DNA from: an uncultured cyanobacterium
GTDB lineage: Bacteria; Cyanobacteriota; Cyanobacteriia; CAKZMO01
NCBI GenBank assembly: GCA_963719515.1
Contig: CAVRCJ010000010.1
Coordinates: 704,001 to 768,000 of the forward strand
DNA length: 64,000 nucleotides
Reading direction: 5' to 3'
Part shown: positions 1 to 64,000 of the stretch, in pieces
Layout: every line of letters starts with the position of its first letter
How positions within the stretch are numbered: position 1 is the stretch's first letter
The notes under the pieces: model-generated
The model's database searches: none
What the model saw: the letters and a program-made list of their open reading frames with translations, nothing else
What the model was told of the DNA's origin: nothing
Translations under genes and position numbers: made by a program

Positions 1-712
1 GGTGCAGCACGGTCTTCATGTAGCGCGGCAGCTGCTCCTACAGCTCGCAGAGCTAGGGCTTCCAGCGGGCAGCGAGGCGCTGGACCCCATTACCCCCCAG
101 TACATCAGCGATCTGATTTCCTGGTACGCCATTGGCGCCCGTACGATTGAGTCCCAAACCCACCGTGAGATGACCAGCGGCCTATCGGTGCCCGTCGGTC
201 TGAAAAACGGCACCGACGGCAACGTCAAAGTGGCGATCGATGCCCTGCAGGCTTCCCGCAACCCGCACCATTTCCTGGGCATCGACGCAGAGGGGCAAGT
301 GGGCGTCATCCGCACAAAGGGCAACCCTTACGGCCATGTGATTTTGCGGGGGGGCGGCGGCAAGCCCAACTGCGACGCAGAAACCGTGCGCTGGGTGGAG
401 TCAGCCCTTGCCGAGCGTGATCTACCTCAGCGCTTGGTCATCGACTGCAGCCACGGCAACTCTAACAAAGACCATCGCCGTCAGCCTGTAGTGGCCCAGC
501 AGGTGGTCGATCAGCTGCTGGCAGGCAACCGCTCCATCATCGGCATGATGCTAGAGTCGAATATCCATGAGGGCAATCAGCCTATTCCCAGCGATCGCGC
601 CGACCTCAAGTACGGGACTTCCATCACCGATAAGTGCATCAGCTGGGACGAGACAGAAAACCTGATTTTGGGCATCCATGAGCGGCTGAAAGTTCCAGTA
701 GCCTGTCATTAA
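1..712 (+). CDS. 3-deoxy-7-phosphoheptulonate (DAHP) synthase, class I-alpha; 5' end outside window
   Basis: Motifs AIGARTIESQTHRE, GLKNGTDG, DCSHGNS and YGTSITDKC typical of the AroF/G/H family. Confidence 0.95.
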   Translation, partial: VQHGLHVARQLLLQLAELGLPAGSEALDPITPQYISDLISWYAIGARTIESQTHREMTSGLSVPVGLKNGTDGNVKVAIDALQASRNPHHFLGIDAEGQVGVIRTKGNPYGHVILRGGGGKPNCDAETVRWVESALAERDLPQRLVIDCSHGNSNKDHRRQPVVAQQVVDQLLAGNRSIIGMMLESNIHEGNQPIPSDRADLKYGTSITDKCISWDETENLILGIHERLKVPVACH

Positions 713-718
713 GCATCA

Positions 719-1471
719 GTGATAGACTTCTGGACGCAAACCAGCGGTACCTGGATCAACGTCTTCACCGTCATTGCAGGGACAGCGGTTGGACTGTCCC
801 TGCGCGATCGCTTGCCCCAGCCGATGCAGCGGGTGATTACTCAAGGGCTGGGCCTCATCACTCTGCTGCTAGGGGCGGAAATGGGCCGTGGCCTGTTTGA
901 CCTGCAGGCCGGAGCTGTGGACGGCGTGATTGTAGGACTGCTCGCCCTAGTGGGCGGCGGACTCTTAGGAGAATGGTGGGGCCTTGAGGGCAGGCTAGAG
1001 GCCGTGGGAAACTGGCTCAAGCGTCGTTTTCAGGGGCAGGGGCGCTTTACTGATGGTTTCGTGGCCGCTAGCCTGCTGTTCTGCATTGGCCCTTTAGCCC
1101 TGATCGGCAGCCTCAACAATGGTCTCACCGGCGACAACGCTCTGCTGGTGATCAAAGCTGTGATGGATGGTTTAGCCTCAGTTGCTCTCACCAGCACCTT
1201 TGGCGTCGGGGTGGGGTTTTCAGCCCTGCCGATTTTGCTTTACCAGGGCGGCCTCTCCTTAGGTGCGGCCACCTTTGCCCAAATTCTTCCGGACCCTGCC
1301 ACCTCTCCGGCTATCTTGGCCTCTACGGGGGTAGGCGGGCTGATCATTATGGGGTTGGGGTTGACTCTGCTAGAAGCAACGCAGGTTCGAATTGCTTCCC
1401 TCTTACCGGCTTTGGCGCTGGCTCCCCTGCTGTATTTAGCCGGAGCAGCGCTGACGGTGGCGCCGGGGTAA
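719..1471 (+). CDS. DUF554 family membrane protein
   Basis: Hydrophobic ORF with GTWINVFTVIAG, GFVAASLLFCIGP and KAVMDG motifs. Confidence 0.85.
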   Translation: MIDFWTQTSGTWINVFTVIAGTAVGLSLRDRLPQPMQRVITQGLGLITLLLGAEMGRGLFDLQAGAVDGVIVGLLALVGGGLLGEWWGLEGRLEAVGNWLKRRFQGQGRFTDGFVAASLLFCIGPLALIGSLNNGLTGDNALLVIKAVMDGLASVALTSTFGVGVGFSALPILLYQGGLSLGAATFAQILPDPATSPAILASTGVGGLIIMGLGLTLLEATQVRIASLLPALALAPLLYLAGAALTVAPG

Positions 1472-2760
1472 AGAGATTGTCCCCACTGCGGTGGGGTACG
1501 CTGCACTCCAATCCTCTGTGACATCCTCCCGACGCTGATGCTACGCATACAGCGCGGGCTTCCTAAGTGACTCCCAGCTACCGCTGAGACATTTCCTGAG
1601 AGATTAAGGGCTTGATGTCCCACAGCCCTATTCAATAGGTTGATAGCCGCGTTGTGGTCGCGACAGATCGTTAAGCCGCATGACGGGCAACTATGGACCC
1701 GATCGGCCAGCGTCTTTGGTACCCGCTCACCACAACCCGAGCAATCAATGCTGGTTCCGCGTGGGTTCTCAGCGAGGGTCATCTTTCCAGCTTTCGCGGC
1801 TTTGAAAGAGCCTATCTCCAAGAATGTACCCCATGCGGCATCAGCGATTGACTTTGCCAGTCTGGTTCGAGCAAGTCCTTTGATGTTGAGCTTTTCATGA
1901 GCGACAACATCGTACTTTGAGAACAGCCAATCCCACACCTTAGAAAAGAAATCACGACGCTGACGCGATATCTTTAGGTGTAGTTTGGCGATACGATTCA
2001 CCTGCTTACGCCAGCGGTTAGAGCTCTTCTTCTGTCTCGATAGCTGCCGCTGCAGCTTGGATAGCTGCCGCTCTGAGCGTCGAAAGAACTGAGGGATAGG
2101 AACGCTCTCACCGTCACTGGTAACCAAGAAATCCTTCAGCCCAACATCAACACCGACAGACTTAGCCCTATCGACATCCGGAGTAAGCATCGGAACGGCA
2201 TTGTTTTCCAGTAACAGGCTCACATACCAACCATCTGCTTTGCGAGTCACCTTGGCGGTTTTGACAGTAAACCCATCAGGTATCGGGCGATGAAGGATTA
2301 GCTTCACCTGGCCAATCTTAGGCAGGGTAATACGACTTCCATCGATGCAGTCAGGTTTCATCTGCGGGAACGTGAACGTCCTGTAGCGCCCCGCGCCTTT
2401 GAACCGAGGCTTGCCGCTACGCTTACCGTTTTTATCACCTTTGATGAAACGCTCGAACGTCTGCTTTACCTGCTTCGTCACCTCCTGAAGCGCTTGTGAG
2501 TGCAAATCTTTGTACCAGGGCCGCTCTCGCTTGAGAGGTACTAGGCTAGCCTTCTGGCTGTAGTAATTAGGATTATCTTTGAGTGGCGCAAGGCTACAGG
2601 TGAGTGGGCAGGCGTTGACCGAACAGCGGTTCATCTCCCACCAGTTGAATCGCTCAGCCAGCAACCAGTTGTACTGTGCCCGAAGCATATCTAGCCATCG
2701 GGTCATAGTAACCGTTTGCTCAGCCGTTGGACGCAACTTGTACTGATAAGTGACTTTCAT
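1240..2760 (-). CDS. tnpB: RNA-guided endonuclease TnpB; the frame reads through the element's right end
   Basis: Start MKVTYQYKLRPT at 2760. RuvC motifs GVDVG, AHEKL, RDHNAAIN. Zn finger CSGC/CPSC. The ORF-track extension to 2964 is probably not translated. Confidence 0.9.
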   Translation of the reverse strand: MKVTYQYKLRPTAEQTVTMTRWLDMLRAQYNWLLAERFNWWEMNRCSVNACPLTCSLAPLKDNPNYYSQKASLVPLKRERPWYKDLHSQALQEVTKQVKQTFERFIKGDKNGKRSGKPRFKGAGRYRTFTFPQMKPDCIDGSRITLPKIGQVKLILHRPIPDGFTVKTAKVTRKADGWYVSLLLENNAVPMLTPDVDRAKSVGVDVGLKDFLVTSDGESVPIPQFFRRSERQLSKLQRQLSRQKKSSNRWRKQVNRIAKLHLKISRQRRDFFSKVWDWLFSKYDVVAHEKLNIKGLARTRLAKSIADAAWGTFLEIGSFKAAKAGKMTLAENPRGTSIDCSGCGERVPKTLADRVHSCPSCGLTICRDHNAAINLLNRAVGHQALNLSGNVSAVAGSHLGSPRCMRSISVGRMSQRIGVQRTPPQWGQSLYPGATVSAAPAKYSRGASAKAGKREAIRTCVASSRVNPNPIMISPPTPVEAKIAGEVAGSGRIWAKVAAPKERPPW

Positions 2761-3000
2761 GCAATAATGATAGCATATTGACATCAGAACGACATGCAGC
2801 AAATAACTATTAGAGCCGCTGACAGAGAAAAGCAGCATCTTGACAAGTATTGTGAGATGACCGAAAGAACTATCAACGATGTCCTTAGGGAGTACATCCG
2901 AAGTTTGGCCGTCTCCGGGGCATTGAGCCCCATCGACGACCGCGACTCTCATCCCGACGCTCACCCTGACGGGTAGAGCGCGGGGCTTCCCGTCTAGTAG
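1518..3000 (-). mobile_element. IS200/IS605-family (IS1341-like) element: tnpB plus divergent RHH gene, no tnpA
   Basis: Related subterminal hairpins CCCGACGCT...AGCGCGGG(G)CTTCC at about 1528-1563 and 2953-2990. Right-end TCAC at 1518-1521 (minus strand) with GAAG guide. Inferred left cleavage site TTAG at 3001-3004. Confidence 0.8.
2794..2976 (+). CDS. small ribbon-helix-helix (CopG-like) protein inside the TnpB element
   Basis: QITIRA strand followed by two helices (REKQHLDKYCE, TINDVLREYIRSL); divergent from tnpB with a 33-bp gap. Confidence 0.7.
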   Translation: MQQITIRAADREKQHLDKYCEMTERTINDVLREYIRSLAVSGALSPIDDRDSHPDAHPDG

Positions 3001-3217
3001 CTAAAAAATCTCACCCAAGGCCAACAAGCTAAACCCGACGGCCCAAGACCAGCTCCGGAAATCCCCACTCAGCCTATGGCGGTTTTCTCCCCCTCAGTAG
3101 AGGTGAACCTCCCAGATCCCCTAGATATTATAGGGGTATAAGCGCTTTAGCCCGATTAGCACCGATTTTAACTCAGTCGTGGGCTAGCCCGCCGAGGCGC
3201 ACGTACGAGGTAAAAGA

Positions 3218-4096
3218 ATGAATCAGTTCAAAACAGTCGGTTTACTAGGACTGCTGAGCGGTCTTTTGATTGCTATTAGCTACTGGACGATTGGTGGCAC
3301 AGGCGGCGTGCTAATCGGCGTGGCGATCGCCGCTGCGACTAACTTGGGCTCTTGGTACTACTCAGACCGCATTGCGCTGTCGGTCTACCGCGCCCAGCCC
3401 GTTGGCCCTACTGAAGCCCCGGACCTACACCGCATGGTGAAAAAGCTAAGCGATCGCGCTAGCTTACCCATGCCCGCCGTCTACGTAATTCCGACCGAGT
3501 CTCTCAACGCCTTTGCCACCGGACGCGACCCCGAGCACGCCGCTGTGGCCGTCACTAAGGGCATCATGGACATGCTGCCTGCCGACGAACTTGAAGGCGT
3601 GCTGGCCCATGAGATGACTCACATTCGCAACCGCGATACCCTAACCCAAGCCGTAGCGGCCACCTTGGGCGGGGCCGTATCGTTCCTGGCGCAGATGGTG
3701 AGCTACAGCATGTGGTTTGGTGGCATGTCAAGAGACGACAACCGGGGAGCTAATCCGCTCGGTCTACTGCTCACGGTAATGCTAGCGCCCATGGCCGCCA
3801 CCGTCATTCAGCTTGGCATCTCCCGCACCAGAGAGTACAGCGCCGATGCGGGTGCGGCTGAGCTAACGGGCAACCCCCGAGCGCTGGCAAGTGCCCTGCA
3901 GCGTTTAGACCAAAGCGCTCGCCGCATGCCCATCCAGGCCAACCCGGCATTTGAGCCCCTGTTGATTATGAACGCCCTTCCTAAGGCTGGGCTCAACAAC
4001 CTGTTCTCGACCCACCCCTCTACTGAAGATCGAGTCAATCGACTACTGCAGCTTGAGGAAGGCGTGAGCCAAAGCGTAAGCAATACGGCCCGCTAA
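3218..4096 (+). CDS. htpX: M48 zinc metalloprotease HtpX
   Basis: NAFATG, HEMTH zinc motif, SRTREYSAD and FSTHP. Confidence 0.92.
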   Translation: MNQFKTVGLLGLLSGLLIAISYWTIGGTGGVLIGVAIAAATNLGSWYYSDRIALSVYRAQPVGPTEAPDLHRMVKKLSDRASLPMPAVYVIPTESLNAFATGRDPEHAAVAVTKGIMDMLPADELEGVLAHEMTHIRNRDTLTQAVAATLGGAVSFLAQMVSYSMWFGGMSRDDNRGANPLGLLLTVMLAPMAATVIQLGISRTREYSADAGAAELTGNPRALASALQRLDQSARRMPIQANPAFEPLLIMNALPKAGLNNLFSTHPSTEDRVNRLLQLEEGVSQSVSNTAR

Positions 4097-4129
4097 TGAG
4101 CTTGGGCAGCTCGACTGGCAAGCCGCCCA

Positions 4130-4167
4130 CTTTCCTGTTGACTGTGCTTTCCTGTTGACTGTGCTTT
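4130..4167. repeat. 17-bp tandem duplication CTTTCCTGTTGACTGTG x2
   Basis: Read directly from sequence. Confidence 0.8.
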
Positions 4168-4239
4168 TATAGAGTGGCTTGCTTCAACAGTGCTAAAGCG
4201 GTGCTGACCGACGCCATTGATGATTAAGGAGACAATTTT

Positions 4240-4677
4240 ATGACACCGAACGACAACTTGAATGCAGGCATTCCTGAGGCGGGCGCTGCCCCAGAAGACG
4301 AGGCCATTGTAAAAGCAGGGGGGGCGAACGATCCTACAACACTGCCCGAAGTCCCAGCAACCCCGGAAGTGCTCAGTGCGGAGACCCAAAGGCTTGCCGA
4401 AGCCATTCGCACCCGAGCAATGTCTGAAGCCACGGCAGCAGGGGACTTGGCCCGCGATGCGTACCTCAGCGCAGTGCGGCAGGCGCGCCAAAACGTCGAG
4501 CACAACAAGTTGGTTGACCCCAACGAACTTGAGAAGGCGATCGCCCAGCTGCAGCTTGAGGCCGAGAAGAACTGGCAAACTCTGGTGGACGACGTTGCAA
4601 CGTTTGGCGATCGCCTCTCTGAGGCAGCAAAAGCGGCTTGGGAGACCTTCACGCAGGAGCGTCCCCCTAAGGCGTAG
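4240..4677 (+). CDS. hypothetical helical protein
   Basis: AAGGAG RBS upstream, plausible composition, followed by a terminator hairpin. Confidence 0.75.
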   Translation: MTPNDNLNAGIPEAGAAPEDEAIVKAGGANDPTTLPEVPATPEVLSAETQRLAEAIRTRAMSEATAAGDLARDAYLSAVRQARQNVEHNKLVDPNELEKAIAQLQLEAEKNWQTLVDDVATFGDRLSEAAKAAWETFTQERPPKA

Positions 4678-4713
4678 CGCTTTCGGTCAATTCAGCCTAA
4701 CCGTTGGTTGAGT

Positions 4714-4748
4714 AAAGCGATAGAGGTGAGCGCCCTCTATCGCTTTTT
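4714..4748. terminator. probable bidirectional intrinsic terminator
   Basis: AAAGCGATAGAGG / CCTCTATCGCTTT stem with T tract, between convergent genes. Confidence 0.7.
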
Positions 4749-4788
4749 CCAATGGCGCTTTCTACTAGCTACGAATAAGCCTATAGCC

Positions 4789-6270
4789 GAATGGCACTGA
4801 CGTAAGAGACAAAAAAAGGCTTCGAGCCCCATGATTAGGGACAATCAGGGGATCAAAGCCACAAAATACTGTCTCTACTATGCCGAATCGAGCCGAAATT
4901 CTCAAGCAGCAATACCAAAACAGTCTGGGCCTGCCGTTTGCCCAGGTGCTCAGCGAATCTCAAATTGCCCAGGTGCTAGAGGAACACCAAGTAACTTATC
5001 GACAAGTGCTTTACACGCCGATGGTGGTTGTGTGGGCGTGGATATCGCAAGTGATAGATGGTGACAGCAGCCTGAGCAACGCAGTCAAGCGGGTGACCAC
5101 CTGGATGGCGATGACAGGTGAGGCGGTGCCGTCATCGGATACTGGAGGGTATAGCAAAGCCCGCAAACGGCTGCCCTGGGCGATTCTCCCATCGTTACTC
5201 AAGCGCAGCGCGAGTGCCCTACACGCGCAAGTACCAGTTGAGCAGTACTGGTGTGGCAGACGGGTGAAAGCGTTTGATGGCACCGGAGTACAGATGAGCG
5301 ATACTGCTGCCAATCAGGCGGAATATCCGCAGGTGAGTACGCAAAAGCCCGGCTGTGGGTTTCCCATCGCCCGGGTGGTGGTGTGGTTTTGTCTGACCAG
5401 TGGAGCGGTACTCGAAGCGGCCATTGCTCCGTTTGGCACCAGCGAATGGCAACTGGCGCGGCAACTGTATGCCTGTTTGGCTCCAGAGGATGTGGTGGTA
5501 GCTGATTCCGCCTATGGCACCTATGCTGACTTAGCGCTTGTCCAGGCGGCTGGTGCTGATGGAGTGTTTCGCAAGCATCATGCTCGCCGCTGCGACTTTC
5601 GCCGAGGCAAGAAGCTGGGCATTGGCGACCACCGGGTCGTTTGGCAGCGCCCCGCCCGCTGTCCAGCCTCAATGAGCAGCGCAGCGTTTGAGTCGCTGCC
5701 GTTGTATCTGGAGGTGAGGGAAGTGCATCTACTGATTACTCAGCGCGGATTTCGGCCAACTGAGATCATTGTGGTGACCACCTTAAGCGATCCCAAACGC
5801 TATCCAAAGGCCAAGCTCATTGACCTCTATCACCAGCGCTGGCAGGCCACTGAGGTCAACCTCAAGCACCTCAAAACCACCCTAGGCATGGAGATGATTG
5901 CAGCCAAGACCCCACAGATGGTCAAAAAGGACCTATGGATGCACCTGCTCGCCTACAATCTGCTGCGCACCTTGATGTGGCAAGCCTCGGAGCGCTCAAC
6001 AGCAGCGGCATTGCGCTTGTCGCTGCAGGGCACAAGACAGCAGCTGAATCACGCCCGTCCTGCATTTATTGGCGCAACCCACCAGCAACGCTCCCAGCAG
6101 TATCAGATATTGCTGCGTCTGATTGCTCAGCTCATCGTTCCCTTTCGCCCCAATCGCCACGAACCGAGAGTGGTCAAACGCAGACCCAAGCCTTTTCCTC
6201 GCATGCAGCAACCGCGTTCTGTCCTCAAAGCTAAACTGGCAGCCTGATACAGCTTATGTCAGTGCCATTC
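4789..6270 (+). mobile_element. complete IS4-family insertion sequence (1482 bp)
   Basis: 18-bp TIRs GAATGGCACTGACGTAAG (4789-4806) and CTTATGTCAGTGCCATTC (6253-6270) with 1 mismatch. 10-bp TSD GCCTATAGCC at 4779-4788 and 6271-6280. Confidence 0.95.
4880..6247 (+). CDS. IS4-family DDE transposase
   Basis: AFDGT, VADSAY and the YREK-like signature YHQRWQATEVNLKHLK. Confidence 0.93.
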   Translation: MPNRAEILKQQYQNSLGLPFAQVLSESQIAQVLEEHQVTYRQVLYTPMVVVWAWISQVIDGDSSLSNAVKRVTTWMAMTGEAVPSSDTGGYSKARKRLPWAILPSLLKRSASALHAQVPVEQYWCGRRVKAFDGTGVQMSDTAANQAEYPQVSTQKPGCGFPIARVVVWFCLTSGAVLEAAIAPFGTSEWQLARQLYACLAPEDVVVADSAYGTYADLALVQAAGADGVFRKHHARRCDFRRGKKLGIGDHRVVWQRPARCPASMSSAAFESLPLYLEVREVHLLITQRGFRPTEIIVVTTLSDPKRYPKAKLIDLYHQRWQATEVNLKHLKTTLGMEMIAAKTPQMVKKDLWMHLLAYNLLRTLMWQASERSTAAALRLSLQGTRQQLNHARPAFIGATHQQRSQQYQILLRLIAQLIVPFRPNRHEPRVVKRRPKPFPRMQQPRSVLKAKLAA

Positions 6271-6319
6271 GCCTATAGCCCCCTATTGGAGCCACAAAAT
6301 TTCGGGTAAGCTATGGGCG

Positions 6320-8005
6320 CTAATTCAGTGGACTACCCGCCAACCGCGCTGCCGCCGACTCTAGTTCCGGAGTCATAGCTTCGCTGACCAAGTGCAGCGA
6401 AGAGCCCTGATCTTGACTCAAAAAGTCGGAATAGGACGCCTGCAGGTAGCGGCGATAGCTCTCATCCTGCGCAGCATGCACGCCAAAGAACGCCAGGCTG
6501 AACCCCCAGGAATAGGTGGCTATAATTCTGGGGTCTGCTAGGGTGAGGCCATTGATTGAATTGATGGTGTCCGTGATGCCGACATCAAGTTCCGAAAAAT
6601 CAATGTGGGCCTGACCTTCAATCAAGCCCAGGTACCGCTCCTCGGAGGCCAGCCAAGGGAAGGTGCGAAACTGCTCAAACACAGCAGGCGTTGCCGGGTC
6701 GTGGCTTCCCGAAAGGATGAGGGCCGGAATTTGAACTTGGCGTAGCCCCTCAGGGCCGTAGATGCTGCTGTTCACCGGGTTCATTGCCACCACAGACTGC
6801 ACCCGCTCGTCGCGAAACTCGTAGTCCTGTCGAGGTAGCTCTAGCGCCTGACACTGCAGCAGCAGCGAGGTATTTAGGTAGCTGAAGCGATCGCCGCAGT
6901 CAGCCGAGAGGAAGTCGAAGTCGATGGTTGCCCCAGCTACGGCGAGGGCCGTGTAGCCCCCAAAAGAATGTCCTCCCACGCCGACGTGAGCAAGATCGAG
7001 CCGCCCTTCAAATTCTGATTCATTGCGGCGCTCTAGCTCATCAATGACGTCACTCACATCCAAGGGACGATCAACAAACTCTCCGACTTCGAACACAGCA
7101 TTGGTCAAGCCTTTGATTAGCTGATTGCGGTAGAGGGCATCGCTACCGGGATGCTGCGGCATCGCCACCACATAGCCGTGGGAGGCCATATGCGCGGCCA
7201 ACGTTGAAAAGTGCCGGGGGCTTGACGACAGGCCGTGGGAGAACACAATCACAGGCGTTTTTCCTGGTTGCCATCGGTCAGGGCGAACCACGTCGACGTA
7301 AAATTTACGCTGATAGAGTTGGCCAGATACGGGATCTTGCCGCTCAGAAACTAGCTCCCAGCGCTGCGATCGCGTCCCGTAGGGCCCCGGCTGATCCAGC
7401 TGCGGTAGGGCGGCGTAGTCCACGGCGACGTCCCCGCGCGCCTCTTCATCAGAGAGAACTTCTATCGTTTCAATTGAAAACAGCGTCGCGTTAACAACCG
7501 CTTCGACGTTTCGAGCCAAACTCAAGACCGACTGCAGGTTAACGCGCATATCGGTAGGCAGATACCGCAAGAAGTTGAGCGTTGAGAGACCCTCCTCGTC
7601 CTGCGCCGCAAGCACCAGCGCTGCCCTCAGAGAAAACTTCCCGTTAAGCCCGGCCTCGGTGCGCAGCAGATCGCCGAGAAACTTGGTCAAAATATCTTCG
7701 CCAATGGGGGTGTAGAGGATGCGGGAGAGCAAGGCGGGCTCGATGGGGGCGGGCCGCTGAAGCGCCGCTCGAAAGGCCGCTCGCTGTTCTTCATTAACTC
7801 CAGCAATGGCAAAGTAGCTGCCAAGCTGCCCGTTGACGGTGCCATCTTCGGCAAACGCCTCCAAGCTGCTGACGTCAAGAGAGCGCTCAATAATGCTGTA
7901 GTGAAACAGAATTCGCTCTGCAGCCCTTGCAGGCCAGGCCATAGCCAAAAGCGCCAGCAGCAGGGCGGTGCCGAGATAGCGCCGTCGCCAAATAGAGAGA
8001 ATCAT
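6320..8005 (-). CDS. secreted alpha/beta hydrolase with N-terminal DUF1400-like domain
   Basis: Signal peptide ending ARA-AERI, SHGLSS, nucleophile GHSFGG. Start placed at ATG 8005. Confidence 0.85.
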   Translation of the reverse strand: MILSIWRRRYLGTALLLALLAMAWPARAAERILFHYSIIERSLDVSSLEAFAEDGTVNGQLGSYFAIAGVNEEQRAAFRAALQRPAPIEPALLSRILYTPIGEDILTKFLGDLLRTEAGLNGKFSLRAALVLAAQDEEGLSTLNFLRYLPTDMRVNLQSVLSLARNVEAVVNATLFSIETIEVLSDEEARGDVAVDYAALPQLDQPGPYGTRSQRWELVSERQDPVSGQLYQRKFYVDVVRPDRWQPGKTPVIVFSHGLSSSPRHFSTLAAHMASHGYVVAMPQHPGSDALYRNQLIKGLTNAVFEVGEFVDRPLDVSDVIDELERRNESEFEGRLDLAHVGVGGHSFGGYTALAVAGATIDFDFLSADCGDRFSYLNTSLLLQCQALELPRQDYEFRDERVQSVVAMNPVNSSIYGPEGLRQVQIPALILSGSHDPATPAVFEQFRTFPWLASEERYLGLIEGQAHIDFSELDVGITDTINSINGLTLADPRIIATYSWGFSLAFFGVHAAQDESYRRYLQASYSDFLSQDQGSSLHLVSEAMTPELESAAARLAGSPLN

Positions 8006-8409
8006 GTTGATGGGGCTCTGAGAGGGCAGAAGAGGGACGTTAGGCTCAATCGAGCGCGTGACGGACGGCGGAGCTTCTAGGGGCACGGGCGATCGCCATC
8101 AGATGAGACAGTCAGCGTGCCGCGAAACGTCCATGATTAGCGGTACACCGACCTGCGACCTTAACTGTAATACAGAGCTTGCGGGGATTGACGCCACGGC
8201 CACGGTATTGGGGGCGAGCGCGGCTTTGAAGGGGTGCGATGTTGCTCAAGGGCCACTCGGCTCAGGGGAGCGAGTTTACAATTCAGCGTCCTCTCACCCG
8301 CTACCTATCCTGAGAACCCCAAAAAAGCTTGCAAGTATGAGGAGCGGCCCCCTAACCATAACTTTCCCAGCGCCCCTACTGTCCTGAAGCTCCCTACCTG
8401 CAGCCTCCC

Positions 8410-11400
8410 ATGCATACCATCACGATTAGCGATCGCCACCAGAGCGATCAGGGCTTTGAAGCCACAGTGAGCTTTGACTACGAAAGCGAATACCCTATCA
8501 CGGTCGCGAATCCGGTCAGTGAGGACGTAGAGAGCCTGGCAGAGCACGCTAAACAACAGACTGACCTATCTCAGGCAAAGAAAGGTGGCCTAGGCAGCCG
8601 CAAAGACTACGGCGAGCAGCTTTTTAACCAGATCTTTCACAGCAGCGAAGCCGCTTACGCTCAGTACCGTCAACTGCGCGATCGCTTCAGTCAGCTCGAA
8701 ATCAGCATCGAAAGCCAGTCCCTCGAATTTCAGGCCATACATTGGGAAGCGCTGCGAGACCCAGAGCTAGAGGAGCCGCTAGCGACACAATGTACTTTGG
8801 TCCGTAGACTGGGTTCCCCTGAGTCGCTCTACGACGGCATGGAGGCTTCGCCTTACCTAGACCTACTGTTGGTGACGGCGCGACCAGGAAACGACCCGAA
8901 TGCGGACCCCCGGACGATGGCCCGCCCCATTGTGGAAGCGATCGAGAGAGCCCAGCTGCCGGTGAGAGTGGAGCTGCTGCGGCCCGCCACCTACGAAGCG
9001 CTAGAGAACCACCTGCAGGGCAAAGAGGGCTATTATCACATCGTCCACTTCGATGCTCAGGGCACGCTGCTCACCTGTACGCAACTGCAGGCGATGAGCG
9101 GTGGGGGAGCGCCTGCGGCGGATCAAGATTCGGCGTCCGAAAGCAGCCCAATTCCCAAATATGAGGACCGAAAGGCCTTTTTGCTACTGGAGGGGGGCGG
9201 AAGGGGCACCGCTACCCTAGTGGATGTGGACCGCTTAGCGCTGCTGCTGCGGGAGAAATCAGTGCCGCTGTGTCTGCTCAACGACTGTCAACCGCTGACA
9301 AACTTTTCACAGGACAGCATCGCTAGCCACTTAATGGTCGCTGGGGTGCGTACGGTGGTAGCGATGGGCGACCTGGCGGAAGCGGGGACGACGTTTCTAG
9401 AGCATCTGTACGCCCAGCTGCTGGCGGGTCAGCTGCCGCACGATGCTGTATACAAAGCGAGGCGATCGCTTTACGAGCGTCAGCGGCATTCCCCAATTCA
9501 ACAGCTTGTCAATACAGAAGACTGGCTACTTCCCGCAGTCTACTGCAGCGAAGATGTAGACCTCAACCTGCGGGAGCTGACGCCCCAAGAGGCGGCTTTC
9601 TTCGAGGCGCAGAAGCAGCCGTCTTCCGAAGCGCCAGAGGCTGACGCGCCAGTTCCCGAAGCGCCAAGCCCTAGAGCGCTAAGCCCTAAAGCACTGGGCC
9701 AGAGCCTCCTGGGGCGCGACCTGGACATCCTCAAAGTAGAGCGCGCCTTGGACCGCCACAACATTCTGCTGCTGCTGGGCGAGGCAGGCGTGGGCAAAAC
9801 GGCGCTGCTCCACCATCTGCGGTGGTGGTGGCCAACCATCCGTTTCGCCGAAAAGCTATTCTACTTTGACTGTGACGAGCGGCCTCAGACAGTGGAGCAG
9901 ATTGTGTCTGACCTCAGTCAGGAGCTCTACAACCCGCTTGAGCTCAAAGAGTTTCAGGCCCTGCCGCTGCCGAAGCAAATCGATCGACTGGGTGAATTAC
10001 TGCGGGCAAATCGCTACCTGTTAATGCTTGACGGCCTAACGGCGTTGACGGCGCATTCCCCGGAGATATCGGCTGTCTTGGCCTCGCACCAGCGGCAGGC
10101 GCTGAAGTATTGCCTACAGGTGCTAGCGGGAGGGCTGACGAAAGTGCTGCTAACCTCCCGCAGCCCAGCGCCGTGGCTAGAGGCGGAGCTGAGCCCACCC
10201 GGCGATGGGGCTAGCGGTATCACTCGCCATGTCCTCAGAAGACTGGTACCAGATGCGCGGTTGCCTTTGGCCCGATCTATTTTAGGGGCGCAGAGAGACG
10301 AGAAGGCGATCGCGGCCCTCAGCCAAGATCCAGGCTTTGAGCCGCTGATCGCTCTGCTATCTGGAAGCCCGCTGGCGATGAAGGTGGTGCTGCCCCAGCT
10401 TCGGCAGCAGACGCCCAGGGAGGTGCTCGCGGAACTTCAGGCCCAACCAGAATCCCTCCCAGATCGAGCTGACGCTTCGCTGACGGAAAAGATTATCGAG
10501 TGCGCCGCGTATTTTCACGCTCACCCCTCTCCCAAAGCGCAGCTCCTGCTCCTGGGGCTGGCTCCCTTTAAAGGCGGCTTTAGGCAAGATTTCTTGCCGG
10601 AGTATTTCCAGCAGCTCAAGCAGCACAACTTGTTTCAAGACTATTCCTTCGAGCAATTTGAGGCGGCGATCGCGGAGGCAATCAGTAAAGGGCTGCTGTC
10701 GCGGCTAGCGGAAGATCAGCCGCAGATGCTGGCGATTCAGCCGGTGTTGTCCTACTTTCTAGGCGCAAAGCTAAGAACGCTAGGCCCGCAAACTCAGTGG
10801 GGACTGCGGCAGGCTTTTAAGACCCACTACCGGAAAACGAGCGGTCACTACCGGAGCTTGATTAACTCCACGGCGGGGCACGAGCGCCGAATTGGGCTGG
10901 CCTGCTGTCGTTTGGAATACGAGAATCTCTCTCAGGCCCTGAAAATTTGCCTGGAGGAGCAAGACTCAATTGATATCTTCTATGCTCTGAGGGATTTCTT
11001 GAGAATTAACCATGACCTCAAGGGCGGGGTTGCCCTATCGCAGTTTGTCTACGACAAGCTGACGCAGTATCCCGAAACGGTGAAGGTGGGGAAATTGGGG
11101 CTAGATACCGCCATGGTGGCTGGCGACTTGGCAACCTGCCACTTACTCTCTAAAAACTACCCATCGGCAGAAGAGCTGTATTGGGAGGCCATCACGCTCG
11201 CCGAAGCGCTGACGGGAATCGAGGAGAAATCGAGGCAGCTCAAGCTGCTGGCCGTGAGCTTCCATCAGCTGGGAATCGTTGAGCAAAAGCAAAAGCGATG
11301 GGAGCAGGCGAAAGGCCACTTTACCCAGTCGCTGACCATCAAGGCGAAGTATGAAGACACCTACGGCCAAGCCTGTACGTATCATCAGCTCGGCGTTGTC

Positions 11401-12318
11401 GCTCAGCAGCAGTGGCAGTGGCAGCAGGCGATTGAGTACTTTGACCAGGCGCTGACGATCAAAATTGAATCCGGGGATTTTCCGGGTCAGGCGAATACGT
11501 ACTATCAGCTTGGCGTTGTGGCCCAAGAGCAGCGGCAGTGGCAGCAGGCGATCGCCTACTTTAACCAAGCGCTGGCGATCAAGATCAAGTACGGCGATCG
11601 CTTCGGCCAGGCTCGAATGTATGACCGTCTGGGGACGATTGCCCAGGAGCAGCGGCAGTGGCAGCAGGCCACAGAGGACTACACGCTGGCGCTGAGCATT
11701 TATGGCGAGTCTGGCGACCGGGCGGGTCAGGCTCGGACCTATCACAATCTAGGCGTTGTCTCCCAAGAGCGGCGACAGTGGCAGCAGGCGACCCGCCACT
11801 ACGAGCAAGCGCTTGAACTCTACATTGAGCAGAGCGATCACCCCAGTCAGGCCCGCACCCACTACAATTTGGGCGCCGTGCTGCGGGAGCAGCGGCAGTG
11901 GCAGCAGGCGACAGTCCACTGCCATCAGGCCCTAGACCGCTACGTTGAGCAGGGCGATCGCGCCGGTCAGGCGCAGACCTATTTTCAGCTGGGTCTTTTG
12001 ACCCAAGAGCAGCAGCGCTGGTCTCCAGCGAAAGATAGCTATGGCAAAGCCCTGGCGATTTATACCGAGTTTGGCGATCGCTACAGTCAGGCGCGCGTCT
12101 ATTCTCAGCTGGGCCACCTCGCGGAGGCCTGCGGCGACTGGCCGATGGCGGCGGAGCACTACCTGGAAGATTTGCGCATCACCATAGAGTTTCAGGACGA
12201 AGCGGGGCGACAAGTTTCGACGCAAAACGTGGCGCGGGTTTACCGGGAGTACCGTGAAGAGGGGTTTTTGGCCCGGGCCACTGAGATTTTGGAGCAGCAT
12301 GCGGAGGAGCTGGGATAA
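8410..12318 (+). CDS. CHAT-like domain + STAND (NB-ARC-like) NTPase + TPR repeat protein
   Basis: IHWEALRDP, HIVHFDAQG and LLNDCQ (CHAT-like). Walker A GEAGVGKT, Walker B LLMLDGL. 40-aa TPR units in the C-terminal third. Confidence 0.85.
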   Translation: MHTITISDRHQSDQGFEATVSFDYESEYPITVANPVSEDVESLAEHAKQQTDLSQAKKGGLGSRKDYGEQLFNQIFHSSEAAYAQYRQLRDRFSQLEISIESQSLEFQAIHWEALRDPELEEPLATQCTLVRRLGSPESLYDGMEASPYLDLLLVTARPGNDPNADPRTMARPIVEAIERAQLPVRVELLRPATYEALENHLQGKEGYYHIVHFDAQGTLLTCTQLQAMSGGGAPAADQDSASESSPIPKYEDRKAFLLLEGGGRGTATLVDVDRLALLLREKSVPLCLLNDCQPLTNFSQDSIASHLMVAGVRTVVAMGDLAEAGTTFLEHLYAQLLAGQLPHDAVYKARRSLYERQRHSPIQQLVNTEDWLLPAVYCSEDVDLNLRELTPQEAAFFEAQKQPSSEAPEADAPVPEAPSPRALSPKALGQSLLGRDLDILKVERALDRHNILLLLGEAGVGKTALLHHLRWWWPTIRFAEKLFYFDCDERPQTVEQIVSDLSQELYNPLELKEFQALPLPKQIDRLGELLRANRYLLMLDGLTALTAHSPEISAVLASHQRQALKYCLQVLAGGLTKVLLTSRSPAPWLEAELSPPGDGASGITRHVLRRLVPDARLPLARSILGAQRDEKAIAALSQDPGFEPLIALLSGSPLAMKVVLPQLRQQTPREVLAELQAQPESLPDRADASLTEKIIECAAYFHAHPSPKAQLLLLGLAPFKGGFRQDFLPEYFQQLKQHNLFQDYSFEQFEAAIAEAISKGLLSRLAEDQPQMLAIQPVLSYFLGAKLRTLGPQTQWGLRQAFKTHYRKTSGHYRSLINSTAGHERRIGLACCRLEYENLSQALKICLEEQDSIDIFYALRDFLRINHDLKGGVALSQFVYDKLTQYPETVKVGKLGLDTAMVAGDLATCHLLSKNYPSAEELYWEAITLAEALTGIEEKSRQLKLLAVSFHQLGIVEQKQKRWEQAKGHFTQSLTIKAKYEDTYGQACTYHQLGVVAQQQWQWQQAIEYFDQALTIKIESGDFPGQANTYYQLGVVAQEQRQWQQAIAYFNQALAIKIKYGDRFGQARMYDRLGTIAQEQRQWQQATEDYTLALSIYGESGDRAGQARTYHNLGVVSQERRQWQQATRHYEQALELYIEQSDHPSQARTHYNLGAVLREQRQWQQATVHCHQALDRYVEQGDRAGQAQTYFQLGLLTQEQQRWSPAKDSYGKALAIYTEFGDRYSQARVYSQLGHLAEACGDWPMAAEHYLEDLRITIEFQDEAGRQVSTQNVARVYREYREEGFLARATEILEQHAEELG
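11260..12130 (+). repeat. 120-nt periodic tandem units encoding TPRs
   Basis: GAGCAGCGGCAGTGGCAGCAGGC-like block recurs near 11407, 11527, 11647, 11767 and 11887. Confidence 0.85.
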
Positions 12319-12332
12319 GGCGGTGGAGGGAT

Positions 12333-13016
12333 TTAACGAAAGAACCGCTTCCCCTCAAATTCGATCACCTGTCCCTCCGCCACTGCATAAGCCGTCGTCC
12401 CCGGCGTCAAAGGCATCTCGTATCCTCCGGTAAACTCTCCAAAAGACGGCAGAATGAGCGTCTGCGATCGCTTGTCCCAATGGAAGCAGGGCAGTCGCAG
12501 GGTGTCTACCGCCGACCGCAGCCGCACGCAGGGATGAATATGACCGCAGATATTGAGCTGCAGGTCGGCGCTGGGAAGGACCTCTGGGGCGTGGGAGAGC
12601 CACAGCCCCGCAAAGGCGGTTTCGGTAACCACCGTGAGGTGCGACGGCATGGCCGCGACGCAGGCGTCTAAAAGCCGCCGGTCGTGATTACCTACTACCA
12701 GCTCTACCGCCATATCACGACGGCCTAAGAAGTCTGCCCAAGGCTTGAGCACCTCCTCTACTAGCCCCAGCTTTGAATGGAACCAATCTCCGAGAATGAA
12801 CAGTCGCTCGGGCCGTAGGCGATCGCAGAGCTGCACCAGCCGGTCTAGGGTGGTTTGGCTTACCTGCGTCGAGATGGGAATGCCAAAGCGCTGGAACGTT
12901 TCGGATTTGCCCACGTGCAAATCGGCCACCAGCAGCGATCGCTGCTCTGGAAGATACACTGCCCGCTCCGCCAGCAGCTGCAGCGTTAGCGAGCGAACCT
13001 GGATGTGCATGGGCAT
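12333..13016 (-). CDS. pdeM: ligase-associated DNA damage response metallophosphoesterase/endonuclease (PdeM-like)
   Basis: DLHVGK, GDWFH, GNHD, GHIHP and LPSFGEFTGG motifs. Confidence 0.82.
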   Translation of the reverse strand: MPMHIQVRSLTLQLLAERAVYLPEQRSLLVADLHVGKSETFQRFGIPISTQVSQTTLDRLVQLCDRLRPERLFILGDWFHSKLGLVEEVLKPWADFLGRRDMAVELVVGNHDRRLLDACVAAMPSHLTVVTETAFAGLWLSHAPEVLPSADLQLNICGHIHPCVRLRSAVDTLRLPCFHWDKRSQTLILPSFGEFTGGYEMPLTPGTTAYAVAEGQVIEFEGKRFFR

Positions 13017-13048
13017 TCGGGCTAGCAACTATCTCACCATATCTCGAC

Positions 13049-13210
13049 TTGGTGGTCCTATCTTCACTGCCCGCCTGTCCAAGCTACGACTCTAATCAAG
13101 TCGTCAAGAACGGCAGCATCCATACCGGCAAACAAAACCACAAGTGCAAAGCTTGCGGACGCCAATTCGTGGAACACCTTGAGAACAAGCTCATCGACAG
13201 AACTACGTCA
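13049..13210 (+). pseudogene. IS1-family InsA zinc-ribbon fragment, cut by the TnpB element
   Basis: CPSYDSNQVVKNGSIHTGKQNHKCKACGRQFVE, with the second Cys lost; ends at the TnpB right end. Confidence 0.75.
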
Positions 13211-14400
13211 TTGACTACTCCCGCGGCTAAAGCGCGTGGGATTCCCCGGTCACCCGAGGAGGGTTCTGCTTCGTAGCACCTGCCTTCCGAGATTTGCTCT
13301 CTATGCGCGAAGCGCAGGCTTCGCCAACGGGTCTTACGGTCGCTCCACAGACTGACACCGTTAGACCAGCGGCCAATACGTTTACAGCAGCGTTTACGTC
13401 TCTATCGTGCTTCACGTCGCACTCAGGGCACTGCCACTCTCGAACGTTCAACGGCAGCTTATCTACGACATGGCCGCAGCTGCCACAGCGCTTAGAGCTA
13501 GGGAACCATCGGTCTATCTTAACCAGCTCCCGCCCGTACCACTCGCACTTGTAGGTAAGCTGCCGCACCAGCTCCCCCCAGCTTGCATCACTGATAGCGC
13601 GCGCCAAAGAGTGATTACGGACCATGTTCCCCACTGCCAAGTCCTCGACGGCGATCGCTTGGTTTTCGCGCACCAGCCGGGTTGTCAGCTTGTGTTCGCG
13701 AAGCGTCCCGAAGGGAAGCAGGTCTTTGCGGGCATCGGCTATCTCGGCGTGGACCCTAGCCACCCTGAGCCGCGCTTTGTATCGGTTGTTCGAGCCCTCT
13801 TGCTTGCGGCTGAGAGCCTTTTGAGCTTTTCGTAGCTTGCGGTACTTAGCTCTAAAGCCTTTGGGGTTGGTAATCTTCTCGCCTGTGCTCAGCGTGACCA
13901 GACTGGTGATGCCCATGTCCAGGCCAACTTTGTTAGGAGATACCGGCAGTGGCTCAATATTCACCTCCACCAACAGCGACACAAACCACCGGCCTGCAGG
14001 CGTCAGCTTCACCGTGATAGTCGATGGTGCGGCATCTTTCGGAAGCTGACGAGACCATCGAATAGGCAGAGGTTTAGAGCACTTAGCCAAGTAGACTTGA
14101 ACGCCCCTAAACTTGAACGCCGCCTTGGTAAACTCCGCGCTACCGCCGTTGCGCTTCTTTTTGAAGCTGGGATAGTTGGCCCGACCTGCAAAGAAGTTAG
14201 TGAAGGCGGTCTGCAGGTGCCTCAGCCCTTGCTGAAGGGGAACCGAGCTAACCTCAGTAAGAAATTCGAGGCCCTCCTCTTTTTTCCACTGGGTCAGCAT
14301 CGACGAGGTCTGAGCGTAGCCGACGCGCTCTTGCTTCTGGTACCAAGCCTCAGTCCTTGCCGCCAAAGCGCGGTTGTAGACCAGGCAAGTACACCCCAAT
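13211..14400 (-). mobile_element. 5'-truncated IS200/IS605-family TnpB element
   Basis: Right end GAAT-hairpin-TCAA terminating at 13211; no left end or tnpA seen. Confidence 0.8.
13227..14400 (-). pseudogene. tnpB: TnpB lacking its normal N-terminus and carrying two short in-frame insertions
   Basis: Homology begins at LGCTCLVYNRAL. RuvC GLDMG, AVEDL, DRDVNAA. Zn finger CGSC/CPEC. Confidence 0.8.
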
Positions 14401-14508
14401 ATCGAGGACCGCAGCCGAACATGAGCAAAACAATTCCCGCGGCATCCCAGACCTGAGATTAGCGATCGCTCCCCCCAATACCCTTCCCAAAAAGCACCCA
14501 TACAAATC

Positions 14509-14534
14509 AAAAAGCGCCTCCCAAAGGAGGCGCT
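14509..14534 (-). terminator. psbA intrinsic terminator
   Basis: Minus-strand AGCGCCTCC-TTTG-GGAGGCGCT followed by a T tract. Confidence 0.8.
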
Positions 14535-14572
14535 CTTCTAATTAACTCAGGCTAGCTGAGCTGTCTTTGGTC

Positions 14573-15637
14573 CTAGCCGTTGATAGCAGGTGCCTCAGCA
14601 GCAGCAAGGTCAAGCGGGAAGTTGTGAGCGTTGCGCTCGTGCATCACTTCCATACCCAGGTTGGCGCGGTTGATGATGTCCGCCCAGGTGTTGATGACCC
14701 GGCCCTGGCTGTCTAGAACAGACTGGTTGAAGTTGAACCCGTTCAGGTTGAACGCCATCGTGCTGATGCCCAGCGCCGTGAACCAGATGCCTACGACAGG
14801 CCACGCGCCCAAGAAGAAGTGCAGTGCGCGGGAGTTGTTGAAGATGGCGTATTGGAAGATGAGGCGGCCGAAGTAGCCGTGCGCTGCAACGATGTTGTAG
14901 GTCTCTTCTTCTTGACCGAACTTGTAGCCGTAGTTCTGCGACTCAGACTCAGTCGTCTCTCGCACCAGTGAAGAGGTCACCAGTGAACCGTGCATCGCGC
15001 TGAACAGTGCTCCGCCGAAGACGCCTGCCACACCTAGCATGTGGAAGGGGTGCATCAGAATGTTGTGCTCTGCCTGGAACACGAACATGAAGTTGAACGT
15101 ACCCGAGATGCCCAGTGGCATGCCGTCAGAGAATGAACCCTGTCCGATGGGGTAGATGAGGAAGACTGCAGATGCCGCTGCAACAGGTGCACTGTAGGCA
15201 ACGCAAATCCAGGGGCGCATGCCCAGACGGTAGGATAGTTCCCACTCGCGGCCCATGTAGCAGAAGACGCCAATCAGGAAGTGGAATACCACCAGCTGGT
15301 AAGGTCCGCCGTTGTACAGCCACTCGTCGAGTGATGCTGCTTCCCAGATGGGGTAGAAGTGTAGGCCAATTGCGTTGGATGACGGAACAATCGCACCAGA
15401 GATGATGTTGTTGCCGTACATCAGTGAACCTGCAACAGGCTCGCGGATGCCGTCGATGTCGACAGGAGGAGCCGCCACGAAGGCGATGAGGAAGCAGGTA
15501 GTAGCAGCTAAGAGAGTCGGAATCATCAGGACGCCGAACCAGCCTACGTAGAGGCGGTTGTTGGTGCTGGTGACCCACTCGCAGAACTGCTGCCATACGT
15601 TAGCGCTAGTAGAGCGCTGCTGTAGGGTAGTTGTCAT
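14573..15637 (-). CDS. psbA: photosystem II D1 protein (Glu130, D1:2-type)
   Basis: Unmistakable D1 sequence ([30 protein letters not shown]). Confidence 0.99.
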
Positions 15638-15712
15638 AATTGCGGTTGGTGTTATTGATTGGATGTATTAGGTGGGAGGTCTGTAACCGTTTCGTTACTT
15701 CCCACTGATTTA

Positions 15713-15741
15713 ATACTAACAGGTTTGTAACAGAAAGTAAA
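15713..15741 (-). promoter_or_regulatory. psbA promoter overlapping an HLR1 (RpaB) site
   Basis: -35 TTTACT (15741-15736), 17-bp spacer, -10 TAGTAT (15718-15713). HLR1-like TTTACTTT-CT-GTTACAAA at 15741-15724. Confidence 0.7.
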
Positions 15742-15815
15742 GCGATCGCTGCTCAGCTTTAAGCTTTTGTTCCGGTTTTTGGCCTATTCAGGGCGTATTG
15801 GCAGGGGCCCGTCCC

Positions 15816-16739
15816 TCAAGACTGCGGTTCTGCGTCTCCCGGTTCCGTATCTCCCAGCAAAATCGCCGTCATGCCGCCAACGCAGATCAGCACGATCCCC
15901 ACGGCCACAAGCATGTCGGGGGTTTCGTTGAAAAAAGTCCAGCCGATGATTGCAGAGAACGCCACCGAGCTGTACTGAAAAACCCCCACCTGCTGGGGGG
16001 CCGCGTAGGAAAAGGCCTTGATGAGCGAGAACTGCACGCTGAGAAGCGCGATCGCCGCCCCGCCCATCCAAAGCCACGTCGTCAGGCTGGGCATCCGCAG
16101 GTGCCACAGGGCAAAAGCAAAGGCCATCACCCAACCCACCGTGAGGTAGTAGAGAATCTGGGTGAAGGCGGGCTCGCTCTGATTCAGCCGCCGCACCGTC
16201 AGGAACTCGATCGCCCCGGCGATCGCCGCCGCGAGGGCCAGCAGGGTTCCGGGTTGACTTAAAATTGACGTGCTCGGCTGCACCACGACAAGCAGCCCCA
16301 CAAACCCAATGGCGATCGCCGCCCACAGCCCGCGCGAAACGTCTTGGCCGAGCGCGACCCAGGCGATTACGGGAATCAATATAGGGATGGTGTTAATTAA
16401 AACCGTCGCGTTCACCAAGTCAATCAGCTTAACTGAAGTGAAAAACAGCAGGAAGCCAGAGGCCCCCGCTACTCCCCGCATCAGGTGCAGCGGCAGCACC
16501 TCGGTCTTAAAGTCGCGCCCCCTTCTCCAGATCACGGCAGGAAGCAGGATAAGCAGCACTAAAGAGAACACATACAGCGTGAACTGTGGTCCGCCTAGGT
16601 CTTCCCGAACGACTTTGGCAATTGAGCTTTGTACGGTGTTCATAAAAAACGCCAGCGTCATCAAGCTCGCCCCGAACACCAGGTTTGACGGCTGCTCGGA
16701 AGAGGCGCTAGCGTTTTGAGCGACGGTATCTTGTACCAC
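15816..16739 (-). CDS. DMT/EamA family transporter
   Basis: About 10 hydrophobic segments in two EamA-like halves. Confidence 0.88.
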   Translation of the reverse strand: MVQDTVAQNASASSEQPSNLVFGASLMTLAFFMNTVQSSIAKVVREDLGGPQFTLYVFSLVLLILLPAVIWRRGRDFKTEVLPLHLMRGVAGASGFLLFFTSVKLIDLVNATVLINTIPILIPVIAWVALGQDVSRGLWAAIAIGFVGLLVVVQPSTSILSQPGTLLALAAAIAGAIEFLTVRRLNQSEPAFTQILYYLTVGWVMAFAFALWHLRMPSLTTWLWMGGAAIALLSVQFSLIKAFSYAAPQQVGVFQYSSVAFSAIIGWTFFNETPDMLVAVGIVLICVGGMTAILLGDTEPGDAEPQS

Positions 16740-16755
16740 AAGGTCTCCTAAAGAA

Positions 16756-18561
16756 TTAGCCTAGCGCCGCCGCCATCCAGCCTTGAATCGTGGTTACTAC
16801 ATCACCTAGGGCAATGTCTTGCGCCTCGTGGGTGGCCCGCTTCACCACTTCGACTTTGCCCTGCTTGAGCGATCGCCCTGTCACCACTCGGTAGGGCACA
16901 CCAATCAGGTCGGCGTCTTTGAACTTAAAGCCAGCCCGGCTATCGCGGTCGTCCAGCAGGGTCTCAATGCCCGCCGCGTTGAGCTGAGCGTACAGATCTT
17001 CGGCGGCGCTCATCTGGGTCTCGTCGGTGATGTTGGGGACGATGACAATGGCGTGGTAAGGGGCGATCGCCACCGGCCAAATGATGCCGTCTTTGTCGTA
17101 GGACTGCTCCACGGCGGACTGGGCCAGCCGAGAGACGCCGACGCCGTAGCAGCCCATCACCAGGGGTTCCTCGCTACCCGACTCGGCGGCGAAAGTGGCC
17201 CCTAGCGCCTTGGAGTACTTGGTGCCCAGCTGAAAAATATGGCCAATTTCAATGCCCCGCGCCGACTGGATGGTTTGGCTGGGGTCATGCTTGGCGCGAT
17301 CGCCCACCGCCGCCGTGCGCAAGTCCACCACAGTTTTGGGCAAGGTAAACTCTTTTCCCCAGCTGGCCCCCACCACGTGGTAGCCCGACTCGTTGGAGCC
17401 GGTCACAAAGCTTCTTAGGTCTACAGCGGTGTGGTCCACCAGTCGCAGGAACTTGGGGGCCAGGCTTTCGGTTGACGTAATATAGTCATCCGACAGGTCC
17501 GGCGCGATGTATCCCAAGGGCAGTGGCTGCGACGCCCATTTCGCCTGCGCCTCGGCGTCGGGCACTTCTAGCGCAATCACCGCGCTGCCGCCGTAGTCTG
17601 CCGCCGCCTTGGTCAGCTCGTTATATAGCTTCGTCTCGTTGACGTCTTGGTCGCCGCGAATGCTCACCAACACCAGCACCGCCTTGCCGTTGTCGTAGGT
17701 CACCTGGTACAGGACGTTTTTAACGATTTGGGTGGGGGAGCACTTGAGGAATTTGGCCAGGGAGGCAATGGTGGGAGTGTTGGGGGTTTCTAGCTTTTCG
17801 TAGGTCTCGAAACTGGAGGGCACCGCATCGGTGGGCAAAGACACCGCCTTCTCCACGTTGGCGGCGTATTTTCCGTCCTCTGTATAGAGCACCTCGTCTT
17901 CCCCGGCCTCCGCCAGCACCATGAATTCCTGAGACCCGGAGCCGCCGATGGCCCCTGAGTCGGCGTCCACGGCCCGAAACGCCAGCCCGCAGCGCTTCAG
18001 GATTTTGCAGTAGGCGTCGTTCATGGCGGCGTAGGTCTTCTTTAGGTCTGCCTCGCTGCTGTGAAACGAGTAGGCGTCCTTCATAATGAACTCCCGCCCC
18101 CGCATCAGGCCAAATCGGGGCCGAATCTCGTCGCGAAACTTGGTTTGAATTTGGTAGAGATTGACGGGAAGCTGCCGGTAGGAGCGAATCATGTCCCGCG
18201 CCACGGCGGTAATCACCTCTTCGTGGGTAGGGCCGAGGCCCATCTCCTGGTCTAGGCGGTCGGTGAGGGAGAACATGATGCCCTCAGCCTTGGTATAGGT
18301 GTCCCAGCGGCCCGACTCCTGCCACAGCTCGGCGGGCTGAATCTGCGGCAGCAGACATTCCTGCGCCCCGGTGGCGTCCATCTCTTCGCGCACAATCTGC
18401 GACACCTTCTGCAGCACCCGCCACATCAGGGGCAGGTAGGCGTAGACGCCGCGAGCGATGCGGCGGATATAGCCCGCCCGCACCAGCAGCTTGTGGCTGG
18501 GAATTTCCGCTTCGGCTGGATCTTCTTTGAGGGTGACAAAGAGCATCTGGGACAGCCGCAT
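16756..18561 (-). CDS. proS: prolyl-tRNA synthetase
   Basis: [27 protein letters not shown] and MGCYGVG motifs; insertion editing domain. Confidence 0.98.
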
Positions 18562-18833
18562 AGTCGTTTCCTTTGGGGTTCGGTGGAGGTCAGTTGAGGC
18601 TACTATAGCTTGTTTCTGTTCTCAATCTATTGCGTCATCCCTATCGCCTAAAACAGCGCTTTTGGCCCAAAACTTGACTTCAACCCCAGCTTTTGGACCC
18701 GACTTTACCGAGGGGGTAAGGCAGGCAATTGCCCTATCGCCTCAGGAATGAATCGGGACAGCTGCGGCAACCCGCTAAAATGGAATGCGGCGATCGCCTC
18801 TAGCTCCGCCCTATACACCTACCTGCACAATCT

Positions 18834-20279
18834 ATGTCTGTCCGCGTTCGCATTGCCCCTAGCCCTACTGGAAGTCTCCACATCGGCACCGCCCGCACGG
18901 CGGTGTTTAACTGGCTCTTTGCCCGTCACCACGGCGGTACCTTCATTATTCGCATTGAAGACACCGACGAAGAGCGATCGCGTCCGGAGTACACCGACAA
19001 TATTTTAGAGGGGCTGAGCTGGCTGGGGCTACATTGGGACGAGGGGCCGCTCTATCAAAGCCAGCGGCTGGAGCTGTATAAGCAGATGGTGCAAAAGCTC
19101 CTGGATCGAGGCTTGGCCTATCGCTGCTACACCAGCGAAGAGGAGTTAAACGCGCTGCGGGCCTCCCAAGAAGCCAAGGGACAGGCCCCCCGCTACGACA
19201 ACCGCCACCGCAACCTGACCCCAGAGCAGGAGGCTGAGTTTCAGGCCGAGGGGCGGCTTCCCGTGGTGCGCTTCAAAATTGAGGATAGCCGCGATATTGC
19301 CTGGTCAGACGTGGTGCGGGGCACCGTAGCCTGGAGCACCAACGACCTCGGGGGGGATATGGTGATTGCGCGGCGGGCTCCCGCAGACGAAATTGGCCAG
19401 CCTCTCTATAACTTTGTGGTGGTGGTGGACGACGCCGACATGGGCATCACCCACGTCATTCGCGGCGAAGACCACATCGCCAACACCGCCAAGCAAATTT
19501 TGCTCTACGAAGCGCTGCAGGCCCAGGTACCCCTATTCGCCCACACGCCGCTAATCCTCAGCCCTGCGGGGAAAAAGCTCTCTAAGCGAGATGGCGTTAC
19601 CTCCATCTCCGACTTCCAGGCCATGGGCTACATGCCCGAGGCGCTGGTCAACTACATGAGCCTGCTGGGCTGGTCGCCACCGGATGCCACCCAGGAGCGC
19701 TTTACCCTGGATGAGGCGGCGCAGCAGTTCAGCTTTGAGCGAGTGAACAAGGCCGGGGCTAAGTTCGACTGGGATAAGCTCAACTGGCTCAACTCCCAGG
19801 TGATTCACGAGACCGATGTGGCCCGGATGACGGACCTGCTGGTGCCCTACTGGCAGGAGGCGGGCTTTAATACCGACGTAGGCCGGCCCTGGCTAGAGGC
19901 GGTGACGACCCTGGTGTCCCAAAGCCTGGTGCGGCTAGATGAGGCGGTGGAAATGTGCCGCTATCTATTTGACAAGGAGTTGCCCCACGCTGAGGCGGCC
20001 CAGACTCAGCTGCAGCAGGCGGGCAGCGGACCGGTGCTAGAGGCGACCCTAGAAGCTTTAAAGGCTATGCCGCTCACCACTGCTGACGAGGCCAAGGCCG
20101 TGATTAAGCAGGTGACCAAAACCGCAGACGTCAAAAAAGGGCTGGTGATGCGATCGCTGCGGGCGGCCCTCACCTGCGATATGAAGGGGCCAGATCTGGT
20201 AGACTCCTGGCTGCTGCTGCATCAGCACGGCGTGGATACCTCGCGGCTTGACGCAGCGAAGGCGATCGCCGCGAGTTAG
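18834..20279 (+). CDS. gltX: glutamyl-tRNA synthetase
   Basis: APSPTG-HIGT (HIGH motif) and KLSKR. Confidence 0.98.
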
Positions 20280-20312
20280 CTACCGCATCGACTCTAGAAT
20301 TCTGCACTTAAC

Positions 20313-21053
20313 TTGGACAGAGGAGCTGCCGTGTCTCGACTGCGACCTAAACAAACATTCCACCCTCTGACCTACCCTGTGACGGCGCTGGTATGGGCCG
20401 GGCTGCTAGGTCTTCCCGCTCAGGCGCAGTTCTCTGCTCCTCTACCTGCGGTTGACGAGGGGCCTGATGAGTTGCCCAACGACCTGCCAAACGATTTATC
20501 CGATGAGTTCTTTGATGAGTTGCCCAGCGAGTTGCCCAGCGAGTTGCCCAGTGAGCAACCTGACGCGCTGCCCGACGAGCTGACCCCGTCAGCCCCCATC
20601 ACGCCGCTGCCCCCCCCTATTCTGCCGCCCACCAGCGTCACCCCCACGGCGGCCCCGCTATTTGAAAACGTCACTCTCAACCCGTCGGCCCCAGACGTGA
20701 CGGTGCGGGGAATTAGCGGCGGCTCTCAGCTGGCGACCGCAGTTTCAGGCCGGCAGGAAACCAATACGGGGGTCTGTGCGGGGTACGTGGATAGCGACGC
20801 CGACCATCGCATGGTGCTCACAGATTTCTTTGACTTTCTCAGCCTCCAGGTGGAAAGCCCGGAAGACACAACGCTGGTGGTCCGGGGGCCGGGGGGTAGC
20901 TGGTGTAGCGACGACCTTGACGGGCGCAATCCTGGGGTAGTTGGGGCTTGGTCGCCGGGTGCCTATGAGATTTGGGTGGGGTCTTATCAGCCGGGGGACT
21001 ATTATCCCTATGTGATTCGGATTTCGGGGCAGGCTGAAGTCACGGAAAATTGA
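20313..21053 (+). CDS. secreted protein with acidic/Pro-rich linker and PPC-like C-terminal beta domain
   Basis: Signal-like segment ending PAQA; PxEL tetrapeptide repeats; DTTLVVRGP, CSDD and GAYEIWVGS. Start may be GTG 20331. Confidence 0.7.
   Translation: MDRGAAVSRLRPKQTFHPLTYPVTALVWAGLLGLPAQAQFSAPLPAVDEGPDELPNDLPNDLSDEFFDELPSELPSELPSEQPDALPDELTPSAPITPLPPPILPPTSVTPTAAPLFENVTLNPSAPDVTVRGISGGSQLATAVSGRQETNTGVCAGYVDSDADHRMVLTDFFDFLSLQVESPEDTTLVVRGPGGSWCSDDLDGRNPGVVGAWSPGAYEIWVGSYQPGDYYPYVIRISGQAEVTEN
20463..20582 (+). repeat. 12-nt tandem repeat (CCCAGCGAGTTG-like) encoding PSEL/PDEL/PNDL
   Basis: About 10 imperfect units read directly. Confidence 0.8.
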
Positions 21054-21088
21054 CTGTAGTGGAGGGCTCTACTACAGCGTCCCCTCAA

Positions 21089-21547
21089 TCAAGGTCTCAT
21101 CTCCTCAAACATCCGGTAAGGGCACTCCGCCATCCCCAGCGCCGAGTAAGTCGCCTGCGCCTTCTCGTTCTCGCGCTCCACGTACAGCCGGAACCCGCAC
21201 ACGTTCGTCTCATTCTCCGCCAAATCCTTCACAAACTCATACAGACGGCGATAGATTCCCCGACGGCGGAACCCCGGCTCTACGTATACGCTCTGAACCC
21301 ACCAGAACAGGCCATTGCGCCAGTCGCTCCACTCCATTGTCACCATCAGCGTCGCCACGACCTTCGACTCGGCGATCGCTACGAGGTAGAACCCTAGCGC
21401 CGGGCTTTCAAGCAGGGTCTCGACACCCGCCAGCACAACCTCGGGGACTAGGGTCTTATCCTCGGTCTCATGCGCCATCGCCCGGTTAAAGTCAGCGATA
21501 ATCTGCGCGTCCCCACGCTCCGCCCGACGTATCGTTATAGAATCCAC
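21089..21547 (-). CDS. GNAT family N-acetyltransferase
   Basis: VYVEPGFRRRGI acetyl-CoA motif and NEKAQATYSALG. Confidence 0.9.
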   Translation of the reverse strand: MDSITIRRAERGDAQIIADFNRAMAHETEDKTLVPEVVLAGVETLLESPALGFYLVAIAESKVVATLMVTMEWSDWRNGLFWWVQSVYVEPGFRRRGIYRRLYEFVKDLAENETNVCGFRLYVERENEKAQATYSALGMAECPYRMFEEMRP

Positions 21548-21882
21548 GCGATCGCGTCCTTACTAATCATTGATCAAGGCTAATGTCGCATCAATCATCG
21601 CGTCCTCGCTGTCTGAGTTTTCAGCGAGTACCTCCACGGTGACGGCTGCCCACAAGAAATATCTCTACGGCGCTGCCCAAAAGTTTACTGGACTGTTAAG
21701 AGATTCCGAACATTCTCGTGGATTGATGACTTTTCCATAAAACCCTCAACAATGGGGGACAGGTCTCCCTAGAGCTACGCGCCCGTAGCCTGAGGGGGAA
21801 TGCTAGATGCAACCTTACGCTTACGCTATAGGCGTAGCGTCTTTACAACACGAGCAGTTATCTGAGGGATATACAAAATCGT

Positions 21883-22323
21883 ATGGGACTTCTCGAAATC
21901 ATTCAGGATAAAGCGGTGCGAGCCAGCATCGTTGAGGATTTGACGCATTTAATCGATAAGCAGGTCGCCGCCAAGTCCGGCTTTGGCGGGTTGGCGCTCA
22001 AAACGACCTATGGCGTTGTCAAAAATATTGGGCCAGCCTACATCCCCGGCGCGGTTAGTCGCCTTCTCCCCGAGGTTTGCGGCTCACTCAACCCCATTTG
22101 GGAAGAGGGCATTGAAGCGGGTGACCCCGTCAAATACTTGAGCCAAAACAAAGAGCGCACCGCAGACGCAATCCTCAAAACGACGGATGCGAAAGCTGCA
22201 GCTACAGACAACAAGGTAATTCGCTCGTCCTACAACAAGCTACGTAACTCCGTGAAAGGGGACGTGGAGTCGGCTGTTCCAGGCATCGCTGACATCCTCG
22301 GTCGTCACGCCTTGGTGCGGTAG
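21883..22323 (+). CDS. conserved hypothetical helical protein
   Basis: Clean ORF with GAGGG RBS; resembles a family I recall as DUF6918. Confidence 0.7.
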   Translation: MGLLEIIQDKAVRASIVEDLTHLIDKQVAAKSGFGGLALKTTYGVVKNIGPAYIPGAVSRLLPEVCGSLNPIWEEGIEAGDPVKYLSQNKERTADAILKTTDAKAAATDNKVIRSSYNKLRNSVKGDVESAVPGIADILGRHALVR

Positions 22324-22339
22324 AGCGTTGGGGCATTAG

Positions 22340-22545
22340 CCTTCTGGTGCGGCCTCTGGTGCGGCCTCTGGCGCGACCTCTGGCACGAGTCTACGGGCAC
22401 AGGGCCCAAACCATACTTCTACTGCAGTGCTCTAGCTGCAGTGCTTTAGGCCAGTGCTCTAGACCTTAGCTCCCCCAAAACTATTCAGCTGTCCGATGGC
22501 GGGCAGCACTTTTTTTGGCGTCATCGGCTTTTTGGCGTCATCGGC
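22340..22545. repeat. cluster of three short tandem duplications (12, ~14 and 17 nt units)
   Basis: CTCTGGTGCGGC x~4, CTGCAGTGCTCTAG x~3, TTTTTGGCGTCATCGGC x2. Confidence 0.7.
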
Positions 22546-22902
22546 AGGTTGCCGAAATTTGCCGCTGCGCTGCGAGGGCAAGAAAACGCGGTGCGTACCT
22601 TTAGGTTATTTGGGCTGTGCTCGCGCTGGACACAACACGCTTTGACAGGGAGCCGTTTTGTCTAGGTGCCTTCACAGAGAATAAGATTTGGGCCTTCATC
22701 CCGCTGTTGTCAAGGCTGCTTGGCTACAAAACCTGCTGATCCCGAGAGCAAGAATCTAAGTTAATTTACAGATTATTGATTTATGCGTTTTTGAGAGCAA
22801 TTTTGAAAATAGACGGGTTTTACTGCTTCTAGTCAACGGAACGGGCCGTCTAGACTGCTTTGATAGCTAGGCGGCTCAACCCAATCAGGTCATAGCTACT
22901 AG

Positions 22903-25728
22903 ATGAGGAGGCCACTTATGTCGATCAATCGCCGCGAGTTCTTCATGTTGGGAGCCGGACTGGGCATCGGCAGCTTCAGATTCGGCGCCGCGGCCCGCGC
23001 TGAGGCGATAGATGCAGGCCAGCTGCCGCGATCGCTTCAGCAATTCCCCGCGCTGATGGCACAGGTAAGCGGCTCGGTTGGGGGTGCGGTTGTTCCGGGG
23101 CGACACAGCGGCTTCATGGTGCAGAGCGACTATGGGGCGGCCAACAACTTCGAAGTGGTGTTTCACAGCGCCGCTGAGGGTTTGGCCCAGGTGTACCGCG
23201 ACAACGCCCAGCCCCAGTTTCCCTGGATTGGCCCTTTGCCCCCGGAGTATTTCTTTACCTGCGGGCCGTCTGGGCAGACGGGCAAGGCGCTGCACGGCAG
23301 CTTCTTTGGGGCAGGGGAGGCTTCCGACGTATCGCTGATCCAGAGCAACTTTAAGGACTTTGGCAGCAAGAACGGTCATCTAGAGCTGGTGGTGCGCCAT
23401 GGCGATAGGCTGGCCCTCTACTGGCGGGCGAGCGCCGCCCCACTGCTGTGGAATGGCCCCCTCTATCTGCCTGCAGCCACTCATACAGGTAACCCCGCCT
23501 TCATTCAGGGCGACTTCGGCACCCTCGGCAACTTTGAGCTAGTAGCCCCCCACGACGGCAGCGGGCTGCTGCACTACGTCCGCATCAACGACGATCCTGC
23601 CGTGCCTTGGGCGGGGCCGACGACCTTCGGCCAGCAGTTGGGCAAAGTGGATGCCGTAGCGCTCATTCAAAGCGACTACGTCGACGCTGGAGAAGGCAAC
23701 GGCCACATGGAGGCGATCGCCCGCGTCGGCAACAAGCTCTTTTCTCTGTGGCGCGAATCGAAAGAGCCCTACGGCTGGACGCTGCTGCCCCAGGCCATTA
23801 CTGACGAGGTAGGGGGCTTAGCGGTCACGGGGATTCCTGGCTTCGTTCAAACCCAGGACCGCGACTTTCATCTAGTCGTGCCGGTTGCCGAGGGCGGGTT
23901 GGCGCACCTGCGCCGTCAAAACAGCGTCGATACCGCCTGGGTTCTAGAAGACACCTTTGCGCCTGGCGTCGATGCTGCCGCCGCATCGCTGCTGCAAAAC
24001 CAGTTTGGCGGCGGGCTGGAGCTGCTGGTGCGGGTAAACGAGTCATCTCAGTTCCAGCACTTTTTCGCCAGCGTCGGAGAGAGCTGGAGCGCGGGCGGAG
24101 AGTTTGCCGAAGCGGCTGCGGATAGTCCCGCCAGCACAGGGGAATGGACCGTGCCCTACAGCCTCGACTTTGGCACCGTCGGCATCCACGCCGCTTTGCT
24201 CAACACCGGTAAGGTGCTGCTGGTGGGCTACGAAGATATTGTGGAAAACGAAAACAGCGCCGTCTCTATCTTGGACCCCAGAACCGGCCAGCAGACTAAC
24301 GCCCTGCCCAACCCCCAGCGCAATAAGTTTTGCTGCGGCCACGCCTTTTTGCCCGACGGGCGGCTGGTGCTGGCCTCCGGCAACGTGGGGGAAACCAGCG
24401 CCAAGTCCCTGCACACCTTCACCCCCAGCGGCGATGGGGGCACCTGGACCGACTTTGGCAGCATGAGCGGCGGCGTCCGCTGGTATCCCACCTGCACCAC
24501 GCTGCCGGACGGACGCGTGTTCATCCTGGCGGGGACGGCCCAGGTGTTCACCACCATCCAGCAGTCCACCTGCTCCCAAGACTTTATTGGCGGCACCGGC
24601 ACCCCCCGCACCATCAACAAGACCTACGAAATCTTTGACGGCAGCAGCAAGGGCAATTCGATCGCGGTGCCGGAGCTGTTTGAGGACTGCGAGGACAGCC
24701 TCGGGCTATACGGGCTGTATCCCTTTGTGTTCGTCATGCCCGACGGGCGGCTGATGATCCACGGCAACACCCGCACCTACTTCCTAGACGTGAACACCAA
24801 CGCCGTTGAACCCCTGCCCAGCCGGACCCAAATCAAGACCTCCCGCACCTATCCATCAGAAGGCTCCGCTGTGATGCTGCCGCTGCTGCCGGAGAAGGGC
24901 TATCAGGCCCGGGTGATGCTGATTGGCGGTGGGGTGTCCTGCTCCTTTGTGCCCTCCAGCAACCCCAACTGCGGCCAGGGCCAGCCCATCACCCCCGACG
25001 GCAACCCCATCCAAACCGCCTGCCTCGACAAGCGGGACGACTGGCCCACCACCAATACCTGTGAGGTGCTGGACCTCAACGCTCCCGAGCAGGGCTGGAG
25101 CTTCACCGCCGCCATGAAGAGCGGTCGGGTGATGCCCGACGCGGTGCTGCTGCCCGACGGCACGGTGTTTGTCTGCAGCGGCAGCAGCACCGGAACAGCG
25201 GACGTGGCCCGCACGCCGGTTTTAGAAGCCGAGATCTACGACCCCGAGCAAAACAAGTGGACCAGCGTCGCCGCCATGCATGTCCCCCGGCTCTACCACG
25301 CCGCCGCCATCCTGCTGCCCAGCGGCGAGGTGCTGACCTCGGGCACCGACAAGTTCTACAACATCGAGCCCTTTGACCATGCGGAGAACCGGGTGGAGGT
25401 GTTTAAGCCGCCCTATCTATTTAAGGGAGAGCGGCCCGCGATCGCTGCCGTCACGGGGCAGGTGGGCTACGGCGACCTGTTTAGCGTCAACACGCCCGAT
25501 GCGGGCGCTGTAAAGTCGGCCTGCTTTATTGCGTTGGGGGCGAGCACCCACTCGTTTAATATGCAGCAGCGGTTTGTGGGGCTGGAGATTAGCAATCAGG
25601 GCGGCGGTGAGCTGCTGCTGAAGGCTCCGCCCAACGCCAACATTGCCCCTCCGGGGTTCTACATGCTGTTTTTGGTGAATCAGCAGGGGGTACCGTCAGA
25701 GGCGAAGTTTGTGAAGCTGCAGGCTTAG
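22903..25728 (+). CDS. Tat-exported copper radical oxidase (galactose/glyoxal oxidase, AA5-like) with N-terminal repeat domain and DUF1929
   Basis: SINRREFF Tat motif; NKFCCGH, RWYPT, RLYHA and STHS catalytic motifs; PPGFYMLF C-terminus. Confidence 0.88.
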   Translation: MRRPLMSINRREFFMLGAGLGIGSFRFGAAARAEAIDAGQLPRSLQQFPALMAQVSGSVGGAVVPGRHSGFMVQSDYGAANNFEVVFHSAAEGLAQVYRDNAQPQFPWIGPLPPEYFFTCGPSGQTGKALHGSFFGAGEASDVSLIQSNFKDFGSKNGHLELVVRHGDRLALYWRASAAPLLWNGPLYLPAATHTGNPAFIQGDFGTLGNFELVAPHDGSGLLHYVRINDDPAVPWAGPTTFGQQLGKVDAVALIQSDYVDAGEGNGHMEAIARVGNKLFSLWRESKEPYGWTLLPQAITDEVGGLAVTGIPGFVQTQDRDFHLVVPVAEGGLAHLRRQNSVDTAWVLEDTFAPGVDAAAASLLQNQFGGGLELLVRVNESSQFQHFFASVGESWSAGGEFAEAAADSPASTGEWTVPYSLDFGTVGIHAALLNTGKVLLVGYEDIVENENSAVSILDPRTGQQTNALPNPQRNKFCCGHAFLPDGRLVLASGNVGETSAKSLHTFTPSGDGGTWTDFGSMSGGVRWYPTCTTLPDGRVFILAGTAQVFTTIQQSTCSQDFIGGTGTPRTINKTYEIFDGSSKGNSIAVPELFEDCEDSLGLYGLYPFVFVMPDGRLMIHGNTRTYFLDVNTNAVEPLPSRTQIKTSRTYPSEGSAVMLPLLPEKGYQARVMLIGGGVSCSFVPSSNPNCGQGQPITPDGNPIQTACLDKRDDWPTTNTCEVLDLNAPEQGWSFTAAMKSGRVMPDAVLLPDGTVFVCSGSSTGTADVARTPVLEAEIYDPEQNKWTSVAAMHVPRLYHAAAILLPSGEVLTSGTDKFYNIEPFDHAENRVEVFKPPYLFKGERPAIAAVTGQVGYGDLFSVNTPDAGAVKSACFIALGASTHSFNMQQRFVGLEISNQGGGELLLKAPPNANIAPPGFYMLFLVNQQGVPSEAKFVKLQA

Positions 25729-25927
25729 GCTTGCCGCTCTCTGGCGACTCTCTGGCACGCAGTGACCTCAGCGCTATCCGTAGAGGACCTACCGATAGCG
25801 CTGACGCTGAAGGTGGCGATGCTAAGCTAGACTGCGTTTGAGGCGTTGGTGAAAGATTGGCCCCAAAAGGCGATCGCTCTTTAGCCATGGTGAAGCCCTC
25901 AAACCCGCTGCTGACCGCCTATAGCCC

Positions 25928-27391
25928 ATGCCCCGTACGCCTACCCTCCGCTTCGATCGCGGCACCTTGATCCTCCACCCCCCGCCCCGAGGTAAAGCCT
26001 GGATTGACTACGCGACCTGGGACGATCGCGTCGAGCGGTTTCGCGTACCGGCCATCCGCTACCGCGAGCTGGTGGAAACCCTACAGGGGGAGACCAGCGC
26101 CTTCACCGACAACGCTAAAGCCTTCGAGCCCCTGACCCTGACGCCCCAGCTGACTCTCACCCCCTACCCCCACCAGCAGCAGGCCCTCGACGCTTGGACG
26201 ACGGCGGGGCGACGGGGCGTGGTGGTGCTGCCTACCGCTGCCGGAAAGACCTACCTCGCCCAAATGGCCCTGCAGGCCACCCCGCGCAGCACGCTGATCA
26301 CCGTCCCCACCTTGGACCTGATGCACCAGTGGTACGCCCACCTTAAAACTGCTTTTCCCGACGCAGATGTGGGGCTGCTGGGGGGCGGGAGCCGCGATAA
26401 GTCCGCCATCCTCGTCGCCACTTACGACAGCGCCGCCATCAACGCTGAACACATCGGCAACCGCTACGGCCTGCTGATCTGCGATGAGTGCCACCACCTG
26501 CCCAGCGACTTTAACCGCGTCATCGCCGAATATGCGATCGCCCCCTACCGCCTCGGCCTGACGGCGACCCCCGATCGCTCCGACGGTCGCCACGCCGATT
26601 TAGACCAGCTGCTGGGTCCAGTGGTCTATCACCGCACGGCGGAGGAGCTGGCGGGACAGGCGCTGGCGCAGCACGAGATTGTGCAGATCAAGGTGGCGCT
26701 GTCGGAAAATGAGCGCGATCGCTACGACCATCTCATCGACGTTCGCAACCGCTTTTTACAGGAAAACAACATTTTTTTGGGGAGCCTGCAGGGGTGGCAG
26801 CGGTTTGTTGGGGCCAGTGCCCGCTCGAAGGCGGGACGGCGGGCTATGCTGGCTCACCGGGAAGCGAAGGCGATCGCCTTGGGGACGGCGGGCAAGCTGA
26901 AGGTGCTGGCAGACTTGCTCACCCAGCACTACCCCGAGCAAACGCTAATTTTCACTAACGATAACGCCACGGTGTACCGCATTTCTCAAGACTTCCTCAT
27001 TCCCGCCATCACCCACCAGACCCCCGTTAAAGAGCGCCACGAAGTGCTGCAGCGCTTCCGCGAAGGGACGTATCGGGTGCTGGTGGCTTCCCACGTGCTC
27101 AACGAGGGGGTGGATGTGCCTGCAGCGAGCGTGGCGGTGCTGCTGTCGGGGTCGGGGTCTGCTCGGGAGTATATTCAGCGGCTGGGTCGGGTGCTGCGGA
27201 AGGGGGACGGCACGAAGTACGCCCGGATGTATGAGGTCGTGGCGGAGGAGACGGCGGAAGAAGGGGTGTCGCGGCGACGACGGCAGGCTCCTGCGCGGCC
27301 ATCGGGGCAGCTGACGCTGGTGCCTGAACCCTATGAGGTTACTCCGCAGAGCCCGCGAGCGGCTGAAGACGGCAGCGACTACGACAAGTAG
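25928..27391 (+). CDS. SF2 helicase, XPB/SSL2-like
   Basis: LPTAAGKT, DECH, TATP, NEGVDVP and QRLGRVLR. Confidence 0.9.
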   Translation: MPRTPTLRFDRGTLILHPPPRGKAWIDYATWDDRVERFRVPAIRYRELVETLQGETSAFTDNAKAFEPLTLTPQLTLTPYPHQQQALDAWTTAGRRGVVVLPTAAGKTYLAQMALQATPRSTLITVPTLDLMHQWYAHLKTAFPDADVGLLGGGSRDKSAILVATYDSAAINAEHIGNRYGLLICDECHHLPSDFNRVIAEYAIAPYRLGLTATPDRSDGRHADLDQLLGPVVYHRTAEELAGQALAQHEIVQIKVALSENERDRYDHLIDVRNRFLQENNIFLGSLQGWQRFVGASARSKAGRRAMLAHREAKAIALGTAGKLKVLADLLTQHYPEQTLIFTNDNATVYRISQDFLIPAITHQTPVKERHEVLQRFREGTYRVLVASHVLNEGVDVPAASVAVLLSGSGSAREYIQRLGRVLRKGDGTKYARMYEVVAEETAEEGVSRRRRQAPARPSGQLTLVPEPYEVTPQSPRAAEDGSDYDK

Positions 27392-27406
27392 GGTGATTTG
27401 CGATTT

Positions 27407-27449
27407 GCAAAGCGGTGGCGCTTCGGCATAAAGAGCGCCACCGCTTTGC
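27407..27449. terminator. 16-bp stem hairpin between convergent genes
   Basis: GCAAAGCGGTGGCGCT / AGCGCCACCGCTTTGC. Confidence 0.75.
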
Positions 27450-27450
27450 T

Positions 27451-27873
27451 TTAGACTGCCCTTTGCTCAATGAGGTAGCTGATCACCTGGCCTTGGGCGG
27501 GGGTGATGTGGATACCGGTTTCCCGGACGGGCATGAGCGGGGTCCAGCGGTGGCGCTCGATGCGGCGACCGAGGTGGAGCCGGTTGATGGCGTCGATGAC
27601 GCCTTGGGGGGAGCCGATGAGGATGTGGTGGACGTAGTCGTAGTTGGCGTCTGGGCTGGGGTTGGGGAGGGCGATCGCTGGGGCGGTTTCAGGGCTGGAG
27701 GCCCTCTCCCCCAACCCCTCTCCCAAACATGGGAGAGGGGAGTTCGGTTCCCTTCCCTCGGAGTCGGGGGAAGGGCTAGGGATGGGGGCCATTTCGGGGG
27801 CTTTACTCTCGGGCATTGGGGACTGTGCCGCCTCATCGGTGGGATGGGACGACGAGCGATATTGGTTTGTCAT
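27451..27873 (-). CDS. small cyanobacterial hypothetical protein with in-frame repeat insertion; paralog of 48159-48452
   Basis: HILIGSPQGVIDAINRLH...WTPLMP...GQVISYL aligns with IIATGVPQAVQSHVNAMY...WTDPVP...GEVMRVL; AAGGAA RBS. Confidence 0.7.
   Translation of the reverse strand: MTNQYRSSSHPTDEAAQSPMPESKAPEMAPIPSPSPDSEGREPNSPLPCLGEGLGERASSPETAPAIALPNPSPDANYDYVHHILIGSPQGVIDAINRLHLGRRIERHRWTPLMPVRETGIHITPAQGQVISYLIEQRAV
27697..27789 (-). repeat. 93-bp palindromic dispersed repeat, family A, copy 1 (inside a CDS)
   Basis: Reverse complement closely matches 32076-32168. Confidence 0.9.
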
Positions 27874-28336
27874 TCTTGGGGTTCCTTTTTTGTTGTGGTA
27901 GGAAACCCAGGAATTCAGCCATCCCTTGAGCGGTACTTGTTTCGGGATGGCTGTCGGAATCGCTTATGCTACCGATAGCCGCCGAAGCAGGTCTGTTCTG
28001 CTGAGGGGGTCAGGGGGCAATCGTCGGGGTCAACGGCGATCGCCTCCGTTTCAGGCTAAATTCTTGGGAGCCAAGCTGCGGAGGGCAGCTCTCAAGACAA
28101 GACAATAGCGTATTGGTGAGCGGGCCGCAAGAGTAGTACAAGCTTTTTTGAAATGCGAGGCTTAGCCATGTACCGGGGCTTCAATTCCCAGGTTCGCCAT
28201 CGTGAGTTCAGGGCTTGTTCGTAGAAACATGGAGCGGATGAGGACAGGTGGCGAGGAAGGCAAGATGGGTATCATCTGTGGATAGCGGTTAGATTTAAAG
28301 CAAGGCTAACGCTACATCAGCGATGGGGAAAGGCCA

Positions 28337-28549
28337 ATGACTCAATTAACTATCGAGCTACCTGAGCAGATCGCAAAAGATTTGGAGGCCTATCTACGGG
28401 CAAATCCACAGGAAACTCTAGTGGGGCTGATTTACGAGGCGCTACAAATTAGGTTGACTCCAAAAGATCCTTCTCAGCTCCTAGCGTTGGCAGGCATCGT
28501 CACTGATGCCCCTCGCGGAGCGGCAGAGCATGCGGAGGACTTAGCCTAG
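28337..28549 (+). CDS. small hypothetical, antitoxin/RHH-like protein
   Basis: QLTIELPEQIAKDLEAY N-terminus. Confidence 0.55.
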   Translation: MTQLTIELPEQIAKDLEAYLRANPQETLVGLIYEALQIRLTPKDPSQLLALAGIVTDAPRGAAEHAEDLA

Positions 28550-28689
28550 CTTTGACAAGCTGCAAAGCGCGGTGACTGAATTGCCCCAGTGGCGCGGCTC
28601 CTTGGAAGATGGAACGGTGATGCTGACGGCACTGAAATATCGCTGCCCTATCTGGACTTACAATTTTCGAGACTTCAGCGTATTCCAGA

Positions 28690-28814
28690 CTTTGGAATTT
28701 TGGAATCCAAGTATGGGAAACTAGTGGTGCGTTGTGGCCGTTACAGCTCTGGTAGGCTAGCGCCAGATTATCCTCATAGCTTTGCTGAGCGGCTGAGATG
28801 CGGGGCTTAGCCAT
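28690..28814 (-). pseudogene. internally deleted HNH endonuclease remnant
   Basis: MAKPRISAAQQ joined directly to DNLALAYQSCNGH (a degenerate NLALAC..CN motif). Confidence 0.55.
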
Positions 28815-29199
28815 AGACTGGGGTTTCAATTCTCAGGTGGGCCATCGCAACTTAAAGACTGGTTCCCTGCCGCTCTGAGAGGGCAATTAGGACTTGAATG
28901 CGGTGAACGTTGGCTTGCTCAATCCGCTCAGAGATTTCAATTAGCTCGGTCTGTTCGGCAGGCGTTAGGGTTTCGGCTTGGCGCTTGGCAATCAGCGTGT
29001 GGTAGCGCTTCCAGGTATCCTGCGAAAGTCCAATGCTGACTTGCTCTAGGAGTTCGGCTTCTATTATGGCAGGGGGTGGACTAAGCCGCTGCTGCAGTAG
29101 ATTGAGGATGTAGCTGGTGGGGTTGAGGCCTTGCTGGGTCGCAACTTCGTGCAGGCGCTGCTCTAATTCTGGAGTGAGGGTGAGGGTGAGCGTCGCCAT
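28808..29199 (-). pseudogene. HNH-associated antitoxin-like gene with premature stop
   Basis: TAA at 28852-28854; the same frame continues VAMAHLRIETPVYG to a stop overlapping the HNH start. Confidence 0.6.
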
Positions 29200-29320
29200 G
29201 ACATCGATGAGATGAATTTCCTCTATTGTAGCTGTGTCTATTGATATCTCTTATTCACGCTATGTGGCCGATAGCCCAGAGAATGAGGCAAAATTAACGT
29301 TAGGTAGCAGAAAAGCTGAG

Positions 29321-30706
29321 ATGAGTGACGAGAAGATCGATGGCCAAAAGTCACAGGGCCTGATCAGTGACGCTAAGGGGTCGATCGAGCAGCAGTATGG
29401 CGATCGCCCAACGACGAATACAGGTGGTGGCGATTCTGCTGGACGCGATGTTAATAAGCGCCAGAATACCTTCATTATCAACTTGCTCGGCTCTGACCCT
29501 GCTAGTTCCATCTCACAGCAATCGATACAAGAATTAGTCGCAGTGCTGGCGCAAGTGACTGATGGGCAAAGCGTGAGCCGGGCTTATCAAGAGGCGCTAC
29601 CGCCGGATGCGGATGTGTCGCGGGCCAAAGCAACCACCTTGGAAGGTATGGTGGCGCAGCTTGAGGAGTTTCGGAAGCTGCAAGCGTTTCTACAACAAAT
29701 TGCGGCAGACCCTAATCTTCCAGAAGCTGTGCGCAGACAGCTCGACGAACTCCAGCAGCAGGAGGGGAATGTTGCTCAGAAAGAATCAGAGGACACCATC
29801 AGTACTAGTCCCTCTGTTCTTCAGGCGTATCTTCAGATTGTGGTTCGTCAAGAGCGAGGCTCAGACAAACTTGTCGTTAACGCCTGGCTGATTCCCGATA
29901 TCAGTGTTACTGACCCCAGTCAGCGCTACCAGTCTCTAGATTTAGACGAGTCTCGAAAAGGCGTTTCCTGTCAGATCGAAGGCGTCCAGGCGATTCTAAA
30001 TCAGTTTCTAGATGCAGCACTGGAAACGCTAGATGGTCAATATTATGACCAGCACTATGAGCTGACAATTGAGATGTTTCTGCCGTGGGAGTACCTTTGC
30101 AGAGACGTTGATGCCTGGAAGATGACGGTCGATCTGGACTATGAGCAAGAGATATTTCCAGTGGGCACCAGATATCACGTGCTTGTTAGGTCTCAAGAAC
30201 GGCTCAGTCCGAAGTATCTACGCAATAAGCGAAATCAGTGGCTGGCAAGTTGGGAGCGCGTTGAGGCGCGCCTATCGTCCTCGGTGGCGCTTAAAGATGA
30301 CGACTTTGAGCACATAAATCAGATGCAGACCTGCGACTGGGCTAGGCTCGGTAATCGACTGGAGCAGAAGCTAGGCCTCAAGGTCACTTGTGGCCTGCTC
30401 GAAGATCGCAAGAAGGAGCTATTTACCTGTATCCTCCGCGCCGCTGCCCCCGTTGCTGTTTGGCCGAGGGTTGACTTCTGCGAGGAGGATAACCTTGAGG
30501 GGCAGGAACGCGAGATTAACGGTCTGCTTGTTTCTAGGCCGCTGCGATCGCTAATGAACCGTATCCGGCAGAAACGCAAGGACGCCCACTGCGCGAGCTG
30601 TTCAGACGCCCATATCGGTTCGCATTTAGCAATTCTATGGGAAGATCCAAATCGACTGACGCCGGATGTGCAGCCCCAGGCTCAGCTTAAATCGCCAGGA
30701 ACATGA
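29321..30706 (+). CDS. VMAP (vWA-MoxR-associated protein) with VMAP-C domain and N-terminal low-complexity motif
   Basis: TIEMFLP...DVDAW, VLVRSQERL, PVAVWPR and HLAILWEDPNRLTP; directly upstream of MoxR and vWA genes. Start placed at ATG 29321. Confidence 0.82.
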   Translation: MSDEKIDGQKSQGLISDAKGSIEQQYGDRPTTNTGGGDSAGRDVNKRQNTFIINLLGSDPASSISQQSIQELVAVLAQVTDGQSVSRAYQEALPPDADVSRAKATTLEGMVAQLEEFRKLQAFLQQIAADPNLPEAVRRQLDELQQQEGNVAQKESEDTISTSPSVLQAYLQIVVRQERGSDKLVVNAWLIPDISVTDPSQRYQSLDLDESRKGVSCQIEGVQAILNQFLDAALETLDGQYYDQHYELTIEMFLPWEYLCRDVDAWKMTVDLDYEQEIFPVGTRYHVLVRSQERLSPKYLRNKRNQWLASWERVEARLSSSVALKDDDFEHINQMQTCDWARLGNRLEQKLGLKVTCGLLEDRKKELFTCILRAAAPVAVWPRVDFCEEDNLEGQEREINGLLVSRPLRSLMNRIRQKRKDAHCASCSDAHIGSHLAILWEDPNRLTPDVQPQAQLKSPGT

Positions 30707-30791
30707 TGGAAGAATCTACAGCTGCCACAATGATTGAATCTAGAGCCATCGCTGGTGCAGACTCGTTGTGTAGTAGCGTTTGGCCTATTGT

Positions 30792-30909
30792 AGGCCCCCT
30801 AACCCCCAATCCTGGGGGAACCAGAGGAAGTCTAAATCCCTTACTGCCATTTGCTTTTATGCATCCTAACTTCAAATCCCGCTCCCCCAAACTTGGGGGC
30901 TGGGGGGCC
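30792..30909 (+). repeat. ~118-bp MITE-like dispersed repeat, family B, copy 1
   Basis: GGCCCCCTAACCCCCAATCCTGGGGGAAC...CTCCCCCAAACTTGGGGGCTGGGGGGC; matches the reverse complement of 36579-36696. Confidence 0.88.
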
Positions 30910-31015
30910 TCTTCGAGTAATGAGACGTCGAAGATACTTCAGGACGTAAATTTTGCTTGCGGTACTTGTCTGAACTCGGGAAATTTGAATGTCCTCAGCA
31001 GTATGTGGAGTTGAC

Positions 31016-32035
31016 ATGAGCGACTGGCGTATTTTTACTGGCACTGGAGAGCCCCACAACAGAATCGCTGACCTACCAAAACCGCCAAGCTGGCGAGACT
31101 TTGAACGGGACTTTGACGCGGAAGAACTAGTCGGTGCGCCGCGCCCGCTGAGCGATCGCGATAGAACCCGTGGCGAGAGCTTTCGCGTGTCATCTACCGA
31201 CGAGGACTTGATAAACGTAGTGAACGCGGCGCTGTATCTGCGGCGACCGCTGCTGGTGACGGGGAAGCCGGGGACGGGGAAGACGTCGCTGGCTTATCGG
31301 ATTGCCTATGAGCTGGGGCTGGGGGCGGTGCTATCTTGGTCGATTACGGCGCGGTCTACCCTGCAGGATGGGCTGTATCGCTATGATGCGATTTCGCGGC
31401 TGCAGGATGTGCAGCTGAAGCCGAAGGAGAACGGGGCGGTTGGTGAGGCGAGCGCTGATATTGGCCGCTATATTCAGCTCGGACCGCTGGGGACGGCGAT
31501 GCTGCCGGCGAAGACACCCCGCGTGCTGCTGATTGATGAGTTTGATAAGAGCGACATCAACTTACCCAATGATTTGCTGAACCTGTTCGAAGAAGGAGAG
31601 TTTGAGGTGCCGGAGCTGGCGCGGATCGCGAAAGATACAGAACGGGTGCAGGTGCGCACCTATGATGAGCGAGACGCGACTATCAAGCGGGGGAAGGTGC
31701 AGTGCGCGAGTTTTCCGTTTGTGGTGTTGACGAGCAACGGGGAACGGGACTTTCCGCCTGCGTTTTTGCGGCGCTGCCTGCGGCTGACGATGCCCGACCC
31801 GACCCAGGAGGCGCTGGCGGATATTGTGAAGGCGCATTTGGGGGCTGAGGCGGTGAATGAGGCGGAGCCGCTGATTGAGCAGTTTGTGGAGAAGCGGACA
31901 AAGGGGGACCTGTCGCCGGACCAGCTTTTGAATGCGGTGTATTTGGTGACGAATCAGTTTAGCCCGGAAAAGGGCGATCGCAAGAAGCTGATGGATGTGC
32001 TGATGAAGTATCTCTCTAGCACTGAGGATGGATGA
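31016..32035 (+). CDS. MoxR-family AAA+ ATPase
   Basis: GKPGTGKT, LLIDEFDK, TSNGERDFPPAFLRRC; GGAG RBS before ATG 31016. Confidence 0.93.
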   Translation: MSDWRIFTGTGEPHNRIADLPKPPSWRDFERDFDAEELVGAPRPLSDRDRTRGESFRVSSTDEDLINVVNAALYLRRPLLVTGKPGTGKTSLAYRIAYELGLGAVLSWSITARSTLQDGLYRYDAISRLQDVQLKPKENGAVGEASADIGRYIQLGPLGTAMLPAKTPRVLLIDEFDKSDINLPNDLLNLFEEGEFEVPELARIAKDTERVQVRTYDERDATIKRGKVQCASFPFVVLTSNGERDFPPAFLRRCLRLTMPDPTQEALADIVKAHLGAEAVNEAEPLIEQFVEKRTKGDLSPDQLLNAVYLVTNQFSPEKGDRKKLMDVLMKYLSSTEDG

Positions 32036-32075
32036 GCCGAACGGTAGGACATGATTTGTGTTGAGCGTCCTGGAA

Positions 32076-32168
32076 GCCCCCATCCCTAGCCCTTCCCCCA
32101 ATTCTGAGGGAAGGGAACCAGACTCCCCTCTCCCAAGGTTGGGAGAGGGGCCGGGGGTGAGGGCCTCC
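32076..32168 (+). repeat. 93-bp palindromic dispersed repeat, family A, copy 2
   Basis: Matches the reverse complement of 27697-27789. Confidence 0.9.
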
Positions 32169-32230
32169 GATATGCTAAACATGCACCTGCCATGTCCTTC
32201 CAAAATGCACACCCCAAACCAGCAAGGCCG

Positions 32231-35071
32231 ATGATTGATCAGCTAGTCGCAGCGCTAGGTCAAGATCTGGGTCTGACGAGTAAGGAAATCGCAGACGCGG
32301 TTTGGCTTGCGCTGCAGATTGACTCGGCTGGCCTTCCGACCCGTGCTGATGATGGCGGGGCTGCCGAGGTTAAGCCGGAGGGCGATCGCAATCGAGCCGC
32401 TGACAGAGATTTCTCGGATTCGGCTTTGGACTCTCGCAGAGACGAGGGACCGAAGGAGCCTAAACCGCCTGAGGCGGAGCTGAGGACGCCTAACCCTGAT
32501 GCTGAGGGGCAAGGCGGATTCGGCTCCGACCTGATGATTAAAGTGCCGGATGCGCGATCGCTGCGGGAGCCGCTGGAGCTGGCAAAGTCCTTGAAGCCGC
32601 TGCTGCAGAAGGTGACGGCGGGGCTGAGCACAGTGCTGGATGAAGCGGCGACAGTGGAGCGCATTGCTGGGGAAGGCATTTGGATGCCGGTGCTGGAGCC
32701 GAATTTGGAGCCTTGGCTGGACTTGGCGCTGGTGGTGGATGACAGTCTTTCGATGCATTTATGGCAGCGGACGATTGCGGAGTTGCAGCGCCTGCTGGGG
32801 AACTACGGCGTGTTTCGGGATGTGCGAGTTTGGAGTTTGGCGACGGATGAATTGGGGCAAATTCGGCTGAGGCCGCGATCGGGGGCGAAGGCTGCTCAAA
32901 AGAAAACGCTGCATCGACCCAGTGAGCTAGTGGACCCTGGCGGGCGACGGTTGATTTTGATTGCGACGGACTGTGTGTCTGAGATTTGGCATGACGGGAC
33001 GATGCTGCCCGTTTTGAAGCTGTGGGCGGCGAGTGGGCCGATGGCGATTGTGCAAATGCTGCCGGAGTGGCTGTGGGCGCGGACGGCGTTGGGGTTTGCG
33101 TCGGCGGTGAGGCTACATTCGCTGATGCCGGGGGTGCCGAACCAACGTCTAGATTTGCGGGGGCTGTCGCCTTGGGATGAGGTGGATTTGGGGGCGGGGA
33201 TTCGGGTGCCGGTGGTGACGCTGGAGCCGGAGGCATTTTTGGCTTGGGCGAAGGTAGTGAGTTCTAAGCAGGGGGCTTGGTGTCCTGGGTTTATTTTTGA
33301 GCCGGATGTGACGGCGGGTGCTTCGCAGTTTGAGGGGTTGGATTCGGGAGAGTCGGCGGAGCAGCGGGTGCAGCGATTTCGGGCGACGGCGTCGCCGATG
33401 GCGCGGCGGTTAGCGGGGTTGCTGGCGGCGGCTCCGGTGATTAGTTTGCCGATTGTGAGGATTATTCGCGATCGATTGTTGCCGGAGTCGAGGCAGGTGC
33501 ATGTGGCTGAGTTTTTTGGAAGCCAGTTATTAGAACCATTACTCAGAGGTCAATCATCAATAAATCCTGATCTGATAAAGTACAATTTTATTAGTGGTGT
33601 TCGGGAATTTTTAATTGAATCGGTTTCAACTGAAGACGCGCTTGATGTTTTAGAGGAAGTATCTAAATTTGTTTCAGGAAAATTTGGAATTTCGATGAAA
33701 ACATTTACAGCAATCTTAAAGGATCCTTCTCAGGCAGCGAAGCCAGATTTTCTGGAGCAATCATATTCCTTTGCTTATTTGACCACTAAAATTCTTAAGC
33801 AGCTGGGCGGAAAGTACAAAAAATTTGCAAATAAATTAGAGAATGACCATATTATTTTTAACTCTAGATCGCTAGATATTAGTACTAGACCTATTAACAA
33901 CTTACCTCAAGAAAGAGAAAGTAGTGACACTAGTAACACTATAAAGGATTTGCTTTATGAGAAAAACCGACTAGGCTCTTTGATCAGAATGGATTCAGAA
34001 AATATTGGTTTCAAGCTCGAGCGGATTGAAGTCTTTACTTGGCTAGCTGATATTAAGAAATATCAGCTAGCCAAACCGAAGACAGCAGAAAGGTATTTCA
34101 AAGCAGCACTGAAAGATTGGTCTGAAATCATTACTGATGAAAACTTACTTCTAGCTTCACCTCAAAAAATAGTAATGATTTACGTGCGATTGAGAGACTA
34201 TTTATATAAATATACCAACTCTAGGGACAAAGAATATAGGTTCAGAGAAATCTTACATTCCATTGAGCGTATCAACAGTAATTCTAATAAATCGCCCGAG
34301 ATACACCTTATTTTTGCCGATACTTTGCTAAGGCTAGGAGTATTAGAATTAGAGTTAGATCCTTTAGAAAGCTTTATTAAAGTCAGCAAGGCAATTGATG
34401 TATTTGCACAGACATCTATGATTGAAGATACTTCAAATTATAGGGAAAGTTATACTTGGATGTGCGAAGCATATAATGCAAGGCTGAGTTTAAATATTAG
34501 ACGCGAAAACATCAAAGATGCTATGAGGGATTTCGAAACGATTAGAAATGTTTTTCTCCCGATATTTGAACAATATTCGTTTGATTTTTACTTGCTTAGT
34601 AAGATTCAGTCTGCCCACTTCAAAGCCGGTAAACTTCTATTTGACAAGGGTCAACACAATGATGCTAAGCCGATGCTTGAATATGCTTCTTGCTGGGGAA
34701 ATAAAGAAAGCTCTAAGCTTTTAGCAGAAATGCATCGGAAAGGCTTACAGATACAGGAAAATCTTTCACGGGCTCAAGAACTAGAAGCTAAAGCTTCTAG
34801 ACAGGCTATGAAAAAATTTACTGTTCCTGCTCAGTTTGGAATTGTTAAGAGCCAGTTCTATGTATACATTTACGATAGACCAACCGATTACCCTTATAAG
34901 GGCGTTGATGATCAAGCTGAATGGTTAAAACGAAATCGGGGAGGAATAATACAGGATGATGTTCTCGAAGCTTTTAGGAAGCTTCATCAGATAGCTATTG
35001 AAAATAGCGTATCTTTTCCTGATCTAGCTGTGTATGCTTTAGGCAAAGCTTCAAACAAGAAGCAAACTTAA
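32231..35071 (+). CDS. vWA protein (SAV_2336-like N-terminus) fused to helical/SEL1-like repeats and a DUF2610-like C-terminal domain
   Basis: EIADAVWLA, MIDAS VVDDSLSM, TDCVS and QMLPEWLW. C-terminus KKFTVPAQFG...RGGII...ENSVSFPDLAVYAL. Confidence 0.85.
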   Translation: MIDQLVAALGQDLGLTSKEIADAVWLALQIDSAGLPTRADDGGAAEVKPEGDRNRAADRDFSDSALDSRRDEGPKEPKPPEAELRTPNPDAEGQGGFGSDLMIKVPDARSLREPLELAKSLKPLLQKVTAGLSTVLDEAATVERIAGEGIWMPVLEPNLEPWLDLALVVDDSLSMHLWQRTIAELQRLLGNYGVFRDVRVWSLATDELGQIRLRPRSGAKAAQKKTLHRPSELVDPGGRRLILIATDCVSEIWHDGTMLPVLKLWAASGPMAIVQMLPEWLWARTALGFASAVRLHSLMPGVPNQRLDLRGLSPWDEVDLGAGIRVPVVTLEPEAFLAWAKVVSSKQGAWCPGFIFEPDVTAGASQFEGLDSGESAEQRVQRFRATASPMARRLAGLLAAAPVISLPIVRIIRDRLLPESRQVHVAEFFGSQLLEPLLRGQSSINPDLIKYNFISGVREFLIESVSTEDALDVLEEVSKFVSGKFGISMKTFTAILKDPSQAAKPDFLEQSYSFAYLTTKILKQLGGKYKKFANKLENDHIIFNSRSLDISTRPINNLPQERESSDTSNTIKDLLYEKNRLGSLIRMDSENIGFKLERIEVFTWLADIKKYQLAKPKTAERYFKAALKDWSEIITDENLLLASPQKIVMIYVRLRDYLYKYTNSRDKEYRFREILHSIERINSNSNKSPEIHLIFADTLLRLGVLELELDPLESFIKVSKAIDVFAQTSMIEDTSNYRESYTWMCEAYNARLSLNIRRENIKDAMRDFETIRNVFLPIFEQYSFDFYLLSKIQSAHFKAGKLLFDKGQHNDAKPMLEYASCWGNKESSKLLAEMHRKGLQIQENLSRAQELEAKASRQAMKKFTVPAQFGIVKSQFYVYIYDRPTDYPYKGVDDQAEWLKRNRGGIIQDDVLEAFRKLHQIAIENSVSFPDLAVYALGKASNKKQT

Positions 35072-35283
35072 AGAGCACAACGGTTTTTGGAGAAATTTTA
35101 AATAATATGGCTGCTCCGTCAAAGTTACAAATTTTTCTCAAAGACCACAATTTTCACCATTGTCGGAACTAATATAGCCTCAATAAAAGCACAGCCCGCC
35201 TAATTAAAGATACTCCATTAAAAACCTCACTCAGCGTCTACCTAAGTTAAGTTCCTCAGCCACTGCTTCACGCACGGCTATAC

Positions 35284-36534
35284 TCAAAGCTGGTGATCTG
35301 CTCCCATACCCGGCTCCGCCTTAGCTTCTTCGCTTAGTACAGCGCGATCGCCCTCCTCCTCCTCCTCACCAATCCTCAAATCCTGAGCACTCCCCACATT
35401 AACGTTATACTTCCCCCGCTGCGTCACATTCTGAACCGTATCCCCCTTCACCAAATCCCGCCCAGCATAATCCCCACCCCCCGTATCAATAGTCGTCACA
35501 TTCCCAAACTGCTGACTAATCACTGCCCCTTCCCCAGCATTCACGATCGCCCCCTGCGCCCCTCTCAAATCAACCTGGTCCCGCCCCACCACAGCCATAT
35601 CCGCGCCTACCGTAAACTCCCCCCTCAAAATCTGCCCCATCACCCGCGCGCTATCCTCAGCCGCCACCTCCCGCACCGCTCCGCTTAAAACCGAAGGCCC
35701 ATCCCCCACATCTAGCTCCCCCTCAACCGGTTTCCTCCGGTGCAGCGCCACAGCCATCGCCCCAACCCCTTTCTGAATCGTCAACTCCGGCTCCTGCAGC
35801 AACCCCAGCGCCTCAAATCGCTGCTTCACCACCCCGCTCACCGCCGCAAACACAGCCTCATACAAATCAAAAATACTGATATACCCCTTGCGGCTCTCAA
35901 TCCCCTTGCCTCGCAACCCGTCCGCCAGCGCCGCCGCAAAATAAGTCAAATCCCCTTTTGGCTCAAAATACGATAGCTGAGTCTCCCGACAGGCCGTAAT
36001 AATCACCCGCCCCTCCCCAGTCCCCAACAGCGCCGACGCCGTCCGCCCCGGCAGGCTCCGCCCCATCGCCTCTGGCTCACTCCCCAACGCCTGCGGTGAA
36101 ATCTCCCCCGAATGGCAAGCATTAAACAGCAAAAACACCCGCTTCGCCTTAATCGCCTGCAGCTTCTCCAGCAGCGATCGCTCCTGCACCCCAGACCCCG
36201 CCACCACTTTCCCCTCACTCATCCGGGTATCGTGGGTCGTCAGATAATACCCATCCTCCCCGTACTCCCCATGCCCGCTGTAAAACAGCAAAAATGTATC
36301 CTCTTCCGTCAGCGCCCCCGCCAGCTCATCCAGCGCCGCCTCAATTGTCTCCCGCGTCGCCTCCCCTTCAGTGAGCAGCCTCACCTGCCCCTTCGGGTAG
36401 CCACAATAGCGAGGATTCCGCAGCACGTCCGCCACCTCCATGGCGTCCTCCACGGTGATGGGCACGTTCATCTCGGGCTGGTGATTGTAGGAGCCGACAC
36501 CAATAACTAGGGCGTGAGCTGTTTCAAAGGGCAT
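35284..36534 (-). CDS. caspase-family (peptidase C14) protease with G/Q/N-rich C-terminal tail
   Basis: HALVIGV, catalytic YSGHG and FNACHSG. Start placed at ATG 36534. Confidence 0.92.
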   Translation of the reverse strand: MPFETAHALVIGVGSYNHQPEMNVPITVEDAMEVADVLRNPRYCGYPKGQVRLLTEGEATRETIEAALDELAGALTEEDTFLLFYSGHGEYGEDGYYLTTHDTRMSEGKVVAGSGVQERSLLEKLQAIKAKRVFLLFNACHSGEISPQALGSEPEAMGRSLPGRTASALLGTGEGRVIITACRETQLSYFEPKGDLTYFAAALADGLRGKGIESRKGYISIFDLYEAVFAAVSGVVKQRFEALGLLQEPELTIQKGVGAMAVALHRRKPVEGELDVGDGPSVLSGAVREVAAEDSARVMGQILRGEFTVGADMAVVGRDQVDLRGAQGAIVNAGEGAVISQQFGNVTTIDTGGGDYAGRDLVKGDTVQNVTQRGKYNVNVGSAQDLRIGEEEEEGDRAVLSEEAKAEPGMGADHQL

Positions 36535-36578
36535 TGCTATATACCTTGTAACTAATCCGGAATTTCGCCGCTCTAAAA

Positions 36579-36696
36579 GCCCCCCAGCCCCCAATTCTGG
36601 GGGAGCGGGATTTGGAAATTAGGATTTCTAGAAGCTGATGATGTCGAGGAATTTAGGCTTTCTCCGGTTCCCCCAGAATTGGGGGTCAGGGGGCCT
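36579..36696 (-). repeat. ~118-bp MITE-like dispersed repeat, family B, copy 2
   Basis: Inverted relative to 30792-30909. Confidence 0.88.
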
Positions 36697-36769
36697 TCAA
36701 GACGGTAGATACCACTACGAATTTTGGTCGCTGGTATCAGAATCGTAGGCGCAGAGAGCCTCAACAGCT

Positions 36770-37213
36770 CTACTCCGCCTCCACCGGTTCCGTATACTCA
36801 CAAAAAATATTCAGCCCCACCTTCAGGACATAAAGCACCACCACCGTCGCAATCCCCGAACCAATCGGCAGCGTCGTCAGCTCCACCAAGGTCACGATCG
36901 CCCCCGTCAAAATCGAAGCGCTCCCCGGATTTTTGTTGTAGTCCAAAATCTTCGAGCGAAAGCCCTCATCTCCGCACACCTCCTGCCGCAGCACCTTCAG
37001 CGTCACCTCCCACAGCGACTTATCGCCGGGGCCAAAGATGCCCAAGCTGCCCACCTCCTCTCGCCACAGCTCCTGAAAGCTACTCTCTAAATCGCCATCG
37101 TACTTTTGTAAGGAAGCAATCGCCTCCTGCATACTCGCGGCCTCTGCCACGTCGGAAGTACTGATCAGCTGCTGTGCCCTTTGAATCTCTATTAGAGAGA
37201 GCTGTTTATCCAT
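36770..37213 (-). CDS. hypothetical protein with C-terminal hydrophobic helical hairpin
   Basis: ATG 37213; ILTGAIVTLV and IATVVVLYVLKVGL segments. Confidence 0.75.
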   Translation of the reverse strand: MDKQLSLIEIQRAQQLISTSDVAEAASMQEAIASLQKYDGDLESSFQELWREEVGSLGIFGPGDKSLWEVTLKVLRQEVCGDEGFRSKILDYNKNPGSASILTGAIVTLVELTTLPIGSGIATVVVLYVLKVGLNIFCEYTEPVEAE

Positions 37214-37647
37214 GGTTGTTGAGAAATTGGAGGATACGAAATTACTCTTGCTGGGTTTTATTACGCTCAACCCAACCTACAGGAGAATCTTTTGTCGGTC
37301 AATCAAGCGTCTTCTCGTTCCGCTCAAGCAGCATCAAATAACGTTTTGTACACAACAGTAAACAATCAAGTACCCCTTACAAAGCAACAAGCGATACAGT
37401 CCACCGCTAAAGCATTTACAAAATCCCCTCTTAGGTCAGCAGCAAACGCTCAATCATTAGCCACAACCCAGCAAGCAGCAAAAGATCCCACTTCAAAACT
37501 CCAAACTTCCCCCAATCACCAAACGCGATCGCCGCCAGACCAACAGAGCTGCCACCTAGAGCTGTCACCCCATTTGGCAATTAACGCTCAGGTCCGATAC
37601 AGTCTGAATGAAGTTGCCCCTCCCCCTTACCGTTACGAGGAGTCGAT

Positions 37648-38220
37648 ATGTCAGGTGACCCTACTTTCGTTCAGCTCAGCTGGGAAGATCCCGTAGCAGG
37701 CTCCCGCGCCGCCACCCTGCGGGCCCCCATTGCCATTGGCCGAGAATCAAGCCAAATGCCCGCCCAGGTGAGCGGTCAAGCGCTGTCTCACCTAGAGCTA
37801 AACCACAAACAGGTTTCCCGCTTCCACGCCCAAATCACTGTCGTCAACCGCCGGCTCTACATCACAGACAAAAGCGCCAACGGCACCTTCCTCAACGGTC
37901 GCCAGGTCAAGCGAGACGGCGAAGCCTTTACCGCCAAAGACACCCTCCGGGTCGGCCCCTTCAAAATCACCGCCTCCGTTTTGCGGGATGGCGAAACAAA
38001 CGCAACAGAGCTCAACCCAGACCGCAGCCACCTAGCCAAGAGTGGGCCGTCAGGCCCCAACGCCGTTATCATTGGCCTAGTGGGGGTGACCATCTTACTG
38101 TTAATGGGGCTGGGGACATGGGCGATCGCTCGTGGCCTGTTAGACCAGGTGCGCCCCGACCCAGAGGAAGAAACGTCATCGATATTAGGGCAGGTGGGGG
38201 TTGACACATCAGCGATTTAG
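37648..38220 (+). CDS. FHA domain protein with C-terminal TM helix
   Basis: IGR, VSRFHA and SANGTFLNG; GAGGAG RBS. Confidence 0.9.
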   Translation: MSGDPTFVQLSWEDPVAGSRAATLRAPIAIGRESSQMPAQVSGQALSHLELNHKQVSRFHAQITVVNRRLYITDKSANGTFLNGRQVKRDGEAFTAKDTLRVGPFKITASVLRDGETNATELNPDRSHLAKSGPSGPNAVIIGLVGVTILLLMGLGTWAIARGLLDQVRPDPEEETSSILGQVGVDTSAI

Positions 38221-39871
38221 ACGCCCTCGACTAAGTTTGCGGTGGGTTGCGCTGGCGCTACTGGCGGCCACGGTGGTGCTATTGCTGGGACAGCTGACCT
38301 GGCCTCAGGCTACCAGCGCCCAGGTCGTAGTAGAAACGGCTCCGGTGGTTGTCGATGGTCGGACGGTGTTCACCATCCGGGGCAGCGGTAACCAATCGGC
38401 AGCGAACCGGGCTCGCCAGATCAACGAGAAGCTCGATGAGCAGGTTAAGCTAGACGATGCCATAACCATTGAGGTGGTCGAGCGCGGCAACTTTGCCTCT
38501 CTCCAAAACGCGGATACCGAAGACTCGCTGGTGACGATAATCCCCAACGACGTGGCTCCAGGCAGCGAGCTTGAAAGCCAGAGCAGCGAGTGGGCCCTGG
38601 AATTACAGCAGGCGCTAAGGCGTAGCCAGCAGGAGCGACAGCCTGCCTATCTGCGTCAGGCCGCCCTCTATAGCCTGGGGCTCATTGCGGGGGCGATCGC
38701 CCTGCAGCTGGGGCTGCGGCTGCTGGGTCAGGTGGTGCTGCGCTATCTCACGGGCTGGTTCGAAACCCAGGGGCGATCGTTCGTAGAGTGGGAGCGACCG
38801 GCAACGCTGTTTTGGCGGCTGGGGCTGCTGGGAATTACGGTTGGTATTTGGCTGACGGTGGCGTTCTACGTCACCGACGTTTTTCCCCAGGTGCGCAACT
38901 GGCGCTACATCATTGGCACCTCCCTCAACGCCGAGGTGATCAACCTTGGGGAAGGCACCTATTCTGCCCTAGAGCTGCTGCTCATCCTGGGGCTCACCGT
39001 TGGCCTGTGGGTGGCCACCAGCGTCATTACCCGCTTCGTGCGCCGCCACGTCCTCGAGCGCGCCCGCATCGAGAAGCGGGTCCAGGACATCCTCAGCGTT
39101 CTAATTCACTATTCCCTGCTGTTTTTGGGGACCATGGTGCTGCTGCAGACCTGGGGCATCGACCTCAGCTCGCTGGCAATTTTGGCGAGCGTCCTGGGTG
39201 TGGGTATTGGTTTTGGCGTCCAAAACATCACCAACAACTTTATTAGCGGCTTCATCATCACCCTCGAATCCCCCATCCAGCTAGGCGACTTCATCAACGT
39301 GGGCGACCTGGTGGGCACCGTGGAAAATATCGGAGCCCGCAGCACAGAAATTCGCACCTTGGACCAGGTGACGATCATCGTTCCCAACTCGCGGTTCTTG
39401 GAAAGCGAGGTGATCAACTGGAGCCACGGCAACCCGGTATCGCGACTGCATGTGCCCGTGAGCGTTGCCTACGGCTCAGACCTCGGCCAGGTGAAAATGG
39501 CGCTGCTAGAAGCCATCCGGCGACACCCCGAAGTGCTGCTGCGGCCTGCGCCTGAGGTGTGGTTTCAGGGCTTTGGGGACAGCGCCCTCGACTTTGAAAT
39601 CATGGTGTGGACGGGAGACCCGCGCAAGCAGTTTCGCGTCAGAAGCGACTTGAACTACGAAATCGAGGCCAGCCTGCGCCGCTACGACATCGAAATCCCC
39701 TTCCCCCAGCGCGACCTCCACCTGCGATCGCCCCAGCTTGACGAGCTGATCCACATGCTGAAGGGTAACCTCGACCCTCGGCCAGATCAGGCCACTCCCC
39801 CCCCTCAAACAGCCCACCTGGACCCAACTAAACCAACAGAACCAACAAAAGCTGTGGACGAGGACCACTGA
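38201..39871 (+). CDS. MscS-family mechanosensitive channel with periplasmic N-terminal region
   Basis: GVGIGFGVQNITNNFISG, IVPNS, VAYGSD and IEIPFPQRD. Confidence 0.92.
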   Translation: MTHQRFRRPRLSLRWVALALLAATVVLLLGQLTWPQATSAQVVVETAPVVVDGRTVFTIRGSGNQSAANRARQINEKLDEQVKLDDAITIEVVERGNFASLQNADTEDSLVTIIPNDVAPGSELESQSSEWALELQQALRRSQQERQPAYLRQAALYSLGLIAGAIALQLGLRLLGQVVLRYLTGWFETQGRSFVEWERPATLFWRLGLLGITVGIWLTVAFYVTDVFPQVRNWRYIIGTSLNAEVINLGEGTYSALELLLILGLTVGLWVATSVITRFVRRHVLERARIEKRVQDILSVLIHYSLLFLGTMVLLQTWGIDLSSLAILASVLGVGIGFGVQNITNNFISGFIITLESPIQLGDFINVGDLVGTVENIGARSTEIRTLDQVTIIVPNSRFLESEVINWSHGNPVSRLHVPVSVAYGSDLGQVKMALLEAIRRHPEVLLRPAPEVWFQGFGDSALDFEIMVWTGDPRKQFRVRSDLNYEIEASLRRYDIEIPFPQRDLHLRSPQLDELIHMLKGNLDPRPDQATPPPQTAHLDPTKPTEPTKAVDEDH

Positions 39872-39873
39872 CG

Positions 39874-41778
39874 ATGCTGAACTTTCTTAAAGGCAAATTC
39901 AACCAGCCCGGAAGTTTAGTGCCTTTGGGGGGCCGCTATCAGGTGATGCGTCGCCTGGCGGCGGGCGGCTTTGGCCAAACCTTTCTTGCCCGCGACCTCC
40001 ACCTGCCGGGCCACCCCGTCTGCGTCGTCAAGCAGCTCAAGCCTCGCTTTAGCGACACCGGCAGCTTAGAGACAGCCCGGCGGCTGTTTGACACCGAAGC
40101 GCAGGTGCTCTACGAGCTAGGCCACCACAGCCAGATTCCCCGCCTGATGGCTCACTTCGAGGAAGACCAGGAATTTTACCTGGCCCAGGAGTATGTCGAA
40201 GGGGAGCCCCTCAGCGAGGTGTGGGTGAGCGGACAGACTTGGGAGGCGGGGCGGGTGATGGCCCTGCTGCGGGATATTCTGCGGGTGCTGTCGTTTGTCC
40301 ACGAGAAAAACGTCATTCACCGGGACATCAAGCCCGCCAACCTTCTGTGCCGTCGCCGTGACGGGCAGGTTGTGCTGATAGACTTTGGCGCGGTCAAGCA
40401 GGTGAACACCGCAATTATTGACCCCCAACGGGGGCGCACCAACCTGACGGTGTCCATCGGCACCCAGGGCTACATGCCCAGCGAACAGCTCAGCGGCCAG
40501 CCCCGCTTTAGCAGCGACGTCTACGCCGTGGGTATGGTGGCCGTGCAGGCGCTCACCGGGGTCGCCCCCCATCACCTGACAGAAGACCCGACGACGGGAG
40601 AGGTAGATTGGCGGGCCGCTAATCCCCAGGTGACTCAGGCCCTAGACCCAGGGCTGGCGGACCTGCTTGACCACATGGTCTACTACGATTTTCGCGCCCG
40701 CTACGCCACGGCGGCGGTGGCGCTAGCGGCCCTTGAAGCGCTGCCAGCGGGGCTGCAAAGCAGCATTCCAGAGCGGTGGTATGTGCCAACCGAGCTGCCC
40801 GACACCAGCGTAGAAGACAGCTCCGACGCAGTAGCTCTGCCTGCCGCCGAGTCTTCCCGCGCTAGCAGCCAGCCTACCGAAGTGGTAGGCGATCGCTCCG
40901 ACCTTTCTGAGCCCCTCACCGCCACGACCCTAGCCCCCGGAACGTCAATCTTCACGGCGCGCGTCTGGATATTGGGGGGCTTGGCCGGGCTGGTTGGTTT
41001 GGCCCTGCTGCGGCTGGGGATTGGCCTGATGACGCCCGAGCTTGGAGGCGAAAGGGCAGCTTCTCCAGATTCCTCAACCGCCCTGGATGAGGCCCCGGAA
41101 GCACCTCTGCTAGAGACCACCTCTGAGGGCGATACGGACCCAGAAGACTCCCCCAACCCCGCTGATGATACCCCACCCCCCAGTCCTCAGCCCAACGCCG
41201 CCGAATCGGCAGCGCCCGCAGCTGAGGCAGCAATCGCGCAAGCCAATACCCTGCGTCAGCAGGGGCAGTATCCCCAGGCTTTAGCGGCCTACGAGCAGGC
41301 GATCGCCGCTAGCCCTGACTCTGCTGAGGCCCACTGGGGTCAGTGCTATAGCCTCAACCGCCTGCAGCAGCCCGAGGCCGCGATCGCCGCCTGCGACCGG
41401 GCGCTGGCGCTCAAGCCCGACCACGCCGACGCGCTGTCCAGCAAAGGCTATGCCCTGCAGCTCCAGGGAAAAAACAACGCGGCGCTGGTGCTCTTTGATC
41501 GGGCGGTTGCCAGTGACCCCAGCAACGCCGACGCCTTGACCAATCGCGGCACGGCGCTGCTGCTGCTAGGGCAGTACCAACAGGCGCTGGCGTCGTTTGA
41601 TGAGGCGATCGCGGTGCAGCCCGACATGCCAGAGGCCTGGAGCAATCGGGGCGCGGCGCTTTGGGAGTCGGGCCGGCGAGACGAGGCGGCTGGCTCGGTG
41701 GAAAAGGCGCTGACGCTCAGGCCCGACTATGCTGAGGCCCAACAGCTGCGGCAGGCTATGCGCAATCAGGGGTATTAA
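39874..41778 (+). CDS. Ser/Thr protein kinase with TM helix and TPR repeats
   Basis: GGFGQT, VVKQL, HRDIKPAN, DFG and YMPSEQ; C-terminal TPRs. Confidence 0.93.
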   Translation: MLNFLKGKFNQPGSLVPLGGRYQVMRRLAAGGFGQTFLARDLHLPGHPVCVVKQLKPRFSDTGSLETARRLFDTEAQVLYELGHHSQIPRLMAHFEEDQEFYLAQEYVEGEPLSEVWVSGQTWEAGRVMALLRDILRVLSFVHEKNVIHRDIKPANLLCRRRDGQVVLIDFGAVKQVNTAIIDPQRGRTNLTVSIGTQGYMPSEQLSGQPRFSSDVYAVGMVAVQALTGVAPHHLTEDPTTGEVDWRAANPQVTQALDPGLADLLDHMVYYDFRARYATAAVALAALEALPAGLQSSIPERWYVPTELPDTSVEDSSDAVALPAAESSRASSQPTEVVGDRSDLSEPLTATTLAPGTSIFTARVWILGGLAGLVGLALLRLGIGLMTPELGGERAASPDSSTALDEAPEAPLLETTSEGDTDPEDSPNPADDTPPPSPQPNAAESAAPAAEAAIAQANTLRQQGQYPQALAAYEQAIAASPDSAEAHWGQCYSLNRLQQPEAAIAACDRALALKPDHADALSSKGYALQLQGKNNAALVLFDRAVASDPSNADALTNRGTALLLLGQYQQALASFDEAIAVQPDMPEAWSNRGAALWESGRRDEAAGSVEKALTLRPDYAEAQQLRQAMRNQGY

Positions 41779-41818
41779 ACAGTAAAAGACGTGGCCTGGC
41801 GGGAGGACAGAGCCACCG

Positions 41819-42541
41819 CTAACGCGATCGCCGCGTATTGAGCGCGTAGCAAAAGCGATCGGCCCGTGAGATGGTCTCGCCGTGAACTATCGGCTGTCCG
41901 CCCTGACCGCAGGCGGTATAGCGGTAAACGATCAGGGGCTGACCGATAGGAACCTCTAGATGCTGGCTGGTTTCGTAGTTTGCGTGGGTGCATTCAATCG
42001 TCGAATCCACCGTTTCAATCAAGACGTTGTGATGCTCCAGCGTCGGGAAGGTCATCTGGTGAGTCAGCGCAGCGGCGAACTGCTCGCCTAGCTCGGGCAA
42101 AATGTAGCTAATATCGATGGCACCGGCCGCGCCATCCATAAAGAACAGCTTTTTTTGCAGATAGACCGTTTGCCCATCGCCGAGCTGGAGGCTAGCTCGA
42201 ACTTCTGGCGGTGCCTCAACTGCTTCAAAAGTCAGGCTGTCAAACGTGAAGCGGATGCCCTGCCGCGCCATATCCTCCGCCAAAAACACCAAGGGGCTAG
42301 ACAGCGAGTAGGCTACCTTTTGCTGCGGCGTCACAAACACGCCCTTACCCTGATGAGAACTCGCTAACCCCTGATTGATCAAGTTGGCGATCGCCTGACG
42401 TACCGTGATTCGGCTGACCTCAAAGGTCTTCATCAGCTGGTGCTCGCTGGGAAGGCGATCGCCCGGCTGATAGTCCCCCGCTTCAATCTGCCCGCGCAGC
42501 TGTTCAGAGATCGCAATATGGAGCGGGGCCGATGTTGTCAT
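41819..42541 (-). CDS. GntR-family (HutC/UTRA) transcriptional regulator
   Basis: LPSEHQL, VSRITVRQA and GKGVFV; UTRA-sized C-terminus. Confidence 0.92.
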   Translation of the reverse strand: MTTSAPLHIAISEQLRGQIEAGDYQPGDRLPSEHQLMKTFEVSRITVRQAIANLINQGLASSHQGKGVFVTPQQKVAYSLSSPLVFLAEDMARQGIRFTFDSLTFEAVEAPPEVRASLQLGDGQTVYLQKKLFFMDGAAGAIDISYILPELGEQFAAALTHQMTFPTLEHHNVLIETVDSTIECTHANYETSQHLEVPIGQPLIVYRYTACGQGGQPIVHGETISRADRFCYALNTRRSR

Positions 42542-42578
42542 GGGTCAAATTAGCAGCTTTCGTATCGCTTGGCACACC

Positions 42579-42629
42579 CTTGTTATAGCAAGCGCAGGTA
42601 TGCTAACTTCGACTTGTTATGACAAGTCG
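42579..42629. promoter_or_regulatory. two probable GntR/HutC operators
   Basis: CTTGTTATAGCAAG (42579-42592) and CGACTTGT-TATG-ACAAGTCG (42610-42629) in the divergent promoter. Confidence 0.7.
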
Positions 42630-42678
42630 TCTCGAGCAGGTCTCGAGAGCCCAGTCCCCGCAGCCCCATCTCCAGATC

Positions 42679-43638
42679 ATGCCTATCTCTACCGCTTCCA
42701 CTGCGACTACCTCCGAAAGGCCTGCTCCTGAAGCGACCGTCTCTAGCCCCAATCCCCGGCAGCTGCTATCGCCCGAGGACTTGACCCCGCTCAACGCGCG
42801 CTCCAACTACCGGGGCGGCATTCGACTTTGCGGCCACCTCATGGTTCTCGCCCTCAGCGGCTACCTGTGGGGCCATGCGCCGCTTCGGCTAGCGCTACCG
42901 GCTCTCGCGGTCTACGGCGCTGGCCTGGCCCTGATGTTTTGCGCCATGCATGAATGCTGCCACCGCACTGCCTTTGCCAGCAACTCGCTTAACGATGGGG
43001 CCGCCTGGCTTGCAGGGCTGCTGTCGTTCTATAACAGCACCTTCTACCGGCGCTATCACAAGTGGCACCACCGCTACACCCAGATTCCGGGTAAAGACCC
43101 TGAGCTGGATGACCCCAAACCTGAATCCTGGCTCCAGTATCTCTGGCAGCTTTCCGGTATTCCCTGGTGGATAGGGAAGCTGCGCGGCCACAGCCGGGTG
43201 GCGCTGGGTCAGCTTGAGGGTTGCTATTTCCTTCCCGAAAGTGCCCATAGGGAAGTGATTGCCTCAACGCGGCTGCAGCTCGGCTGCTACGGAGCGGCGA
43301 TCGCCCTTTCAGCGGCGTTAGGACATCCGGGCTTCATCGTCACCTACTGGCTCCTGCCCCTGGCCATCGGTCAGCCCCTGCTGCGGTTCGTGCTGCTGGC
43401 CGAGCACACCGGCTGCACCACCATTGACAACCCCCTCACCAATACCCGCACCACCCTGACGCTCTGGCCCCTGCATTTTCTGATGTGGAATATGCCCTAC
43501 CACGCCGAGCACCACCTCTACCCTTCCATGCCCTTCCACACCCTGCCCCAGGCTCACGCCAAGCTGCGATCGCACTTTGCCCAGGTCGATCAGGGCTATG
43601 TGCATGTGAACCGCACCATCGCGGCGGCATTTGAGTAA
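42679..43638 (+). CDS. fatty acid desaturase-superfamily di-iron enzyme (MocD-like)
   Basis: His boxes HECCH, HKWHH and HAEHH. Confidence 0.88.
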   Translation: MPISTASTATTSERPAPEATVSSPNPRQLLSPEDLTPLNARSNYRGGIRLCGHLMVLALSGYLWGHAPLRLALPALAVYGAGLALMFCAMHECCHRTAFASNSLNDGAAWLAGLLSFYNSTFYRRYHKWHHRYTQIPGKDPELDDPKPESWLQYLWQLSGIPWWIGKLRGHSRVALGQLEGCYFLPESAHREVIASTRLQLGCYGAAIALSAALGHPGFIVTYWLLPLAIGQPLLRFVLLAEHTGCTTIDNPLTNTRTTLTLWPLHFLMWNMPYHAEHHLYPSMPFHTLPQAHAKLRSHFAQVDQGYVHVNRTIAAAFE

Positions 43639-44649
43639 TGGCTTCCTGCTTCCTCCTCAAGAACTTTACCCTCCAGTGCGGCGTCACGCTGCCGGAGGCC
43701 GAGCTGGTATACGAAACCTACGGTGAGCTGAACGGCGATTGCTCCAACGCCGTGCTCTACCCCACCTCCTACGGCGCGCAGCACAGCGACATCGACTGGC
43801 TCATCCGTCCGGGCGGCATCTTGGACCCCACGCGGTGGTTTGTGATCATTCCCAACATGTTGGGCAACGGGCTGTCCTCCTCGCCCAGCAGCTGCCCGAC
43901 CCTAGCCCAGCCAGACACCTACACCACCCACCTCGACAACGTCACCGCCCAGGAGGCCCTGCTGCAGTCCCTCGGCATCGAGCGGCTGGCGCTGGTCTAT
44001 GGCTGGTCGATGGGGGCGCAGCAGGCCTACCATTGGGGAGCCCTGCATCCCGAGCGGGTAGAGCGCATCGCGGCCCTATGCGGCACCGCCAAAACCACCG
44101 ACCACAACCGCGTTTTCCTGTATAGCCTGCGGGCGGCGCTGACGGGAGACCCGGCCTGGAAAGGCGATCGCTTTGAGGGAGTGCCGGAGCAGGGCTTTCA
44201 CACTTTTGCCATGATCTACGCTAGCTGGGCGGCGTCTCAGTCCTACTATCGGGAGGCCCCTTATTTGCAGTTAGGGTATTCGATCTTTGGAGGACTACCT
44301 ACAGCGGGGCTGGGAGGCAGGCTACCGCAAGCGCGACCCCCACAATTTGCTGGCGATGATCGACACCTGGCTGCGCTGCGACCTGGGGAATAACCCGACT
44401 TACGAGGGGGACTACGCCAAGGCGCTGGGGTCGATTTCAGCAAGGACGCTGGTGATGCCCGCGACGACGGACCTTTACTTCACCCCGGAAGACTGCGAGG
44501 CGGAGGCAAAGCTAATGCCCAATGCCCAGTACCGCCCGATTCCGTCGATTTGGGGCCACCGGGCGGGCAACCCATATCAAAATCCTGAGGATGAAGCGTT
44601 TATTCGAGAGGCGATCGCGGCACTGCTGAGCGACAAGCCAAAGGCTTAG
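43638..44649 (+). pseudogene. MetX-like alpha/beta hydrolase with a +1 frameshift near 44280 (real or sequencing error)
   Basis: YETYGELN and GWSMG in the first frame; DLYF and WGHRAG in the shifted frame; TAATG coupling to the desaturase. Confidence 0.8.
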
Positions 44650-45248
44650 CCGAAAATATCGGTGACCGTCAAGCCAAAGTTTGGAACGATATCTGAGGCG
44701 ATAGTCGCAGACTGGCCCTCTTGGGTCAACGCTTCGGCTCCGCCGTAAACCGTATCCTCGTATAGGCCGTTCTCCCAGCGGCATTGGGTGATCTGTCTCT
44801 TCTCAGGGTCCACAATCCAGTATTCGGCGATGCTCCGGGCCGCGTATTCGGTGCGCTTGTAGCGGTAGTCTCGATCCCGATTTTTCTGGCCTGGAGACAC
44901 AATCTCGATGACAAGGGCGGGCGGCGGCATGTCGTGGGTGAGGGTGGCCCGCTTGGTGCCCGCTAGGGCTGCTTTTGATTCTTCTGAATGAACCAGCAGG
45001 TCGGGAATGCGGCAGGTGGCGCGGCGTCCGGAGACTTCGATTTCGGTATCTTTGTAGGCCAATAAGGCGAGGGGAACGGACTTTGCCAGCTCAAACAGGA
45101 GACGCTTGGCGATGTCGTTGTTTTCGTCGGATTCGGGCGGCATGTCCACTAAGGTTCCATTCACCAGCTCACAGCGTCTGTCCGCGAAACCGTCAAGGGA
45201 CAGGTACTCGTCTAGGGTGAGGTATGGCTTTAGGACAGGCTGAACCAT
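44646..45248 (-). CDS. Uma2 (DUF820) family endonuclease
   Basis: ELVNG, IPDL, LVIEIVSP and EYWIVDP. Confidence 0.92.
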   Translation of the reverse strand: MVQPVLKPYLTLDEYLSLDGFADRRCELVNGTLVDMPPESDENNDIAKRLLFELAKSVPLALLAYKDTEIEVSGRRATCRIPDLLVHSEESKAALAGTKRATLTHDMPPPALVIEIVSPGQKNRDRDYRYKRTEYAARSIAEYWIVDPEKRQITQCRWENGLYEDTVYGGAEALTQEGQSATIASDIVPNFGLTVTDIFG

Positions 45249-45342
45249 TGTCGGTCGTGGGTGAGACGTGTTTGTCTATGGTAGGCGTTTCTTTCCTCAG
45301 ACGCAGTACGCCAGCACTTAGAAAAAAGCTAATCGAAAAGGG

Positions 45343-45930
45343 CTAATCTTTGAATTGTTCTACTACTAGCGTGAAGCCCGGTAGCACTGCTTCGCCTGAT
45401 AATTCGGTGGGCAGCGATCGCACCTCTTTCACGCTCCCCTGGCGGTAAATTTCGACCTGCTGCTTTTGGGGATTGATCAGCCAGCCCAAGCGAACGCCGC
45501 TATCCATATATTCCTGCATTTTCTCCTGCAGTGTGGTCAGGCTGTCCGTAGGCGACCTCAGCTCGATAACAAAGTCTGGAGCAAGGGGAGGAAATTTTTG
45601 CCGCTGCTCTGGGGTGAGGCGCTGCCAGCGGGATAGCTCTACCCAAGCCACATCGGGGGAGCGATCGCCACCGTTGGGGAGCTTGAATAGCGTGGAAGAG
45701 CTGAAGACTTTGCCCAGCTTGGTGCGGCGGTTCCAAAGGCCTAAATCGATGCCCAATTCGAGTTCTTTGTTTCCGCTTTCGCCGCCAACGGGGGACATAA
45801 AGATTAGGGCTCCTTGGCGATCGCGCTCGATGGCGAGGTCGGGGTTATTGAGGCAGAGCTGGTAGAACTGCGCATCGCTGAGGGGAATGTGGGTGAGGTC
45901 GATTTTGAGGGGGAGGGTGAGAGGAGGCAT
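45343..45930 (-). CDS. Uma2 (DUF820) family endonuclease
   Basis: RSPDVAW, PDFVIELRSP and LGWLINP. Confidence 0.92.
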   Translation of the reverse strand: MPPLTLPLKIDLTHIPLSDAQFYQLCLNNPDLAIERDRQGALIFMSPVGGESGNKELELGIDLGLWNRRTKLGKVFSSSTLFKLPNGGDRSPDVAWVELSRWQRLTPEQRQKFPPLAPDFVIELRSPTDSLTTLQEKMQEYMDSGVRLGWLINPQKQQVEIYRQGSVKEVRSLPTELSGEAVLPGFTLVVEQFKD

Positions 45931-46014
45931 ATGGATAAGCCTATCGCTAGTAAGGGCCTGCACTCGTTGTTATTGTGCGCTATGAACTGGTGAGACTATC
46001 GTCGCGAGGCTACA

Positions 46015-47202
46015 CTAAGGCAGATCATCTTCAAGTTGAATATCGCGCAGAGAATATCGTTTATCTGTAGACGTATTAGAGCTTTCTAAAACCTCTACGA
46101 CAACCTGACGGTTCACCATGGGCCCAATCACATCATCAATTTCGTCTTCAGCATCATAGATTCTTTCATTTTTACCGTTGATGCTTACTTCAATCCAGTC
46201 ACTGTCTAGCTGTAAGCCGCGAAGTATTCCCTTCAACTGAACAACTTTACGAGCAGAGACTTGCTGAAGAGCGATGTCAGGCGCACTTATGAAATTCACC
46301 TCAGGCTTTTTCAAGACTTGCTTAATCACTTTACGAGTATCTGTACTAAGAACGACTGGATAAGGATAAATGTCGTTGCTAGAGTTGATCTTGATTTGAT
46401 CAAATGATTTTCCTGAAGCAGGTGGTGCAAGCTCGCGAGTCAATTTTAGAAACGCTTTTCTATAATCTTCTTGAGGAACCACTTCAGCTAGTTTTCCCTC
46501 AGGATCTTGCGCAGTTGCTCTAACAATCTCAAGAAACTTCTTAGTAATTTGCTCTACACGCAATTCAACATTTTCCATGCCAGCAAAGCCAAGCTGCTTA
46601 AAGTCTTGAGGTTTGCGCACTCGGACTTCAAACTGGTAACTACCAGCAGGAGCCTGGAAGAGCCAAGGATCGCATTGGCTTTTAATGTTTTGGCTAGGGG
46701 CACCGCGAGTCCTGAGAGGCTGCTCTAAAAGAAGTTCCGTCGTCCGATAAAATATATTTTTGATTCGATCAACTTTTTCTAGAATAAGTTCTAATGGAGC
46801 CGCGCCGTATAAAATTTCTCCCCCGCTTACTGAAACTAAAACTTCACCCTCTATGAACTGAATTCCCGACTTGGCACGGGATTCTTCGTAACGAATCATC
46901 TGTAGCATATCTTCTAGCTCATCTATGGCAAAGGGTGCTAAGAGCTCAGTAGCCAACCACTTATGGGCAGCACGCCTTGCTTGAGCAAGCTCTTTAGCCT
47001 TGTAGTAGAGCGAAACGGCGCTAACGGCTGTAATACTTATAGTTCTGGTTTTGCTAGGAGCGAGACTTTCTATCGCATACGTCTCCGCTTCTGCAGCTAA
47101 GCGGTAAAAATCAGCAGCACGATCATGGTCATGACGTGCATTGAGCTCTTCTGCTTGACTCACATATTCTTCGCTCTGAGTATGATGTATTAACCAGCTC
47201 AT
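46015..47202 (-). CDS. hypothetical protein, AT-rich, second gene of a coupled pair
   Basis: 395-aa ORF; ATGA overlap with the upstream gene. Confidence 0.8.
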   Translation of the reverse strand: MSWLIHHTQSEEYVSQAEELNARHDHDRAADFYRLAAEAETYAIESLAPSKTRTISITAVSAVSLYYKAKELAQARRAAHKWLATELLAPFAIDELEDMLQMIRYEESRAKSGIQFIEGEVLVSVSGGEILYGAAPLELILEKVDRIKNIFYRTTELLLEQPLRTRGAPSQNIKSQCDPWLFQAPAGSYQFEVRVRKPQDFKQLGFAGMENVELRVEQITKKFLEIVRATAQDPEGKLAEVVPQEDYRKAFLKLTRELAPPASGKSFDQIKINSSNDIYPYPVVLSTDTRKVIKQVLKKPEVNFISAPDIALQQVSARKVVQLKGILRGLQLDSDWIEVSINGKNERIYDAEDEIDDVIGPMVNRQVVVEVLESSNTSTDKRYSLRDIQLEDDLP

Positions 47203-47762
47203 GATTCTTCATCAACTGTATGAAGTAGTACCAACTGTACACTGAAGCCAACGATAGATACTAAGGCAGGTAGATTACTATTGCCTCTTCTAGCTTGATC
47301 GATCTTGACACGTAGTCGCTTCTTCACCTCTGCCTTATTTGAACTCGTTCCTGAAATTTCTAATCTAAAGCAATTTTCCAAGTCTTCTAAATCTCGGTTG
47401 CTCAAAGCAACGTAATAGTCTGCACCTGTGCCCTTTGACATACGCCGAATAGCAAAAATATTTCTTAGAAGCTCTATTGTTGCAATTGCAAAAGCGCAAG
47501 CTCCAGCTTCTGTCGCATCATCTTTATCCCATGCTGCTTTAATTCTATTATCCGTTGCCTTCCACTCTACCCTTGCTATAGATTCGTCATTATCATCTTC
47601 TAGAGTAAATTCTTTAGGTGAAAGATGATGGCGATCGAGACAAACTCTGGCAGCTTCAAGGTAGCTATTTGCAATAGACTGGGTGAGAGCCTGATGTCGC
47701 TCAGCCATATCCTCTATAGGTAGTAAAGGAAGATCACTATCAGTCAAAATTAACCTCAACAA
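47199..47762 (-). CDS. hypothetical protein, possible PD-(D/E)xK-like nuclease fold
   Basis: ATEAGA...GTGADYY...RLEISG pattern; start uncertain. Confidence 0.65.
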   Translation of the reverse strand: MLRLILTDSDLPLLPIEDMAERHQALTQSIANSYLEAARVCLDRHHLSPKEFTLEDDNDESIARVEWKATDNRIKAAWDKDDATEAGACAFAIATIELLRNIFAIRRMSKGTGADYYVALSNRDLEDLENCFRLEISGTSSNKAEVKKRLRVKIDQARRGNSNLPALVSIVGFSVQLVLLHTVDEES

Positions 47763-48158
47763 ATAAGAGCGGTTTTATTCCTTTCTACTAAATCTACCCG
47801 CGTGGCGTAGTGAATGTCCAAAACAATACAACTACGTCTTGGTGCGATCGCCCCCTCACCAAAATTTCCCTTCACCACGGTTGCGATGGTCGAAGACCGG
47901 TCCTCAAGGACCATCGCCCCCCAACTCATGTATTCTCTCACTCAGCGCTCAAACACAGGCGCTCTCCAGAGGTGGTGAAGACACCTCCAGAGAGCTGAGC
48001 CCGCGCGAACTGGACATGGCAGAACGGCGGACCTACAGTTGAGTTTACAGCTCTCCTGGTGGCCCACCCCACTTTGCCTGCCTTCCCCGAAGGCGCACAG
48101 CAAGCGGGGTGTCTTGCTGTTTGGGCGCGTTATAAAACACCACCAGGAGAACAACTCA

Positions 48159-48452
48159 ATGACCCACGAAACGCCCCGCGATTGCCCCGGGGCCAACTCT
48201 GGCAGGCCCGACCCCAGCCAGGAGGCCTTACCCTACCCCTCCACGCCGCTGCCCCCCTCCAGCCAGCAGCCCACAGGCGGCTTTTATCGCCTGCGCATCA
48301 TCGCCACCGGGGTACCCCAAGCCGTGCAAAGCCACGTCAATGCCATGTACCACTTTGGCTACGCGCAGCCCTGGCAGTGGACCGACCCCGTCCCCACCGC
48401 CGACCCCGGCGAAGTGATGCGCGTCCTCACTAAGCAGGTACCTGCGCCTTAG
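48159..48452 (+). CDS. small cyanobacterial hypothetical protein; paralog of 27451-27873
   Basis: AGGAG RBS before ATG 48159; shared C-terminal domain. Confidence 0.7.
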   Translation: MTHETPRDCPGANSGRPDPSQEALPYPSTPLPPSSQQPTGGFYRLRIIATGVPQAVQSHVNAMYHFGYAQPWQWTDPVPTADPGEVMRVLTKQVPAP

Positions 48453-48484
48453 CAGGACGGGTGCATTCGCGCCCAGAGGCCACC

Positions 48485-48518
48485 AAGGCACCGGAGCTTC
48501 CCCATAGCTCCGGTGCCT
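48485..48518 (+). terminator. 14-bp stem hairpin
   Basis: AAGGCACCGGAGCT / AGCTCCGGTGCCTT. Confidence 0.65.
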
Positions 48519-48571
48519 TAGAATTTGGATAGAACCACTTGAATAGAAACACCGCGAGAGGCAGCGCAACC

Positions 48572-49177
48572 ATGGTCGCTCTTCAAGACTTGTCTGAATG
48601 GCTCAAAGCTGACGACCCCGAAGAGCGCCAGATCATCAGCGGCGTCAGCTGGGAAAGCTACGATACCCTGCTGAGCAGTGGCGATCGCCTCCCTCACCGC
48701 ATTGCCTACCTAGACGGAGTCCTAGAGCTTGTGTCCCCCAGTCGCCGCCACGAGCGCCGAAAAAGCATCATCGGGTCTTTGCTAGAAGACTACTTCAAAG
48801 AAAAGCGAATCCGCTACTTTCCCCTCGGCTCAGCGACGTTTCGCCAGCAGAACCAGCGCGGCGGCGTCGAACCTGACGAGTCTTACTGCTTGGGCACCGA
48901 AAAAGCGCTTCCTGACTTGGCGATTGAGGTCGTCGTCTCCAGCGGCGGCATCGACAAGCTAGAGGTTTATCGGCGGCTAGCGGTCAGCGAAGTCTGGTTT
49001 TTCAAGGGCGATCGCTTTAACGTCTATCGCCTAACCGCAGCAGGATACGAACTCACCGAGAGCAGCCCTCTACTGCCGGACCTAGATCTAGATCTGCTGG
49101 CTCAGTACGTCGTCGCCCCAGACCCGCTTGATGCCGCGATCGCCTTTCGAGACGCCATCCGGGAGGTACAACCATGA
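48572..49177 (+). CDS. Uma2 (DUF820) family endonuclease
   Basis: VSWESY, EPDESY, PDLAIEVV and EVWF. Confidence 0.92.
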   Translation: MVALQDLSEWLKADDPEERQIISGVSWESYDTLLSSGDRLPHRIAYLDGVLELVSPSRRHERRKSIIGSLLEDYFKEKRIRYFPLGSATFRQQNQRGGVEPDESYCLGTEKALPDLAIEVVVSSGGIDKLEVYRRLAVSEVWFFKGDRFNVYRLTAAGYELTESSPLLPDLDLDLLAQYVVAPDPLDAAIAFRDAIREVQP

Positions 49178-49788
49178 TTGCACAGCCCAATAGCGCACCC
49201 GTTTCATTTGACGAATTCATTGCCTGGTATCCAGACGCTCCGGCGAACCGCTACGAACTTCGGCGAGGAGCCATCATCGAAATGCCAAAGCCCAAAGGGA
49301 AGCATTCAGAAATTGCGGGCTTTCTCATCAAGGTGCTAAACAACGCGATTGATCAAGCTTCATTGCCTTACGTCATTCCTCGTGAATGCATTATCAAAAT
49401 TTCTCCCGACACGGGCTACGAGCCCGATGTCACCGTAGTCGATCGCCCCGGCTTAGCCGACGAGCCCCGCTGGGACAGTTCATCCATCATCGAGCGCGGA
49501 GAAACGGTGAAGCTAATCGTTGAGGTTGTCTCCACCAACTGGCGCGACGACTACGCCCTCAAAATGTCCGACTACGAGAGCATTGGCGTACAGGAATACT
49601 GGATTGTCGACTACCTCGGCATCGGTGGGCGGCGCTATATCGGCTCCCCCAAACAGCCTACCGTGACGGTTTGTACGCTGGTGAACGGAGAATACGAACT
49701 GCAGCAGTTTCGCAGCGGCGATCGCCTCACTTCCCCCACGTTCCCAGCATTAACGTTGACCACAAACCAGATATCTGACCCAGGGTAG
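49174..49788 (+). CDS. Uma2 (DUF820) family endonuclease
   Basis: YEPDV, LIVEVVSTNW and EYWIVDY; ATGA overlap. Confidence 0.92.
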   Translation: MIAQPNSAPVSFDEFIAWYPDAPANRYELRRGAIIEMPKPKGKHSEIAGFLIKVLNNAIDQASLPYVIPRECIIKISPDTGYEPDVTVVDRPGLADEPRWDSSSIIERGETVKLIVEVVSTNWRDDYALKMSDYESIGVQEYWIVDYLGIGGRRYIGSPKQPTVTVCTLVNGEYELQQFRSGDRLTSPTFPALTLTTNQISDPG

Positions 49789-49802
49789 GATTCTCTAGAG
49801 CG

Positions 49803-51200
49803 CTACCGCCGCAAATGCCAAGCGCGCGGCTGCACAAACGCCCGAATCCCCTCCTGAGATAACGTCGCCCCCATCCCCGAATGCTTGCGTCCCGTCCAGG
49901 GCAGCCGGGGGCTGACGCGATCGCAGCAGTTCCAGTAGGCGCTGCCGGTGTTCAGCGCCCCCAAGATTTTCACGGCCCGCTGGCGATCGCCGCAGTACAC
50001 CGCCGCCGTCAGGCCGTAGTCCGTGTCGTTCATCAGTGCCACTGCCGCCTCATCGTCCTCCACCCGCTGAATGCCAATTACCGGCCCAAAGGTCTCCTCT
50101 CGCATCACCGCCATCTCGTGGGTCACCTCGGTTAGCACCGTCGGCGCAAAGTACCAGCCCGGACGGTCTACGGGTTCGCCGCCGCACCGCAGTGTCGCAC
50201 CCTTGGCGATCGCCTCTTCGACCTGCCGCTCTAAAACCGCGAGCTGTGGCTTACGGCTGAGCGGCCCCAGATAGGTTTGCGAGTCGGCAGGGTCCCCCAG
50301 CTTAAGCCCCTGCACCGCCTGCAGAAACGCCTCCAAAAAGGCGTCGTAGACATCGCTATGGACGTAGATGCGCTCTATGGCGCAGCAAGACTGCCCGTTG
50401 TTGTAAAACGCCCCGTCGGCCAGCCCGGCAGCGGCCTTGGCCACCTCCACATCGTCACAGACGTAGGCCGGGTCCTTGCCCCCTAGCTCTAGCTGGACTC
50501 TCATCATCTGCGAGGCCGCCGCCGCCGCAATTTTCTGGCCCGTCCCGTAGGAGCCGGTGAAGAAAACTCCGTCCAAGGTCTGCTCTAGCAGTGCCGCCCC
50601 CGTGATGCCGGTCCCCACCACAGGAACAAATACGTCTTTGGGTACCCCAGCCTCGTGCAGCAGTGAGGCGATCGCCAGCCCCGTCAAAGTCGCGATCTCC
50701 GAAGGCTTGTAGAGCACGACATTGCCCGTAGCCAGCGCCGGAGCAATTACGTTGATGCCCACAAAGTAGGGGTAGTTCCAGGCGGAGATATTGGCGATCG
50801 CGCCCAGGGGCTCGTAGGTAATGTATTCTTCCAGCGCAGCGGTGCCCGGCAGGGCATCGGACGGCTCGTGATGGGCCAGGGTTGGTGCCAGAACAGCGGC
50901 GGTCTCCTGGAGGAAAAAGTCAATTCGCGCTGGGGTGGCGAGAATCTCGCCTTTGGCCTGGGAGATAGGTTTTCCTGTTTCTGCGGTGAGGGTAGCGGCA
51001 AGCTTATCCGCTCGCTGCACCAACAGGTCTCGAAATTGGGCTAGGCAGGCGAGACGATCTAAGAGCGATCGCGCGGCCCAGTCGGGCTGAGCGGCGTGGG
51101 CAGAGGCGACTTTGGCGGCGACGCTGTCGGCATCATCGGCGGGGACTTCGTCGATTAGGGCTTCGGTGGCGGGATTGATGATGGAAATGGTGTCGGACAT
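49803..51200 (-). CDS. aldehyde dehydrogenase
   Basis: WNYP, FTGS, LELGGKD, GQSCC and EETFGP. Confidence 0.95.
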   Translation of the reverse strand: MSDTISIINPATEALIDEVPADDADSVAAKVASAHAAQPDWAARSLLDRLACLAQFRDLLVQRADKLAATLTAETGKPISQAKGEILATPARIDFFLQETAAVLAPTLAHHEPSDALPGTAALEEYITYEPLGAIANISAWNYPYFVGINVIAPALATGNVVLYKPSEIATLTGLAIASLLHEAGVPKDVFVPVVGTGITGAALLEQTLDGVFFTGSYGTGQKIAAAAASQMMRVQLELGGKDPAYVCDDVEVAKAAAGLADGAFYNNGQSCCAIERIYVHSDVYDAFLEAFLQAVQGLKLGDPADSQTYLGPLSRKPQLAVLERQVEEAIAKGATLRCGGEPVDRPGWYFAPTVLTEVTHEMAVMREETFGPVIGIQRVEDDEAAVALMNDTDYGLTAAVYCGDRQRAVKILGALNTGSAYWNCCDRVSPRLPWTGRKHSGMGATLSQEGIRAFVQPRAWHLRR

Positions 51201-51253
51201 TATGCAATTCTAGACAGACATACAGACATAGTGGTGATGCAGATCAGCATTGT

Positions 51254-51281
51254 GTAGGGACATAGCGCGCTATGCCTCTAC
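51254..51281. repeat. GTAG-type REP-like palindrome (related copies at 52871-52895 and 55245-55273)
   Basis: GTAGGGACATAGCGCGCTATGCCTCTAC. Confidence 0.6.
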
Positions 51282-51340
51282 CGGTGCGCTGTGGGTTAGA
51301 CATGGCGTTTGCCGGGGTCACTGGTCGCGTCACGGATTGA

Positions 51341-52540
51341 CTAAGCGGGGACAGCGTCGCGGGACAGGGCATCGCGGTAGATCCGATAAAAGTCCGCCTC
51401 CGTTACGGATCTAGGGTTCGAGGGGTGACAGCCGTCTGCCATCGCCACCGGCACCAGCCGCGCCACAGTTTCCGCCGACACCCCCAATGCTCCCAGCGAT
51501 GTCGGAATCCCGATCGCCTCCGACAGTGCCTCAATCCACTCAACAAACGCCGCCCCGCTGGTCGCTCCCGGCTGAACGACCCGCGCCAGCCGCAAAAATC
51601 GCTCCGGGTCCGCCTCTAAATTGAACCGCATCGCGGCAGGCAGCATCACCCCATTCGCCAATCCATGGTGGGTATCGCACACCGTCGACAGCGCGTGGGC
51701 GCAGGAATGGGTCACCCCCAACCCCTTTTGAAAGGCGATCGCCCCCATCATCGAGGCGTTGAGCATGCCGCTGCGGGCCGCCAGATGCGCTGCGGCCTCT
51801 TCATCACTGAGCGCTTCGCCAGCCCGTCGGGCAAACGCCACGCTGGGCTGCAGATGCTGAGCCACCAAATGAATCCCCTCCAGCGCAATCCCATCGCACA
51901 GCGGATTCACCCCCTTGGCCAAAAACGCCTCCACCAGGTGGGTCAGGGCATCCATCCCCGTCGCCGCCGTAATTTTCGCGGGCAATCCCACCAGTAGCTC
52001 CGGGTCCGCCAGCACCACCTTGGGCAGCAGCTGCGGGTCAAACATAATCTTCTTCGCGTGGGTCACATCGTCGGAAATCACCGTACTGCGCCCCACCTCA
52101 CTCCCCGTCCCCGCCGTGGTGGGAATCGCCACAATAGTCGGTACCGACTGGTCCACCGGCCTTGCGTCAGGTGCCCCGTCTTCGTAGTCGAATAAATGCC
52201 CCGGATGGTTGGCCATCAGAGCGATCGCCTTGGCCACATCCATAGGAGCCCCGCCCCCCACCGCCACAATACCGTCAGCGCTGTGCTCTTTCCAGGCCGC
52301 CAGCCCCGCCTCCACTTGAGAAACCACCGGGTTGCCCCACACGCCGCTAAAGGTTTGTGCTGCCGGTCCAGCGAAGTTGGCGACTTCGGTAAACCAGGGC
52401 AGGGTGGCCACGTCGCGATCGGTGACGATTAGGGGGCGATCGATGCCGAAGCTGTTCAAAGTTTGGGGCAATTCTGCGCGAGCGCCAGGGCCGAAGCGGA
52501 TTTTGGTGGGGAAGCCATAGGTGTGGATTTGAGGAGGCAT
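51341..52540 (-). CDS. iron-containing alcohol dehydrogenase
   Basis: GGGAPMD, PTTAGTGSE, DALTHLVE, HSCAH and HHG. Confidence 0.95.
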   Translation of the reverse strand: MPPQIHTYGFPTKIRFGPGARAELPQTLNSFGIDRPLIVTDRDVATLPWFTEVANFAGPAAQTFSGVWGNPVVSQVEAGLAAWKEHSADGIVAVGGGAPMDVAKAIALMANHPGHLFDYEDGAPDARPVDQSVPTIVAIPTTAGTGSEVGRSTVISDDVTHAKKIMFDPQLLPKVVLADPELLVGLPAKITAATGMDALTHLVEAFLAKGVNPLCDGIALEGIHLVAQHLQPSVAFARRAGEALSDEEAAAHLAARSGMLNASMMGAIAFQKGLGVTHSCAHALSTVCDTHHGLANGVMLPAAMRFNLEADPERFLRLARVVQPGATSGAAFVEWIEALSEAIGIPTSLGALGVSAETVARLVPVAMADGCHPSNPRSVTEADFYRIYRDALSRDAVPA

Positions 52541-52636
52541 GGATCTCCGATAAGAAGCACATTTGTAAGCGATCGCCGATTAGTCAAAGGTTGCCGACCC
52601 GTGACAGCTCGGACCGATACGAGCCAGATCACTTTT

Positions 52637-52698
52637 GGAGGGGGTCTGGGGGACGCAACCGTCCCCCAGCGGGGGTTTGGGGGCAAGCTGCCCCCAAG
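52637..52698 (+). repeat. G/C-run double-hairpin dispersed repeat, family C, copy 1
   Basis: Similar to 55126-55190. Confidence 0.75.
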
Positions 52699-52902
52699 GC
52701 GATCGGTTTTTCATTCAACCGATCTCTCGCAAATGCCGCCAGATTAGTAAGGCCGTTTCATGGCTCGGGAGCATAGGAGCCCACGCCCCTGCCCTGGTTG
52801 TCAATATTGAATTGAACGGCAACATTTCCACAGGTCGAACATCGGGGTGGCGGGGTGTTTGATGGATCGCGGGGCATACGGTCGTACGCCCCTACCGTTG
52901 TT

Positions 52903-54228
52903 CTAAATATTGATATAGTGCGCCATCTCCCAATCCGTCACCCTTGTACTAAACTCCGACCACTCCTGCTCCTTAAACTCCAAAAACGTCTTCGTCCCCA
53001 ACTCCCCCATCATCCCCGTCAGCAAATCATCCTGCTTAAACGCCACCATCGCCTCAAACAGCGACCCTGGCAGCGTCTCCAAGTCCGGAAACTCCACCCC
53101 ACGGGAAAATAAATTTCCGTCGATGGGATCGCCGGGGTCCATTTGCTTCTCCATCCCGTCTAGCCCCGCCGCCAAGATTCCCGCCAGCGTCAAATACATC
53201 GTCGCCGCCCCATCCACCAGCCGACATTCAAACCGCCCCGCCTCCGGAATCCGCAGCATATGGGAGCGATTATTGCCGCCATAGGAGATGTAGCGCGGCG
53301 TCCAGGTGCTGCCCGAGGACGTGGTGCGGGCCTGCAGTCGCCGGTAAGAGTTCACCGTCGGGGCAAACAAGGCAGTCAGCCCCTTGGCGTGGGCCATCAC
53401 CCCCGCCAAAAACTGATAGCCCAGAGGCGACAAGCCCCCCTCATCAGCCCCCTCATCAAAGACATTAGTCTCCCCCTGCCACAGGCTGTTGTGCACATGG
53501 CCGCCGCTGCCCGTAATGTGGCTAAACGGCTTGGGCATAAAGGTGGCCACCAGGCCTCGCTGCTCCGCCAAAGTCTTGACCATGTACTTAAAAAACACGT
53601 GGCGATCGCCCGTGGTGCGCGCATCGGCATAGCCCCAGTTGAGCTCAAACTGGCCGTTGGCGTCCTCGTGGTCGCACTGGTAAGGCTCCCAGCCCAGGTC
53701 TTCCATGTAGCCCACGACCTGAGAGATTAGGTCGAACTGCCGCATCAAGTTGAGCTGGTCGTAGCAGGGCCGCTCGGCGGTGTCGCGATCGTCGGCAACG
53801 ACGTAGCCTGTATCCGTTTGCTTCAGCAAGAAAAACTCGGCCTCCACCCCCGCTTTGTAGGTGTAGCCCAGCCCAGCGCACTGGCTCATCGTCTGATTTA
53901 ATATAGTGCGCGGTGCCGCCGGAAACGGCTCGCCCTCAAAGTACACATCGCTAGCCACCCAGCCCACCGTAGGCTCCCAGGGCAGCTGAATCAGGGAGTC
54001 GGGGTCGGGGATGGCGGCGATTTCGGCGGCTTCGGGACCTAGTCCCAAATTGGAGGCAAAGGCGGCGAAGAAAGCCCCATCTTTTTCCACGGAGGCAATC
54101 TTAGCGGCGGGGACCAACTTGGCGCGAGTGCCGCCGAGCAGGTCTGTATAGGATACCAGGAAAAACTTGAGGCCAAGCTCCTTAGCTTTTTCTTCCAGGC
54201 GGCTCGTCTGCTTTAGAGTTCCAACCAT
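52903..54228 (-). CDS. GlnT/GmaS-like glutamate-amine ligase (gamma-glutamylmethylamide synthetase-like)
   Basis: RAKLVPA, GVEAEFF, CYDQ, DHEDANGQFE, FMPKPF and NNRSHMLRIP. Confidence 0.88.
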   Translation of the reverse strand: MVGTLKQTSRLEEKAKELGLKFFLVSYTDLLGGTRAKLVPAAKIASVEKDGAFFAAFASNLGLGPEAAEIAAIPDPDSLIQLPWEPTVGWVASDVYFEGEPFPAAPRTILNQTMSQCAGLGYTYKAGVEAEFFLLKQTDTGYVVADDRDTAERPCYDQLNLMRQFDLISQVVGYMEDLGWEPYQCDHEDANGQFELNWGYADARTTGDRHVFFKYMVKTLAEQRGLVATFMPKPFSHITGSGGHVHNSLWQGETNVFDEGADEGGLSPLGYQFLAGVMAHAKGLTALFAPTVNSYRRLQARTTSSGSTWTPRYISYGGNNRSHMLRIPEAGRFECRLVDGAATMYLTLAGILAAGLDGMEKQMDPGDPIDGNLFSRGVEFPDLETLPGSLFEAMVAFKQDDLLTGMMGELGTKTFLEFKEQEWSEFSTRVTDWEMAHYINI

Positions 54229-54296
54229 AATGTTCTAGCTGTGGCAGTGGTTCCGGGGCGTTGCCCCCAGTAAACCAAGCTTGGGTAGCCCTATTT

Positions 54297-54310
54297 GTAG
54301 CGTCAGCTAC
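54297..54310. promoter_or_regulatory. NtcA-type site GTA-N8-TAC
   Basis: GTAGCGTCAGCTAC in the divergent ligase/GATase gap; TTTAAT lies 22 nt downstream on the plus strand. Confidence 0.6.
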
Positions 54311-54351
54311 GGGTTAACCGCCGAATCAGCCCTTTAATAGGGGCGAGGATT

Positions 54352-55089
54352 TTGAGGGGCGATCGCTTGGATATTCTGGTCATTCAAAGCAGCGAACTCG
54401 ACCCCATTGGACTATTGGGAGAGTTTCTAGAAGCCAAAGGGGCCACCCTTCACCCGTGGCTACCGCTGCAGCAGCCCCAAATTCCTGTGGCCAGCGACTA
54501 CCAAAGCCTAATCGTACTCGGCGGCTCCATGCACGCCGGGGACGACAGCGGCTTTCCCCACCTGCGCCAAGTGGTCGAACTCATCCACCAGTTCCACGCC
54601 GCCCAAAAGCCCATCATGGGCATTTGCCTGGGGGCGCAGCTCATTGCCCGCACCTTTGGGGCCAGAGTCTATCAACACACCGCCCCCGAGCTTGGGTTCA
54701 CCCCCGTCAACATTCACCCCAACGTCACCCAGCCCTGGCTCAAATGCCTACCGCCCCAGCTCCACCTGATGCAGTGGCACTTCGACACCTTCGACCTCCC
54801 CCCCGGCGCAACCCTGCTGATGTCGAACCAAACCTGCCGCCACCAAGCCTACTGCATTGGACCCAACATATACGGCTTTCAGTTTCACCTAGAAGTAACG
54901 CCCGCAATCGTCAAAGACTGGCTAGCCGACAAAAACGATTGGATCGAGACCAACTACCCCAACCTCGACAAAACCGTCCTGCAGCAGTTAAACGACCACT
55001 GGTCCACCTCCACCTGCTTCGCAAATGTCCTAGTAACAGAGTGGATCGCTCTGATCAAACGCTCTGCCTCAGCTAAACCATTGAGCTAA
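54352..55089 (+). CDS. type 1 glutamine amidotransferase-like protein
   Basis: GICLGAQ nucleophile and FQFHLE; start uncertain. Confidence 0.9.
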   Translation: MRGDRLDILVIQSSELDPIGLLGEFLEAKGATLHPWLPLQQPQIPVASDYQSLIVLGGSMHAGDDSGFPHLRQVVELIHQFHAAQKPIMGICLGAQLIARTFGARVYQHTAPELGFTPVNIHPNVTQPWLKCLPPQLHLMQWHFDTFDLPPGATLLMSNQTCRHQAYCIGPNIYGFQFHLEVTPAIVKDWLADKNDWIETNYPNLDKTVLQQLNDHWSTSTCFANVLVTEWIALIKRSASAKPLS

Positions 55090-55125
55090 ACGAAAACCCA
55101 ACACCCCTGTTACGAAACGCCTTAT

Positions 55126-55190
55126 GCAGGGGGCCTCTGGGGGAGGCATCTCGTCCCCCAGACAGGGGGTTTGGGGGCCAAGCCCCCAAG
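55126..55190 (+). repeat. G/C-run double-hairpin dispersed repeat, family C, copy 2
   Basis: Similar to 52637-52698. Confidence 0.75.
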
Positions 55191-55299
55191 CACAGTTTGC
55201 ATCTTTACCTAAACCATTCGTATCCTCTACCTTCCAAATTTTGCGGTGCGTCGCTGCGCTGACAGCACCCTACATTTGTTCATTCCACCCGCATCAACT

Positions 55300-56661
55300 A
55301 TGTACCCCAATCTCCAACCCCTAACCCCGGAACTCCAATCCCTCCACGACAGCTTAAAAGATCGCGGCGTCAAATACGCCATGGCCAGCTTCGTCGACAT
55401 CCACGGCATGTGCAAAGGCAAAATCGTCCCTCTAACCCACTTCGACCGCATGATCCAGGGCTCCGAGCTATTCACCGGCGCAGCCCTAGACGGCGTCCCT
55501 CAGGAAATCAACGACGACGAAGTGGGCACCATGCCCGACCCCGACAGCGCTACGGTGCTGCCCTGGAACCCCGAAATCGCCTGGTTCGCCAGCGACCTCT
55601 ATCTCCACGAAAAGCCCTTCGATGCCTGCTGCCGCACCATTCTCAAGCGCACGCTCAAGCAGGCCGCCGACATGGGCTACTGCTTCAATCTAGGCATCGA
55701 AACCGAATTCTTTATCTTCAAAGAAACTGAGAATGGCTTTGCCCCCATCAGCGATCGCGACACGCTGCCCAAAGCCGCCTACGCCTTGCCCACCGTCTTA
55801 GACAACTACAAAATATTAGACCGCATCGTCAGCGCCATGAACGACCTGGGCTGGGACGTCTACTCCTTCGACCACGAAGACGCCCAGGGCCAGTTCGAAA
55901 CCGACTTCACCTACTGCGACGCCCTCAAAATGGCGGACCGGCTTACCTTTTTCCGCTTCATGGTCAAAGAGCTAGCCCGCGAGCAGGGCTATTTCGCCAG
56001 CTTCATGCCCAAGCCTTACGCCAACCAAACCGGCAGCGGTGCCCACTACAACATGTCCTTGGCCGACCTAGAAACGGGCAAGAACCTATTCCAGGACAAT
56101 GAAGACTCCTGCGGGCTATCCAAGCTGGGCTACCAATTCATTGCCGGAGTACTGAAACATGCCAAAGCGATCGTGGCGGTGACCTGCCCTACGGTAAACA
56201 GCTACAAGCGGCTGGTGCGTCAGGGCAGCATGTCCGGCTTCACCTGGGCTCCGGTATACGTGTGCTACGGCGGCAACAACCGCACCAACATGCTGCGCAT
56301 CCCCATGGGGGGCGGGCGCGTAGAGTGCCGCGCCGCTGATATTTCCACGAACCTCTACCTCGGCGCGGCGATGATTCTGGCGGCGGGGTTAGAGGGCATC
56401 CGCGAGGGGCTAGACCCTGGCCATCCCCACCGGGAGAACATGTACGAGTATTCCCTGGAAGAGTTAGAGGAGATGGGCATCGATACGCTGCCCCAGACTC
56501 TCGGGGAGGCGATCGCCGACTTTGCCGCTGACCCGCTGAGCGAGGCGGTGATGGGGCCGCTGATGTACCGCACCTATGTAGACTTCAAGACCCAGGAGTG
56601 GCAGGAGTACCACAGCCATGTTTCAGATTGGGAGATTCAGCGCTATCTCAAGTTTTTCTAG
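55300..56661 (+). CDS. second GlnT-like glutamate-amine ligase
   Basis: GIETEFF, DHEDAQGQFE, FMPKPY and NNRTNMLRIP; ATG 55300. Confidence 0.88.
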   Translation: MYPNLQPLTPELQSLHDSLKDRGVKYAMASFVDIHGMCKGKIVPLTHFDRMIQGSELFTGAALDGVPQEINDDEVGTMPDPDSATVLPWNPEIAWFASDLYLHEKPFDACCRTILKRTLKQAADMGYCFNLGIETEFFIFKETENGFAPISDRDTLPKAAYALPTVLDNYKILDRIVSAMNDLGWDVYSFDHEDAQGQFETDFTYCDALKMADRLTFFRFMVKELAREQGYFASFMPKPYANQTGSGAHYNMSLADLETGKNLFQDNEDSCGLSKLGYQFIAGVLKHAKAIVAVTCPTVNSYKRLVRQGSMSGFTWAPVYVCYGGNNRTNMLRIPMGGGRVECRAADISTNLYLGAAMILAAGLEGIREGLDPGHPHRENMYEYSLEELEEMGIDTLPQTLGEAIADFAADPLSEAVMGPLMYRTYVDFKTQEWQEYHSHVSDWEIQRYLKFF

Positions 56662-56831
56662 GACTTGAGAGCTTAGATACGGGCTGCTTGCTGCGGGCCA
56701 CGCCCTATTGCGTTGGCGCTGCCGCTTAAGGCAACCCGTTTGGCCAGAAGCCTGACCGTGTGTGAGACAGCGCGCGCAAATGTCCTAACAACTCAGGACA
56801 TTTGCTGTAGGACTTCAACTGGCCAAATGCG

Positions 56832-58093
56832 TCATTCCGGTGTCCTCTGGAGTTGCTGTTGGTATAGCCCAACCCATGTCTCTTCCTCCGGAATGCTGCG
56901 ATCGGCATTGCGAACACAGCTTTGCCAAGGTTCAGACGCCCTCGTAGGCTGCCACGCGCCATAAGCTAGCGCCAGCAGACAGTACGCCGCCGCCCGCTCC
57001 CCCTCTAGAATTGCTTGGTCAAGCGCGATCGCCTGCTCCAGCCCCTGCGCCGCCTCCCGGTAATTCCCCTGCTGTAGCCGCGCCCAGCCTAAATTCTTCA
57101 GCAGGTCATAGCTGGCCTCAGCGATGGCGGGGTCGCTCTCCACCAAGGCCAGGTCAATCTGGGCATCGGTCTTCACCAGCAGCGAAGCTGCTTTTGCCGC
57201 CTCATCGTTCAAAATATGCAGCCGCGCCAAGTTATTGTGGGCGTTCAACCACACTACCTGCGACACGTCTTCGCGATCCGCTTCCACCACATACTGGTAC
57301 TGGGCGATCGCTTTGTCTTCCTGGTCCAAGTCTTCGTACGCCAGCCCCAGATTGAAGTGAGCCTCAGTGTAGTCGGGCTGCAGCGCTAGCGCCGTCTGAA
57401 AAGCCCTCACCGCGCTGTCGAGTTGGCGGGTCTCGAAATTCTGCTGACCCCACGTGTTGTACCAAGTGGATATCAACAGCAGCGATGCGTGGATGCCCGC
57501 CACTAGCAAAAACAGTCCTCCTGAGGCAAAGCTATTCCACTTGGGCCACTCCGCCTTAGCAAGATTGCGGCCCTCTAAAAACTGTTCCCAGCCTTCTCTC
57601 CCCGAAGCGGTTAGCGCCCCTTTCCCAGCCACGAGGGTAAGGAGCGCTTGAACGACGATAGGAAATGTGCCGGTGGTGGCAATGCCCTGCGCCGCGAAAC
57701 GAGACGCCGCATTTAAGACGAGGCTAGCGGAAGCGGCAAGAAAAATGATAGATAGGCTGTTCCAAACCCAATTGAGCCTAGCAGGTGGTTGGGGTGGCGC
57801 TGGCCACCCCAACCACCTGCCTCAGGAGGAAAATCGCTTCGCCAGTGAGCTTCTAGGGCCTTGAGCTTAGCTTCACTTGCCTTAACGCGCTGATCCGCGC
57901 CGTCCAGCTGCACCAAATCGCGCCCGGAAATTACTGCTGAGGCTGCCAGGATTTCCTGTAGGCGATCGCGGACGACAAGCGCGTCTAGCAGCTGCGCTTG
58001 GGAGGGCTGGGGAACTGCTTCTATAGTGGCGATCGCTTTTTCGTAGCGCGCTAGAAGCTGAGAGAGAGAATCGCTTTTAGAAGGGTGCTGCAT
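56832..58093 (-). pseudogene. membrane-anchored TPR protein, frameshifted near 57820
   Basis: N-terminal part from ATG 58093 (MQHPSK...) in one frame, TM and TPR part in another. Confidence 0.7.
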
Positions 58094-58136
58094 CGGATAA
58101 AACCGCAGGCAGAGACTATTCTCTAAGAATAGGCGC

Positions 58137-58165
58137 AAAAAAGGGGCGCGGTATACTACGCCCCT
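58137..58165 (-). terminator. intrinsic terminator of the amt operon
   Basis: Minus-strand AGGGGCG...CGCCCCT followed by a T tract. Confidence 0.7.
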
Positions 58166-58191
58166 CACGTCACTATAAAACGTCACTGTTG

Positions 58192-58612
58192 CTAGCGAAA
58201 CCGCCTTGTCTTGCCGCCCTGGCGTCGGCGCGGTCTTGAGCGGCGCGCCGCACCGATCGCCAGTCAGGCCCAGCAGCATAGCGGGGATGGTCTGAGTACG
58301 GGACGACATGCGCTGCGTCTGGGCCTCCGCTGGCGCAATAGGGCGAGTCGGCTGACGGAATTCTGCCGATACCAGCGACAGCAGCCCCACCGTAATCAGC
58401 ATGCTCAAGCTGTTGAGGGACTTGTCTATCTTGGGCACGTTGTGATGCGTCGCGTAGGTTCTCGTAAGGAACCAAATAAAGAGAGCCACAGAGGCAATAA
58501 GGGCGATGGTGTTGAGAACAGGGGTATGGGCAAAGGTGTAAATCGCCCCCTCCGTCGGTCCCTCCAGGACGCCATTGAATTCATCAATGGTTTCAAATGG
58601 ACTAGCAGCCAT
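58192..58612 (-). CDS. small membrane protein downstream of amt, with an apparent +1 frameshift near 58257
   Basis: AAGGAG RBS; two hydrophobic segments. The shifted frame gives IGAARRSRPRRRQGGKTRRFR-stop just before the terminator. Confidence 0.65.
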
Positions 58613-58699
58613 GTATCAATCTCCTTAAACGATATAGATACCTTTTGGGTTGAGTGAGGGATACAGGCACTGCCATATCCCTATTCATGAACTAGCAGG

Positions 58700-60091
58700 C
58701 TATTTGACGGCGACATGAGGCGCAGAGCCAGGAACTGTAGTGACATCGCCGGAGTCAGCCATGATGGCGTACTCAGGGTAGCCCTGCATCCGAAAGTCAG
58801 CGATATCGAGACCGATGATTTCCTCCTCCTCAGGAACCCGCAGCATGTTGAGCTTCTTGAGCACAAAGCTGACGCCGTACCCTGGGATGAAGCCCAGAAG
58901 GATAGTACAAACCAAAGTGCCCACAAGCTGGCCAACAAAGCCCGTTAGGGGAATGCCTTCCCCTTGGGGATAGCCTGTCGCCATCACACCGACTGCCATT
59001 GCGCCGATTACGCCGCAGTAGCCATGGACCGCAAACGCGCCTACCGCATCATCAATACCCGCTTTTTCAATGGCGCTACCGACAAAGGGCATGGTGTAAG
59101 CGCCGATGAAGGCAATTAGGATGACGATGGGGGGGCTGTACAGATCTAGGCCAGCGCCCACGGAGATGATGCCCGCTAGACCGCCCGAAATCGTAAAGAA
59201 GGGATCGGCCTTGGAGCCCATATAAGCGCCGACAATACCTGCCGTGAGGGCCAGAGTCGTGTTGACGCCGACAGACGCCAGGGTCATGGGCGTGCCGTAG
59301 ATGGTGGTTTCGCTCGTTTGACCCGGCGTGAAGATGACGCAACCCGCCAAAAAGGCATAGAAACCTACGAAAATCAGCATCAGGCCCACCATCGTCAGCG
59401 GCAAATTGTGGGGCAAAATTGCTCTGGGGTTGCCGTTTTCGTCAAACTTGCCAATGCGAGGCCCGAGGTTGATCAGCACGCCCAGGGCAAAGAAGCCAGA
59501 CACGCCGTGCAGCACAGCAGAGCAGCCAAAGTCGTGGTAGCCAAACTCGGTTAGGAACCAGCCGTAGGGATTCCAGCCCCAGGCGGCGGCCACAACCCAG
59601 GTAAAAGAGCCTAAGATGATAGCCAAAATGCCGTAAGCGCCGACCTTAATGCGCTCAATCACCGCACCCGAAAGGATGGAGGCGGTCGTCATCGCAAAGA
59701 GGGCGAACGCAAACCAGAACACGCCGGTTAGGTTGTCGGCAATGTTGGGACCTAGGGCCGGCGACCAAGGGTAAGAAGCCTGCACCAGTCCTAAGACCTC
59801 ACCCACAGTGCCTTCAGCATCGGGACTGGTCCAAGGTCCGACAACGCCTCCCGTGAGCGGAAACAGCGGAAAGGCGTTGTACACCCACCAGCCGAAGAAG
59901 AAGAAGGTGAGGCCGACTAATGATAATGTCAGCAGGTTCTTCACCATAGTGGCGAGAACGTTCTTTGAGCGGGAGGCCCCGCCTTCGTAGGCCAAAAAGC
60001 CCACGTGAATCAAAAGCATAAATACAGAGGCCCAATAGTAATAGGACTCTGCGACAAAGGTCGCCAGAAACTCTTGCGATTCAGGAGACAT
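58700..60091 (-). CDS. amt: ammonium/methylamine transporter (Amt family, divergent)
   Basis: SGAVIER, HDFGCSAVLH, LGPRIG and IDDAVGAFAVHG; GAGGAG RBS before ATG 60091. Confidence 0.92.
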   Translation of the reverse strand: MSPESQEFLATFVAESYYYWASVFMLLIHVGFLAYEGGASRSKNVLATMVKNLLTLSLVGLTFFFFGWWVYNAFPLFPLTGGVVGPWTSPDAEGTVGEVLGLVQASYPWSPALGPNIADNLTGVFWFAFALFAMTTASILSGAVIERIKVGAYGILAIILGSFTWVVAAAWGWNPYGWFLTEFGYHDFGCSAVLHGVSGFFALGVLINLGPRIGKFDENGNPRAILPHNLPLTMVGLMLIFVGFYAFLAGCVIFTPGQTSETTIYGTPMTLASVGVNTTLALTAGIVGAYMGSKADPFFTISGGLAGIISVGAGLDLYSPPIVILIAFIGAYTMPFVGSAIEKAGIDDAVGAFAVHGYCGVIGAMAVGVMATGYPQGEGIPLTGFVGQLVGTLVCTILLGFIPGYGVSFVLKKLNMLRVPEEEEIIGLDIADFRMQGYPEYAIMADSGDVTTVPGSAPHVAVK

Positions 60092-60613
60092 AGGACAAAC
60101 CTCTCCTCGGTTTTGATGATGATCAGAAGACAGAAACTTGACGGCAATCAATAGTGCGAAGTCTTTGAAGGACTATGCTTCAGAGCGACTTACTCTACAG
60201 CTTCCTTCAGACAAACTTACAGGCTGTAGGTCAGCGCAGCACCATTCGAACTGAAGCCAAGCCTGCAAAAACTGAAATGTCTTTGTAGTAGCCTTGATGC
60301 TGCCGCTAAACTGCTTTAGAGAGGCCTAAAGCAGGCTTTCAGACTGAGGTATTGTCACCATTTCTTGATGGACAACTCTCTATCTCAAATGGATGCGCTT
60401 GTAGCTTAAACACAGCTTGCCTGACTATCGCTATAGACAGTTGTTGTACCAAGAGTTTGCAACTCAACAGCGCTAGCGACTGTGCCAACAGCTACCAAAT
60501 AAGAACTTCCTGAAACAGAATATTGGAGCTAATGCGGCCAAGCCAACAGGCAAGACGGTTCGGGAACGCTCAGAGTTCTATTGCTGAATTGTGAAACTCT
60601 AAAGTAAGGCGAG

Positions 60614-61117
60614 CTAGGCGGATAGGGCGTCCAGTAACGTCAGAACCTTATCGGCATCGCTACGGGGAAGGTGCACCTCCAAAGTGGGTCTGCCGCCGAC
60701 TGTATGCCGCCACAGGAGCACTGCAACGCCCTCTATTTGAGCCGGGGCCGCGCAGTTGGCGGGCAGATCAAGTCGGTGGGGCGGGCGCACCGTGGCGCAG
60801 TCCCGCAGCGTCGGGAATAGCTCATCCGGCAGGGCGATCGCCCGCATCCAGTCCAGCTGCTTCACCCAGACGCTAGCCTCTAGAGATTCCACAATCTGCG
60901 CCAGCGGCCCCGAATAGCCCAGGCGAAAATTGCGATCGCACAGCCGCAGCACTGAGCAAGGTGCGCCCTGAAGCGTGGTCTCCAAAGACTGGAACGGGGC
61001 CAGCTGGTCCACCGCCTCGCCAAACAGCGCTCGCGCTGCGGAAAGTCCGTCTCGCCCCGCCATGTCCCAAGAAGCCATGCTGACTGCCCTTACTGAACTG
61101 ACTGCCTCTGTTGTCAT
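60614..61117 (-). CDS. hypothetical protein, possibly related to GCV_T/sarcosine oxidase gamma folds
   Basis: Follows the aminomethyltransferase by 5 nt; WDMAG...LAPFQS pattern. Confidence 0.55.
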   Translation of the reverse strand: MTTEAVSSVRAVSMASWDMAGRDGLSAARALFGEAVDQLAPFQSLETTLQGAPCSVLRLCDRNFRLGYSGPLAQIVESLEASVWVKQLDWMRAIALPDELFPTLRDCATVRPPHRLDLPANCAAPAQIEGVAVLLWRHTVGGRPTLEVHLPRSDADKVLTLLDALSA

Positions 61118-61122
61118 CGCCT

Positions 61123-63030
61123 TTACCCCCTAGCCCGGCTTTTAGTGGGGTCATAGGCCGCCAGCGGCCCCACGGTGGCCGTCGCGCGCCGCTTCAGCCC
61201 GTCCAGCAGGCCCACTTCGACTACAGTTCCGGCTTCGGCATACTCCGGCATTACCTGCGCCAGAGCGATGCTGCGTCCCAGACCGGGAGAGAAAGTGGCG
61301 CTGGTCACCTGCCCGACACGCCAGCGCTCCCCGGCAGCATAAACCGGCTGGCCGTGAGCGGCGACCTCGTTGCCCGCTAGAACCAGGCCCACCCCGACCC
61401 TGGGCGGATGAAGCCGAATTGCCTCTAGCGCAGCCTTACCCACAAAGTCAGGCTTCTTTAGGGCTACCGTCCAGCCAATTCCGGCCTGATACGGAGAGGT
61501 GAGGTCGTCAAACTCGGCCCCCGAGGCCAGCAGCCCCGCCTCAATCCGCGCCCGGTCTAAGGCCTGCATTCCCAAGGGCAATAGCCCAAAGGGCTGCCCC
61601 GCCGCCATCAGCCTGTCCCACAGCGCCGGGCCATACTTAGGATGGACAAACAGCTCGTAGCCCAGCTCCCCGGTATAGCCCGTGCGCGATACCAGCACCG
61701 GCAAACCGGCGTTGGCCTCTCGAGACCGAGCTAGCCCGCAGGGAAAGCTTATCGCCGCCGAAGTGAACCGGAAGTAGCGCAGCTCATCCAGTTGGGTGAC
61801 GGTGCTGTCGCTGTAAAACCGAAGTAGCGGCCCCAGAATCTCTCGGGAGGCGGGGCCTTGAAGGGCTAAGTTATGGATGCGATCGCTGGCCACTAGAATT
61901 GTGGCCTCCCAGCCGTAGCGCTGAGCCAGCTGCTCTAGCCAGCTCCCGTCGGTGTCGCAGTTGCCCACATAGCGGTAGTGGGTGGGGCCGAAGCAAAACA
62001 CCAGCCCATCGTCAATGATGCCGCCGTGGGGGCTAAGCAGGCAGCCGTAGGCCGACTGGCCGGGCACCAGCTTTTCGACGTTGCGGGAGAAGGCGTACTG
62101 GAGCAGCGCTAAAGCGTCGGGCCCCAGCACCTCGAACTTCCGCAGGGCGGAAAGGTCCATCAGCGCCGCTCGCTGCCGCAGCGCCCAGTACTCGGCCTGG
62201 TCGCCCTGGTGGGCGAAGCTGTTGGGCACCCAGAAGCCGTTATATTCCGTCAGGTCGTCCGTGAGCTGGCGAATAGAGGGGGTGAAGGCGCTGTCTTGGG
62301 TGAGCCGCAGCGGTAGGTCGGCAGCGGCGCGTCGTCCGATGGCTCGCTCAAAAGTTTGGCTAGCGGCGTAGATTCGCACGTGGATGGGGGTGGGGTGCCA
62401 GCCGTTGGCGGGGTCGATGTCGTCAGGGCAGGCGGAGCTGGCGCACAGCAGATCTTGATGGGCTTGAAGTAGCACAAAGTCGCCGGGGCGGGACCAAGAT
62501 TCGTCTGCAGTGACGGCACCTTGACAGTCAACCTCGGTGTTAAAGAAGAAGTTGATGGCGGCCCAGCCGGGCCGGGGCGCGATGCCGTGGGGAGCCAGCA
62601 CTCGGTTGAAGTTATCGCTGCAGCTAGGGTGGCCGGGGTAGCCCGCGTCTTCGTAGTAGCGAGACGTGCAGGCCAGCAGGAAACTATCGTGGCGATCGCA
62701 GGTAGATTGAATCACCTCCACCAGGGGCGCGAAAGTCTTAGAGAAATACTTGCCCTGCAGCCCCGCCGCAGGGTTGGCAAGGCCGTTCAAAGTGCGGGTG
62801 ACGGTGCCGTCGATTTCTTCGCGGTAGTCTTCGCCGCTGAAGGCCAGGAAGTCGGAGCATTGGGAGCCCTCTACGTCGATAATCTGAACGTATTGTCCGG
62901 CGGTTACCTCGTAGGCGATCGCGGTTCCGGGGGCGATGCGGTATTCGGCGACGACGGTTCCCAGCCGCGGCGGAATGTCGTTAGGGTGGCGGATATTTGC
63001 CGGGGCGGACGGGGCCGATGTAGAAACCAT
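61123..63030 (-). CDS. DUF1989 + aminomethyltransferase (GCV_T) fusion, TMAO demethylase (Tdm)-like
   Basis: GSQCSDF, RHDSFLLAC, GHPSC and SACPDDI; DLSALRKFEV, SRTGYTGELGYE and RIEAGL. Confidence 0.85.
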   Translation of the reverse strand: MVSTSAPSAPANIRHPNDIPPRLGTVVAEYRIAPGTAIAYEVTAGQYVQIIDVEGSQCSDFLAFSGEDYREEIDGTVTRTLNGLANPAAGLQGKYFSKTFAPLVEVIQSTCDRHDSFLLACTSRYYEDAGYPGHPSCSDNFNRVLAPHGIAPRPGWAAINFFFNTEVDCQGAVTADESWSRPGDFVLLQAHQDLLCASSACPDDIDPANGWHPTPIHVRIYAASQTFERAIGRRAAADLPLRLTQDSAFTPSIRQLTDDLTEYNGFWVPNSFAHQGDQAEYWALRQRAALMDLSALRKFEVLGPDALALLQYAFSRNVEKLVPGQSAYGCLLSPHGGIIDDGLVFCFGPTHYRYVGNCDTDGSWLEQLAQRYGWEATILVASDRIHNLALQGPASREILGPLLRFYSDSTVTQLDELRYFRFTSAAISFPCGLARSREANAGLPVLVSRTGYTGELGYELFVHPKYGPALWDRLMAAGQPFGLLPLGMQALDRARIEAGLLASGAEFDDLTSPYQAGIGWTVALKKPDFVGKAALEAIRLHPPRVGVGLVLAGNEVAAHGQPVYAAGERWRVGQVTSATFSPGLGRSIALAQVMPEYAEAGTVVEVGLLDGLKRRATATVGPLAAYDPTKSRARG

Positions 63031-63158
63031 AGGATGGGTCCGGAAAACGTCAATTTCATGAGCAGATCGATGGCGTCATCGTATCGGTCGGTGCGGCGCA
63101 AAAGTTCAGTGGCATCCGTTGTATCAACCATTGATGATTGGCTTCGCAACCCAACGAA

Positions 63159-64000
63159 TCAATGACAGGCCCCATGTTTACCCGGCGACGGCGGCACATC
63201 ATTCGCCGGATTCTCATCAAAGAAATTCAGCGGCTTCAGCATAAACCCAATGGTCGACACCGGCATCACCGGCCAGTCTTCCGCCCTAGGCGAATGGCTG
63301 TGGGCAAAGGTGTACCACACCACCAGGTCCGTGTCTTCAACAGAGCGATCGCCCTGGGTCCACTGGGGCAGCCCTGCCTCGCCGGGGTGCTGGTTGGGGT
63401 AAGGGCCAGCGGGAAAAGATTCATCGGGGTGGTAGGGGGTCACCCAAAGATGCTTCGACATATAGCGCGCCCGCTTGCTCACCCCGGCATCGGGATGGGC
63501 CAGGGGCAAGGTGTTCTCCCCCGGCATCAGCTTGTAGGCCGTAGGGTAGCCCATGGCGTTGGTCTTGTCGGGGTTGATGATTTTCCAGTAGCGCCCCTTC
63601 CAGGGGTCGATGGTGCGCTGGGCGGCTAGCTCGGTGGGCAGCAGGGTGGACTGGGCGTAAAAGGCGTTGCCGTAGGGGTTGTTCTCCTCATCTTCCGGCA
63701 CAATGTCTACCTCGTAGACGGAGTTGTGCGGCCCGTCAACGGCCATATCGAGCCGCACGTTGAAGATGTGCTGGTGGATGGGGGCGTTGAGCTGCGGGGC
63801 CACCAGGGTACCGTATTTAGGCACCTCTCCCGGCATGGCGGCGGCGGTGCTGACGATGCCGGTGAGCTTCACCTGATACTCAATGGTGCCGTCTTGGTAG
63901 AAGTACCAATAGAAGGCATATTCGTAGTTGCCCACCGTGGCGACGAAGGAAACCACCAAGCGGCGCGATCGCCTCACCTCAGTTTCCTCCGTGCGCCAGT
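63159..64000 (-). CDS. copper-containing primary amine oxidase; 5' end outside window
   Basis: TPQ consensus TVGNYEY, copper ligands HQH, and HSPRAEDWPVM. Confidence 0.95.
   Translation of the reverse strand, partial: WRTEETEVRRSRRLVVSFVATVGNYEYAFYWYFYQDGTIEYQVKLTGIVSTAAAMPGEVPKYGTLVAPQLNAPIHQHIFNVRLDMAVDGPHNSVYEVDIVPEDEENNPYGNAFYAQSTLLPTELAAQRTIDPWKGRYWKIINPDKTNAMGYPTAYKLMPGENTLPLAHPDAGVSKRARYMSKHLWVTPYHPDESFPAGPYPNQHPGEAGLPQWTQGDRSVEDTDLVVWYTFAHSHSPRAEDWPVMPVSTIGFMLKPLNFFDENPANDVPPSPGKHGACH

Follow-up and report, generated by a model that had tools for sequence, protein, structure and literature searches.

What does it mean when the base composition of a single open reading frame changes abruptly within a conserved domain, and what function does the part beyond the change confer? 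The question is raised by a vWA-domain gene in a 64,000-nucleotide stretch of DNA from an uncultured cyanobacterium (contig CAVRCJ010000010.1, positions 704,001 to 768,000; hereafter the window), for which a first-pass annotation had proposed a recent recombinational exchange of an effector tip. The locus is laid out as follows.

29234..30706, + strand: VMAP gene (Pfam VMAP-C, PF20028, E 1.6e-32, 113.7 bits against a cut-off of 27)
30989..32035, + strand: gene for a MoxR-type AAA+ ATPase (AAA_5/AAA matches; motifs WRIFTG and PSWRDF)
32031..32229, no strand: dispersed-repeat insertion of 199 bases between the MoxR and vWA genes, with many copies in the genome
32192..35071, + strand: vWA component, SAV_2336 N-terminal family (NF041121), an open frame of 959 residues that supplies the residue numbers used here
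35284..36534, − strand: convergent gene for a caspase-family peptidase (Peptidase_C14, E 6.6e-13)
36770..37213, − strand: gene for a 147-residue protein without a known family, lying upstream of the caspase gene

The VMAP, MoxR and vWA genes follow one another in that order, all on the + strand, and the locus is a VMAP-MoxR-vWA ternary conflict system with a linked caspase. The MoxR motifs fit the patterns WxhapG and PsWRxa printed in PMC7159879, and the N-terminal extension of the vWA protein contains EIADAVW, of the same residue types as the [D/E]xxx[D/E]xxxa printed there and with shorter spacing. NF041121 matches residues 30-499 at E 4.2e-138 (461 bits against a cut-off of 200), and the vWA protein has no PADLOC match. 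The VMAP protein scores below the Pfam cut-off for VMAP-M1 and has no enzyme domain found by Pfam, and a motif of about 45-60 residues at its N terminus is common to the caspase (VMAP 19-75 against caspase 305-363, 39%, E 2e-08). The caspase itself features the His-Cys dyad motifs SGHG and ACHSG together with a C-terminal EAD10-like motif just under the Pfam cut-off, and no other killer-type enzyme was found in the locus; the same caspase adjoins vWA genes in three related loci (L029, L030, L059), in two of which (L029 and L030) a partner 68-71% identical to the 147-residue protein sits at the same place. The system is likely antiviral, action against invaders via a MoxR-driven complex being a prediction of both PMC7159879 and bioRxiv 10.1101/2023.09.22.558884. 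In related loci the MoxR gene abuts the vWA start, unlike in the window, and a relative's contig skips 32031-32229 with five shared letters at the joint. The vWA start is likely the ATG at 32231, which would give 946 residues; a 946-residue cluster member exists and relatives begin at the matching methionine. Within the genus, a core query matched one of four genomes, at 46% and of a distant type, and in the same-genus genome G003 the caspase sits at a contig end.

The compositional change divides the vWA gene into two parts.

32231..33511, + strand: resident GC-rich core, with the vWA domain (DxSxS at residue 183) and the first half of a helical extension
33512..35253, no strand: AT-rich cassette, comprising the 3' 519 codons of the vWA gene and most of the spacer (from change points and the metagenome contig joint described below)

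The sharp in-frame GC switch that had first drawn attention is real, its counts being exact (44/60 G+C at 33361-33420 and 19/60 at 33541-33600), and it falls within one open frame at QVHVAEFF, which begins at 33494. Both all bases and third codon positions place the maximum-likelihood change point at 33512 (2-log-likelihood interval 33495-33528), the first base of codon 441. GC is 0.61 before this point and 0.36 after it, GC3 0.68 and 0.31, and the resident core has a GC3 of 0.72 against a genome mean of 0.68. Low GC continues beyond the stop codon and ends at about 35253 (35222-35270), before the 3' end of the convergent caspase gene; no open reading frame of at least 80 residues lies between tip and caspase, and no repeats of the kind expected from site-specific recombination were found at the cassette ends. 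In this genome of 57% GC only 3 of 3509 segments of 1.5 kb are as AT-rich as the block, and the in-frame GC3 step ranks third strongest among 1765 long open reading frames. The AT-rich part holds no HIP1 sites, as had been remarked, an observation that is true and uninformative with 2.55 sites expected (P ~0.08) and 238 of 3021 same-sized genome segments also free of them; such depletion is not significant and is no argument for foreign DNA. A HIP1 site does lie at 35344, beside the right end of the contig joint described below, where it may merely mark the restart of an alignment.

Comparison with relatives shows the same edge. The nearest core relative, P0156, is 94% identical to the window protein over residues 110-370 (63/66, 62/65 and 64/65 in the core), 42/53 identical at 388-440 and 48/112 (43%) at 441-552, unrelated beyond, and carries other tip domains; of 76 close pairs, this one has the lowest extension identity and the most upstream break. 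DNA similarity to three related loci (L060, L061, L062) stops at 33517. Four metagenome runs contain 5-7% of the window's words, and relatives' contigs from these runs, at 80% likeness, cover the VMAP, MoxR, core, caspase and 147-residue protein genes, with a depth over 33528-35063 of zero in all four, except for 0.63 in one bin of run X1. In run X4 a single contig, whose shorter arm is 45 letters long and which was aligned at 80% likeness with its middle uncovered, departs from the window at 33511 and resumes at 35343, skipping 33512-35342. The left end of this joint equals the compositional change point, and the right end lies 90 bases past the compositional end. The fall in identity from 94% to 43% and the contig that skips the block bear out the proposal of a recombinational exchange of the 3' part: the exchange very likely took place, and a swapped-in cassette is well supported. 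Its recency holds as a bound on age, younger than the split from relatives about 85-95% identical, and not as a date. The finding that would speak against an exchange, the same full-length protein in a close relative, is absent among the 120 nearest vWA proteins, apart from P0006, a near-identical copy on a separate contig of 7916 bases.

Exchange of tips is in itself ordinary in this family. Tips of vWA proteins are described as displacing one another between close relatives (PMC7159879), and in agreement with this, 51 of 74 testable close pairs have unrelated tips, 10 have partly similar and 13 mostly similar ones, the 74 belonging to 76 nearest-neighbour pairs drawn from the window protein and, out of 467 core matches, the best 120. 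Since such exchange is already published and common, the surprise is limited. Relatives' tips include AAA_35, TIR, FHA and kinase domains, and the window tip is unrelated to the tips of all 120 nearest cores.

The join itself lies elsewhere than the family's breaks usually do. The family model reaches residue 499 and alignments remain conserved to about residue 552, which puts the step at residue 441 within the conserved helical extension and some 110 residues ahead of the usual break. Two further features can be assigned within the cassette.

33512..33526, + strand: junction scar, AEFFGSQLL in place of AEVFLGGLL (comparison with 120 relatives)
33512..33847, + strand: residues 441-552, the latter half of the conserved helical extension in a foreign copy

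Of the 120 relatives, 111 have AEVFLGGLL exactly and the remaining 9 depart from it at one position. The helical extensions that flank the vWA domain in these systems carry conserved S, E and R residues. In the window all 28 conserved extension columns at 388-440 are kept, the motif after E440 is altered, and R471 is kept; after the step 27 of 33 highly conserved columns are kept, with four of the six departures falling within the five scar codons (post hoc P 0.002). The scar codons resemble a short compensated frameshift, and by this comparison the join at 33512 looks like an imprecise one rather than a programmed junction. The first-pass annotation had placed the exchange at a conserved junction, which the data do not support: the join damages the motif it sits on, and only 2 of the 76 nearest-neighbour pairs break at 430-460, against 61 at residue 540 or beyond and 13 at 461-539, counts from a single change point per pair that are biased toward the end of homology and under-count inner crossovers. 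A junction fixed across the family at QVHVAE was accordingly rejected. In the 44 related genes for which DNA is available, GC3 change points are scattered, several at equivalents of residues 356-612, the window's being the strongest.

Beyond the extension, the cassette encodes the tip proper.

33941..34801, + strand: TPR-like solenoid whose last repeat is SEL1-like, about residues 584-870 (fold; profile matches to TPR/SEL1 chains)
34808..35053, + strand: DUF2610, residues 873-954 (PF11020, E 1.8e-20)

The DUF2610-like domain that had been suspected is a nearly complete match (73 bits against a cut-off of 21, model positions 1-80 of 81), and the helical SEL1-like repeats are upheld by fold and not by Pfam. 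An AlphaFold2 model of residues 602-959 has a pLDDT of 95, and its best matches are TPR and SEL1 solenoids, including the kinesin light chain TPR, BtubC (Z 16.1, rmsd 4.3 over 230) and SEL1 proteins. In the predicted secondary structure and the model, DUF2610 caps the solenoid with a beta-hairpin and three helices. A profile search of solved structures matched the TPR/SEL1 part and not DUF2610; modelled alone from its single sequence, DUF2610 reaches a pLDDT of 54, with a top Z of 2.8 in the fold search and no usable Atlas match, and the notion of a new fold is unsupported, as so poor a model makes missing matches uninformative. Of the conserved SEL1-DUF2610 positions 43 of 52 are kept in the window, including all those conserved at 80% or more. 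Conservation in DUF2610 falls on T, Y, G, D, Q, W, R, S and hydrophobic residues, and neither a His/Cys/Glu set nor a catalytic, nuclease- or toxin-like motif is seen; no enzyme domain was found on the tip, nor any lectin domain by Pfam. A phage origin was rejected, since GenBank phages and IMG/VR gave no match to the tip and PHROGs nothing beyond a single hit at E 0.021.

To place this tip, we ran a profile search that yielded 479 relatives of the TPR-SEL1-DUF2610 module and examined the best 150 of them plus two. Relatives such as WP_179076911.1, from a Nostoc plasmid, are 42-49% identical over the last ~370 residues, and similarity to P0001, P0002, P0007, P0008 and P0009 starts at residues 568-587, at 42-46%. 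Among the examined relatives P0006 is the sole protein with a vWA core (0/151 others), and no DUF2610 occurs among the 120 nearest vWA proteins; P0006 apart, the vWA-DUF2610 fusion thus appears to be unseen elsewhere in these searches. Across the phylum DUF2610 is uncommon, occurring in 2 of 401 genomes, and the host genome has no further DUF2610 gene. A chosen subset of 42 module proteins comprises nSTAND1 (16), AAA_35 (2), TIR alone (3), kinase (3), caspase (4) and repeats only (14); a STAND form occurs on a Nostoc plasmid, and another cyanobacterium (L058) has a TIR form as an AT-richer insert. In the passages of the literature that name it (PMC8283722, PMC7475262), DUF2610 appears only as an accessory domain of cyanobacterial caspases.

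By crude hydropathy rules, which also flag a vWA extension helix (residue 407) in 109 of 120 controls, a hydrophobic 19-mer precedes the module in 22 of 24 STAND, AAA_35, TIR and kinase proteins (caspases excluded), as against 8 of 101 control tips. Setting aside 30 of the 151 module relatives as too short, the other 121 divide by the same rules into 51 with a signal peptide, 28 with an inner helix and 42 with neither, and none of 120 controls received a signal-peptide call. Since signal peptides or membrane helices are predicted ahead of it in relatives, the module would be an exported, receptor-like domain. Just its last ~375 residues are present in the window, following a polar linker, and no membrane helix is predicted in the tip by the same hydropathy rule; at this second join, residues 553-585, there is no GC step (0.34 against 0.36). 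The tip here would thus be part of a predicted cell-surface receptor, truncated and without its anchor. Of a cysteine pair retained by the five closest relatives, one member survives in the window; we set this aside as a sign of relocation, the second cysteine being missing in 20 of 79 relatives too.

These data support a model, to which we give a probability of about 0.55, where the block is a swapped-in cassette that gave the vWA protein a truncated TPR-SEL1-DUF2610 tip, likely serving as a cytoplasmic sensor that signals via MoxR and VMAP to the caspase. In a first step, in an AT-rich background, the last ~375 ectodomain residues would have been fused behind a vWA helical extension at residues 553-585, leaving out the membrane helix. 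In a second, the tip with its own extension half would have entered the GC-rich locus, by one crossover at the conserved QVHVAE motif, which left the five-codon scar, and another near the 3' end of the caspase gene. In the resulting circuit a ligand would bind the tip and trigger MoxR remodelling, which would act through VMAP on the caspase; we infer the order of events, ligand binding, the direction of the signal, caspase activation and the anti-phage role alike. The circuit is the simplest arrangement because both the vWA tip and VMAP lack an enzyme domain and the peptidase is separate, tied to VMAP by its motif. As the hydropathy rule flags the vWA extension helix, the cytoplasmic location of the tip is deduced from relatives' tips. 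Both directions of signalling have been proposed, the vWA tip as sensor with the signal passing via MoxR to a VMAP-side peptidase (bioRxiv 10.1101/2023.09.22.558884 / PMC10907252), and the opposite, VMAP sensing and vWA tips acting as effectors or decoys (PMC7159879). Given the exchange, the tip is probably a sensor. A broader version remains doubtful, namely that DUF2610-module proteins form an undescribed family of surface receptors signalling to STAND, TIR or kinase domains, from which the vWA protein took the binding end, with its anchor removed, and rewired it to a cytoplasmic caspase so that the same ligand is watched from inside.

The cassette could also have been swapped in without yielding a sensor, the tip being either a decoy that soaks up an attacker of the module's normal form or a spent, scarred capture. 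Capture of inactive modules as decoys is described in PMC7159879, and a truncated, unanchored copy with four changes in a near-invariant motif and one remaining cysteine of the pair, in a host with no other DUF2610 gene, would suit such a role; the scar may have damaged the vWA protein. Truncation and scar make this a strong rival, which we nevertheless judge clearly less likely than a sensor: the frame is intact with the SEL1-DUF2610 positions and extension columns largely kept (43/52 and 27/33), a host with no resident copy offers a decoy nothing to protect, and the loss of the second cysteine is seen in relatives as well.

Less likely again is that DUF2610 is a toxic effector, silenced by the solenoid and freed by MoxR remodelling or caspase cleavage. 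Its terminal position is where this family holds effectors (PMC7159879), its conserved D907, Q908, W911 and R916 could form an unrecognised active site, and its poorly modelled fold has no clear match. Many relatives, however, have DUF2610 within the solenoid with 140-700 residues following, and its predicted place on the outer side of the membrane is opposite to the cytoplasmic TIR, kinase and STAND domains, which makes a toxic role less likely. The missing nuclease- or toxin-like motif and PADLOC match point the same way, as does the cassette's want of a candidate immunity gene. The evidence thus favours a non-enzymatic binder (sensor or decoy) over a toxin, and of the two roles first suggested for DUF2610 that of sensor (or decoy) gains while that of effector, with no catalytic motif, recedes.

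That no transfer occurred, the 3' part having drifted AT-ward in place without a homologous repair partner and the step being the edge of a gene conversion, is very improbable. The window's end branch measures 0.045 in a core tree and 0.87 in a tree of the extension (441-552), each built from 50 chosen rows, and residues 441-552 are at most 48% identical to any of the 49 tree-set relatives. An AU test on the extension tree did not reject the window and P0156 as sisters (p 0.226), so the incongruence rests on distance and not on topology, and formal tree incongruence was dropped as an argument. This result is compatible with drift, as are the lower GC3 (0.24-0.35) of extension and tip in L028, L030, L059, L060 and L064 and a search for a donor of residues 441-600, which found none at E 1e-12 among 324 candidates. 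The extension tree pairs the window with P0158 (99/81), uniting two longer branches, and P0158 is not trusted as donor. Drift would, however, require ~20-fold faster change in a segment conserved among other pairs, and it contends with a tip unrelated to those of all 120 nearest cores, an edge sharp to ~30 bases and a relative's contig that skips the block; it may explain an AT-rich donor pool, not the fusion. Finally, an assembly chimera joining two organisms' DNA in frame is hardly credible, for although the block is absent from relatives in the four runs and the source reads are not among the listed runs, the frame stays open across the join inside one homologous domain, P0006, on its separate contig of possibly non-independent origin, is 99.65% identical across that join, and the window belongs to a 905-kb contig of a genome with 1.4% contamination.

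How, then, does the locus compare with known systems? Rhs tip displacement (Jackson et al. 2009, PMC2935791) resembles it in the GC-rich core, AT-rich tip and trough past the gene, and in recombination within the core with core fragments of variable length. In contrast to Rhs, this locus lacks an Rhs core, a downstream string of displaced tips and an immunity gene, and the old tip was replaced rather than pushed along. The vWA core matches the genome once by tblastn, hence there is no array of displaced core fragments of the Rhs/CDI type; the absence of orphan tips and an immunity gene is why we do not class the locus as Rhs. In the DGR-diversified vWA-CLec sensors (Dore et al., PMC10907252) the vWA tip is likewise proposed as a sensor, whereas no lectin domain was found in the tip here, which varies by whole-tip exchange; with no lectin match and no second copy of the tip DNA among the genome matches listed, it is probably not a DGR target. 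The nSTAND1, AAA_35, TIR and kinase proteins and the secreted solenoids differ in that their solenoid is longer and a membrane helix or signal peptide is predicted for them, unlike for the window's tip. The closest likeness is to the VMAP-MoxR-vWA systems (Kaur et al. 2020, PMC7159879), which share the gene order, VMAP-C, the MoxR motifs, the extension and a variable tip, and among which an EAD-linked caspase is also found; repeats or scaffolds occur in about 70% of their vWA tips. The main text and two supplements of that paper, its Figure 1 source data aside, do not name DUF2610, and its passages give no base-level junction or GC step, unlike the case here. Overall, the locus belongs to the VMAP systems and has a tip unseen before in these searches. 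Tip exchange in the family had earlier been inferred from domain lists and is described here at the resolution of bases, including both ends, a scar and a putative two-step history, and DUF2610, until now a name in caspase tables, is placed at the end of a predicted ectodomain in STAND, TIR, kinase and caspase proteins. Furthermore, cores 94-99% identical with unrelated tips permit tip swaps that would separate the sensor and effector models of these systems.

In related loci, one contig carries two VMAP-MoxR-vWA systems about 13 kb apart (L028 and L029), the tips of which differ from each other. In one set of AT-rich vWA genes (loci L068-L080), GC3 rises at the tip, from about 0.33 to 0.52 at positions equivalent to residues 561-587 of the window's protein, and the tip is therefore not in every case the AT-richer part of the gene. 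At 6990-8390 and 9534-10940 of a further related locus, L059, we observed that the caspase gene spans two reading frames and that a broken second vWA tail, bearing an ATPase tip, is located downstream on the opposite strand.

Within the window, the vWA gene and its surroundings bear the following features:

22903-25728: 941-aa protein with a galactose/glyoxal oxidase domain and a repeat-like N-terminal half
27450-29200: array of repeated small genes and repeats
28852-29199, minus strand: antitoxin-like ORF of 115 aa, within this array
29288-29458: glycine/polar motif of 59 residues, VMAP N-terminus (39% against the caspase copy)
32031-32229: inserted dispersed repeat, separating the MoxR stop codon from the start of the vWA gene
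34039-34074: perfect hairpin (16-bp stem, 4-base loop) within the coding tip of the vWA gene
35446-35622: glycine/polar motif of 59 residues, caspase C-terminus (39% against the VMAP copy)
36770-37213: protein of 147 aa, unassigned to any known family, accompanying the caspase

The hairpin lies where the tip protein diverges from its relatives and possibly records a template-switch mutation; about 20 hairpins as long occur across the genome. The dispersed repeat shows the 5-base sequence GATGA at each of its ends, and because the MoxR and vWA genes directly adjoin in relatives, its insertion may have cost the window their translational coupling. The motif common to VMAP and caspase is also retained in related loci, and the 147-aa protein has a counterpart in L029 and L030 (68-71%); the caspases of these two loci and of L059 have an extra helical tail, absent from the window's caspase. 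Further upstream, the small-gene array is resembled by one on contig C6, and the 941-aa protein possibly carries a twin-arginine leader.

Elsewhere in the host genome, two other long ORFs show stronger in-frame GC3 steps than the vWA gene (0.76 to 0.29 over 848 codons and 0.76 to 0.42 over 1385 codons). Two further in-frame steps fall at NPPF/NPPY motifs, which are typical of DNA methyltransferases, where they stand beside swappable recognition domains.
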